Shown one piece after another: positions 1 to 64,000 of a stretch of 64,000 nt of DNA. The notes under the pieces were generated by a model. It made no database searches, was not told where the DNA came from, and saw nothing but the letters and a program-made list of their open reading frames with translations. Numbering within the stretch: position 1 is the stretch's first letter; each line of letters starts with the position of its first letter. Source of the stretch: Paecilomyces variotii. Its lineage: Eukaryota. The position numbers and the translations under genes were made by a program. The stretch is from assembly GCA_004022145.1 (NCBI GenBank), contig RCNU01000006.1; one strand, 5' to 3'.

Positions 1-172
1 TCGCGTTTCGGCATTTTCTCTGATTGTCTATTACATACGGAGTAAATAAAGATATGAGGATATTAAGAGAAAAACAATGCAGCACAACAAAGTCACCGAA
101 GAAAAAAAGAGAAAAAAGGAGAAGAAATAAGAAGAAAAGAGAAGAAAAGAACAGAAAAAAAGAAAAAGGAAG

Positions 173-199
173 CACACGCACACACACACACACACACAC
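173..199. repeat. (CA)n microsatellite, imperfect
   Basis: cacacgcacacacacacacacacacac read directly, next to an A/G-rich low-complexity tract. Confidence 0.9.
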
Positions 200-250
200 G
201 CCAGACAGCAAGTGAGTGAGCGAAAGGGAGAAAGAGGGAAGGGGAGCTAT

Positions 251-1267
251 TCAATTGCCATCTCCGACGTTCAAGGTAAACGCCAAGATAATCTCCGCAA
301 GCGCTTCCATATCGTGGGCGTTGGTGATAACCCATGGGCCATATCGATGCAATTCTAGGAATTTTGAAGTCCGCCGGTCATGCGCCAGATACCTCCAGTA
401 CCGTCTGTCAAGGGTACCCAGTGTCAGGTATATCTCAATCCCATTCTGGGAGACAAGGAAGACTCTGAGACAACGGTTGTTATATTAGTATATAACTTCT
501 ATTTCTTTGCTATGTTCCACGTACCTTCCAGTATCACCACTTGCAGGGCGATGCTCCTGCTTCAGCCATGCGACTATCTGAGAAGCCTCCTGGAGCTGTA
601 CCGACGGTAGAGCATCACGTCTATTAGGAGCTTTACACTCAATCAGAGCGTGTATGTTTTCGGGCTCCCCCCAGATGGAGAGGCCTCCGTCTGTAATGGC
701 TGTATAGTTATCTTGGCTGAAATTGGCTCTCATACAGAACCTGGTGGGAACCCAGCGGGAATACACGCCTGGGAACTTTAGGCAGATTGCCTGCAGAAAA
801 TCTACGAGAGCAAAGTTTACCGTCTCCTCGTCAGCGGTCGGAAGCACATTAAGGGCTGTAGACCCTGGGGTTATCGCTCTTTGGCCCAAGTATATTCTGA
901 GATCCTGTACGTGTCGTTGTTGTTCTCGCGGAAGCTCGAATATTCCCAGCTGGAGAACCTGGGGCTGGCCTTGCTGCGCAACTCCGGCATCAAGGGCGAC
1001 GTTTTGGAGGTATGCCTGAAACTCGGGGCAGCCTTGTAGATGTTGGCGGGCTGTTGTGCGATGTGCACCAAGCCCCCAGTCTGCTGCATTGAAACGGGAA
1101 GCGCGTTTAGTCTGGTACAGGATCCTCAGCGACAAGAATTGCGCAATTGTTGTTCGAGACGCTGATTGCATAGGCCGCAGGGTTTGGATCGTATTTGTCA
1201 CTCTGTAACGTCGGATTTGGTCTTCCCATTCCTCCATCGTTTCTGGAAATTGGAATATGCGTGGCAT
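251..1267 (-). CDS. Hypothetical protein with PD-(D/E)XK nuclease-like motif; exons 1267-525 and 464-251
   Basis: 260-aa ORF continues across a 60-nt intron (GTACGT..TACTAAT..CAG, 524-465) into RVFLVSQNGIEIYLT...FLELHRYGPW...GN*. Motif TAITDGGL...ALIECK...QEASQIVAW. Confidence 0.75.
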
Positions 1268-1503
1268 TTTGAAGAGATGAAGAGTAGCTATATGAGTTTA
1301 GGTTTTGAAGAGTCTAACAGAAGTTCCAGAAGAGTTGTGATACATATAGGTACTTTGGAGTGTTGCGGTATTGGATAGAAGAGACACCGTTTCAGCTAAA
1401 AGAGGAAGATATGGTAGTTGCAATCACAAAGAAACTTCAGTCTAGACAAAAGAAGAATCGTGAAGGTTGAAATTTCAAAGATGTAGACAAAGAAAACATC
1501 CCG

Positions 1504-2636
1504 TCACCTGTAACCAACCGTGGGTCCTGAACACAACATATCACTCCCAATCTGGTGCGGTCTTGGTCTTGGTTTTGACGGTTCTATACCAATAGGCCGA
1601 CCCAAGAACCAGCGGTAGAACAATGGAAAAGGCGCTGTTGAGTTATGCTCAAAACTATATAGACGACTACATGCTACCTTAACCCTGCACTGGTCCTCAA
1701 TGTAGGCTTCCAAGATTCGACCATTCTGAGGAGCAACGAACGATACCATTAATACCTGAGTTACTCCCGATTAGCTTTTGCCGACTAATATATTCTAAGC
1801 AATATGACTAGAGGAGAACTCCAAACTTACCGGCTGCGGTTGTTTCTTAGCAAATAGACCTTCATGCAGACGGGTTCTCATCACATGGAGAATGTAAGCC
1901 AACTCATGGCGCAGTATCAGGTCATCGTTCACGATATCTTTGGTGTTATGTTGAACAACCATGGTAACATGTGGGTATACATAGTCTACCGCCTCGAACA
2001 TGATCTTGACTGGGTGCATATCGTCTCGAAGATACTTCCGCGACGGCAGATAATATGCTTGGGATAATGTGACCGTGTGACTGTAAAACCAAGAGCTATT
2101 AGCATATTATACAATTTGTCATCGGAAAGAGTATAATATAATAAAACTCACTTGACCTCAGACCAGTCGACAAGGTCCGTCAGGCAGTCCCCAACAAAGC
2201 CCTCGCGGCTCAGTCGCGGAACACGGGAGATATGTTGCTCAAAAACAGCAACAACCTCTTCAAGACATTCCTTCGGACCCCAGTACCTCTGGCCAAATTC
2301 CTTTATCCTATCTTCAGCTATAGCAGCTGAGGAATCGTAGTCCCTCAAAACAAGAAATTCCGGGTCCCGTTTCAACAACTTTTCTAGCCGCTGTGAGTCA
2401 ATAGGATGTACAGACATAAAAGCGTCGGTCAGTGGTTCGAAGTAAGAGCCAGCGACTGGTCTGTTCTCTCTTCCAGAATCAGGGCTAGTTTCGAGTTCGA
2501 GACGGGTAATTTGTATTCCCATCTTGTTACATTGAGAATGAGTAAGTAGCTCATCCTTGCAGTCGCAAATTCTGTTCCAGCGAGTTTCAACGGTTTGCTG
2601 AGAGCGAGTTTGCGGGCCCTGAAGGGTAGGAGGCAT
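1504..2636 (-). CDS. Fungal hypothetical protein; exons 2636-2152, 2080-1831, 1755-1504
   Basis: Three ORF pieces join in frame through canonical introns (GTGAGT..GCTAAT..CAG 2151-2081; GTAAGT..GCTAAT..CAG 1830-1756). C-terminal part ILRHELAYILHVMRTRL...VLMVSFVAPQNGRILEAY. Start ATG is tentative. Confidence 0.7.
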
Positions 2637-3853
2637 ATTCGGGCAATTTGAAATAAAATGTGGTGCTGTATAAAAATTCACCGTCTCCTGCAGTTGTATG
2701 CACAGTACAAGTAAGGACAGCTATTCGCATAAGAGTTAGAAAACTGAAAATAAATCCAGTCAATATTGAATAAGGAGTGGAGTTGACATTTCTTTGTTGT
2801 ATTCTATGACTACCTTTACATAGCCGGCGTCATCATGTGACTTACCGTAATGTTTGCAGCCGCCTACAACCGTCATCTATGTATTACACTGTCTTTGTTG
2901 GTGCCTAGTTATCTACCCACTGCGCCGCTAGCAAGAGTGGTAACAAAAATAACGAATAGCTATTTCTTTGAACTATGCATTGGTCTATGATAGGAGATAT
3001 CGCTTGAGATCTGCGGAGTAATAGGTGGTGAAGATCTAAAGCCACGAAAGTCTAAGGTGAAAGCCAATGTACGATGCTGATAGGATCCTTTCATTCTATT
3101 TTAGTCTAGAAATTGATATAGGAGAATCAGGGCCATGGTCTCCATTCTTTCTGGTTACCAATTGGAAAGCTCCTAGAAGATAAACTTGATATTTCCCTTT
3201 TCAAGGGCTCACTCCAAACACAGATCAAAGCAGTCTCCCGCTTGTCCGCGAGTTAAAGAACCGATATCAAATCTACATACTGTGGATGCATGAGCTGATT
3301 TCCAGTGGTAGAGATTATGCCTTGCCAGAACGATGGCGGTGGGATATGGCGGGGTAGTGAGTAGATGGACACAGGCGTTGTCTGCGACGCTTTACAATTT
3401 ACCAGATCGCTGGGAAACTTCTTTACTGTCCACTATGAGATTTGGAGTAATATTGCCCTGGAAAGCAGCTTTATTATTCCAGAAAGTTATAGCAACAGCC
3501 TGAGCCCGTGTTAATAGCTGATAACTAATGCTTACTATAGCTATCTTATCACACCATCAGCAGAATCCTCACCGCCTTTCAGGCCGTTTCCTGAGTGGCG
3601 CATTAGCAACAGCCTTGATTGGTGATGACCCCACCCGGCAGAGGCAGAGAAAAAAAAAACCATCAGTACTTCCCGTGAGAACTTTTTCTTCTTTTCTTTT
3701 CTTTTCTTGGGAAAGGAATCTTTTCCCCGTCAACAGAACGTTTTCACCGTCGCTCTGTTGGTCGTGATCTCATAAAATCTCTTTTTTCTTATCTTTTCTT
3801 TCTCTCTTTTCTAACGAATAACGACTTTTTTCTCGGAAAAAAGCGAGTTCACG

Positions 3854-5747
<1,894 letters not shown>

Positions 5748-6071
5748 ATTCGAAACATGAGATGACACCGTATGGAATTTTTACCGTACTCTGATACCAT
5801 TGATTCTCATTCGACGACGTGTAGCTACGTCGCAAAAAGAAAAAAACGGGGTTCAGGTTCTGGAGTTTTATTGAGGAGAGATTGTGGTTTCCATGTTCAT
5901 GTTATGCTTGGTTCAAGTTAAGTACTGGACGCCTCGGTCCACGGGCGGCTAATCCTTCCCCGCATCCCGGAGCGCATTCCAGTCGGTAGATAGTCCGTAC
6001 CTGAGGTACCTTAACGCAATTAAAATGAATCTTATGCAGTTCCTATGACACTACTCCTGCCCTCAGTAGAG

Positions 6072-7492
6072 ATGGTTTCTTTTCTTGGTGTATCTATAAG
6101 CCTCCTTCGCCAGCCACTGCATCGATCCGTAAAGATCCTACCTCAGCGCAATCCCTTGTGTTGCCTGAAGTGCTACCCAGTTCCAACGGCTCGACGTTCA
6201 TATTCCCTTCATTACTCTACAGTGGCCAGTCGGGATAAGACCATCTCATCCCAGGGCATGTCACAGAAGACTGCACGCCCTGCCAAAGGCAAGCCTTCGC
6301 CTCCAAGACCCAGTTCAAGGTTAGAATAATGTCCAATCATCGTACCTGTCTGCCAAGTTTCACAAGAGCATACACGTAATGGCAATATGAACACATATTG
6401 ACCATAGATATATCCACCCCTTTTGATACTATGTTCAATGCATAAAGAAGCTGACAGTAGTGTAGTGTAATCCTGGTCTCGCCAAAGAATGAGATCCTTT
6501 TGCTACACCGCGTCAAGAGCTCCTCGTCATTTGCGTCCGCGCATGTCTTCCCAGGAGGAAACATCTCGCTGCAAGACGGAGAATATCCGCCGCCAGAGCA
6601 TCCCAAGAGACACGACGAAGCAATTTACTACCGGAAGGCAGCAATCAGAGAGCTATTCGAAGAGAGCGGAATTCTCCTTGCCAAGGACAAGTCTACCGGT
6701 CGGATGATCACTGTTGATCCCGCGGAGAAAGAGAATGGCAGACATGCCATCCATAGACGGGAGACGACCTTCCCTGAATGGCTCAAGAAGCAGAACGAGA
6801 ATGCCGAGCCTGATACAGGTAGGCATTACGGGGGTGTTCTCAACGTGAAGATAAACTACTGCTAATTCCGTATCTTTACAGAGCCTCTGATCCCTTTTAC
6901 GCATTGGATCACACCCATAAATGCCCCTAAGCGGTTCACTACGCAAATGTACCTCTATTTCCTGCCTCTTCCGCAGGAGTCGGAGAAGCAGCTTCTGCGG
7001 GATATCCCGGCGGAGGGTGGACGTGAAGAGGTCCAAGTGCCTACTACTGATGGAGGTGTTGAGATCATGGAAGCACGGTTCCTGCCGGCTTCGGAATGGC
7101 TACGGTTAGCAGGTGCAGGAGAGATCATCCTGTTCCCACCGCAGTATATGTTGCTACATATCGTCTCTGGGTTCCTGGATAAGGAACCTCGAGACACTGC
7201 CTCGCCCGAGGAGCTGAAGAGGCGCCGATCGGAGCTAGTCGAGTTCGTGCATTCTGGCAGTCCTCCTTGGACGGAAAAATATATTTCACCCAAGATGCTG
7301 AAGATGCTGCCAGACGGAAGAGTTGTCCTGGCGCTGGACAGCCCGGGACCTGAGCTTAGGGGCTCAGATAAGAAGGGTGAAAGTGATCGAGTGGTGATTG
7401 TACGCTTCAATAAAGAGGGTCCTCGTGAGGTTGAGGTACGGTGGAAGAAGGACATGTTTGAGGATGAGGGGAATGGAAAGAGTAATTTGTGA
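6072..7492 (+). CDS. Nudix hydrolase (NUDT19-like, probable acyl-CoA diphosphatase); exons 6072-6319, 6466-6818, 6882-7492
   Basis: RPSSSVILVSP..LLHR..HVFPGG..AAIRELFEESGILL Nudix box, FTHWITP..KRFTTQMY. Alternative in-frame ATGs at 6045, 6072 and 6258. Confidence 0.88.
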
Positions 7493-7810
7493 TCGTATCT
7501 ACCTATATCATATATCCTAGATATCCTAGATAATTACACACTGTCCTCTACAGGATCCATATTTTGTACTGTACGAAGACTTCTGCGGAGAATGTTAGGT
7601 TCGACTACTTAATACCACGCACGCTAGCACTCCGGACACGCCACTTTGGGCGAACCCTCGATAAGGTCACATGACCCACAATGGCTCGGCTGCGGAACAA
7701 GTGCAGCGCACCGCGGATTTTCACACGACCGTCAACGCCAGCAGCATCACTCCGCCAGCGCACCGTCCGTCTTCCCACCGTCAACCTCAAGACCTTTACA
7801 GACCGCCAAA

Positions 7811-8329
7811 ATGGAGAACGAGAAGGGAGAGATCGTCGATCTGTACGTATGCCCGGAATCCTGCAGTTTTGATCCATGGAGGGGAAGACAGTCGCGGCCC
7901 GTACACAGCAATACGGACTTCCAAATTGCTTGCCAATTCGGCACGGAAACTGGGAGGACTCATCATACGCAGATATCTGCTATGACGGAAGTGCGATGAC
8001 GGGGACTGTCGGTTTTCCGGCGACATTTCTACCTTGGAATTTCAGATCTAGTGAAGATGGGATCAGTTTTTGTCTAACGTGACTCTTTTTCATCAAACAG
8101 CTACGTCCCCCGCAAGTGCAGCGCCACCAACCGCATCATCAAGGCCGACGACCACGCCTCCGTCCAGATCTCCATCGGCAAGGTTGACGAGAACGGCCGT
8201 CTCACCGATGAGCGCCAGGTCTACGCCCTGTGCGGTTTCATCCGCGCCCGTGGCGAGAGCGACGACTCTCTGAACCGCCTCGCTCAGCGTGACGGTCTCC
8301 TCAAGAACGTCTGGTCCGCCCAGCGATAA
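7811..8329 (+). CDS. RPS21: 40S ribosomal protein eS21; exons 7811-7842, 8101-8329
   Basis: [36 protein letters not shown]...[15 protein letters not shown]; 258-nt intron GTACGT..CTAAC..CAG. Confidence 0.98.
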
Positions 8330-9073
8330 ACGCAAGTCGTTTTTTGTTCGGGGTGTTGACGGATATGGTGTTTATGGTGAGCACCGTCGAAATCGAATGG
8401 AAAGAGAGGACGACCTGCTGACGACCGCGCAACGACAGATACCGTGACATGAGGAAAAAAAGAAAAGTCTGCGGGAATTGGGGCGGTAGCTTCGAGAAAA
8501 CCATTCTATTATCGATGCGGGGGAGAAAACAGGGGAAGTGAATGAGGGAAAAGACAACCACAGAAAATCTGATCGGTTTCTTTTCGCATTGCGCGCAGAA
8601 CTATCCCTGACAGAAAGTTCATTTTCTTTTTAAGAATGCTACGCTAGATAATAAGGCTTTCTTCGAATGTCACGGCTTCCCTGGACATGAACGGCCTCGA
8701 AGTCTACGACTCTGTTTTTTGATCAAAAAATGGAAATTCCGCTTCAAAAATTCATTCTTTCTTTTCTTCCTTGTTTCACACTTCCTCCCCTTCAACCCCC
8801 CAAACACCAAAAACCACTCACTCCCTTCCCTAAATTTCTTAAAAAAACAAGACCAAGAAATCGGCACATCAAGGCCTCCTCACTCGTTCTTTTTTGCTTT
8901 CCTCCTTTTTCCTTGGAAGAAAAGCAAAAAGAACAATTTCTCTCCCATGAGCGAGGAGGTAGACAAGTAAATCATCCATCCAAAGCCGAACATCATGTTC
9001 CAATTTCCCCCGCCTACTGAAGAGCCGTGGTGACAGAGATTCCGCGCCGGGGCACAGATACGGGCGGGACATT

Positions 9074-9098
9074 CATATACATATACATATACATATAC

Positions 9099-9129
<31 letters not shown>

Positions 9130-9158
9130 TACATATACACATACATATACACATACAA
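9074..9158. repeat. Compound (CATATA/CATACA)n hexamer microsatellite
   Basis: Tandem catata/cataca units read directly; source of the spurious YVYVYV ORF. Confidence 0.9.
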
Positions 9159-9817
9159 TATTAGATATCTATCTATTCTTCGTGTTGGTCTTATTGTTGC
9201 GTAGGGACTGGTTAGTTACTTATGTGCTGTTCTATGTATTGTTATGTGTGGTTTGGTTCATGGTAGGAGGAATTGTACGGTATGTACTGTATGTACAGTA
9301 TATATGTAGTTAGTGATATGTATGATCGGAGTTAGGAGAATAGAGACGAGTCTCAGGATTATTTTATAAAAATTTCCCCTGTGCTTGGTAATGTATCACC
9401 GTCTACTGTCTGTAGGGTATGGTTATTTTGCCGTCTCTCGAATATTGGCTGGATATCTGGTGAATTCTTTTTTGCTAGGTGAGGATTTGTCTATTGGAGT
9501 GGGATATGTATGCTCAAGGGAATTGAAAGCTGCGACTTAATGGTCCCTGAAGTATGTAAATATAGATCCAACTGGCTTCATCCGATATATTCGTCGAATC
9601 GTAGCTTAAATAGGAAATATGTCCATGAGTGTAATATGATCTTTTTTTTTTCTTTGTCTTTCGCCATTCATTCGTGATGCTCATTCTACCCTTTTTGGTT
9701 TCTTTTTACTCTAGTTTCGTTTCTATGTCTGTGTGCAACTACATAGAATATTTAAAAACGGGTATGTAGTCCTTTTTTCTGTTTTTCTTCTCTCTCTCTG
9801 TTTTTTTTTTGATCGTC

Positions 9818-11444
9818 TTATTCCTTCTCGAGGCGCACGGCAGGGTTCGTCGCGATGAAGTTGAGGTCGACCTTGTGTCCGAGCAGTTCTCGGATATTGC
9901 TGACACCGTACCTAATCGGGAGTGGTTAGTGACTGGTAAGACAACTTGGCAGGGAGATGTAGCTTGGAAGGAACTTACTTGATCATGGTCGGTCGTTCCA
10001 AACTCAGACCCCATCCGTAGACTCTCATGTCCTTGGGAATACCCATGGGTTCCAGCATCTCTGGTCGGAACATACCACTATTACCGATCTCGACCCATTT
10101 TCCGAGACCATCGTGGTAACCGAAGATCTCCATACTGGGTTCTGTGTACGGGTTGTATGCGGGCTTGAAGCGCAGCCGATGGATGCCCATCTTGGCGAAG
10201 AAGACCTCCATGAAGCCAATCAGGCCACCCAGGGCGAGACCAAAGTCAGCAATGACACCCTCGATCTGGTGGAATTCCGCCAAATGGGTAGCATCGACAG
10301 CCTCGTTACGGAACACCCGGTCGATACTGAAGTATCTGGCTGGCCGGGGGTTAGCCGCCAATTTGTGCAGCATGTATGTCGAGACGGATGTAGTGTGAGT
10401 TCGCAGAACCAGGCGGAGAGACTCGTCTGCGCTCCATGGATAACGGTAACCGATGGAGCCGTACTTTCCATTCTCATGCACAGCACGAACATTCTCCCAG
10501 TACTCCTTGTAGTCCAGCGGCTTCTCGGTAGCTTTCGTCGAAGTCAGCTGCGAAGAAGGCTTGGGGACGTGAGGGTCATTCGGGGGATCTTCGCGAGGAG
10601 GATCAGCCTTGGCGGGGTCTGCAATGTAGAAAGTATCCTGGAGATCACGGGCAGGGTGCTGCTGGGGCACGAAAAGAGCGTCGAAGTTCCAGAAGCCGGT
10701 CTCGACGAAGCGGTTCGTGGGCATCTCCTCGAAACCCATCTCGAAGAAGATATTCCTGAACTCCTGTCGCACCTTGTTCAAGGGGTGCAGTGCACCGCTA
10801 GGGGTCGGGGCACCCTTTGCCTTGAAGTTGTAAGGCTTCAGGTGTGCGGTCTTCCAAGAGCCGTTGGCCAGCATCTCGGCTGTCAGGTCGGTCTCCTCCT
10901 TGACGAACTCTCGGGCATACTTGGGACCTTTCGAAATCTTGAAGTGGATGACCTTTGTGGGCGTCACAAGCTTCCTCTTCTTCAGGTCCGTAACGACCTT
11001 CGCGTCCGGATGTGTGTGGGTATCCTTGATAATCTGCAACTGCTCGCGGGTCTCGTCGCGGATGGAATCGGTGTTGGCCCGCAGCACATCCTTGTCCTTC
11101 TTGATCCATCCTCTCTTGAAGGCGTTGCCCTGTCCGATCTTTGCATTCTCCTTTCCCACGATACCAGGCAGATCTCCGATCTTCAAGCCGTCCAAGGCGG
11201 CGACGACAGCCTCGAAAACTCTTGCTTCGTGACTGCCATTGGTCACAACAGACTCTCCTTCATCCGTCAGCGCGATGACCTCTTTGTCAAAGGTGGTATA
11301 TTCGACCATCTGCCTCGAGGCGAGGCGGTCGAGGGCGGCCTTGATCGTCAATGAGGGGGTGGAGGGGAAAGCTTCTGTCGAGAGAATCGGACCGTCGGCC
11401 GAGGACAGGGCGTCCAAGATGGGCGCCGTCATATCGGACGCCAT
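9818..11444 (-). CDS. FRS2: Cytosolic phenylalanyl-tRNA synthetase alpha subunit; exons 11444-9979, 9911-9818
   Basis: FWNFDALFVPQQHPARDLQDTF, RVFRNEAVDATHLAEFHQIEG, GWGLSLERPTMIK|YGVSNIRELLGHKVDL; intron 9978-9912. Confidence 0.97.
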
Positions 11445-11560
11445 GGCTGCAGTGGTCGGAGCAGCAGGAAAGGGCGACAGTAAAAGGCAGGAGTCCAACC
11501 AGGTGCTGGTGAGGGTCTTTGGTCGATTATCGTCAAGTCTCCGCTGCCCGTCACTTTCTG

Positions 11561-11639
11561 TGACTCTTTCGGATGCGCTTAATTTCGATACGGCGGGGTG
11601 GAGGGGCCACGCACGCTGCCCGCGCTGTCCCGTGACTCT
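11561..11639. promoter_or_regulatory. Two TGACTCT CpcA/Gcn4-type elements upstream of PheRS alpha
   Basis: TGACTCT at 11561-11567 and 11633-11639, about 120-195 bp upstream of the ATG. Confidence 0.45.
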
Positions 11640-12344
11640 ATCATATCGCTCACCTCGTCCATGGAGTAAGACTGCATCTTTCATATAATTACATACTGTC
11701 TGTATGGATTTTGACTGTTATGGGATGGGACGCTAGTAGCTGTTTTCTTTTTTAGATGTCGAAATAACAATATTCGTTCCGGACATTCCTCTCATCAAGC
11801 TTACTTACTCATCGATATATTTTTTACCCGCAGTAAGTACTTAACTCCCTCGCATATACATCAACGTTCGTCCCCTGGCCTTCGAACCCATATAAATAGA
11901 CAACTAAGTCCTGCAAGATGGCAAGATGATATTATCGAATACTACAGAGGTTCTTGCCCACCAGGAATGTATCATCTGAACTGACTTCTACAACTGACGC
12001 TATTTTGTCATGGCACAGGAACCCCTCTAGATACCATATCCAGCTAGGCCGTAGTGACCTTCAAACTTAACTAACAGCCCGCCGGCTCCAAAGCGAAACC
12101 GCGATTTCAATATATCTTACTGCCGGCGTCATTATTATTGACGATTGTTGCTATTTCGATTTTCGAAGCAGGGCTGCGGCCCTGAGCACTGTTACACCGG
12201 AAGATGCTCCAACGGACCCGCGGATAGCACGTGTAACAACAGATCGTAAGGACCAGTCGGATAGCGTAGTTTGAGAAACATGGACGAACTGTTGTGTTCG
12301 TCAGGGATCTTATTATTTTCCACTGTACCGAGACCAGAAAGGTG

Positions 12345-12371
12345 CCCCCCCCCCCCCCCCCCCCCCCCCCC
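12345..12371. repeat. Poly(C)/poly(G) homopolymer, 27 nt
   Basis: Uninterrupted C run in intergenic DNA. Confidence 0.95.
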
Positions 12372-15096
12372 AGACCGCCAAATTGGCGAAAGGATCTGTA
12401 CCTGGATGATGTAGTCATGCTGATCTAGCACCCTTCACCTCCTTAATATTGGAGCGGATGGGAGTCGCGAGGACTGGTCCTTTCAATTATGGTAGAGTAC
12501 TTTGTTAGTAGTGCTGGCGAATAGAGTGATCAGCAGGCGGGTGGCGTATACAGGATATTCGAAGCAGCAGAGTGGCCATCATCATACGGGCTATGCTTCA
12601 TTGTACTGTACTCAGGAATCCAGTCTGAAGGACATCAAATCCCGACATGATAGTTCAAGTGATCCCCGGCACGAAATGCCGCACTGGTCACGAGATCAAC
12701 TATCGATCCATGTGGACGCGCCTGAGCTTGACTCGAGTCTAGCAGAGCCTAGACCTGGAAGGGCGCTGGCGATTCATGCCGGCTATCCAAGATGTTGTTG
12801 TCCATCAATCAATATTTCTTGGACAGCCAGTTTTGAAGAATGAACGCCAGTGGATATGAGGTTGGCACACGACGCGACGGGGGCAACGATGGAGGCGAAA
12901 ATGAGCACGCAGTAAAACATTCGGAACGGGACGAAGCACAGGCACACCCGGGAAGGGGGGCAATAATTTCTGACCCTGTTTCTATGCGATCTCTCCATCT
13001 CAGGGATAGAGTATTGCGTTCTGTTGACCAGCTTGACCTTGAATAACGGTCAATTCGAGGGTGGCCGACCACTGGATTGGACGCATGTCATGTCCTTGGG
13101 CCTTTGTTTCCGAGAGGCTGGTCGAGGCCGTCGAGGCCATAGCGTGTTTCCCCCCGCGTCCATCAACTTCATGGCGTGCATGCTTTGGAATTGGACCTGT
13201 CGCATCAACGACACTCCCTGTCGTCGTCTTTTGTCGGTGGAAGCGCAATCTAGTTATTCGGGGGGATCGCCTAGTTATGGGCTGTCGCGTGGAAAGGGCC
13301 ACGTGAAAAGGATAGCTATGGCTCATACAGTGACTATCTCTTTCGCCCCATACGTTAATCTAACACCAAGGATGGGATAACTTATCGATAGCAGTGTTGA
13401 CTCTACTACTACTGGAGTTCATAATAATAATTATTATTAATACCTATAGGTTCTGGAAAGAACGCTTCTTCGACCCGGCCAGGTTTCTGTTACAATGCAC
13501 GAGGGACAAAAATAATAACCTATAGAAAAGCTCTTCACAGCTTGGTGCTCCGGGACTGGAGAAAGGAACGTTCTGCCCAGAATAGGATGGCTGTTTGCGC
13601 CACGACATCCGACGATTGGGGAGAGAACGGTGGGGGTTCCACTTGGGATGATCGGGACCGGAGAAAGAATACTATTCCGTGTGTGAAGTTTTGAACTGTG
13701 AACGAGTGCAGAGCATGGTTGGTGGAGTTCTTGGGAGTTCTTCGCTGGTTGCGGTTCCAAGAGACGAAGACCTAAAAAAAAAAAAAAAAAGAGGAAAAGA
13801 GGAAAAAACAAGGTCTGCGCTTGGTTAAGTAATAATAATCCATCCAGTGCGATCCGAACTCTCTGGTCTGGTCCAGAATTCATTAAGCTGCAGGCAGAGA
13901 GAGATAGCAATGGCATATATCCGGGGTTGAGCAACAGAGCAACGATATCGATCTACAATACATTACATACAACAACTCTACAGCCGAAAGTGCCTCCCGG
14001 ATTCGCAGCTGGCTCGTTGACGGTTGACCAGATTCGAAGCGGTGGACTTCGATGGGCTACCGGTTCGACAAGCGCAAAGCCACCTCTGCGCGAGACTAAA
14101 ACCCTCTCCCCACCACGACGAAGGTGGCGTCCAGACAGAGCGAGACGAAACTTTGCGATGGGCTAATCAGCGCGACAGCTGGCCGGCTCTCCGTTTGTCG
14201 TTCACAACAGCAAGAAGCTCGGGGGATCAAAAGAGAAAAAAAGGTCGTGTCCACCATCTAGCGGCTCGGGGGTACAGCCCCAGTTTGGCCCATCGGATCC
14301 CGAGAAGGAGATTCTCTTGGAGCCGTGGTATCGCCGGTCGTTCTCTCTTCTCTGCGCGCGTGTCTCACCAGAGAGAGGGGATCCATAGACGCACCGTGTC
14401 CAAGGGAGGCTCTTTCTCCGGCGCCGGCGCATTGCGACGGTTGTAACTTTGTCGTTCTTGTGTCTTGAACTTTTTTTTTTTCTTTCTGTTTTTTTTGGTA
14501 TGATCCTAGGTCTTTTCTGTAATAATAATAGTAATGTATTATTTTGATTTTATTCTTGTTTGCTGGTGGATTATTATTGCCTGCAGACGGGAATGAACAG
14601 CTGGACGGGAGATACGCGTAACCGTGAACAGAGATCAGAGGGAACCAGGTAATACGTAGTTGATTATTATTACATGACCGACGAGCCAGGAGCAAATCAA
14701 ATCAAACTACTGGTGTGTTTCTTGGGGAGGAAGCTTGCCTGTTTAAGAGTAATAATATTAAATTGATGGGTTTTTTAGGGGGGTCAAGAAGGAGAAGTTG
14801 GCAGACCGCCAGGATCATGATCGCCCCTAAGGTGAAGGGGAAAGAAAGGATGATAAATAATAATGAAGAGAAGATAACTAGAGGCTAATAGTTAGAGACA
14901 TAGATAGTGCGCAAGAAAGAAAAAGCGAGATCATAGTTAGTTAGTTAGTTCTTTTTTTTTTTTCTCCTGCTTGCTTGCTTGCTTTGCCCGGTTGGAATAA
15001 TAATAAATTATTATTATTACAGTACTTGGGATCATTATTATTGGGAAAGCTGAACGTTCGCCCAGGAACCACCCAAGAACCCGCGAACCACAAAAA

Positions 15097-15131
15097 TCCA
15101 TCCCATCCCATCCCATCCCATCCCATCCCAT
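15097..15131. repeat. (TCCCA)n pentanucleotide repeat upstream of nikA
   Basis: tccatcccatcccatccca... read directly. Confidence 0.85.
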
Positions 15132-15632
15132 CGCATTCGCATCGCAGCCTCTTTCTTCTTCTTCTCTTCTCGTTTCTCTTTTCTCCCTCTTCGAGAACAA
15201 CAACAAAGAAAAAGCACCAGTTGAAAACTTGACTTGACTTGGTGCAATCCGGCGCAGGCTGACCACTGGCCGACAACTCTGCCTTCGTCCCACCCCTAAA
15301 AGGTCAACCACCTTCTCGCTTCACTCTCTCCGCTCGGGTTTAGCACAACTGCCTCTCCCCGACATCCTTTCCCTCAACCCCCAAACCAAACTCATCTCCA
15401 TCTCTACCATCAATCCGCATTCCCCTCCTTTCCGTCGCATCTCGCCTCTTCCTCCTCTCTCTCCCCCCCGTCGACGACTGGCCGTCAATCTCTCTCTCGA
15501 TTAACCGCCTGCTCTCTCGCCGCCCGTCCGTCCCCTTCCTGTCGTTCCCCCACTAACCGCCCCCTTGTCGCCCACTCGGACCCCCCGTTCGCCAAGCGAT
15601 CCGCTCTGAACTTCCACTTCAACAGACGCCCC

Positions 15633-15653
15633 ATGTCGTTTCAGCGGAATTAA
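15633..15653 (+). other. Candidate uORF MSFQRN* in the nikA 5' leader
   Basis: ATG TCG TTT CAG CGG AAT TAA, followed by a leader intron 15690-15828 that ends 6 nt before the main ATG. Confidence 0.5.
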
Positions 15654-15834
15654 ACGCTTTCTCGCGTCGATAACACGGCTACCCGTCGGGTAAGGACTCT
15701 TTTCGTGGGAGATCGCGGTCGCCCTGGTCGTTGGGAGCGACGGCTGCTGGGCTATCTGCTCGTCTATCTCGCTCCCTCTCCCTTGGTTCTCCGGGGCTCT
15801 GGCTAACTCGCTGCCTCTCTCGTGACAGGGCACC

Positions 15835-18800
15835 ATGGCTGGCGGGGACGAGACGCTCGTGGCTGCGGCCGCATTCATCCAAGGTCTGGCCAGAGATGTC
15901 CCTGGCACCAGTACCGTCAATCCTTTCGAGATCAAATCCAACGGCTTCGATGCGAAGAAGGTCAAGTTGCCGGGCGTTGCGGGCCCGGGCAAGCAGGCTC
16001 TCGAGAGGGAACTGGAGGCCTTGCTAAGCCGTGTAACCACGTTGCAGAACAGAGCGGTTAGTGTTCCCCATATCCTGTGAAATGGATCCTCCTGGAGGAA
16101 TCAATCAGCCGTTATTCTCGATGGCCCTGGGCCATCGATCGATGACGACCGCAATGGCTAGTCGACTTATCATTGCTGACCATATCAACAGCGAAAGCCA
16201 CGTCGGTCGCGACGCTTGTCGAAAATTCTCGCCAAAAAAGAAGAGCAGGATGAAGATGAGGATGACGATGAGGACGATGACAGCGATGACGAGGAGCTCG
16301 ATCCAAGGACGCGAATTGTGCGGGAAGAAGACATCAGTTATCTGAGGAACCACGTACAAAAACAAGCGGAGGAAATCAGTTTTCAGAAGGACGTCATTGC
16401 TCGGGTACGAGACGAATTGCAGCAGCAAGAGGAACACACGAGACGGGCTTTGGTGAAGGTGGAGCACGAAGATGTTGGAGTATTGGAACGGGAGCTTCGT
16501 AAGCACCAACAAGCCAACGAAGCTTTCCAGAAAGCGTTGAGGGAGATTGGGGGAATCATCACCCAGGTCGCCAACGGTGATCTCTCCATGAAGGTCCAGA
16601 TTCATCCGTTGGAGATGGACCCCGAAATCGCCACTTTCAAACGTACGATCAACACCATGATGGACCAGCTCCAGGTCTTTGGAAGCGAAGTGTCTCGAGT
16701 GGCCAGAGAGGTCGGAACGGAAGGTATCCTTGGGGGACAAGCGCAGATCACCGGGGTACATGGTATCTGGAAGGAACTCACGGAAAACGTCAACATTATG
16801 GCTACGAATCTCACCGACCAGGTGCGCGAGATCGCTACGGTCACAACCGCCGTCGCTCATGGTGATCTGAGCCAGAAGATTGAGAGTCGAGCCAAGGGTG
16901 AGATCCTGGAACTACAGCAGACGATCAACACCATGGTGGACCAACTACGCACTTTTGCTACCGAAGTCACCCGGGTCGCGCGTGATGTCGGCACAGAGGG
17001 TGTTCTCGGTGGGCAGGCTCAGATCGAAGGGGTACAAGGCATGTGGAATGAGCTTACGGTTAATGTCAACGCTATGGCCATGAATTTGACAACCCAGGTG
17101 CGGGATATCGCCACGGTCACCAAGGCTGTCGCCAAGGGTGACTTGACGCAGAAGGTCCAGGCCAACTGCAAGGGAGAAATCCTTGAGCTGAAGAACATCA
17201 TCAACTCCATGGTGGACCAACTGAAGCAGTTTGCGCAGGAAGTGACCAAGATCGCCAAGGAGGTCGGCACTGATGGTGTCCTGGGCGGTCAAGCAACGGT
17301 TCATGATGTCGAAGGCACCTGGAAAGATCTGACGGAGAACGTGAATAGGATGGCCAATAATCTCACGACACAAGTGCGCGAAATCGCAGACGTTACAACG
17401 GCAGTGGCCAAGGGTGACCTGACCAAGAAAGTAACGGCCAACGTCAAGGGTGAGATACTAGATCTCAAGAACACTATAAACGGGATGGTGGACCGTCTGA
17501 ATACATTCGCATTTGAAGTGAGCAAGGTCGCTCGTGAAGTCGGTACCGATGGAACACTGGGTGGTCAAGCCAAGGTGGATAATGTGGAAGGAAAATGGAA
17601 AGATCTCACCGACAATGTGAACACGATGGCGCAGAACCTGACCTCTCAGGTCAGGGGAATCTCCGACGTTACACAGGCCATTGCCAAGGGCGACCTTAGC
17701 AAGAAGATTGAGGTCCATGCCCAGGGAGAAATACTCACCCTCAAGGTCACCATCAATAACATGGTGGACCGCCTGGCGAAATTCGCACACGAGCTCAAGC
17801 GTGTCGCCCGCGATGTGGGTGTGGATGGCAAGATGGGCGGACAAGCCAACGTGGAAGGAATTGCTGGTAGATGGAAGGAGATCACAGAGGACGTCAATAC
17901 GATGGCAGAAAACCTGACGTCCCAAGTGCGCGCCTTTGGCGAAATCACAGATGCGGCGACGGACGGCGACTTCACGAAGCTGATTACGGTCAACGCATCG
18001 GGCGAGATGGATGAGCTGAAGCGCAAGATCAACAAGATGGTTTCCAACCTTCGAGACAGTATCCAGCGTAACACCGCTGCTAGGGAAGCTGCCGAGTTGG
18101 CCAACCGTACGAAATCAGAATTCCTCGCCAACATGAGTCACGAGATCCGGACGCCCATGAACGGCATTATCGGTATGACGCAGTTGACGCTCGACACGGA
18201 TGATCTGAAGCCATATCCCCGAGAGATGTTGAATGTCGTGCACAACCTGGCCAACAGTTTACTAACGATCATCGACGACATACTCGATATCTCGAAGATC
18301 GAAGCAAACCGTATGGTGATTGAGAGTATCCCCTTCACCGTAAGGGGCACGGTCTTCAATGCATTGAAGACGTTGGCAGTGAAAGCAAACGAGAAGTTCC
18401 TCAGCCTAGCCTACCAGGTTGACAGTTCGGTCCCTGACTATGTTATTGGTGATCCCTTCCGTCTACGACAGATCATTCTCAACTTGGTGGGCAATGCCAT
18501 CAAGTTCACGGAACATGGTGAGGTCAAGCTCACGATTAGCAAATCTGAGCGAGAACAATGTGCGGCGGACGAATACGCATTTGAATTCTCCGTATCAGAT
18601 ACTGGTATCGGTATCGAGGAGGATAAGCTCGACCTAATTTTCGATACCTTCCAGCAAGCTGATGGCTCCACGACTCGCAGATTCGGTGGTACCGGACTGG
18701 GTCTATCCATCTCTAAGCGTCTGGTAAACCTTATGGGCGGTGACGTCTGGGTCACTTCGGAATATGGCCACGGCAGCACTTTCCACTTCACCTGTGTCGT

Positions 18801-19939
18801 GAAGCTGGCTAACCAGTCTCTGAGCGTCATCGGCTCCCAGCTGCTGCCCTACAAGAACCATCGGGTATTGTTTATCGACAAAGGGCACACCGGTCCCCAT
18901 GCGGATGATATCACCCGTATGCTCAAGCAGATTGAGCTGGAGCCCTTGGTGGTCAACAGCGAAGAGGAGGTCCCGCCGCCGGAGATCCAGGATCCATCCG
19001 GAAAGGAGTCGGGCCATGCGTACGACGTTATCATCGTCGACACCGTGGAGACAGCTCAGAACCTACGTACGTTTGACGAATTCAAATACATTCCTATCGT
19101 TTTGGTGTGCCCTATCGTGTCGGTCAGCCTGAAGTCGGCGCTCGATTTGGGTATCACTTCCTACATGACGACGCCATGCCAGCCCATCGACCTGGGTAAC
19201 GGAATGCTACCTGCTCTGGAGGGTCGTTCCACTCCGATCACCACGGACCACTCGCGATCTTTCGACATCCTACTCGCCGAAGATAACGACGTTAACCAAA
19301 AACTGGCTGTCAAGATCTTAGAGAAACACAACCACAATGTGACCGTTGTCAGCAACGGTGCAGAGGCATTGGAGGCCATCAAGAACCGGCGGTTCGACGT
19401 GATTCTCATGGACGTGCAGATGCCAGTTATGGGAGGATTTGAAGCCACGGGCAAGATCCGAGAATACGAGAGGGAGAAGGGTCTCTCTCGAACTCCTATC
19501 ATTGCCCTCACAGCACACGCCATGTTGGGTGACCGCGAGAAGTGTATCCAAGCCCAGATGGACGAGTACTTATCGAAGCCGCTTAAGCAGAACCAGATGA
19601 TGCAGACTATCCTGAAGTGCGCAACGCTCGGGGGATCCCTGCTCGAGAAGAGCAAAGAGCCACGGTTAGGGAGCAGTGGCGAGATGCATCCTTCTATCAA
19701 CAATCCTAATCGTCCTTCATCGGATGGGAAAGGCAGACCTAGCCTTGAGTCCCGGTCCATCACTACTTCGGGACCCATCAATCGTGGTAGCTTGGAGAGT
19801 CCAACCACGGAGAAGGACCAAGATGAACAGACGGAACGAGTAAGCTCTCGCCGAGTTCAACGTTAATACATGGAACCGCTGCTGACGAAGGAAAACAATT
19901 GTATAATAGCAGGTATTACTGCGGTCTCATAGCAGCTGA
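15835..19939 (+). CDS. nikA: Group III hybrid histidine kinase (poly-HAMP, HisKA, HATPase, receiver), Os-1/Nik1 ortholog; exons 15835-16056, 16192-19839, 19913-19939
   Basis: Tandem ~92-aa HAMP repeats ([14 protein letters not shown]), H-box [23 protein letters not shown], receiver [14 protein letters not shown]; terminal exon VLLRSHSS*. Confidence 0.97.
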
Positions 19940-22054
19940 AGCATCTAATGTTCATTCTTCTGGGTTGGATATATGACATCTATTGATGTTCTGGATTGGT
20001 TACGATGTAATTTCTATTGCCCTCTTTTCATGCGTGTGCCTATGCCACTCCCATCATCGATGCCTTCTTCCGGGGGAAAATGACCTTATTCTTTACGTCT
20101 CGTGGAATGTCCCCACCTCTCCTCCCTGAAAACTCTTTCCGCCTACATATTCCCCCGTTTGCTGGTATCATGCCGAACGTGTTGGTATTACCCCTTGATG
20201 TTTTCGTTTCCACTTACTGTTTAAACCCCCCTATTGCCTCTTTGCTGAGTTTCCTATCTTGACGGCGACTTTACTGAAAGCCGTTTTCCTCGGCTGGCGT
20301 CTGGCGTGCGGGAGATTTTGGAGGGCTTGCATACCCTTTGACGGCCTGGGAAACGAAGACGATGCGGTCGAGTTGAGGCAATACTGGGCGAAGCCGGGAA
20401 TTATTATATATATCGGAGGCGTTTGCGTTCCCATAAAGGCACATGTTCTCCTAACCACAACTAAACAATCGTCTACTCCCGCAATTTTGCCCCCCTCTTA
20501 ACTCATATCTCCTTTTTCTTCTTCTCCTTTTTCTATTTCCCTTTTCGGTTTCCCCATTTCGTCCTGGTTTCCTTTTTTCTCGATTTTTTTTATAGTCACT
20601 TTCGCTTACTCGTGAGAAATGTTTTGGGCAAGTGCTTCACTTTCTTCTTTTTTTAAAGTGTTGATATTACTACTATAGCCGCCACGCCGTATGGCCGCAA
20701 AGAACAGCGAAAAATTCTTCGCTTTTCCCTCCCCGCAGATCCATATTCCTCTTCTTGATGCCGGCTGAGAAATATAAACTTGCAAATCTCTTGTTGAAAA
20801 GGGGTCGTATAGCCAAGCAGGTGAATCTTTCTTCTTTTTCCTTTCGATATTTCTTTTTCTCCATTTTTTCATTCCACATCTCTTTCCTATTCCGGAATAG
20901 GTATGGCTGTAGAGAACTCCCTTAGTAAACCGTAACGGGATGTTTTGTTTTGTTTTTTCTTCTGTTTCATGCGTATTTCATACTGAGATTGAGATTTAAG
21001 TTGTTTGTAGTATAGTGAGATAAACCGAGCTATTAATGCATTCTATCATACTGCAACGCAGTAAGTAGTATATGCAGTAAGTAGTAGGCAAGCGCTCACT
21101 TAGGTAGAAGAATCACATCAAAAACTAACATCCAAGCCGTCGCATAAGTTAGTTACTTCTTTCTCATAATCTCTACTTAGCCAGCCATGCCACGTCAGTG
21201 CCATTTGAATTTTAAACCCCCAGAGCTGGGTCCAGTCTATTAGAGGCCGCACCTCCTAGGAAACCAACCGGGTTCTACCCACGAGGAAGAAAGTATGTAC
21301 AGTATTTCGAGAAAACCGACGAGTGATTTATTTGATAAGTTATATTCTGGCTTGTCTTCTTAGGCAAGGGAATGAATGAATGGTTGGTTGGTTTGAAAAT
21401 GGCGGCTTTATGCTATAAGGAAGGAGAGAACTTCTTCACTGCGATGTATGTAAAATCTTGTTAGATAATAATATTGGATCTTGTACTATGTATGTATGTT
21501 TGATTAGAATCTTGTATGTACTTATTACGGTAGTGGGACTGGTCTTGGGACCGATTAGTTAGTGTAGTCTGAGCTAGCCGATGTACTTACTCATTGCTGT
21601 GGCTTAGGAAATGATGTTGTTACAATAAAGTAGCAAGATGAGCTGAGTGAGGTATGTTGGAGAAAAGGAAACTTTCTCAATTTCATTTTTGAAGAGATCC
21701 TATTCTATATTCATTTCTTCTGTATTTGTACTCAATGGATATTCAGAGCTCGAACTCAAAAATCAGAACGCTTTTTCGCTTTTAATTTCCTCCAGAATAT
21801 TATCATGGAAGACTTAACTTCCGAAGGGTTTTCTGTTTTTCTCATTCATAAATAATTGGCGTGGCAGAAATATACCTCTTGTAGTTAGGATTCTAGGCTC
21901 CAAAAAAATAGAAAGATGGATAATGGTTGAAAATGAAGAGGGGAGGCCGTGGAGAACTCAAATGGCTAGTAGAAAATGCTCTCTGTCCTCTTATGAGGGG
22001 ATGGAAAAGATGATGATTTTAACATTGATGCTAGAGTTGAGGCACTTTTCTCTT

Positions 22055-24394
22055 TTAGAATCGCAGATCCCAGCCGATCTTGGGTCCCAGACGGGGCAGC
22101 TCCTCCGCGACATGTTGGACGTCCTTGTCTCCACGACCACTGAGGTTCAGGACAATGTTCTCGCCCTTCTTCATGGTCTTGGCTAGTTCGATGGCACCCC
22201 AGACGGCGTGGGAAGACTCCAGGGCGGGGATGATACCTTCCAGCTCGGACAGCAGACGGAAGCCGGTGAATGCCTGAGCGTCGGTGGCAGCGATGAAGCG
22301 GGCACGCTCACTGTCCTTCCAGGAGCTGAGCTCAGGGCCAACACCTGGGTAGTCGAGACCGGCAGACACGGAGTGGGTTTCCGTGATCTGGCCGTGCTCG
22401 TTCTGCAGAACGTAGGTGCGAACACCGTGGAAGACACCCTTGGTACCGCCGCTGAGAGTTGCAGAGTGCCGGTTCGTCTCGATACCGTCACCACCCGCCT
22501 CAACACCAAGCAGCTTGACGCTGAGATCCTGGGAGAACGGGTAGAACATGCCAACGGCGTTACTTCCTCCACCGACGCAGGCGACGACAGCGTCCGGGAG
22601 CTTTCCAATAGCCTCCTGGAGCTGCTGCTTGGTCTCGTTACCGATGACAGACTGGAAGGTACGGACAATGGTCGGGAAAGGGTGAGGTCCAATGGCGGAA
22701 CCGATCACGTAGTGAGTAGTGTCGAGATCGGTAACCCAGGCACGGAACGCCTCGTTGACGGCGTCACGGAGGGTTCGGCTACCCGCCTCAACGGCGACGA
22801 CAGAGGCACCGAGCAGCTTCATGCGGAAAACGTTCAAAGCCTGGCGGCGGACATCTTCTGCACCCATGTAGATGGTGCACTTCATTCCAAACTTGGCACA
22901 TACAGTTGCGGTAGCCACACCGTGCTGACCGGCACCCGTCTCTGCGATGATCCTCGTCTTACCCAGTCTCCGGGCAATGAGAACCTGACCGATGGCGTTG
23001 TTAATCTTGTGGCTACCAGTGTGGTTGAGGTCTTCACGCTTGAGCCAGATGTTGGCGCCTCCAACGTGATCGGTCAATCGTTGAGCGATATGGAGACTGC
23101 TGGGACGGCCCATGTAGGGGTAGTATGAACGGTATTCCTCCCAGAACTTAGGGTCGTTCTTTGCCTCATCGAAACCCCTCTCGAGCTCCGCCAGGCAGTC
23201 CATGAGCGCTTCGGGAACATACTGTCCACCGAACTCGCCAAATCGCGATGGCTGTGCCGATGCATCACCTGTTCCATTGAGAGCGTCTAGCTGATCCGCA
23301 AGTCCTGGACCAGAACCTGCTTCACCCTCGGTGATGACGTGTGTCGGCTGTGCCTGGGTGTCGGGCAGAGCTTTTTCAACCGCCTCCAGAATGTTCACCT
23401 CCCGAGTCAATGCTCCCTGCTGGTCTCTCTCGAGACGTCGTCCCGTCACACTCGACAGGTAGTCTTCACCGGCCTTGGCTGCCTGACCAGCAGGCGCCTG
23501 GCCCAAGACGGTGATGAGCTGACTGCCAATGACAACACCTTCGGCGATATCCTGCACGCTCAAAAAATGCTCACGAGTACTAACACCGAAACCGACAGCG
23601 GCCGGGACATTTCCGGAGTAGGCGTGCACTCGGCTCAGCAGATCGGGGAGGTTCGAGTTCAGTTTTCCCGTTGCACCTGTGACACCCATACGGGACACAA
23701 CATAGATGAACGAGTCGGCAATCTTGCACAGCAGCTTCATACGAGACTCCGAAGTGGACGGGGCGATAAGGGGCACATATGAAAGGCTAGGAAATGATCA
23801 GCAGAAGCTCTTTGTGTGTCCGTTGTGTCGTATGGAGCCGGTCGCGAACTCACCCCTCCTTTGTGCACAGGTTCCTGAATCTCACTGCCTCCTCCGGAGG
23901 AAGGTCAACCATGATGAATCCATTGACTCCAGCCTCCCTGGCATCCTTCAACATCCGCTCATCTCCGTAACGCAGCAGCGGGTTGTAGTATCCCATGAAG
24001 AGCACGGGGGCCTTGAGACCCCTCTTGCGGGCGGTGCGGACCATGTCCAGCACCATCGTGACTGTGACACCATTCTCCAAGGCCTTGGTATTGGCCTTCT
24101 GGATGGTCGGGCCATCTGCAATTGGGTCTGTGAATGGGATACCAAGTTCGATGATATCTAATACGAGTCATTAGCATGGCTCCGTAAAACCAGCGGGACA
24201 AGACGAAAATGAGGGGTCAATTGCCGCGGGGCTGGAGCATCAGGGATCAATTGCGTACCAGCACCTCCATTCTCCATTCCCAGCATAATATCGATCGTCT
24301 CCTCGGCCGTAGGATAGCCTGCAGTAACATAGGCCACCAAAGCGGCGCGCCTCGCCTGCTTGGCCTTAGCAAATGTCTGCTTGATTGCCTCCAT
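22055..24394 (-). CDS. trpB: Tryptophan synthase, fused alpha-beta; exons 24394-24259, 24157-23854, 23786-22055
   Basis: Alpha: [35 protein letters not shown]. Beta: [32 protein letters not shown]. Confidence 0.98.
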
Positions 24395-24573
24395 GATGGG
24401 CGAAATTGGACCACAACTGTAAGGGTGGGAAAGGAGAAGCGCAAAGGCCCAACTGCGCAGAACAGAGACAAAAGGGACAAGGGAGGAAAGGAGAGGAGCG
24501 TTCAAGAACGGGGGATAGAGAGGAGTGGCGACAGTGAAAGATCGTCCTTGGACACTTTCATCGCTTCCTTGGC

Positions 24574-24630
24574 TGACTCACTTTTTGCTCCGATCCGGAG
24601 ATGCCCCGCCACGTGACCCAGATAAGATAA
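24574..24630. promoter_or_regulatory. trpB promoter motif cluster: TGACTCA (CpcA/Gcn4), CACGTGAC (bHLH/Cbf1-type), GATAAGATAA (GATA)
   Basis: TGACTCA 24574-24580, CACGTG 24610-24615, tandem GATAA 24621-24630, about 180-235 bp upstream of the ATG. Confidence 0.6.
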
Positions 24631-25945
24631 GCGGGCGGTGAGCGGAAGTATGTACGTATATTTAAAAGGTCAGTTTACTTCAAGAAACACGGATTATTAT
24701 TGTAAGTCTATGAAAAGACTCGACTAGAAGATCAACTTGGACATACAAAACAGATGGTATTGCTCCCGATCTTATGGATATTATTATTTCCCAGTGAACA
24801 ATGGTTCGGCTCCACATGCCTGCCAGACCTCTCAAGATAGACAAAAAAAAAGACATGCTAGGATCACAAGAGATCAAAAAACGAACTGACGATTTGCCCA
24901 TCCTCAAATACTCCGGAACGATGCATCTGCACTATCTATCCATCAAATCAAATTTCCAACCCATGCAAAAGCAAAGTGAAATGAGCAGAACAATTTTGTT
25001 TTTCCCGTCGCCCGAATTTCAAAAGACCGATTCTGTCAAAAACTCAAAAATATTTTCCCAAAATGCCCCCCAGGACCCGCTATATGAAGGAATGTCGGTA
25101 AGCGCCTCGCCCACGCTATGCAATGTATGATGATGATGTAGAAAATGAAGACGCTGTGATGCCCAAGATGTTGAATACAACGCAAGGAAGGAATGGATGG
25201 CAGCCGCCCAGTGGAGGGCATATGCAAGAGAGAGAACACAGGAGAGACTAAAGTAGACAGTCTGATGCGACAGTGGGCATGCACGCATGATGACAACGCA
25301 AAGGGAGAGACATGGACTATGGAAATGGAGATGGTGACCAAGGATTTGATGATCAGCGGCGCGTGCTCAGCGGGGTCAGCAGCGAAATGATGAAACGCCC
25401 TCGCTTTTTTCGGATGCTAGAAGTTGGAAGGAAACTCGTGGTCACTATGCAGGATAGCAGGTCGCAGATATAGAACACTTTAGGCGTCAAAAGGATAGAC
25501 TAGCGAGAGACGTATTCTGGGGGTCGAGAGAAATGCAAGATGGAAGGATGCCAATAACAAAGACAAGGAAACAAGGGAAGCACCCGCTATGCAAGTGATT
25601 AAAAATAGAGATGAGAAGTTCGCGACGGACCGCAGCTCCCGCATAACAGTCCGTCATCGGATGAAGGATCAAGGCGAGCTGTAGCGATGAAAGGACGTCA
25701 AGCGAAGAGCAAGGACGACTGCCCAGCACGACAAGATGATCGAACGGAAAAAGGAGCTGACCAGTTCAACATGTCGATTGTCCCGTGGTCGGAATCAAGT
25801 AGTCCATTAGTCACCAGGACGTCTCGGAAGACGATGTCCAGGTTTGACCGATTATGGGGGGACCTCCTGTGTCCCAGAAATGAGACTAGTGCAAGTTCCT
25901 TATGAAGAGCTCCCACCCGAAAACAAAAACAAAGGTGTATCCATC

Positions 25946-28064
25946 TTATGCCCCAGGAGCGGAGTGTGCCATCGGGTATGAAGGGGGTGTGATATAGGTG
26001 TAGAGCTCCGTGTTCGAGACATTGGCAGCGGCAGGACCTGGACCGATAGCGCCCGGGAAATCCCAAGATGTGCGATTCATGGGAGCCAGTGGCATCCCGT
26101 GACCATGCTGATATGTATATGAGGCAGACATAGCGGCGTACGGATGACTGCTCGGTGACATCGTGACACGTAGATCGGGAGCAGATAATGAGGGCTTTGC
26201 CTGGTGTATGTGCGGCGAGAAGACTGCTGAGGTCATGCCGGTGGAGTATGTGCTAGAGGTGACCGAGTCCGAGACGGACTGAGGCGAGCCCGCATGCTGA
26301 ACATCCGTTCTAGAATCTGAAGCTGAGCTGTTGCCGGGGTAGGATGAACATATCGGGGTGGGAAGCGCTCCGGCTGTCGAAGAGTAGCTGGCAGACTGTG
26401 CGCAGAGACCGAGGTCAGACATCATTACAACGTGGAAGGTGGCAGAAGGTGGTTTCAAAGAGGAACTCACGTATTTCCCAATGATCTTCTTAAGTGCATG
26501 CGACAGGATCTTCCAGGGGAAGACTTTCACATCCTTCTCGATGTTGCGAGGTTTAGGTGCCGGGAATCCCATGATGACCTTGAAAAAGTCCTCGCTGTCT
26601 GGCTTAGCCTTCGAGACGGTGAGAGGCCGGAATCCTTCCAGATTCCTGCGGATTCGATTCTTTTCCTCGACAGTAAATCGCACTCCAACCAGAGATTCAA
26701 GCAAATAGATGGTGTCCACACTGGTCACGAAACATTCCTTCTTGCCGTCCCAGTATATGCAGCTGATGCATATGCTGTTTGGGGTTCTGTCCTCTGGTGA
26801 AACGGGCTGAAAGTCCGCCTGGATGGTACTGCCGCTCTGCACCCGAGTGAACTGGACAAGGCGCCGCCTGGCCTCCTTCTCTTCACCGGTCCAATTCTCA
26901 GCCATTGAGTCCAGATCGCCGTTCAGTTTTAGGACAGCTTTGGAGGGGTACATGGCGTAGGGGTTGAATGCCGGTGGTCCAACAGAGCCACTTCCCTGCT
27001 GTATAGTCGATGTCCTAATGAGTGTAGGGTTTTGAGGTCGGGCAGGAGAGAGCATTGTCTTCTGGCTCGGGGCCGAGGCTGCCGCTAGATGAGGACTGCG
27101 CGAGACATGACTGACCATGCCGAATGAAGGGCTCCAAGAAGAGGTCAAAGGCGACGGCGTATGGATTGCCGGTTGTGGCGCACTAGAGCCTCGTGAATGA
27201 TGGATAAATGAAGCTTTCGGGGAAGACGCTGTCCGATACGGGGCCGGGAAGACACTCATTGTTGTCGGAGTCTGTAAAAAGGAGGAATATGACGGAGACG
27301 AAGCACTGTCATTATACGAATATGCATCAGCATCTTCTTTGATCCGCAGTTGTTGAGCAGAAGGTCTCTTGGTTGGTCTCGGAGCGGCATTGTCAGAAAT
27401 TGAGACTCTCCTTTTCCGTGAATCATCTGAAGGGGAATCATGATCGACCGTTTCGTAAGTATAAACGCCCACCTGAAGCGTCAAAGGGCTGTATCCTGGC
27501 TGGTTCTCGATCACTACCTGCAGTGGAACCGCAGCTGATGGGCTCCCTGAAAGTGCGAATGCAGGTGCATCAACTGAGAGGGCATACTGAAAAACGGAAT
27601 TCGAGAAGCCCAGGAAGTGCGGTAAACATTCACATTTCTTCGAGCCAAATATCACGTAGGTGGCACAAAGCCGGTTGTGGAGGTCATATGGTGATTGTAT
27701 CTGTACGAAGACCTTGGTGCCTTCGCCGCCTCTCTGAGGAGAGTAAGATGTGACTTCAGGGATCTGAAGAGTCGCACGATCAAGACCGGGGGAGCCAGAT
27801 CCATCGAAGGAGATACGTCCTGCATAGTCGTGTTCCGTCATATAATGGAGGCTCTCTGTGTTCTGGCTGGCGTGGTCATCGGAGGAAGAGGGGAAGAGCT
27901 CGTTCACATATTGTCCCTGAGAATATGCTGGATAGACAGAGCCATCATAATCTGCCAGGACGTTATATGTTGTTAGCTGTCACGACTGCCAAATGCCCGT
28001 GAGCTGGTTCCACAGGTCACTTACCGACTAAGCCAGCATCAGAAGGCCTTTGAAAGGCAGACAT
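25946..28064 (-). CDS. medA: Developmental regulator Medusa (MedA/ACON-3); AUG model exons 28064-28025, 27951-26471, 26395-25946; probable GUG-initiated extension to 28363
   Basis: Conserved core ISCIYWD..CFVTSVDTIYLLE..EEKNRIRRNLEGFRPLTVSK..PKPRNIEKDVKVFPWK..IIGKY|SASY; introns 28024-27952 and 26470-26396. Confidence 0.92.
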
Positions 28065-30855
28065 AGGCAACACGGGTTCAGACTTGGCCAAAAGGCCGTC
28101 TGAGAACGCCCCCGCGAACCGTGACTCTTCAGGGTCTGAGAAATCCAATGACTCGTCAATGACCAGAGGAGTCTGGAATTCTGGATCGAACTATATAGCA
28201 AGACAATGATTAGCTGTATTTTTATATGCTGGCGAGAAGAGCCAACGGCTTTTCTGATTCCTGTCGGATCCATTGGAGTTCCCCTGAATCGAACACCCTC
28301 GCAAGAAAGAGCAGTAGAATGGTTCTCTCTTACCAGAACACCTTGCGTCTTTGAGTACGCCACCTTGAATAGCGTTGCAGTAATTGCAACGAGCGATTAA
28401 ATCGACAAGCGAATGACTGCGAACTCAAATATTCAACTACCGTGTCTACGGAAAGACACAATGGCTTCCCGAGACAGAAACGAGCGACGACACGTAGTTG
28501 CCACAGGACTTCAACGAAAAAGTAGAAACCAGAGCTCCGGATATTGTTGGATGTAGACGAGGCTAGATCCACTGTCGAAGGGCTTCATGTAAAGATTATC
28601 AGCATCAGAGAAGCGAAAGAAACGAGGAACACGCCCAAAGAGGCGATCGTCCAGTACCAGGCAATCTTCTCAATATGTGAGAAGAGATGTTTTGCTTGTT
28701 TTGCTCTCTGGTCCACTAATTGCAGCGAGTTTCGGAAAGCGGATGTAGGTTAAGCACCAGTAACGAAAGTGAATGGGGGTATATGTCGTGGTCAAATTGT
28801 CCACTGGTTGTGTACGGCGATATCAGCCCCATTCGTTCGGCCGACTGCATAAAGTAGAAAGTAGCACTTACCAAGTAGATACCAAGAGGCAGAGCCGAGA
28901 AAGCAACAGTTCTGAGAGAAAGACGAAGAAGGGAAATAACTGAAGGTAGGAAGATCCTGAACAGTAGAGTCAGTTATCCTGGACAATTCATGCCGTGCAC
29001 GACCATCCCACGAGTGCCTGCAAGATAAAGGAAGGTATCGCATGGCTGCTGTGCTGTGACGGGCGGGGATAGCCTTTTCGGGAAGCAAGGAGGGCCCATC
29101 AAGGATCGTGAATAACAACGCAAGGTACAGGGAGAAATAGGCAACCGGGAGAGAAAGGAGGTCTGTACTAACCTAAGCGGAGCTATTCAGAATCCCAGAG
29201 GACCCGTACTCTTCCAAAACGTTCAAATCCGTCTCCTGCTCTCTCCTACCCAAAGAGGATGCCTCCGAAACAAGAAGAGCTGGGATTTCCAAAAATCTGA
29301 CCCTCAGCCAAAGCAAAATACAAGGTTTACAAGCTCAAATCCGCCTGTAAATGAATACCAGATGCTTCCTCCGTAAAGATATTGGCGTCGAATTTGGCCC
29401 AAGACGATGGCGGGCTAGGCCAGATGGGAGCAGCTCGATGGGCACAACGCTGAACCAGATCCCACGTCTGTTCTGTCCACGACGACAATAACAAACGGCC
29501 AATCTGAACAGGATTCTACAACAGGAACGTTCTCGACACAGCAAACGGGTGGTTCGGGATGAGGCGTTGAAAGACGGCTATTAACCTCTCGGATTCCGTC
29601 TTGTAGATCCTCTCTCGGGTCCTTGTAGATTTCCCCAGAGGCAAGACCGCAACGAATGTCGTCCCAGGATCAACCAAAAATGATATGCAAGATAAATTAG
29701 CGATTAATCTCTCCTTTCCGTTCTCCGGTCTCTCTCTCTCTCTCTTTCCGTGGTCCCCAGCAGTCAAAGTAGCGAACGTGATGTGATGCAGCCCCAAGCG
29801 AGTGGAGGAGCGAGTGTAAGTGGAAGCGGAAGAAAGAAGGAAAACTTCACGACGTCATCCAAGATACTGATGGGAAGGAAGCAGAAGAAGGGGGAGAAAT
29901 GAAGCGAGTTAAGAATAGGACGAGGAGGACAATAATAATGTTTTGTTCCCTTGCACTAGGGCCGACGGAGGATGTGCTCGTAGCAGACCACTAGTGACAG
30001 CAGTGGCGGGGGATGCACGCAGCACGAGAGCACCGGCGTCGAGTGACTAGGAGCGACAGGGCTCAGTAGGCTGCTCGTCGAGAGTATTAGGCAGTGGGAG
30101 ATCCTCCTCACGCAGCCGGAGCAGAGAGAACAGAACACGCTCACTACTGCCCATGCCAGCAACCATCCTATCCATGGGCAGGGTGGATGCGCTCACCGTC
30201 CATCGACTCCATCGGTATCCGGGAGACCCTGTCGGGTCCCATCCAGAGCCAAACAGAACTGCTACGCATCTCACGGCCGTTGGGAGGGGGGAGAAAGCAG
30301 GGGCCAAGCAGACGAAGAGCAAAGAATAGCAATCGAACAGCCGGAAGGGCGCCATCTGGTCGCCAGCGCTTCTCCTGAGTGGGTAAGAGGATGGGGTGGT
30401 GCGGAACGGCGTCGAAGCTCTTCAGGCTGACGGAGTTTGTGTCAGTCGGTTTGGTTGGAAGCTCTTCCAGCACCGCCTCGTTTCTCCCATCGCCAGATGG
30501 GTCATCCCTCGGTGCAGAGGCTTCGCTTCGGTCCAGGGATGTGCTTGACTGCTGAGCCTGACCCTACGGGAAGATTCCCTTGGCAGATACTAACATAGCT
30601 CCCCGGATCCAAAGATCCCATCGTTCGCGATCTTTGCCCTCCTGGGTTTGGTGCCACCCGTAGTCGTGGCTTCAGAGAGAAAAGAGAGGAGCCCGCCCAG
30701 GAGATGGGGACTGTATTACTATTATTCTAAGGAAAAGTAGGTCTATTTCCTTTTTCCCGCATCGTGGGTGATTATCGCTAACACCATCTCAGCTAACTAC
30801 CTACTTAACCGAGAGACCACTACATGACTCCTCTCTGACGGCCGTAGCCCATCGC

Positions 30856-30880
30856 TAATAATAATAATAATAATAATAAT
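30856..30880. repeat. (TAA)8 microsatellite
   Basis: Read directly. Confidence 0.85.
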
Positions 30881-33800
30881 GAGGGACTAGTTATAGTTAC
30901 TCGACAGAAAAAGGGTCCTCTTTCGCTCTCGAGCTCTCTCCAGCGTCCAACTCCGCATCCCAAACACCGGCGGAGGTCCTCCACCGACGGCGTGGATACG
31001 TTCAAATGGTGTCGCCGGCTCAATGTCATACCGTGTGGCGGCCTCTGGTGGTTGGACGAAAGGAGGGGGCTATCTGATCGGACAACTGTAGGACAATGGA
31101 GACGCCCTCTTACTGCTCAGCTGCCTCAGCATGACCCTTGGCAAGGTTGGCAGTGGACAACACGGAGAAAGGACGATAGTGATGATGATGGCTTGCTCTA
31201 AACATAGCAACATGCAAGGGCCGGGGCGTCTGGTTTGGGAATAGGCTGAGATGGGGCCCATCGTTCGCTACTTTAGAGTCCTCCAGCCCTGACAGGACTT
31301 TGCTCCAGTTAGACCCGTTTAGAAGCCTTCTGGCGTCTCGCTTCCATTGGACAGGATGACCGCAAATCAAAAAGCAGAACGAGACTCGACAGCAAACAGT
31401 CAGCGTCGCACAGGAGATCATTGCGACGGTGTAAGAAGATGGGCATCTCACTGGGCAAGGCCGCCACAGATCCCAGGGAGCCGGCGAACACCCTAACCAA
31501 AGCCTTGAACACGTTGGAACCGCGGTTAAGCGTCTGCCTTTGGACGGTTGACAGCTCAGGCTGTGGCTCAGGGAAAACCCCCACTCAGGAAACGCATTCC
31601 GTGGCATCCCTATACGGATGACGGAACATGATCCATCGCACAATGAAAATAATCCATCATTGTCGCTCCGTCTCGTAACTAGATATGATAGAATCACGCC
31701 AAGTGACGGAAGGCCATCCCCCGGCCAGCCTATCCTACCTTTACTGTCAGACGGAACAGCTGGCAGCCGGAATCGCTGCTGAAGCTAGGATGTCCGGTCA
31801 AAATAATTACGCCTAAGGCCATAGGATAACTAACTCCTTCCACGCAGTTAATAATCATCTGCGAGACGATTAACCGCTAGTTATAGCACACGGAGCATTC
31901 CCACCTATCGGGATTCGATACCGGTCCGAGATGCATTATCATAATACTCGTGCTTTCTTGTTTGCATTCTCTATGATCGCTTAGCCAAAATACGCATAGA
32001 AAGGCTGATGACCCGATGGTCATTTCTACTTCTGCCTCAGGCCTCGAACCATTGCATCTTACGATCTTCAGGGTACGGTTCAATGGAAGGCACCAGGGCA
32101 CGGTCCGATCTAAATAGAACCTTAAAAGTTCATTCTTCAAAGTTCACCGTGTATCAACCTTGCGATGTTTTCGTGGATGAGCAAGGGGGGTTTCTTTGGC
32201 GGGCAGGGAATGGAAAGCCAGGAAACGAGACCACAGAGGTGGGAGAACACTTCCTCGCTCCTCATTCTGCTGGAGACTCGAAGAGGTACTATTGCAAAGA
32301 AGGAAAGCAAGGGAGAATCGCACGGCAACTCATCAAGGAACAAACTCCCTCGATCAAAAGCACCTTCCAGGGTGCTCCACTGAACTTCCTAAGTCTGATA
32401 TCCCTGTCTTTATGATCCAGGGAGATTTCTGATTATTACAGAAGCCTATATTATTATCATTATTATTGCTGTCCGGCTTTGTTGCAAACACACTTCCCGT
32501 GGCCTGTGGCGCGCGGAGCCTTCTCCAGCCCACTAATGCCGGGATCCCGATATAGCACAGACGCTGCCGCCACGACTCACCTGCAGCCTGCAGATGCCAG
32601 ATGCCCTCTGGCTATGCCTTATGCCTTAGCGATCGACTGGCTCACCAGGAACGCCTGAACTGGCACAGCTGGACGCTGTGCGCCAACTGCATCAGACGTC
32701 CATCGACGTTGCAACGTCGCTGCTGTTACCCTGGCATTCCCCAGAATCCGACCCTATGTCCTTAGTTTAGAGTCTTCCATGGCGTGCACCGACAGCTGGC
32801 GCTACTCCCAACCTGCCACGGTGAATGTTATTGTCGCTTGTGCATACGCCATGCTTACCTCTCTGAAGAGATTGAGCAAACTCCGTCATGGGATGCTTCC
32901 GGCTCACTAGAGAGAGCTTACAGAATTAGTCTATCTATAGAGCTTCCCTCGTGTCTGCAATATTTCGAGGCTCTCGAGGTCAGGTGGCCCTCTTGAAATT
33001 CGAATTCCTTATCTGTACGGCGTACGGAGTAACTGCAGGACAAATACATTAGTCCCGCAGCCTGATTCGCCCGTGGGACGATTCGAGTATCATTCGTTCT
33101 CCGTATATCTCATACACGGAGTTCTATTCATAGCACGAGTTGTTCTATTCTTTCTTGCCTTTGCTGTTGGATAATTATCGCTGCTCAGCTTCAGCTGCTG
33201 TACTCTTCTGCCTGAGGGCAGTATTGTCGGTTCCCCACAGTGCCACCAAGCCGGCTCCTCGAAGGTGCTTGCAGATCAAAGTAATAGGCGGCTGCTACGC
33301 CAGAAGCCAAGAGAAGCTTTTATCGACAAACTCGTGCTAACGCTCTAACGCTCAAGGCTTGTTAGAGACGGCTCCATAGCCACTTGAGTCAATAGTCTGT
33401 CGACCATTCTGTGTCTATAACTATCGCACGGGGTATACGCGCCATAAATGACAAGCTTACTATCTTTGCAGCTATAAAAGGAGATAGTTGGCTGTTGGAG
33501 ATATGTCGACAAGAAAGGTGGGAGAAACCTCCACCTTGGATGAGTGTGGACGTCGAAAGATCACAATTTCTGGATTCTGTTCCTTGATGATATCCTTAGG
33601 TGACCATGGCAAGGCAATCCTTTCACACAATAGACAAAGAATTCTTCCGTGATTGAGAATTGTTATTCCAGTGGCCCACGAAGACCCCCTTTCGAACATC
33701 AAAAAAAAGATTTGGCGACCGGGATGTTCCGTCCGGGGATGATTTCCTCCGTCCGTGCAACTTCTGGATTTCATTATTAGGTCGACGATCAACATTGACG

Positions 33801-36800
33801 CCTATCCGTCAATTCAGATCATCGTTCTTGGAGGCCCAAAAATGAAACCATTTAAAGGCCCATCTGAGTGGACTTCGGTCGTAAGTACTCTCCATTGTTA
33901 TTTACTCTATTATTGAGTCCAAATCCGGACTATTACTAGCGACCAACAGCTGCGAACTACTACCACATAAAGTTAACAATAATGGCCGGGGCCCAAAGTA
34001 AAGCTTCCGCCACAGATTATGTCGGAGCTCAACAATACTCGAAGAACAAAAGGGGTGAGCGGCAGACGCGACGTGGCTTGGCAATGGCATCGTTCATGTC
34101 AGAATTCCAGTAGTCACTTATCGTTTAACTTAAAACGAGGCGCAACACGGGTGAACAGGACACGATGCGATCTTACGACCCTACCTTAACTGGATATAGC
34201 TTGACCTACCAGAAATCTGCCGTAGGCAAACCTGCCATCTTTTTCCAGAACAACGAATGGATTCTTCTTCGCTTCAACCGTCCGTTAGGGCTGTCCGGCA
34301 TTCGTTGCAGCTCGCCCATGCCCGCTTTCCTGGTCAGACAATCAGACCGACGATCTCAGGCTTGCTCCCGAACCTTAAAAAAAACAGTATAGCGTCCTTG
34401 TCGCTAACTACTCCGTAGTTAGCTATCAGTGCTGTACTCCGTATTCTACGCAATGCACCTTTGGGGAGTCCAAGAGAAAATTTCCTCGTGAAATCTACCA
34501 GAACAACTCCCAGATAATAATACGTCAGCAAGTCCCCGTGAAGACAAAATCTCCAGCACATGTGTTGACAGACTAATTCGGTGATACCCCAGGAAAACAG
34601 TTCTACTAAACCATATTAGGTATTAGACATGATGCAAGCCCGCGGGTGAGGTACTCTCAATTATTGCATCCATGAGACCAGCTATCTAATGATAATTGGC
34701 TGTAGACCGGCTGTTGGTTTTGATATACCTATGTGACGAGACGGTTTGAGTTTACTCGAGTGACGCAGGTCGTTTCCTGGCCAATATCTGAGGAGTAGCT
34801 ATTATCTACCATAGCGGCCCGAACTGCACGTTATATTGAACAGGTTTCAGTCGATCTCGGCACGAAGCCTGTGGTGTCAAACTCTCAACCTCGCGGACCT
34901 GATAAGGCTTGCATGATCGCACGAGGGGCCTATGAATGATCAGTATCCCCTCGCTGGCCCATCTGCTCAACTCGAAGGTTCAGCCTTCACCCAAGGATAA
35001 CGACGCGTGATGAGAGGGCAGAGATCAACCACTTGTGGCGTCCGCCGTTCTCCTGCCTAGATACCTGTTCTGGCTGTGATATCTCTCCCTATGGCTACAG
35101 CTGCTAATTATAAAAAGTACATGCTGATCCACTTTGATTCAGGCTTTCTCCAACATCACGACAACGTTGCACTCTGAAATAAAAAATCTGTCGGCGCAAA
35201 CCCAAAAGCTGAACGGCGTCACTACATGATCGGCCGAACCGTTCAACAGACCGCCTCTCTCTGAATTGCGGTCAGGACTAGCTGTCGAGTCGGGAACCCT
35301 GACTGTAGTGCGCTATTCACTCAAGGGTAGCTTTGCCAATTGATCTAACTATATTAACTATACCCATCGATCTTGGTATTGTTTCTACCTTTGTGCACTG
35401 TAAGTCTGTCATGGCAGACGTCGCTGTCAGATTCCGACTGCGCTCATGCTTCTGACGAAAGCGAGATCTTGGCTCGGATGATTATCATTTTCTCATTAAT
35501 GACGGCTTCAATTGCCACCTCATGAGTGAGAAAGGGAACCAGGAGGATAATCTATGTGATTTCATGATTGACTATCCTGACCGCTTCTTCCAGGGACGAA
35601 GATTTTCACATCCGAGAAGGTGGAGATAGGTAAGCGCCTCGGTCAAGGTATCATACCATCTTCGCCTTGATCTCATATTCTACTCTCCAACATCGCCGCT
35701 CATGCGTATTGGCGTGATCGAGAAAACACCGAGACTTCTACATATAGAAAGCAAGATTCAGGATGTCTACAAGTCCCGACTATTAATAATATTTACTTGC
35801 TATTCGATTGCCCAGAGAGAGAACCACGGTACAAAACCGATTCCAATCTCTCCGCCCGGATGAAAGACCATGGAACGCGTTCTTTCGTCCTCCACAGAAG
35901 GGATACGATGATACATTGATTATCCCCCAGGAATGCCTGCTTTCGATCAATGCCATCGTCGTCTCTGAGTCTCCAGCTTCCTCTTTTAATGCCAAGGCAT
36001 TAAGTATTAGCTAATAAGCAAACTTGGCATCCCACCGTGGAATGGCGTTTCCGATGTTTGAAGCTCCCATTTTCGGCCTTCGCCGTCGGCTTATCCGTCA
36101 TCATTTCCTATCCAGGGCATTGTACAGTACAACAGTTAATAATAATGGGTCTCCGTGAAACTGTTTTCTTCAGCCCTTTCAACGGCCGAGCATTTAAACG
36201 GTTCATCCCATCCCCACATTAAGTACCGTCGGGTCAACCGTCAAACTGAGTAAATTGTTCAGCTCTCCTCGAGTCGATTAATAATAAAAATAAATTGCAT
36301 AACTAACTAACAGATAAACTATAATCCCACCACGACCCGAAAAAGACCGGTTAGTTATTTACTAGAGAAAAAAACAAAAGGACATATCATTCGTTTCGAA
36401 AAGTCTCAGTTCTAAACCCGGAGCTTTTTAGCCTCGGAGCTCCGACCTTGACTCTGGAGACATTTCCAAAGATAGTATATGCTGCTAAATTTAAAAAAAG
36501 GTTCCTATGGTATAGATTTGGCCTGTCTTCCCAGTTAGTCTAGTTCAACCCGGCAAACTTTAAATTTCTTTTTTTTACCCTTTCCTTTTTCCTTCATTGT
36601 CCCGAATCCCGCGTTTTGCAAATGCAATAATAATAATGCGCGGTTACACTACTAGTTAGCTTTTTCTCTCTCTTCCTATTTTTTATACGAGAACTACGAG
36701 AAATAATAATAACTTGATATAATTGGTCAATTAATATACCTCTATCATCATCTACTTAGTGGAGCGGACAAGGATGTTTTATAATTAGCCAAACTCGATA

Positions 36801-38559
36801 TTCGCCCTTAACTAACTGTGGGAAAACATCCGGTTGTTGTTTATAACTTTTTTTTTTGTTCTCTTTCTCTGTCCTTTTTTTATCTTCTTTTTTGACTTCC
36901 GTCTGTGCGGTTTTTCGCGGATCCCGCGCAAGAGTAAATAGCCGAGGTAAACTGTAATAATAATAATAATTTATCTTCGGAATGCATTATTCTTTACGAA
37001 GGTTATAAGCTAAATTCTAAGCGAGGTGGGTGAGCGGGCAAAGTAAGATCGGTCATTATTCTTTTCATGTGCTTGCTTTGCCTTGAACAGGTGTAGTGGG
37101 GGTGTACTGTGTTCTCTGCGGCTATTCGCGGGGAAGGCAATATAACGTAGGGAAGATACTATTACATGCACAAAATGGACATAGGATTAAGTAGTCGGTT
37201 ATACGGTATATGTTAGACGTGCTTTCTTGAATTGTATTCATAGAAGAAAACTGGGGATGAGTTAGATTATGTAAAGTATTAGATATCCAGGACATTCATC
37301 TAGTGATTGTAGAAATGAGACTTCTCGGGGGTGTACATATAGAAAGAAAAAAAAAAGTACGACACCAGTACGACACATAACAGCTACTACTACTTTACCT
37401 GGAGATTCAGATTCCGAGAACAGGCTATAACCCTCGTAATTGCTAGATATTGTTGCGTTATATTGTCTCCCTTTTATCTGTTACCATTGACTTATTCCGC
37501 TGTTAATATATTCGATACAAATTCGAGCCTACACTTTTCTACTAACTAACTAGTTTTTACACTGAACCCGAGGACCTGGCGAGTAAAACTTAGAGATTTC
37601 GATTTGGATAATAGGATGATATTCTTCCACTGATAGGTCAATAGTCTTTCGTAGTATCTGGAGTTCGATTAAGTTCTGTGTATATGGTATATGGAAAGCA
37701 AGCATAGTTAAACAACAAGCTACGACCACTTTCCACGAGCTCATGAGAGCAGGATAGAATATATATCATTTTCGTAAGCACTAGAGGTCGTCATCCGGGG
37801 AGACTGGGTTAATGCGTTACTGTTTATATTAAAAAGAAGACCTCGCCAGTAGCCATGAATTTTCTCTATCAATGAACGAACCCGTGAGAGGAGCGGCTAG
37901 ATAGAGTCGTCGTTAACGACAGATCTCATATATTAAAATCTAGAAGTAGAATGGCGCTGACATTCAAAATAGCAGCTGTAGTGTCGCTTTGTGGTTTTTC
38001 TGGCATAGCGATCGAAGGGATTCATGCTTTTCTTCTTGACTTGTTCATTGCTATGATGGAGGTGATCGAAGACAAGAGACTTGTCTTCAGTAAGCTCTTA
38101 CCCATTAATTGTGTCTAGTCAAACAAACTCCTCTTCCTGACTATGGTTTTCGCATTGTGTATAATCTTTTATAGGCTTATTGGTTTGTTCTCTTCGTTGC
38201 AGTCCGACAACAGAGAACCAACATAGGTACCTATAGAAGGTAAAAATTAGCATGATTGATATCCGAATAATGACAGTTCTATTTATCTAGTTGCCAGGCG
38301 ATGACTGAGTATAGCTTCTTCCTGTCACTCCTCCGATTCATATGCAAGGATAAGGGCTACAAGCGTGGTCGATAAATCTATATAACAGTAAACTGTAGCG
38401 TCAACGATTGGTATATTCCTAATGATAACTCGACTAGACTAATAACCACCTCAAAGCATGTATGTGCACCTAACCTCAAAATCAGAAACCTGTACAATGC
38501 AGATTATCCCTTACCCCAGGGATGTATCAAAGCATATCAGTTCAGCCTCCGACCCACGA

Positions 38560-39323
38560 CTACCCTTCCTGCGCAATCTCATCAACACCTCTCTCATAGC
38601 AGACGAGGAATAACTTTGCCCAGAACTCATACATCCGAGGCTTGTTCTCCTTTTCCGATACTAGCCATTCTGCGAATGCCTTTTCGGTTCTGCGTGGGTC
38701 AGCGCTTCGAAAGTCAACCACCTGTATTGAGATAACATGCATTATTAGCAAATATACTTTTCGGATACACCGCCGGTTCCAGTCAGGTCTCTCTTGTATG
38801 AATTCGGAATTGCTTACCTGCGGATATTTCCCTAGTGCTTCCCAGTATCGTGTATGGAGGCCTAATTTCGTTCTCAACGTCGCCTTGTCGATCCTTCTTG
38901 CAGCGATGAGATACGCTCTGGAGGCGAGCTCTATATCAGTCTCCTCTCTCCACGGTATAGTCCTCCCCAACCGTTCGTAGACGACTTCAATGAGTCTTGT
39001 AAGGATATCCGCCTGCCACGTTATCAGGCGGTCATGCTGAAAGCATAGTAGATGCGTCCGTAGAGTCGAGATCTCATCGCGGAGGGTGCCCGTGTTGATG
39101 CGCAGCTTGGCCATCTTGTTTTCAAGATGATAATTGGTAGTGTGGAGAGCATCAACGGCGACATCATGATCCTGTTTATATTATGTGAGATGATTATGCG
39201 CTTAGTATTTGATGGCGGATTGTGTTCCTGGTTCTTGGAAGGATTACATACGTGGAGTGCTGTTTGGACTGTCAGAGTGTATGCATTCGGTGAATATAGC
39301 GCAGGGGCTGCAAGCAGACCCAT
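38560..39323 (-). CDS. Fungal hypothetical protein; exons 39323-39252, 39171-38818, 38721-38560
   Basis: MGLLAAPALYSPNAYTLTVQTALH|DHDVAVDALHTTNYHLENKMAKLR..LITWQADILTRLIE..KYPQ|VVDFRSADP; two canonical introns keep the frame. Confidence 0.75.
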
Positions 39324-39761
39324 GGCGAGAGATATTAGCCAGTCACCGATATTCTTGATAAGGAATGATAGTTTCAGCACGCTGCCAGTGATCTGGAGAA
39401 AGCGTGATAAGATTGTGCAAAGAGTGGGATATGATAATGGCGGATCAACGGCACACGATGATTGTACGATGAGCTTGAAGATCCGGACTGAAGTACGGTA
39501 TTGAAGATATAAGCGAATCTGTGGAAGTAACCATCGACTGAAGCCAACAGAATGGAGGTTATGGTGGCAGGAACGACCCTCCAGAGTCGGCAAACTGAAG
39601 TGACATGAGACGTGAGAAAGGTCTAGTAATTTCGCATTCAATCCATTTCTGTATATATTTGGCGTTGTAAGAACTCTCAGCAATTATTATTCATCACGAA
39701 CATAGATACCCAATGTGCAATGTAAGGACACAGAAATATCGCCAAGCGCGCGAGCGGAGCA

Positions 39762-40918
39762 TTACAGCCTGCTTTCCACACCGGCCTTTCCAAACTCGAT
39801 GACCAGTTTTCCAAACTGCTTTCCATGCTTCATATCTTCGAATAGAGAGTCGAGACCAGCGATATCGTCTAAGCTGGTGTTCAGAACACGCGAAACGATG
39901 GGCTTGATCTTCTGTTGCTTAACGAACTCCACCATATCCTTGAACTCCTTACGAGAGCCCATAGTGGATCCACGGACGTCGATGTTCTTGAGGACTGCCT
40001 GCATCAGGAACGGCATCTTTGGAGAGACCGTCATGCCGTATACGGAGATAACACCACCAGCCTATGCTGGTTAGATGACTTCGTCAGATCAATTCACGGT
40101 TATAGATCGCTTACCTTGAGCAGTTTTGCACCCTTCTCAACTACATCCCCGCCAGCACCGTCAATAATGGCATCGAAGAAAGACTTTCCAGGTGGTAATT
40201 GTGAAAGAAGCTTCTTCTCCCAGCCCTCATCCCTGTAGTTCACACCACCCTTGGCTCCCAGCTCAATTGCTTTCTTGATTTTCTCTTCACTCGAGCTGGT
40301 GACGAAGACACTGGCACCTCGAGCCACAGCAAAACGGAGAACCATCAATGCCACACCGCCACCAATACCAGTGATAAGCACTACAGCACCATTGGCAGAG
40401 TTCCTCTCACCGCACTTTGTGATCAGGGCTCTCCATCCCGTCAGTCCAGTTAACGGCAGGGCGGCGGCTTCCGCATCAGTCAGGTGCTCAGGAGCCTCTT
40501 CCAGCTCACTCTCATCAATAGTAACGTATTCTTGCAAAGTTCCTTTATTATAGAACTTTGTACCACCCATAATCTTGTACCCAGATGGGTCTTCTGGCCC
40601 ATCAAGGCTGTCTTTCCATCCTATGCCAGGATTCAAAATAACCCTCTTGCCCTTCCATTCGCTCTTAGCTCCAGGGCCAGTTGACACGACGATTCCCACA
40701 CCATCTGCACCAAGAGGCACGTCAAAAGTTGCTCCAGGATACAGGTGCTGACGCAGGAAAAGATCTCGGTGATTCAGAGATGCGGCGCTGATCTTAACCA
40801 GCACTTCACGACCCTGCGGGGTCGGTTGCGGCGCCGTGCGCACAACGAGAGGGTAGTAGACCTGGCCAGGCTTCCCCGGCTTGCCATCGACGGAAGTGAT
40901 GAAGAGTGCCTTGGACAT
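39762..40918 (-). CDS. MDR-family (zinc-type ADH/quinone oxidoreductase-like) oxidoreductase; exons 40918-40115, 40061-39762
   Basis: AASLNHRDLF, GADGVG, AAALPLTGLTGWRAL, ITGIGGGVA, GSTMGS, QFGKLVI; ends ESRL. Confidence 0.93.
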
Positions 40919-42057
40919 GCTGGATCAATGGGTCAAGTAAAGCGGGATGAATAATGTTCGTGGACCGTTCAATGTCCCGTGCGGGGTTGATTATCGTTAT
41001 CGATAACACGGAAAATAGCAGACCGTCGGAAACGAAACGGGACTGTTTGCGGAGGTGCGTCGAATTTTAGATGTTTGGTATAGAGTTAGAAGCTCCAGGC
41101 AGTTTCCTGCGAATTCTCAAGGCGATATTAGCCCACCGTGACATGTACATCGAAGAGGAAAAGTTGGTAGCGCATCTCGGGTTGTAGCAACAACTAACCT
41201 TAGCCCGAAAAGCCTTAATCAATTGAGAAACAGAACCTGGAATATCTGTGTCGTGAGCCGTGTACCTTAACTGATTTCGAAGCTTATCGTTCAATTCCTC
41301 GTTCTTCCAGCCTGCCTTGCTGCGATACAATCAGTCCACGTCGGAAAGTCAAACAGGTAGCGGGGGAGGCGACTCCCCCACACATTTATATCCCCAGTGA
41401 CAAGTCGAACTAAACCAACTAGTAATAATAGTAAATAAACGTTGGTCTGGACACCTCAGATTTCGACCGAGCTAGCTTGTCGATCTCATGTCCCTGTTCT
41501 CTCTATCATTATCAATCAAATCACCCAATGTAGTTAACTAAATGCACGTCCTACGATGGAAGCCAAACTGCCGAATGTAGCTAACTATTCCATATTTTAC
41601 CGCACGGAACGGGGGGAAATCAAACCGGGATGCCGAAAGACCGAGGTTATTTTCGGTTGTTGCGGGAGCTGGCTAACATAACTAAGTCTTCGTTACGCCC
41701 ACGAAGATCCGTATAATATGGTGTTTTCTTTATTTTTATTTTTGATCTAGAAAGGGCTAATGGCGAATTTACGAACTGTCTCGAAGGACGGACGACCTTG
41801 CTTTTGTCACTTACGCAACAACTATGTGCTTGACGATTTCATAAAGAACCGGAGTTTATTAGTCGGGCGAAATCAGGCAAAGGGAATGGCTCAATACGGA
41901 ACTATGCCCATGGTCATCATACCGTCACCAATAGCGTGGTCCCAGCCAGCAGGATATGATACCGAGAATAGCACGATGAAAAGAAATTTGATTGGAGGCG
42001 TTCACTGAGAAGCAGTACTGAAAGGATGCGGACAGTTTTACTAGATACATCCCAGGA

Positions 42058-42879
42058 CTAGAACCTCCTGAGACCAATATCATCTCCATAGTGGGCTCGA
42101 CGAGGAACTCTGCTCTCACCCCTCTCACCATACGGTGCCATGAATCTCCTCCCAGGCGAGGGGGAACAAGGAGATAAGTCCCGAGCATAAGCTTGGCCAT
42201 TAAGAGGTACCTCCCTGGAAGGATGTATCATTTGGGGCGTTGAATGATTCCGATTCGGGCGACGGCGGCGATAAGAGCCTCCTCCCATACTCCCCATCTC
42301 GTCACTTCGGCACGATTCATCGCCGTCAGATGAACAGTCACACTCATATTCGACGGCGTCTTCGCAACCTTCGCAGCCATCTTGTTCGTCCGGAGGCCAA
42401 GTACACGGCGATCGAGGCGACCTGTAGCTGCCATGGGGGAATCTTGAGCCACGGTCAAATGGTGGGCGCGGGGGATAGGATGATGTCCCACACCATGGGT
42501 GTGCAGGACCGGGACCCCGTGGTGGTTCGAATCCCGCAAACGGAGGAGGTTCCCACGGCTCAAAAGGATGCGCAGAACGCAGACCCCTTCCACTCCGCCT
42601 TGTCTCTAACAGATTCTCTCCGCTGAAGAAGCCAGGGCCCATCTGTCCTAGAGGGCGAGCTGAAACGCGCTGTCGACGGGTAGGAATAATGGAAGCCAAA
42701 GACAAACGCCCAAGCCAGGGACGCGGCGCATAATCGCAAGCTGCTGTGCCCCTGCGTGGACCAGTATCTAGGGGCATGATTGGCTCTCTCTCGAGCCTGT
42801 GTCTTGATAAAGGATCTCCTTTCCAATACCAGGCGTAAGGGAGGTCACGATTCCTGTCCTTCCCAGACAAAGAGGGCAT
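42058..42879 (-). CDS. Possible orphan Pro/Gly/Arg-rich protein (273 aa)
   Basis: ATG-initiated, GC-rich ORF with no recognisable domain; a 5' exon may be missing. Confidence 0.45.
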   Translation of the reverse strand: MPSLSGKDRNRDLPYAWYWKGDPLSRHRLEREPIMPLDTGPRRGTAACDYAPRPWLGRLSLASIIPTRRQRVSARPLGQMGPGFFSGENLLETRRSGRGLRSAHPFEPWEPPPFAGFEPPRGPGPAHPWCGTSSYPPRPPFDRGSRFPHGSYRSPRSPCTWPPDEQDGCEGCEDAVEYECDCSSDGDESCRSDEMGSMGGGSYRRRRPNRNHSTPQMIHPSREVPLNGQAYARDLSPCSPSPGRRFMAPYGERGESRVPRRAHYGDDIGLRRF

Positions 42880-44315
42880 TCCCTCAGGCCTGATTGAAGG
42901 AATCGAAAATGAAAAGATGAGATCAGTTAATCAGGTAGTATGCAAAAAAAAACATCTGAATTGGGTTCAGGAGGGAAAACAACATTGTAAATTCTAGAAA
43001 CAGCAGCAAATGTGAAGAACACTCGAATATATATGCTCTTCTCTTCCAGAGTGGTCGCACAGAAACCCAGTGATGCCTATCTTTTTCAATCTGATGACCA
43101 CAGATTGCTCTGCCATAGACAAAGGACGCCCCGGGCGTCCCCATATAGAGAATGTGTACTAGAAGTCAGTCGTGACATAGTAGAATGCCTGGGAAGCAAA
43201 CATCTGTGGCGGAATCGAAATTTGTTTGCTGCAGCGGTTGCTTTGATCACTTGACAAATCTCAGGTTATTTGAAGGGAGGCTGCAGCTCCTCCTGAATGA
43301 CCAGGAGGAGTAGTTGACATCTCATATCATTTAGCTGCTAGACGACCGCAATGACTGAAGGATTAGTTTGCAGACGGGGTCTATAGGGTTTTGCCCTGGA
43401 CGAATGTCAGTCTCAAATGGCGTTTGCTTGAGCCAGCCCTCTATACTCTAGGAGCGCACAGTGGGGTTCCTGGAATGGACGGTGCAAGAGAAGTTGTTTT
43501 CTTTTTGTTCGTGAGAATGAATGAATGAAGGACAACGCGCTGGAGGTCGCGGGAGGCGACACGTCGGAAGGCTGGTGGCCCAATCCGGTGCAGGACGTGG
43601 CGATAGTACACGTACAGCTGAACTGTGGCTATTTCCACAGCCGGCAGCCCACCGGAGCTGCTGCAGTGACGGATATCGACAAGCTAACTGTACAGAGAAT
43701 TTACAGTGTATATCCAGAGAGTTTCCCCTTTGCGTGGAGCGTTTACAACTAGAAAATGTGAAGACGGCGAGGATAGACAGCTAGGCCATAGCTATATCTG
43801 ATCTGGCAGATCCCACAACCGCCCAGCCGCCCATCGTTGATGAATCAAACCCACGCGACCGTAGTGAGCATCGCTGAAAAAGCTGCGGGTGGCTGGGCGG
43901 TGTCACGACAGCTGCGGCGCCCGTTTATGTGCGTTGTGCGTGTGGTAATTCCACGGCCGCCGTTCATTCGCCGTGGCCTTTTTCTGACCTACCAGCAACT
44001 TTCAGACTCGATCCTCTGATCTCGACTTTGCTCGTTCTCGATCCACGACTTCTCTCGCTCCCCTCGACGCCTGCACACGTTGACTATTTGAATTCTTTTG
44101 ACGGTAGCTGCTAATCTCAGCTGCGTCCACCCGGCTCACTGAATCACTACCCGTCCTGTCTTCAGGATCTCGTGTCGTTCTCGACATCCACCGAATTTAA
44201 TCCTTCCTTCCCTAGGCTCGTTAGCCACCACAACAATCTCGCGACTCTGTGTCCCTCCATCGGTTCTATTACCTTCCTGGACAGGTGACATCGTCTGCGA
44301 GTAGATAAACCCATA

Positions 44316-47300
44316 ATGCCTTCGCCGCTTCCCTCGAGTTTTGCTTCTGCCGCAGCAGGCAATATCCCAGACTCCGGTAGGAGAGGGGATGGCAGTGGAG
44401 AATGGTAGGGCAATCCTCTCTGATCGCCATGCGACTTCCCCGATCATTTCTTCTATATTTGCAAAAGAGGGCCTGCGTTTATTATACTTCTGTTCTAGCC
44501 TTACTGATCGATCACTCTATGCGCAGGTCTCGACCGCGAATGAACGGAGCAACACAGACCTTCCGCCGCCCGTCGGTTGCTACGAACCCTTCTCATAATC
44601 GAGAGAGCGGACAGTCGACATCAGCTGCGACAACTCCGACAGTGGGGACATATGTTCCTCCTCACCTGAACTCGAATTCTCAGTCTAGCGGCCTGCGGAA
44701 TGGCACACCTGGCGAAAGCCGTTATTCAAAGGACCAGCTTTTAAACCTTTATAAGAGCCAGCGGGAGACGGGGAATCTGGGCAAGAATGTGTCGGATTAT
44801 TTTGTGGCAGACTGGAACCCACACCAGGAGACTCCATCGGCGAATGGTGCTTGGGGAAAGCGGGATGACCATAAGGATACGCCGTCTGGTCCTGAGATAT
44901 GCTGGGACCATGGCGGCCATGTTGAGCCCTTGGGATTGGTGGATCTGACTGATGATGAAAAAGAGGTTGGTATTGTCTCCACCGTCTACTGAAGAAGCGG
45001 TCACTGAGAGATGCGTAGCTTTTTTCGACTACCGTCAACTCTCCTCTGAAGCCCCCGCCATCGAGTGCCTCTAAGGATAACGCCGGTGTGGTAGGCGGAC
45101 GCAAGACTTCCGTCTCTAATCCGCAGAGCCACATCAACACGTTTAATACGTCCTCTCCTAGCGCTGGTCGTCCCGGGACCAGACGTCGCGAGACAGGTGA
45201 TTCCATAGGGAACCCGATATCACCGACTGCCGGTTCTCGCTTCTTCCGCGACGAGCCCAATACGTCTACTCCTCCGCCTGCTCTGCTCCGACGGAAGACA
45301 GATTTCCGCGACTCAGTCTCTAATAGCAAGTTGGAGGAGAAAGAAAAGGAGAATGCAGCTCGAGACGGGGCCGCGGACCTGGCATCTCCCTTTGGTTCTC
45401 TGAAACGTAGCGCTACCAATCCCTTAAGTGCTGGGCTTCCAACTTCCCCTTGGCCGTCGTCTGCCTCGCAGAATGCCAGCTTCTCACCAATGGGAGCTTT
45501 CGGCGCTTTCTCCCTGGGATCCGCTGGTGGCCAAGAGAGAAGACCTGGCCTTGGGAGTCTTCGTGGAGAAAGCAGGTTTAAGGGTCTGTTATCCAAGGAC
45601 AGTTCTGAGGACATCGGGGCCTCTGTGAAGGAGAATACTTCATTGAGTGGCTTGGAAAGACTGCCAGAAAACGAGAGTGACGAACGATCCCAATCGACTT
45701 GGGGCGAAGCCCCGAAGACACGTGCCACCCGCAGTGATACGAACCCGTTCGGTAGCGATGAACCTCGCAGTGGAAGTGCCGCCCTTGGAGGCTCTCGGGA
45801 GGTTAGCACTCCGTCGCAAGGTATCGACCAGCTTGGATTTGGGGCCTTTGGAATGACGTCTAGTGTTCCTGGATTCCGCGAATTGATGCAGAGTCATGCC
45901 AACTCCCCTAGCCAAGCCTCCAGTCATCTCCCTGGCCAGGAGCCCACAAGCCCTACAAATACGAACCCTTATCAAAGCCCTCACGGCGACAAGTCGACTG
46001 ACGCCGAAGATGTCGACACGGATGGCTCAGACGTCCAGAACACTCATCTTCCAGGCTTGAGCAGTCTTCGCGATGAAGCAGGGCCGTTTGCTTCCATTCG
46101 TAGGGTTGGGTCGGGTATGGGAGATGTGTCCGTCGGAGACCGCAGCCAGACATCGAGCGCTGGGCCTACTCGCAGTTTCTCCGGTCTGGGAGGTCTTGGT
46201 GGTCTTTCCGGTCTCGGGGGCGCTGGTGGATGGCCGCCTAGTGCCGGTGTTGGCACTCCTACTAGGGAGAGATCGGCCTTCACTGGTTTTGGCGACCCGA
46301 TCTTTGGCTCTATGGCTGATCTTCAGTCTCCTAGTCTGTCTACTCTGGGCGGAGGAGGCTTTTTTGGTTCTCATGGAGCACTCGGCACTTCAGGTAGTAT
46401 TGGCAGAGCTAGTAAATTGGGTTCCTTGTTTCCTCCTGCAATGCAGGAGCAGATGCAGGGCGATCTGTCTAGACAGGATTCGGCAGGATTGGAGGGTCTG
46501 AATAGGCAAACAGGTGAGGCTACCACTCGAAGTGTCATAGGAGGCAGCCCTGGGAAGGCTAGCTCCCAGACGCGGAATGAGGACCAGTCTTTACGAGGAA
46601 ATTACTCTGGGCTGGATGGTCTTGACATTGGAAGCCGGCTGATACGTGGAGAAGATCCTTTATCTGCAGAGAAGCAAAGTACACCCGCCACCACTGCTTC
46701 TCAGGCCCCTGCGGGATCTACGCCTGGCATGGCGTCTTCCCATGATGGATCTCAATCAGGTCAAAACATCGGTCAGCCCGGTTCAGCCTCTGGGCTTGGC
46801 TCTGTCCCGACCGCTCAGCAGCGCACCATGGTAATGCCCGATCGCATGCGGTGGATCTATCGGGATCCGCAGGGAAACATCCAGGGTCCGTGGTCGGGTC
46901 TTGAGATGCACGACTGGTTCAAGGCTGGTTTCTTCACGGCGGAGTTGCAGGTCAAGAAACTCGAGGATACGGAATTCGAACCATTGGCGCAGCTGGTTCG
47001 ACGTATCGGCAACTCTCGTGAGCCATTCCTGGTGCCGCAGATTGGAATTCCTCATGGTCCTGATCCTACCCCTAGCCCATGGGGTACGGGACCAGCGACA
47101 CAGCCCGGAGCTGCTCAACCACCGTTCGCAAACAGTTTCCCCAGTTTCGGTACTACTTTGACCGCTGAGCAGCAGAACGCCTTGGAGAGGAGGAAGCAAG
47201 AGGAGCAGTATTTGATGGCCAGGCAAAAGGAGCATTTGGCACAGCAACAGCAGCTGATGAAGCAGATGCATCTTCAGCCTGGACCTCATACCATCCACCC

Positions 47301-49293
47301 GCAGCTGCAGCATCATTCGAGTGCGCACAGCCTACACAGTCAGCCCAGCTACGGAAGCATTACTTCTCCTGGAGGCTATCAACCATCGCCGCTCCAAGGT
47401 CCGATTCAACCGCCCCAGGCTGTTCCGGGCTTCTTCGATGCAGCAATTAGACAGAATCCGGTGCCCAGCATGGGTCCGCAATTGCTAGGAAGCGACCCTA
47501 TGAACTCTAGGGACGATCTTCCTGCCCTCCTCGAGCGTCTCAACGTCGGACGGCCGGGTCCCTTCCAATTCAATAACGCACCTTCAGCGTTTGGCCCTCG
47601 CCAGCCGGATGATTTCCTACATTCCCAACAGGTTGCCTCGATGCTTCAGGACCGTGCTCGCTTGCAGCAAGAACAAGAGCAATTCGATCGCCAGCAGGCC
47701 GAGAATATCTTTGACCAGCAGGCCCGTGATGAGCGACTGCGACAATTCCATGCTATGCGCTCGCAAGAAGATGAACTTGGCATGAGGATCGGAGATGGTC
47801 TCCCCACTCACCCGCCCTCTGTAGCCCCTCAGGAGGCTAGCACCGACCAGCAAAAGAATGCTCCTGAGGAATCTTTCTCTGCCGCCGCGGCGGACGAGCA
47901 GTCTGTTCAAGCTCCAAGCGAACCACTCTCCCTCTCCCAGCAGGTGCAGAAGGCTGCCTCCGCCCAGAGACAGCAGCAGCAGCAAGAACGACAACAGCAG
48001 CAGCAGCAGCAGCAGCAGCACCAAAAGCAGTCTCACGGTGATTCGGCATGGACCTCTAAGGCGGACAATGGAATGCCTCAGCCTTTCCCACCCCCTCCTT
48101 CCGCATCACCACTCCCTGCTCCCGCCGCGCAGCGTAACCGTCAGAATGTCGCGGAGTCACTCGCGGCAACTTCCAGGTCGCAGAACCAGACACCTATTGA
48201 GACGCCAACGACTTCGATTGCGCCATGGGCCAAGGAACCGATCGAGCCTCCTAAGGGCCCATCGCTGAAGGAGATCCAGGAAGCGGAGGAGCGTAGCGCC
48301 GCTCAGCGGGAGGAGCAGGCTGCTGCTGCCCGTCGTGCTCAGATGCTTGCTGAACAAGAGCGTCTCAGCCAGCAGACCCAGGCGGACACCCCTGGCCTCC
48401 CATCAACCGCCAACTGGGCCAGTGCAGGATCTCCTGCTACTCCGGGATCGACTGGCTCCGTGTGGAACAAGAATGCTGCCAGCAAGACCCAGACTGCGCC
48501 CGCTAATGCTCCAGTCAAGAAGACTCTTGCTCAGATCCAGAAGGAAGAAGAAGCTCGTAAGCAGCGTCTGGCAGCGGCTAATGCTGCACAAGCTGCCGCA
48601 GCCGCCGCAACTACTCCTACTGTTTCTTCCACCGGTAAACGCTACGCTGATCTTGCCAGCAAGCCTGCTAGTGCAACGCCGCCTCCCTCGACCGGTGCCT
48701 GGACCACTGTGGGCGCTGGCGGAAAAGCCAAGGCGCCTCCTGCGGCTCCTCTCGGACCCCGTTCGGCCAGCGGTACTGTGCCAGTTGCACCCGCTGCTAA
48801 GCCCAGACCTGCCGCTGCTCCTCGTACCGTGACAGTTAGCACTACACCTGCGTCGAACCCAAACCGTGCTACTGAAGAACTGGCGAAGTGGGCAAATCTG
48901 TCTCTTAGCAAGGGACTTAACAGCAGCATCAATGGTAAGCTCTCTCTCTGTATTCCCGTGTGCTATGGGCGAAGACTAACATGAACTCCAGTCGATGACT
49001 TTGTCCAACAGCTACTTCTGCTGCCGGCGGAAGCTGAGATTATTTCCGACTCTATCTACGCCAACTCGCAGACCCTGGATGGACGCCGCTTCGCGGAAGA
49101 GTTCATTCGCCGCCGCAAATTGGCCGACAAGGGCATTGTCGATCCCGTTTCCACTAGTGCCTTTGCTGACAAGGGCTCCTCGGGTGGCTGGAGTGAAGTT
49201 GCGAAGAAGGGTTCCTCCAACGCGCACCGTGAGGAGGATAATGGTAATGCTGCTTTCAAGGTCGTTGCCGCCAAGAAGAAGGGCAAGAGGTGA
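44316..49293 (+). CDS. GYF-domain protein (Smy2/GIGYF-like); exons 44316-44404, 44527-44965, 45019-48934, 48992-49293
   Basis: N-terminal RYSKDQLLNLY (4EHP/eIF4E-binding-like), GYF domain WIYRDPQGNIQGPWSGLEMHDWFKAGFF, SLKEIQEAE, C-terminal DGRRFAEEFIRRR; polyQ tract ~47971-48021. Confidence 0.92.
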
Positions 49294-50039
49294 AGGATTG
49301 CAGGTGAAGTTGTTCACTTTGGATAGTGGTGTTCTACTGCTTGATATGGGTACATGGTCTGATGGAGGAGCTGTTCGATGAGTGACAGACCATCTCTGCA
49401 TATGATATCGTTCTGGCCCAATGTTGCAGTAACACCACGCCTGTTGGCTCTACCACTTTTAGCATAGTAGCATTGTGATAACTTATCGTGTTTTTGATAC
49501 TGCGACGAATACAAACGACTTGATTGATAGTGAATCCCGAGCGTAACCTTCCCATACCCATGTCCACGCCGTAACCCAAATGTATCCTATAGCTAGTTAT
49601 GGTCTAGATGTATTAACTATTTCTCTCTTGAAATATTCTTGTTGCTTTGATCTGCAGTCGATCTTGTAGTCGCAGGGCGTGTGTGCTCGGGCCCTCCAAT
49701 CAGATCTGACGAAGCGGAGTCATTCCGGAATCCGCCGCGATACTTGCGATACGAAGGCATTTCGATGGAGTTCAGTCAGTCATTGAGAGTTATCTGTCGT
49801 CCGGAGATACAGATATCAATATTATCTGCATGAAACATATCCGTCCATCTTTGGTATATCAACCTAGACAGGGAGGGGGTCTACTCATGTGAGAGGGGCT
49901 ATTTATTCGTCATACTGCACCAATTAGTCTGACGCATCTCAACGTCTTACAACCTCCCAGTATTTGAATCCACGTCGCTTTCTACAGTCAATTTCACAAA
50001 AGGAAAAGAAGGAATCCCTACAGGATATTCATATTCATC

Positions 50040-51589
50040 ATGTCTTCAACCGATCAGCTCACGCCCTTTGGCCGTCCCATGTTGAAGCATTTCCTCTTCG
50101 ATCCGAAGTACAAGAACCTTAACCATGGTATAATATCCCATCTCCTGGTATCCAATTCCTCCACTGAAGAGGACCTGAATGTGGAAAGTATGGCTCACAT
50201 CCTTCAGGCTCCTTCGGGACATACCCCGTCCAGGTACGTGCGGCACTTCGGAAATTCCAACAAGACGCCGAAGCTCGACCGGACGCCTTCATCCGCTGGG
50301 AACAACCCAGAGCCCTGGACGAAGCTCGCGTAGCAGTAGCCAAGGTCCTGAATGTGCCGACGAATGAATGTGTATTCGTCAAGAATGCCTCGACAGGTGT
50401 CAACACCGTGCTCCGCAACCTGGTCTTCAACGAAGGTGACGTGATCGTCTACTTCGCAACTATCTACGGAGCCATGGAGAAGACGATCATCTCTATATCG
50501 GAGACGACGCCCGTTCGAGGTCTGAAGGTCGAGTATCAATTTCCAATCAGTCATGATGAGCTCGTGAAGAGGTTTCGTGATGTCGTGGTTGGGGCCAAGC
50601 AGAAAGGGCTTAATGTCCGTCTGGCGGTGTTTGATACTATCGTTAGTATGCCTGGTGTGAGGTTTCCGTTTGAGAAGCTCGTCGAGGCGTGTAGAGAGGA
50701 AGGTATTCTCAGTCTCATCGATGGTGCCCATGCAATCGGACAGATCCAGTTGAATCTGGCTCAGCTGGATCCGGATTTCTTCGTTAGTAATTGCCATAAG
50801 TAGGATCCCTATCCACCTACCTTCATCTTAGATATATGATGAAGAAGCAGACGAATTTATGCTAACTATACCTCTCCCAGATGGCTCTACACTCCCCGCG
50901 GCTGCGCCGTTCTCTACGTCCCCATCCGCAACCAGCACCTCTTGCGCACCACACTCCCCACATCCTGGGGTTTCATTCCAAGACCAGATTCCCTACCAAC
51001 CGTCCGCTCCGTGCTCCCTAGCCCTGAATCACCCAAGAGTCCATTCGAACTCCTCTTCCAATTCGTCGCTTCAACCGACGACTCTCCGTACCTATGTACC
51101 CCAACCGCAATCAAATTCCGCCAGGAAGTCTGCGGCGGCGAAGAGCGCATCTACAACTATCTCGAACAACTCGCCAATCAAGCTGGAGATATCGTCGCCG
51201 CCGCCCTTGGCACGGAGGTCTTGCAAGAGCCAGATCTCCTACCAGGCCAGGTCAGTCAGATCCGTCGCTGCGCGATGGTTACGGTCCGACTACCTCTGGC
51301 TGTGGGCAATAACAACAACAACAACGTTTCCAACAACAAAAGCTCACACACCACACTACTCAGTCCCACAGTCGTCCCTGACGTGATTGACTGGATGCAG
51401 AAAACCATGGTTGATAAATACGGGACTTTTGTGCCCGTGTTCCAGCATGGAAGTTGGCTGTGGACACGGCTCAGCGCGCAGATATATTTGGAAAAGAGCG
51501 ATTTCGAATGGCTGGCTGGTGTGCTGAAAGAACTCTGTGAGAAAGTTGCCAGGGGAGAGGTGAGCGGCGAAGAGAAGGCGAAGTTGTAG
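50040..51589 (+). CDS. egt2: Class V PLP-dependent C-S lyase, hercynylcysteine sulfoxide lyase (Egt2)/LolT-like; exons 50040-50127, 50208-50799, 50881-51589
   Basis: NLNH|GSFGTYP, NASTGVNTVLRN, DGAHAIG, SNCHK|WLYTPRG (PLP lysine), RLSAQIYL. Family is clear; exact orthology to Egt2 is inferred. Confidence 0.8.
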
Positions 51590-52488
51590 AGGTCGGAGAA
51601 TACAGATTTAGTGACACTCAAGACTAGTTAAGTACTCTAGACAATACTTATATCAATGGATGTTTTTTTTTTTTCGAGAATACATACATACTATAGTCCC
51701 TCACCCGCAGTTATCTCTTGTACTCCAGCTATACTACCTTAATCTTACCTATTCTGTAAAATACAAGGATAATTACCTTCTAGATTCATACATGCACTCT
51801 CTAAGTTAATGAAATGTGAAGTCAAAATAAACACTGCCGGCGCTAGAATACGAACTAGTCTATTAGGGCCGAAGATTATTGATGTTAACAGGTATGTTTG
51901 GTCTTCAAACTTGAGTAAATTGCTTTTTCTGACTAGCGTATACTCTCTGAGTGAGTTCAATGAGGTCTTCTTTTGAACGGTTTGCTAGTCTTTAATTTGG
52001 GTTTGGGTGAGGCCCAGATATAAGTTACTCTCCGTGAATCACATGATTCCTTGCTGTCTAGTGTTACGCGATTTAATTCATGAAGAAAGGCATGTGATGA
52101 TTTATTCGGGTATTATTAGCCACAAAGTAGAATAGAAAACAGACTAGAAAACCACCTGGATCTTAATGAAATGACAACATCATGGATAGGTGAACTGTTC
52201 ATCCTCATATACTAAGAGAGTCATGGACCATAATCATGATGGTCGGAGCAGAAAGAAAGAGTCATACATCTCCTTTATAGTGCATATTCCCATCTATCCA
52301 AACATTCCTGCATGTGATGGTAAGCAATATTAGGGGAGAGGAAGAGAGAGATGGGCTATTTCTCGATGAATAAAAATAGCCAAAGGTACCTAAATGCCTA
52401 AAGTCCATCAATAGCTTATGTTAAAGCAATCTCTGAAGTGAACCCTTTCATAGAAAAATAATTTAGGATATTTCATGGAATCATACAT

Positions 52489-54276
52489 TCATGATGAGCT
52501 TCCACCACCGAAATGGCTGCGTACCCAGCCGGTGATGCCTGAGGCAATACCTCCGCCGTGTCCTTCACTCCGACCCGATCGTCTCCTTTCCGGAGTGGGC
52601 GGGTTACCAGAGTGATCCTGCGATGAGGACTGACGGCGGGGAGGCGTTCTGCGGGTATAGGAACTTGTTGTAGACTGCCGTCGACTCCTGGGAGAAGACG
52701 GCTCAGGGCTACTGTTGACAACTACCGGGTTATCCCGTGAACCCTCAGTGCCCGTCCTATGGTTTCAAGTCGCCATCAGCATCATCCCCATGGATGGCAT
52801 GACACGGCTGGAAGGTGGTCCTGCTTACTGTCCTGGGGTATTTATTCCACGTCGGCAATGAGGGCAGGTGTTGTGTTGATTGAGCCACGCCTCAATGCAA
52901 TTATAGTGGAACCAATGTTTACATGGGAGCTCGGCAACTTCTGTACCTAACTCCACGTTATCCATGCAGATAGAACACTCTGCTTTGCCGTCGCTTCCTA
53001 GCATGTCCCGGTCAACTGGCTTCTTTGGTAGGGATTTGATAGCGCTCTCCGCGGCTGGCGGTGGCGCATTTCCGTTCGCATTTTGGTCAATCAGCTGGGA
53101 TATTACACGGTCTAGCTCTTCCTGAGAGTAGACAGCATCTCCGTGGCGATCTCCCATACTGAGGAGGTTGGCAAGAATCGAAAGAGGATTAGGACCGGTC
53201 ATCACGCGGACACCGCCTCTACCGCTAACACCGCCAGGGCCGCGGGGTCCGAAATCTGTGCGGAAGAGCTCGAGAATACTGTTTCAACCATGTAAGCTAG
53301 CTGTACTTCGAATAATGATATGCGATATAATCCAAATCAGGGAGGGTCCACGGTGTTGTACGCATGCCGTAACCGATCTACTCGACAACTGTCATCGCCA
53401 CGAGTGTAGCTGAAGACAATAACCGCGAAGACACAGGCCCACAGGCACGGGACAACCGAGGCACTGAGACTGCAGTCTCAAATGCATATGGAGTTCAGGG
53501 AAAGAAAGGGAAAACAGGGTTATGGGGCCATACTCATTTATGTTTCCAAGCGGATGCTGCATAGGTTGCGGGTGGTCCGCGTCTCGGGGCCACAATCCTT
53601 CAGGAGGCGGGTATACATTTCTGCTACCGGGATAGTCCTCTTCAGGATCCGGGAAATCGTGGATTTCGGATTCCCGTCGTGGATAGTCTCTTGCAGGCTG
53701 AGGAGGACTCTGGCCCGGCCGTGGGCTCTGATTCACATACGTATCGGTGAGACCACGGAAGATCGTGTCGAAGCTGCGCAAGACGGGCATCAACGGATCG
53801 AAAGGAGGTGCTGCTTCATAAGGGTTCTGCGGCCGCCGCGGGGAGCCACCCCCAGAGGAGAATGTCGTACTCGTAAACGTGAACCGTCCATCAGGGGACC
53901 GGTAGGACCGACGAGTCATCCCAGGCCCATTTCCAAACCCATGCTCTTCTGCATCGTCCATGTCTCTCCATGGATTATGATCAGAAAACGGGTTAAATGG
54001 CGATTGAGATCGCTCCTCGTGTCGTGGCGGTGGTGTGCGTCCATATGGGAAAGAGGGGCGTTCGGCCGCGGGGCTTTCTGGCGGCGTCTCGATCTACACA
54101 GCAGAACAGACTCTCGTCAGTATCGCACGCGGTAGCTGCCTCGTAGCTGGGTACATGGAATACCATACGATTTCTGTAAATTCCGACTCGCAGTGTGGAC
54201 ACTGTAATCCAAACTCGTTCCTCAGCCAAACGCCGCCACATTGATGGCAAAACATCCGATCCCCTCTGTCAGCCAT
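52489..54276 (-). CDS. RING-H2 E3 ubiquitin ligase, RNF126/RNF115-like; exons 54276-54169, 54093-53534, 53278-52829, 52756-52489
   Basis: N-terminal Zn ribbon FCHQC..CPHCESEFTEI, GDAVYSQEELDRVISQL, RING CSICMD..LPCKHWFH..C..WL..TCPHCR. Confidence 0.9.
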
Positions 54277-55389
54277 GGTTGATTTCTCAAGACTCTTGCG
54301 GAGAGAGGGGTCGTAAAGGTGACTAGATCGGGGGCTGAAAGAGAGAAGATAGAGTGATAATAATATGGTCGGATCGATGAGTCGCTGTGATTAGCGAAAG
54401 AGTGACGGAGGGAAGGTTCTTTTGTAGCAGATCAGGAGTTGTGGTCGGGAAGTTGCGTGTACTGTACACTCAGGCAGACAACAGTCATTGTATGGTCGGG
54501 ACAAAGATTTAATGTCAGCATCGCATGGAGCGCGCAGTGGGGACAGCGCAGATAAGGCGACACCGACAGAGGTAATAACGACAAGAGAATAGCTCAGTAA
54601 GCTGATGGACTTCTAACCTGCTCGCCAGCTTGTCGAGATGTGCAGGAAGACAGTCTGGAGATGATGTGGTTAGCGGCCTTGCCCGGATGACGTTTGCAGC
54701 CCTGACAGCTTGTTGGCCACTCGCCTTGTCACTAGCAAGTTAGTTATTAGTTACTAGTTATTAGTTATTCTCCGAAACAGAGGGAATGCACTTCAGTTTC
54801 AGGGAGCTTCTGCATGCCAGAGCCTTGTCTCTGTCATTACCTTTCATCCTATCTTAATAGTGCTGGCAGTATTAATTACCCCTCAGAGCGGGCTTCTTCC
54901 GTAACCCGAAGCGGTCAACGGCCACGAGGCTACTAGGAGGAATGGCTGCTCCCAAGCCAGTCCGACACATTAAGGGCCTTTCTCACTGGATCCTTCTACT
55001 AATGTTCCGGGAAATAGAGTGTTTCATCTTCATCTGAGGCCACCCTCAAATAGACTACTCTCTACGCACGGTACCAGCTGTGGCTTGTTTTCAGGTGGAG
55101 TGAAGACAACATACCACAGGCCAAGAAACAAGTGAGGTATCAAGGCAAAGAAGACTAATCAAACATATCATTCATTGGCTTAGCAGACGGCTCGTGATAC
55201 TATTTAGACAGATCATGACTATGCCAACAAACATCAGGCTGTCGCAAACGGGAACATTCATGGAAATAAGAAACGCCATTCAATGCCATAACAGCAGCCA
55301 ACAGGACGAGCATTATTATGTACGGGTGAGAAGGGAATCGACACGCTGCACAGTAGATCCATCAATAGGCAATAGGCAAGGAGGTCGCA

Positions 55390-56140
<751 letters not shown>

Positions 56141-56557
56141 AGCGACAAGGTATGGCGATGGAACACGGCAGAACAAAGACTGTAAAAGGGTCCCGGCAAG
56201 ACGATCGATAGCAGCAACAGGGCCTGACAATGTAATTCTCCCAGATGATCGCGTGGTCGGATGACAGCGGGAAGACAACAGAGACTCTTCTTTGAGCTGC
56301 CAGACTTATCGAGACCGCAAACCGGAAAGACCAACATGTGGCGGTGCAGCCAGTGACGGACGCCAAGAACTGTGGCGGTTGCTCCCGCAACGGTTAAGGC
56401 GTCAACACCAGAGGCGATCGAGATAATAGCATCTTTGCGATTCTACTAGGCTGATCGATTACACCCCGCGCTCTCTTCTCCACTGAACGAGAACACTATT
56501 TGATTCCCGTCACAAGGTCACCATATCTCAGCAAACAAATTGAAAAAATCCGCCAAA

Positions 56558-57346
56558 ATGTTGCTCGACGAGGATCCCGCGACAGTATGTTATGCCCTAC
56601 AAGATTCAGTATCAAAGAAGAGACCATAGCGGTATCCGAAATGGGGACTCGCATCAGGGAATTATCAATGATGATGCTGATATGCTTCCCAGCTAATTCA
56701 CCACACGATCGGCAACTTCAACATCCAGCCGGATAAGCTTGCCGTGACGCGCATCACCGACTCTCTCTCGACGATGCAGCAGTCGCGTGAGCTACGAATC
56801 CGTGAAGCCGAATCAGCACTGCGCAAGCTCTCTCGGAATCTGAATGCGATGGCCGCACACCACGAGGAAACAGTTGCTGCTCATGACTCCGCCAAACATG
56901 CCGCGCAGATTGTCGAGTTAGATACGAAGAAGTTCCGCATCGCGAAAGCCGCTTCCGAGCTGGAGATCGAGAGCGAGAGACTCGAGGGTGAACTGGAGAT
57001 GTTGAAGGATCGATTGGCAGAGTTGGAGTCTCAGGGACTCGAGGGTGATGAGGCCGCCAGGAGAGAGAGGGAGGCTGAAGACGCGACATTGTACGTGTTA
57101 TACCATCAACACTACGCGCGTGGTGTTATTGTTCTGCAACTTTGGACTAACTGTATTCTGTGTTGCAGACTCCGTCTCAAAATCTACCGATCGCTTGGTA
57201 TTGATGTCGAGGCCGACGAGGCAGGCAACTATAACAAGGCCATCATCCGGAACAGCCGCAAAGGCGACGTACATGTCGTCAATATCGACTCAAAATTCTC
57301 ACGGTTCTTCTACGCGAATTACTTCTGGTCTACGATGCAAGGATGA
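56558..57346 (+). CDS. SPC24: Ndc80-complex kinetochore protein Spc24; exons 56558-56584, 56693-57090, 57169-57346
   Basis: MLLDEDPAT|LIHHTIGNFNIQPDK, coiled coil, LRLKIYRSLGI..SRFFYANYFW globular C-terminus. Confidence 0.9.
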
Positions 57347-57791
57347 ATTGGGACATCGTGTTTCTGCTCGGCGTTTTGTCTTCAAGGAGTATCTAGGATA
57401 TCTGGCAGGATACCACTTTGTGCATGGGAGTGCTTGTTCATGGCGTTAGGGCGCTCGCATTGAAATGATTCTATGAAATATACCTTAATGTCGCTTCTGC
57501 TGTTATCTTGCATTAATGGTTGAAGAGAATATATGATGTGATTACATAAATACAATTATCTTATCCAGCTGTACATACACTGTCAATCAAGAGGTCACTA
57601 AAATCCATATTTCAGACTTTCAGACCTTAAAACGAACCACAACGAAAGACGAACATGTGAATACATATTAACCCGAGGCTTGAAATCGAGTCCTATACAT
57701 CTTCCCTTTCACATCATTGATACAACATCTCCATCTCCCCCGACTTCAGCTCAAACAAAAAGAATAATCACACCGACATCAACAAGATAAT

Positions 57792-58347
57792 TTACTCCCT
57801 CGCGACAAACGCCGCATAAGCCTGAAGCAGACCACTAACCCCGACCGCTACAGTTGCCTGCTTGATTCCATTCTTCTTATACCACACCGCACTCGCCCAG
57901 AGCAGCAGGATATTCAACGCCGCGATAGCCTTGTCAATCGGATCGGTCAGACGGCCCGTGTTAGTTTTGGACCAGCGGTAATTGACCAACGCTAGGAGGG
58001 GGGGGAACATAGTTAGTATGGTTATAGGCCTTGATGGCGATGATGATGATGATAAAGGGAGGGGGGGGGGAGGATATTTAAGAGGACATACACATGATGA
58101 GGAAGAAGACACTTCCCTGATACCAGCCAGCTCGAGCATACGCCTGGATAGTTTTAGGAAGGTTCTTGAATTGTACATTGGAGGTCCATTCTCGAGCTAG
58201 GTGCTATTTATTTGTTTCGTTTCCATCGTCAATTAATTGATGCGTTATATATATGAATGTGCTCGTTATTGGACGTACAGTATGCCCTGCCGACAGGAGA
58301 GCGAAGACGGCCGTGTTGATTTGATAGCCTCGCACAGCGGACACCAT
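57792..58347 (-). CDS. Small multi-pass membrane protein of unknown function; exons 58347-58279, 58203-58092, 57991-57792
   Basis: MVSAVRGYQINTAVFALLSAGHT|HLAREWTSNVQF..AGWYQGSVFFLIM|SLVNYRWS..; hydrophobic helices and canonical introns. Confidence 0.8.
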
Positions 58348-59612
58348 AGTTCAGAGATGATTTTCTAGGATATCTAGGGCGGATGGTATGTGAGAAGTAG
58401 AAATGATCGATTAGGCAGCGTGTTATATACCTGGTAGTTGGGTTACTGGGGCCTCGATAAGATATTGAGCTGGGACTGGAAAGACTAGATAGTAGTATTT
58501 GTAGGCGATCCGGTCGTACTGGTAGAAAGCTACATTATTAGGTTCGCGACCTCTGCGGGGCGATGATCGTCTAATTATACCGGGTGATATTGGCAGACCG
58601 GATACCTAAAGTTCCACCGCCGCAGTAAATTAAGTTGATGGGGATTGTCAATCTAACGGTGACAAGCGCCTGGGTCTTCATCAGGAGTTATACATTCGAC
58701 CCCGGGGCTTGTATTTGCGGAGAGTAGTGTCTTCTGAAACAGCGGATGGAAAATGGACAAGCAAATCAGGAACCTTTAAGGATGGTTCAATATGGGGTAG
58801 ATGCATGTCCAGTGCGGGGAAGAGCTTCTTTCCCCGGATTCACCCCTATTGTAGAGTGATCGCCGCATGGCGCATTAAAAAGTGCTAGCTTAATACGCTG
58901 CCACACACAGCAGAACAGGCATATTTCATATAGAGGGTGAATTGCCGCTGTCAGAACATTGGATAGGGCTATCTCATAACGAAGCCGTGTCAGATTGAAG
59001 GAGCCCTCCCGCAGCTTAGATGAATAGCGTCATAAAAGCTGACTCTTCATAACGACAGGAGACAGTTGACTACAGTAGGACGAGGATTTTCACAATTCTC
59101 GCTTACCGTATGACGATTCCACCTTGTGGTGCAGTTGTTCGGGAACTGTGACAAGCTGTGGAGCAGCGCGGGGTCCAATATCTCGTATAACTGTTGGCAC
59201 AGGTCTCGATTAACAAGCTTCCAGATCCCAGCAACGGCGGTGAGTTATACCACTGCATCATTTGGAGGACCATGCGGGGTATAAATCCTTGGTCCTGGAT
59301 AAGCTGGATAAGATGAGGCTTGCAGACAATCGGCACGGTTCCGATCTTGTATGCAGAAAGAAGCGGGTTGGGCCTCTCCTAGAGTCTGAACGCTCTCGCC
59401 ATTCCATAGCGCTACCCACACTTAGCATGGGGCATTGGGAAGGCGTCATTGCAGCTGATAGAGCATCAAGATTTTAACTGTAGTAGTTACGCAGCGTGAT
59501 AGTGACGCCAATCAACACGCGCGAAGGCACGTATATCTGATCTCAAACGAGATCAAGGGACTGATTCCAGGGGCGGGCGGGAAGTTGGAGATTGTAGCTC
59601 TCAGTCAACTGC

Positions 59613-60500
59613 TCATTTCTCAGCCCTTCTGGCTCGAACTGCCAGAGACATCCCACCAACGGCCTCGGGGAACATAGCTTGCACTTTCTCCAGCAGCTTC
59701 ACCTTTCCATTCTCGGATGTATCCTGGCACTCCCAAGTAGCCAGCCATTGCGCTTCGATCCTTGACATTTCCCCCTCAACGCTGTCCATATCAGGCAACG
59801 GCTCACCATCCCATGTCAAGCTTATCTCTTTCAGAACCGGCTGAGCGGAGTGCCCTCCGTATTGAGTTTCAACCCCCAATGCCGCCAGCCCGATGTCCTC
59901 TGCCTTGCCATTCCACAAAGCTTGCCGAAGAACCCCATCACGCTCAATCATCATCCAGAGAAGCGGATAGCTGCTCTTTGATATGGCGTCTCTGACACCC
60001 TTGGTTGCCTCCCGTGGGCTAATCAAAATCCCCAATTTATCGCTCGTCCTCCAGCCCACCGGCGAGTGTCGAAACGCCCCGTCTAACTCGCGGACGAGGT
60101 TCGGGCCCAGTTTTGTCTTGAGCGCTTTGCACTGAACGATAACACGGAGTGCCTGATCCCTCTCCGGGAGGTGCCAGGTCCCAACTAGGTCAGTGCCTGC
60201 ATCATCGCGTCCGCCTACGCGGTGGAGGTCGAATGCGAAGCGGCGGAGGCTTTGGAGAACAGTGTATTCATAGTGTGTCCCGACATAGGTTGTGCTGTCT
60301 TCCGGCAGGCCAGTTCTTTGGGCATAGGAGACGAATGAATCGAGGCTATCGTGCCTCTGCGATGATGCTCGAGGTGGTGTTGGCAGATTGAAGAGTCGAC
60401 GTGTGAACGGACTAAGTTGGAAACGAGCGGAGCATCGTGAGAAGGATCGGTACTGAAATGGCGGGAAGATAATGCGGACACGACCAGGTCCCAGCGTCAT
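59613..60500 (-). CDS. RRG7: Required-for-respiratory-growth protein 7-like (DUF2034, restriction-endonuclease-like), probably mitochondrial
   Basis: STTYVGTHYEY, RVGGRDDAGTDLVGTW, IVQCKA..GPNLVRELDG; Arg-rich presequence-like N-terminus. Start is 60500 or 60530. Confidence 0.82.
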   Translation of the reverse strand: MTLGPGRVRIIFPPFQYRSFSRCSARFQLSPFTRRLFNLPTPPRASSQRHDSLDSFVSYAQRTGLPEDSTTYVGTHYEYTVLQSLRRFAFDLHRVGGRDDAGTDLVGTWHLPERDQALRVIVQCKALKTKLGPNLVRELDGAFRHSPVGWRTSDKLGILISPREATKGVRDAISKSSYPLLWMMIERDGVLRQALWNGKAEDIGLAALGVETQYGGHSAQPVLKEISLTWDGEPLPDMDSVEGEMSRIEAQWLATWECQDTSENGKVKLLEKVQAMFPEAVGGMSLAVRARRAEK

Positions 60501-60822
60501 ATTACTATAAATCTGAAAGTATCGCAGCATGCATTTCCGTAGTTGACTCAAAGGCAGAAAGTTCGCAGACAAGACAGCGGACAACGGAGCTGGTAGACCG
60601 CGGCAGTTAAAAGTTAGCCTCCAAGCTCCTCCGCGCCGGAGCTCCAGTTCATCTCCGTCTAATATCAAATCTCTCCTACCACACCTTGCTAGAGCTATCG
60701 TTGGTCACTTTCTAGACCAAGTTCCAAAAGGAGGAGTATTTATCCTCTTACTCTCCTACCGCGCTTGATCCCTACAGAGCATCATACATCTAGTCCATTA
60801 CTCTCGATTCCTAACCTCCATC

Positions 60823-61456
60823 ATGGCGGACATCCTAACGCAGCTCCAGACCTGTCTGGACCAAGTACGTAACCTCCTCAGCCTAATTACTTTTCTTCTT
60901 CCTCACAAACCCAGCTAACACCATCCTCTACTTCTCCCAGCTCGCAACCCAATTCTACGCTACCATCGGCTACCTCAACACCTACCACGACCACTCACCC
61001 GCAATCCCCCCATCCAACGTCCCCGACGCAGCACCCCAACTCGCCAAAATCCCCAAAAACCAACACGCGGCCCCCGTCCCCGCTACAGCCGCAGCACAAG
61101 CAAAAGCCGCTGAACAAGCCTCCCCTCCTCCAGCAAACGCCTCCGCGGCCAACGACCCCAACGCGCCCCCACCCCCCGATTCTCCACGCACGTTCGCGGC
61201 GCGACAGCGCGAACTGGCCCGCGATCTGATCATCAAGGAGCAGCAGATCGAGTATCTGATCAAGGAGTTACCGGGTATTGGGTCGTCGGAGGAAGAGCAG
61301 GAGAGAAGGATACAGGAGTTAGGGAGGGAGTTGAGGGGTGTAGAGGAGGAGAGGGAGAGGAAGGCGCAGGAGTTGAAGGCGTTGGGACGGAGGTTGGAGA
61401 AGGTCCTGGGGGCGATTGAGAAAGGGATCTATGGGGATGAGATTCCTGGGAGGTGA
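60823..61456 (+). CDS. MED21: Mediator subunit Med21 (Srb7); exons 60823-60864, 60941-61456
   Basis: [26 protein letters not shown]...[30 protein letters not shown]; absent from the ORF track. Confidence 0.95.
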
Positions 61457-62305
61457 ATCATATCACAGAGCCAGGGCATACGAGGATAATCTCTGCACGT
61501 TGTGGACTTTTGGGGACTTTGAGCCTTGGCTGGACGGTGATTTGGTTGTTATTTGCTTAACGTCTCGTAATGATTCAATGAGACAATACATGATACCCTA
61601 TGTGGAGTTACGATAGATGCCTCCTTGCTAGTGGCTTCTTCGGGGCGTTCAGGAAATGACCCCCTCACTGCTGCTACATCTATATCTTGATCTCGAAGGA
61701 AGCCTACACCAAAAGAAAGACAAAAGCCATAGGCACCAATTTCATTCAAAGATCTAACCATAATGCTGTCGTTAAGTCAAGAATCGATTCAACATGCAAG
61801 CGTGAGTTTAAAATCTCTCTGTCTAGGTACGGGCCTGTTTCCCGTCCTGTTTTGCGGACTCGCGTCCGATGTTCTGTCTTTAGATATGAGATGTCGAAAG
61901 TCGGGATTATAAAAAGAAACAACGAGATCTCTGTGGAGAAGGAAATTAGAAAGGCCGTAAATCGGCGAAAAGGAATCACAGGTCGATAGTGCGTCACGAT
62001 CCGTGTCATCAGACTTGCGTCCTGCTGATATGGCAGTGCTGCAAGAGAAACGGCATAAAGGACATAAATATGCTCCAAATCAAAAGTCTAATAAAGTATA
62101 GAAGGAAATGCAATTGTATATGGAAAATCAAACCAACCCAATAAATATCATGGGCCCCTGGGTATCTCTAAAATGTGCCGCCCACACCCGTTTCCTCCGG
62201 TAAACGCCATGGCCAATGTCCGGAAAGGATTGTAGATCAGAAAATGGGTATCATATGCAGGAATATGGTTCCCTGCCGGTGAATGAGACTAATATAGAAT
62301 GCTCA

Positions 62306-64000
62306 TCACTTGAACAAGCTTCTATATTCCCTCATGCGTTGTTCTTGAACCTCCTTTTTGTCTATCTTGCCCCGATTCATGCTCATATCCGCCAGCTGCT
62401 GTTTTCTCTTTGCCAGCTCGGCGATCTTCTCTTCGATACTATCCTTCATGAGAAACTGGACGGTGGTCACTTCGCGCGTCTGGCCAAGTCGGTGTACACG
62501 ATCCACAGCTTGAGCAACAGCAGCTGGATTGTACTGTGGTTCCATGATGTATACCTTCGAAGCCGAAGTCAGATTCAGACCAACGCCACCAGCACCGATG
62601 GTTGCTAGCAAAACAGTGATACGATCGTCATCTCTGAAGGTGTTGAGAGCTTTGTTGCGTGCCGCCAGAGACATTGTACCATCCAGGCGAGTGTATCCAG
62701 TTATGCCGTTGTCGTTCAAAGCAATCTCAATCAAGTCTAGATGCGAAGTCCACGCAGAGAAAATAACGCTTTTTATAGGACGCTCGTTCTCTCCGAGCGT
62801 CTTATTCTCTTCCACCGTATCGAGCAGATGCGAAATTAAAGCCTTCGTTTTTGTATGCGGACCCTCGTATTCACCAAGACTCTTGGCATGCTTGCGACTC
62901 TGCTTCGCCTGCGCCTGTGTCTCCCAGTATTCCTGGAATCCGAGGGGCGTGATAGTGGAATACGCAGAAAGGATCCAGCCCTCGCAAACTGGACACCGGA
63001 TTTGGTTGACGGAAGAGGAATCAGACTGGCCATGGAGGAATTCCTCCCACGAGGAGAAACAGTCCGTGCAGACGACGTCGAAGCAAGGAAGCACCACTGC
63101 TATAGGTGCCGTCTTGTCAATAGCACCTGTCTCGGTGTATTTCTCTTCCAGATGTTTCCCGCAGCTCGCACATATGTCTGCTGATGAGTCTTGCATCAGA
63201 GCGAACATCTCGTAAGCCTTTCTATCCATTGCAGCGGGAGGGTCATTGGTCCCTTCTTCCAAATCGATAGCATCATGGGCACTCAATCCTTTGATCCTCT
63301 CGCGGTCCTCCTTATCAAGCAGCTCCTTTCCATGGGCACTGACCTGACGCAGGATCATCATTGCCTTCAGCACGTGGTGATACATGCGCCCGCCCATCTT
63401 CGTCTTGCTCTCGCCGGCAATAACGTTCATCATCACGTTGGACTCCCTCTTGAAAAAATCATGGAGTTCTTTCTCCTTGTCAGAGAATGTTAGAGTAACG
63501 ATCTTATCGTGCCTAGGTGGAATGTCAATCTTGTCCTTCACCCGACGAAGAGTAAATGAGTCCACAAGCACGCGCAGACTGGCTAACACGTTCGCATCCC
63601 CAGACTTGAATTTGCTTAGAATAGCAGCAGAGAAGGTGCTCCTATCATCATAAGGAAAGAGACGAAGGAACTTAGTGACTGATACGAGATCCTCCAGTCT
63701 GTTCTGAATAGGCGTTCCAGTAACGGACCAACGACGCTCGGCGTTCAATCGAAGTATAGCTTGTGTCTGCGCAGCGTTTTGCTCACGGATCGTGTGTGCC
63801 TCATCGAGAACAATGCGGAACATATTCATCTTAGTCAGTGGACTCACCCCTCTCCTAGAACCCCTCCGAGAAAGCTCGCTGAGAACAATGCTGTAAGTTG
63901 TAATGACAAGATCATACTTGGCAAGTTCCTCGACATCAGTGGTCCTCGAAGGCCCATGAAAGACGTAATATGAAATCGCGCCTTCTGTAAGATGCTCCTT
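62306..64000 (-). CDS. SNF2-family helicase/ATPase with internal RING (Rad5/HLTF-like); 5' part lies beyond the window
   Basis: VITTYS, IVLDEAH, VTGTPIQN, RING-like CxxC..C..CxxC..CPVC, RLDGTMS, GGVGLNLT, QAVDRVHRLGQ. Confidence 0.93.
   Translation of the reverse strand, partial: KEHLTEGAISYYVFHGPSRTTDVEELAKYDLVITTYSIVLSELSRRGSRRGVSPLTKMNMFRIVLDEAHTIREQNAAQTQAILRLNAERRWSVTGTPIQNRLEDLVSVTKFLRLFPYDDRSTFSAAILSKFKSGDANVLASLRVLVDSFTLRRVKDKIDIPPRHDKIVTLTFSDKEKELHDFFKRESNVMMNVIAGESKTKMGGRMYHHVLKAMMILRQVSAHGKELLDKEDRERIKGLSAHDAIDLEEGTNDPPAAMDRKAYEMFALMQDSSADICASCGKHLEEKYTETGAIDKTAPIAVVLPCFDVVCTDCFSSWEEFLHGQSDSSSVNQIRCPVCEGWILSAYSTITPLGFQEYWETQAQAKQSRKHAKSLGEYEGPHTKTKALISHLLDTVEENKTLGENERPIKSVIFSAWTSHLDLIEIALNDNGITGYTRLDGTMSLAARNKALNTFRDDDRITVLLATIGAGGVGLNLTSASKVYIMEPQYNPAAVAQAVDRVHRLGQTREVTTVQFLMKDSIEEKIAELAKRKQQLADMSMNRGKIDKKEVQEQRMREYRSLFK

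Follow-up and report, generated by a model that had tools for sequence, protein, structure and literature searches.

A GUG codon as the probable start of the conidiation regulator MedA in Paecilomyces variotii

MedA, a much-studied regulator of conidiation, is probably translated in Paecilomyces variotii from a GUG codon at position 28363 of the window (the whole 64,000 nt stretch of contig RCNU01000006.1 analysed here, in which the gene lies on the minus strand). The resulting protein would be 708 aa long, whilst initiation at the first AUG, at 28064, would give a form of 656 aa. We infer the use of the GUG, and the existence of both forms, from an mRNA structure defined by RNA contigs, an open and conserved extension that varies in the manner of coding sequence, an NTG codon conserved together with its context, and a depletion of AUG codons upstream. 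A GUG start had been suggested in the initial annotation, and is supported as far as the sequence and RNA data reach.

The medA locus and its mRNA

The gene is the P. variotii orthologue of medA. The DUF7082 profile (Pfam PF23305) matches residues 337-490 of the large exon with an E value of 7.6e-75 and 250 bits, against a curated cut-off of 27. Protein matches named 'transcriptional regulator medA' came from A. clavatus, A. tanneri, A. homomorphus, Histoplasma and Talaromyces, and orthology is borne out by matches in Aspergillus and its relatives bearing the names MedA or Medusa. Protein matches of 100% identity were found in P. variotii, and the spliced 708-residue translation differs from the corresponding part of P. 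variotii protein P0002 at 3 of 708 residues. In A. fumigatus, MedA governs adherence and virulence by a mechanism that the available text of that study calls unknown (PMC3503810). The features of the transcript considered here are:

28364..29700, minus strand: verified part of the 5' leader, 1053 nt once spliced, from RNA-contig joints
28397..28399, minus strand: in-frame TAA closing the frame upstream of the GUG, kept in the mature mRNA (sequence and RNA contigs)
28361..28363, minus strand: proposed GUG start, TTCAAG GTG GCG, with A at -3 and G at +4 (sequence and aligned relatives)
28334..28363, minus strand: the ten codons that open the extension, VAYSKTQGVL, and close leader exon 28803-28334, conserved as [LV]AYSKT[HQ]GVL in close relatives
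28191..28333, minus strand: phase-0 intron of 143 nt, GTAAGA...GCTAAT...TATAG, skipped at a joint in contigs from data sets X3, X4 and X6
28065..28190, minus strand: 42 extension codons in exon 2 (residues 1-42 of P0001), acidic and predicted to be disordered (protein identity, pN/pS)
28062..28064, minus strand: first AUG, taken as the start in published work, an invariant Met in a weak context with a pyrimidine at -3 and T at +4 (alignments A1 and A5)
27952..28024, minus strand: phase-1 intron of 73 nt after the AUG exon, with a joint in X3, X4 and X6
25946..27951, minus strand: remainder of the medA coding sequence, with the DUF7082 match, composed of exon 27951-26471, intron 26470-26396 and a final exon, 26395-25946, that holds the stop

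The GTG and its surroundings, the ten codons running from it to 28334, the intron that follows and the 42 open codons from 28190 to the ATG were all proposed in the initial annotation, and each was found on the minus strand as described. The junction between 28334 and 28190 is present in spliced contigs from X3, X4 and X6, which are three RNA data sets from three studies. In all three, exon 28803-28334 is unbroken, retains the TAA and is joined to no upstream AUG exon; splicing of the extension to a different AUG exon, which was specifically looked for, is thus excluded in these contigs. The same contiguity rules out a 30-nt micro-exon made up of the first ten codons and spliced to an exon that supplies an ATG, in the style of the models P0002 and P0003. 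The TAA is the twelfth codon upstream of the GTG, as first reported, with 11 sense codons separating the two.

Two introns, 28871-28804 (68 nt) and 29172-28957 (216 nt), are removed from the leader. The medA transcript contigs extend upstream beyond 29700, and the spliced length of 1053 nt is a minimum; contig ends do not define the transcription start. Because rare variants are lost in contig assembly, an upstream AUG exon may be present in a minor splice form. The intron within the extension is found at the same codon in seven genomic loci, where it is 72-202 nt long, and is already spliced out in L005, L011 and L012. Intron 26470-26396 was placed by inference from homologues. Data set X1 gave a single contig, which is unspliced, being either DNA or pre-mRNA, and is uninformative on splicing.

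A conserved extension upstream of the first AUG

Judged by its pattern of substitution, the 52-codon extension is conserved and of coding type, as the initial annotation had anticipated. Across 11 distinct DNA sequences (this window and ten metagenome loci from the class Eurotiomycetes), pN/pS is 0.32 overall and 0.30 for the exon-2 part, with 52 of 62 columns varying at codon position 3 against 36 at position 2. The value for codons 2-10 is 0.46; differences within the first ten codons fall mostly at third positions in close relatives, and codons 5-10 diverge in the distant loci L012, L014 and L015. Differences in length between relatives are of whole codons, and a search for frameshifts or stops in the extension found none across the ten related loci, three of which (L005, L011 and L012) are spliced transcripts with open reading frames of 721, 736 and 703 aa, respectively, from a CTG.

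Named MedA proteins from Aspergillus, Penicillium, Blastomyces and Ophidiomyces share 64-82% identity with the exon-2 peptide, and the extension carries a motif of the type PL[IV][ILF][DG]ESLDFSD. An open run of 42 codons is unremarkable by itself, with an estimated chance of ~0.13 from (61/64)^42; it is the identity of the exon-2 peptide, together with the probability of the ATG-free zone described below, that leaves chance alone as no explanation. The extension was present in 74 proteins in one search and 44 in another, covering both subclasses of the Eurotiomycetes (the second through Endocarpon). Genuine matches from Sordariomycetes, Dothideomycetes or Leotiomycetes were absent from these searches, which depend on shared words. 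One apparent Sordariomycete case, P0090, carries the label Fusarium; it differs little from P0087, the N-terminus found in Talaromyces marneffei, and was taken as contamination; one of the 26 matches in the representative search, the repeat protein P0040, is unrelated.

Searching Pfam with the exon-2 peptide matched no family. An AlphaFold2 model of the orthologue P0049, built from a 37-row alignment, gives residues 1-132 a pLDDT below 50, and the only parts to fold are a beta-sandwich (138-240) and DUF7082 (415-575). Hence the extension is predicted to be disordered, and no modelled fold supports a function for it. We know of no DNA-binding or activation domain in MedA, the effector or partner-binding part of which has long been sought; any role of the extension in transactivation or partner binding, through a motif that it might hold, is speculative. 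The A. fumigatus protein cloned from the AUG (683 aa) is still nuclear (PMC3503810), implying that the extension is not needed for nuclear localisation.

An NTG codon at the boundary of conservation

The codon aligned to 28363 is NTG in 11/11 sequences, being CTG in nine and GTG in two, and it has A at -3 and G at +4 in every case, although the metagenome loci are related to one another, so that the sequences do not count as independent cases. All ten sequences that extend far enough have an in-frame stop upstream of the NTG, with no intervening in-frame ATG. Two orthologues have Met exactly at this position, on protein-level evidence: P0049, from Paracoccidioides brasiliensis, starts MAFPKNHCAQ where Blastomyces reads TLAFPKSHSAQ, and P0099 starts MAFSTINRLQ where P0100, with Val at the start position, reads VAFSTINRLQ. 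The conserved near-cognate codon sought in relatives was found. No strain difference at the GTG codon is listed among four RNA runs.

Conservation of the peptide stops at the NTG. The distance to it from a conserved TGCAAC is 13 or 14 nt, differing by 1 nt among species, and since this shift falls just upstream of the NTG, the frame is not kept upstream of that codon.

The extension might instead be translated from another start, either a different near-cognate codon or, as modelled in P0002 and P0003, an AUG that only an uncommon alternative transcript or splice form contains. There are indeed two further near-cognates in frame between the TAA and the GTG of P. variotii, an ACG at -4 and an ATT at -7 codons; these are conserved neither in position nor in type. 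Annotated proteins with upstream in-frame ATGs also exist, such as P0016 of A. alliaceus, P0018 of Blastomyces and P0051 of Penicillium roqueforti, yet such ATGs vary from species to species, and the mature RNAs of P. variotii, L011 and L012 have an in-frame stop and no ATG. A review describes A. nidulans medA as transcribed from two initiation sites (PMC3563288), and rare isoforms could have been missed by the contigs; however, P0002 and P0003 give conflicting versions of the exon upstream of 28364, and neither agrees there with the RNA contigs. We therefore regard a different start as improbable, and the NTG as the likely one.

The first AUG, CCT ATG T as originally reported, has T or C at -3 in 10/10 loci, so that its context is weak throughout, in contrast to the strong context of the NTG in 11/11 sequences. 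This is the Met at which the A. fumigatus primer MedA-F begins (PMC3503810). A distinct possibility is that the GUG is used at a low level only, with the 656-aa form doing most of the work of MedA and the longer isoform being minor or specific to certain conditions. Initiation at near-cognate codons is generally far less efficient than at AUG. GUG is itself usually a weak start codon, hence the extended form may be a minor product in P. variotii. In keeping with this, near-cognates are reported usually to reach less than 10% (10.1101/2020.03.06.980391), the AUG is invariant, and the AUG-started A. fumigatus protein localises correctly (PMC3503810). Against it, the extension is more constrained than the residues after the AUG (pN/pS of 0.30, compared to 0.55 for the following nine codons), the two codons differ in context as described, and the invariant Met may be a plain internal residue of a conserved LSMS motif.

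An AUG-poor leader with conserved elements

No ATG is present in any frame of the extension in 11/11 sequences. The nearest one upstream of the GTG in any frame is 225 nt away, at 28588, in line with the figure of around 220 nt given previously. The ATG-free zone spans 378 nt in P. variotii, with a probability of ~0.0025 in mononucleotide shuffles, and 329-378 nt in 10/10 sequences, with a per-species probability of 0.0025-0.02. The verified 1053-nt spliced leader contains two ATGs, compared to 15.9 expected, and none of 5000 shuffles had two or fewer; in the L011 transcript, the 1223 nt upstream have one ATG against 16 CAT. Two features lie within this leader:

28511..28605, minus strand: the sole pair of AUGs in the verified leader, which open overlapping short uORFs at 28605-28585 (6 codons) and 28588-28511 (25 codons)
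28374..28490, minus strand: conserved leader blocks (alignment A3), comprising TCGTCGCTCGTTTCTGTCTCGGGAAG at 28490-28465, CAGTCATTCGCTT at 28419-28407 and an inverted repeat at 28390-28374

A short uORF is found 176-195 nt upstream of the start in the nine other loci with enough sequence; overall, one or two lie 176-242 nt upstream in 10/10. It is the position of the uORF that is conserved, whilst its peptide, length and frame vary, and the orthologous uORF ATG appears to be ACG in P. variotii, with two other ATGs nearby. For these reasons, a uORF with a conserved peptide was dropped as a candidate.

The inverted repeat, GTTGCA-N5-TGCAAC, lies 10-11 nt upstream of the start and could form a hairpin, with 85% of cells paired and four pairs changed on both sides. 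However, the stem is nearly invariant in the eight closer sequences, and L014 and L015 are doubtfully aligned there, so the hairpin was set aside as a supported element. An Rfam scan of 27900-30800 at E values up to 1 gave no match.

These deeply conserved non-coding blocks just upstream of the GUG demonstrate that nucleotide-level conservation exists at the locus. They would fit a model in which the AUG at 28064, as used in the A. fumigatus literature (PMC3503810), is the sole start, and the 156 nt before it are an untranslated leader conserved as RNA or DNA, for instance because an internal promoter or a regulatory element lies in it. This appears highly improbable, given the coding-type substitutions and whole-codon length changes detailed above, the end of peptide conservation and the 1-nt change in spacing at the NTG, the two orthologous proteins with Met at exactly that codon, and the continuation of the conserved segment across a phase-0 intron.

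Proposed mechanism of initiation

In the favoured reading, with initiation at the GUG, scanning ribosomes would traverse a nearly AUG-free leader of at least 1053 nt after the removal of its two introns, and would reach the GUG in its strong context either directly or on resuming scanning after a uORF in 28605-28511. A share of them would initiate there with initiator tRNA, producing the 708-aa MedA, the first 52 residues of which would be read from the last ten codons of the leader exon and from 42 codons beyond the 143-nt intron. Those passing the GUG would meet no AUG in any frame for 156 nt, and could then start at the conserved, weak-context AUG to give the 656-aa form. Start-codon stringency would in that case set the two isoforms, as put forward in the initial annotation.

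A broader proposal, which we consider doubtful, is that the CUG- or GUG-started protein is the working form of MedA throughout the Eurotiomycetes. The AUG-purged leader of over 1 kb, the short uORF and the near-cognate start might then make MedA dosage and the ratio of its isoforms read out start-codon stringency and eIF2 availability, forming a translational timer of conidiophore development, and of adherence in pathogens, with the acidic 52-residue extension as an effector or partner-binding part.

Comparison with known systems and gene models

No report of a non-AUG start for medA was found in the literature searched, and it is apparently undescribed, although conserved non-AUG N-terminal extensions are already known as a class. 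The only experimentally studied fungal case found in the literature searched is the Neurospora crassa cpc-1 gene, the product of which, CPC1, has an N-terminal extension for which near-cognate codons serve as starts (Ivanov et al. 2017, PMC5487733). As far as that account is available, both genes encode fungal transcription regulators and have a long leader, uORFs, a conserved AUG-less in-frame extension and near-cognate starts, the evidence for which first rests on phylogenetic conservation. However, in cpc-1 a frame of more than 700 nt is open throughout, contains several candidate near-cognates and overlaps uORF2, whereas medA has one sharply defined NTG, 52 codons, an intron within the extension and Met (ATG) at the same codon in two lineages. 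The cpc-1 case is also backed by in vitro and ribosome-profiling data (PMC5487733), that of medA by sequence and RNA. In control of the GCN4/cpc-1 type, by uORFs and reinitiation, translation of the uORFs governs the number of ribosomes arriving at the main start and responds to eIF2 phosphorylation; in medA, the short uORFs have a conserved position and a variable peptide, length and frame.

Animal extensions such as the PTEN leader proteoforms (PMC4892431) are similar in that, from what is described, coding-type conservation of the leader is bounded by a conserved near-cognate in good context, with the AUG form then arising through leaky scanning; medA differs in kingdom, in being an unrelated gene, and in having a leader of over 1 kb that is almost free of AUGs. 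Amongst Aspergillus conidiation regulators, brlA and stuA carry uORFs and start at AUG. Each has two transcription start sites, as does medA, according to a review whose available text makes no mention of a non-AUG start for any of the three (PMC3563288).

If correct, the GUG start would make MedA output dependent on near-cognate initiation via an AUG-free leader of over 1 kb, adding a translational layer to a developmental pathway described in the sources as transcriptional, and medA would offer filamentous fungi a clear case of one non-AUG start codon conserved across an entire class. Current constructs and gene models would lack the most conserved N-terminal motif of MedA, which has probably been studied so far without its conserved front end. 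The 683-aa A. fumigatus protein is of the same DUF7082 family and begins at the same conserved AUG; that description (PMC3503810, in its available text) and public Eurotiomycete models either omit the 52-residue extension or replace its first ten residues with translated intron or leader. Dozens of these models would be wrong in differing ways, because annotation pipelines insist on an ATG. Even within P. variotii, the models of two strains differ, P0002 having 935 aa and P0003 999 aa, as expected if annotators requiring an ATG pick differing ad hoc starts where an AUG start is missing.

Gene identity and structure of the medA transcript

The large exon on the minus strand matches the Pfam family DUF7082 (E 7.6e-75), and the N-terminal exon has 100% identical matches in Paecilomyces variotii, along with matches of 64-82% identity to MedA- or Medusa-named or DUF7082 proteins of Aspergillus, Penicillium, Blastomyces and Ophidiomyces. 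Hence the gene is the medA orthologue of P. variotii, a member of the Thermoascaceae within the Eurotiales. The initial annotation proposed that its translation starts at a GUG codon, adding a spliced extension of 52 residues to the N terminus. Checked on the minus strand, the coordinates and sequence statements behind this proposal all proved correct, and the observation is confirmed: the GTG, in the context TTCAAG GTG GCG, begins ten codons that run to 28334; a 143 nt intron (GTAAGA...TATAG) is followed by the 42 open codons of exon 2, from 28190 to the first in-frame ATG (context CCT ATG T); a TAA lies in frame upstream; the spliced extension lacks ATG in any frame; and upstream of the GTG no frame has an ATG closer than 28588, 225 nt away. 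The spliced coding sequence comprises 708 codons from the GTG and 656 from the ATG.

Features of the medA start region and transcript
28363-28361, minus strand: proposed GTG start (sequence)
28064, minus strand: first in-frame ATG (sequence)
28399-28397, minus strand: in-frame TAA upstream of the GTG (sequence)
27952-28024, minus strand: 73 nt intron (joint in X3, X4 and X6)
28191-28333, minus strand: 143 nt intron, as in the initial annotation (joint in X3, X4 and X6)
28804-28871, minus strand: 68 nt leader intron (joint in X3, X4 and X6)
29172-28957, minus strand: 216 nt leader intron (joint in X3, X4 and X6; ends placed by the GT-AG rule)

Twenty sequencing runs contain this stretch, eight of which are recorded as RNA, and the contigs of four runs from four studies were compared with positions 27500-29700. 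Run X1 has a single unspliced contig, which is uninformative; X3, X4 and X6, from three studies, have one spliced contig each, with four identical joints that include that of the 143 nt intron. In all three spliced contigs, 28803-28334 is a contiguous exon. Therefore the in-frame TAA stays in the mRNA, and in these contigs the ten codons are not a micro-exon spliced to an ATG-bearing exon further upstream.

The contigs extend upstream of 29700 by ~620 letters in X4 and ~1040 in X3, their ends not showing the transcription start. As no open reading frame of more than 224 codons, measured from stop to stop, is found on either strand of 29300-34000, this upstream RNA probably belongs to the medA leader and not to a neighbouring gene. 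The region before medA is unusually large and gene-free, with ~4.7 kb upstream of the verified leader lacking any such reading frame. At the other end, X3 and X4 have spliced contigs that reach ~2.7 kb beyond 27500, overshooting the stop codon at 25946 by some 1.2 kb (about 24700-25946, minus strand); this is either a long 3' untranslated region or an overlap with a neighbouring transcript.

Coding-type conservation of the extension

A representative search with the 54-residue exon-2 peptide (E up to 0.001) matched 26 proteins, 25 of which are MedA N termini or short open reading frames called over the exon; the other, P0040, is an unrelated repeat protein and was rejected as a MedA relative. 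The peptide conservation starts exactly at the intron acceptor, and where a reading frame continues through the intron, the conserved F is preceded by Q, encoded by the acceptor's own CAG. With conservation beginning at this point, the preceding exon must supply the coding frame.

Profile searches found 74 and 44 proteins with the extension, including representatives of the Onygenales, Arachnomyces, Endocarpon (Verrucariales) and a Chaetothyriales species. The named sources are all Eurotiomycetes except for one partial entry, P0090, assigned to Fusarium sp. NRRL 66182. This is nearly identical to the N terminus of Talaromyces marneffei MedA and was taken for contamination, its source probably being a foreign contig among those assembled. 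Beyond the Eurotiomycetes, these profile searches, which depend on shared words, did not recover the extension.

Scanning metagenome contigs yielded 15 loci. Since L002-L004 are identical to L001, and L009 to L007, whilst L008 ends inside the first ten codons, ten distinct loci with the start region remain, making 11 sequences with that of the window. Three of them (L005, L011 and L012) are contigs of transcripts with the introns already removed, having open reading frames of 721, 736 and 703 aa from a CTG. Across the 11 sequences, pN/pS is 0.30 in the exon-2 part of the extension and 0.46 in codons 2-10 (0.32 overall); the nine codons after the AUG have a value of 0.55. Among the 62 codon columns, variation occurs at position 3 in 52, position 1 in 40 and position 2 in 36, and all length differences are of whole codons. 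As judged from these alignments, the extension is coding.

A conserved NTG codon downstream of an AUG-depleted leader

At the codon aligned to 28363, nine of the 11 sequences have CTG and the remaining two (the window and L001) have GTG, always with A at -3 and G at +4. The distance from a conserved upstream TGCAAC motif to this NTG is 13 nt in most sequences, as against 14 nt in P. variotii and L012; thus the reading frame is not kept upstream of the NTG. A stop closes the frame 6-74 codons upstream, without an intervening in-frame ATG, in all ten sequences that extend far enough in that direction; L005, which runs off its end, was left out of this count. Stored MedA-type proteins that include the first segment have Leu at the start position in 12 cases and Val in the P. 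variotii models and P0100. The two with Met, Paracoccidioides brasiliensis P0049 and P0099, begin exactly there. An invariable NTG with optimal context, lying where coding-type conservation ends on the 5' side and taking the form ATG in some lineages, is the classical signature of a conserved non-AUG start.

The extension is free of ATG in all frames in each of the 11 sequences, and the nearest upstream ATG is 176-225 nt from the start in 10/10. This leaves zones of 329-378 nt without ATG, for each of which mononucleotide shuffles give a probability of 0.0025-0.02. After splicing, the verified part of the P. variotii leader is 1053 nt long and contains two ATGs (28605 and 28588) compared with 15.9 expected, a count of two or fewer being reached in 0/5000 shuffles; the remaining genomic ATGs of 28364-29700 (minus strand) all fall inside the two leader introns. 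Likewise, the 1223 nt upstream of the start in the L011 transcript have one ATG against 16 CAT. Each of the two P. variotii ATGs opens a short upstream open reading frame (uORF), one of 6 and the other of 25 codons. A short uORF lies about as far from the start in the other loci; its first residues are often M-[LV]-I, but neither its length nor its frame is constant, and the ATG of this uORF is apparently ACG in P. variotii. The first AUG of the shorter reading frame (28064) has a pyrimidine at -3 in 10/10 loci.

The medA leader is an 'AUG desert'; farther upstream in the genome (minus strand), ATGs are not dense again until about 30154, with a single ATG, at 29858, between there and the verified leader.

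Conserved blocks in the medA leader
28490-28465, minus strand: conserved leader block (nucleotide alignment)
28419-28407, minus strand: conserved leader block (nucleotide alignment)
28390-28374, minus strand: inverted repeat GTTGCA-N5-TGCAAC, 10-11 nt before the start (nucleotide alignment)

These three blocks are conserved across the Eurotiomycetes, and two share the core TC[AG][CT]TCG[CT]TT. At the inverted repeat, pair counts are suggestive of a hairpin but depend on how two distant loci are aligned, which is uncertain. A scan of 27900-30800 against Rfam (E up to 1) gave no match. RNA elements, binding sites for proteins and an internal promoter are possible explanations for the blocks.

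Proposed initiation at medA and its consequences

On the best reading, ribosomes would scan a long medA leader purged of AUG, and a share of them would start at the GUG or CUG; the remainder would continue as far as the weak AUG, 52 codons further along, giving 708-aa and 656-aa forms of MedA. Alternatively, the start might be reached by reinitiation after a short uORF, or by scanning from a second transcription start located further downstream; according to a passage of a review (PMC3563288), transcription of A. nidulans medA begins at two sites. We infer the use of GUG as a start and, likewise, any ratio of the 708-aa to the 656-aa form. Every test run here supported a putative non-AUG start of MedA, and this reading carries over from P. 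variotii to the class Eurotiomycetes.

The closest known case is cpc-1 of Neurospora crassa, with a conserved non-AUG-initiated N-terminal extension. Such extensions are already known as a kind, to which medA is newly added. Full-text literature searches brought up no non-AUG start of medA, acon-3, REN1 or ACR1, and primary medA papers or their supplements may state one. Neither medA nor acon-3 appears in excerpts of the cpc-1 paper (PMC5487733), and excerpts of a paper mapping UTRs in A. fumigatus (PMC12810187) are silent on medA and on non-AUG starts.

The finding is of practical importance for how MedA is annotated and studied. Parts of one report (PMC3503810) describe A. fumigatus MedA as cloned from the AUG (primer MedA-F encoding MSTFQKPP; protein of 683 aa), with the AUG-started protein localising to the nucleus and N-terminal truncations accumulating faster. 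Both gene models publicly available for P. variotii medA, P0002 (935 aa) and P0003 (999 aa), extend to an ATG near 30560 by way of invented exons that differ between the two, contradicting each other and the RNA contigs (about 28364-30600, minus strand). These models fuse translated leader to the gene to obtain an ATG; medA models of other genera similarly use translated intron or uORF ATGs.

The 52 residues of the extension include 10 acidic and 3 basic ones, and matched no family in a Pfam search. In an AlphaFold2 model of the orthologue P0049 (ma30eefbb00d2), only two folded parts are predicted, with residues 138-240 forming a beta-sandwich and residues 415-575 corresponding to DUF7082; pLDDT is <50 over about 60% of the protein, including residues 1-132, such that the extension is predicted to be disordered. 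Given the lack of a Pfam match and this predicted disorder, the extension looks like a short linear motif.
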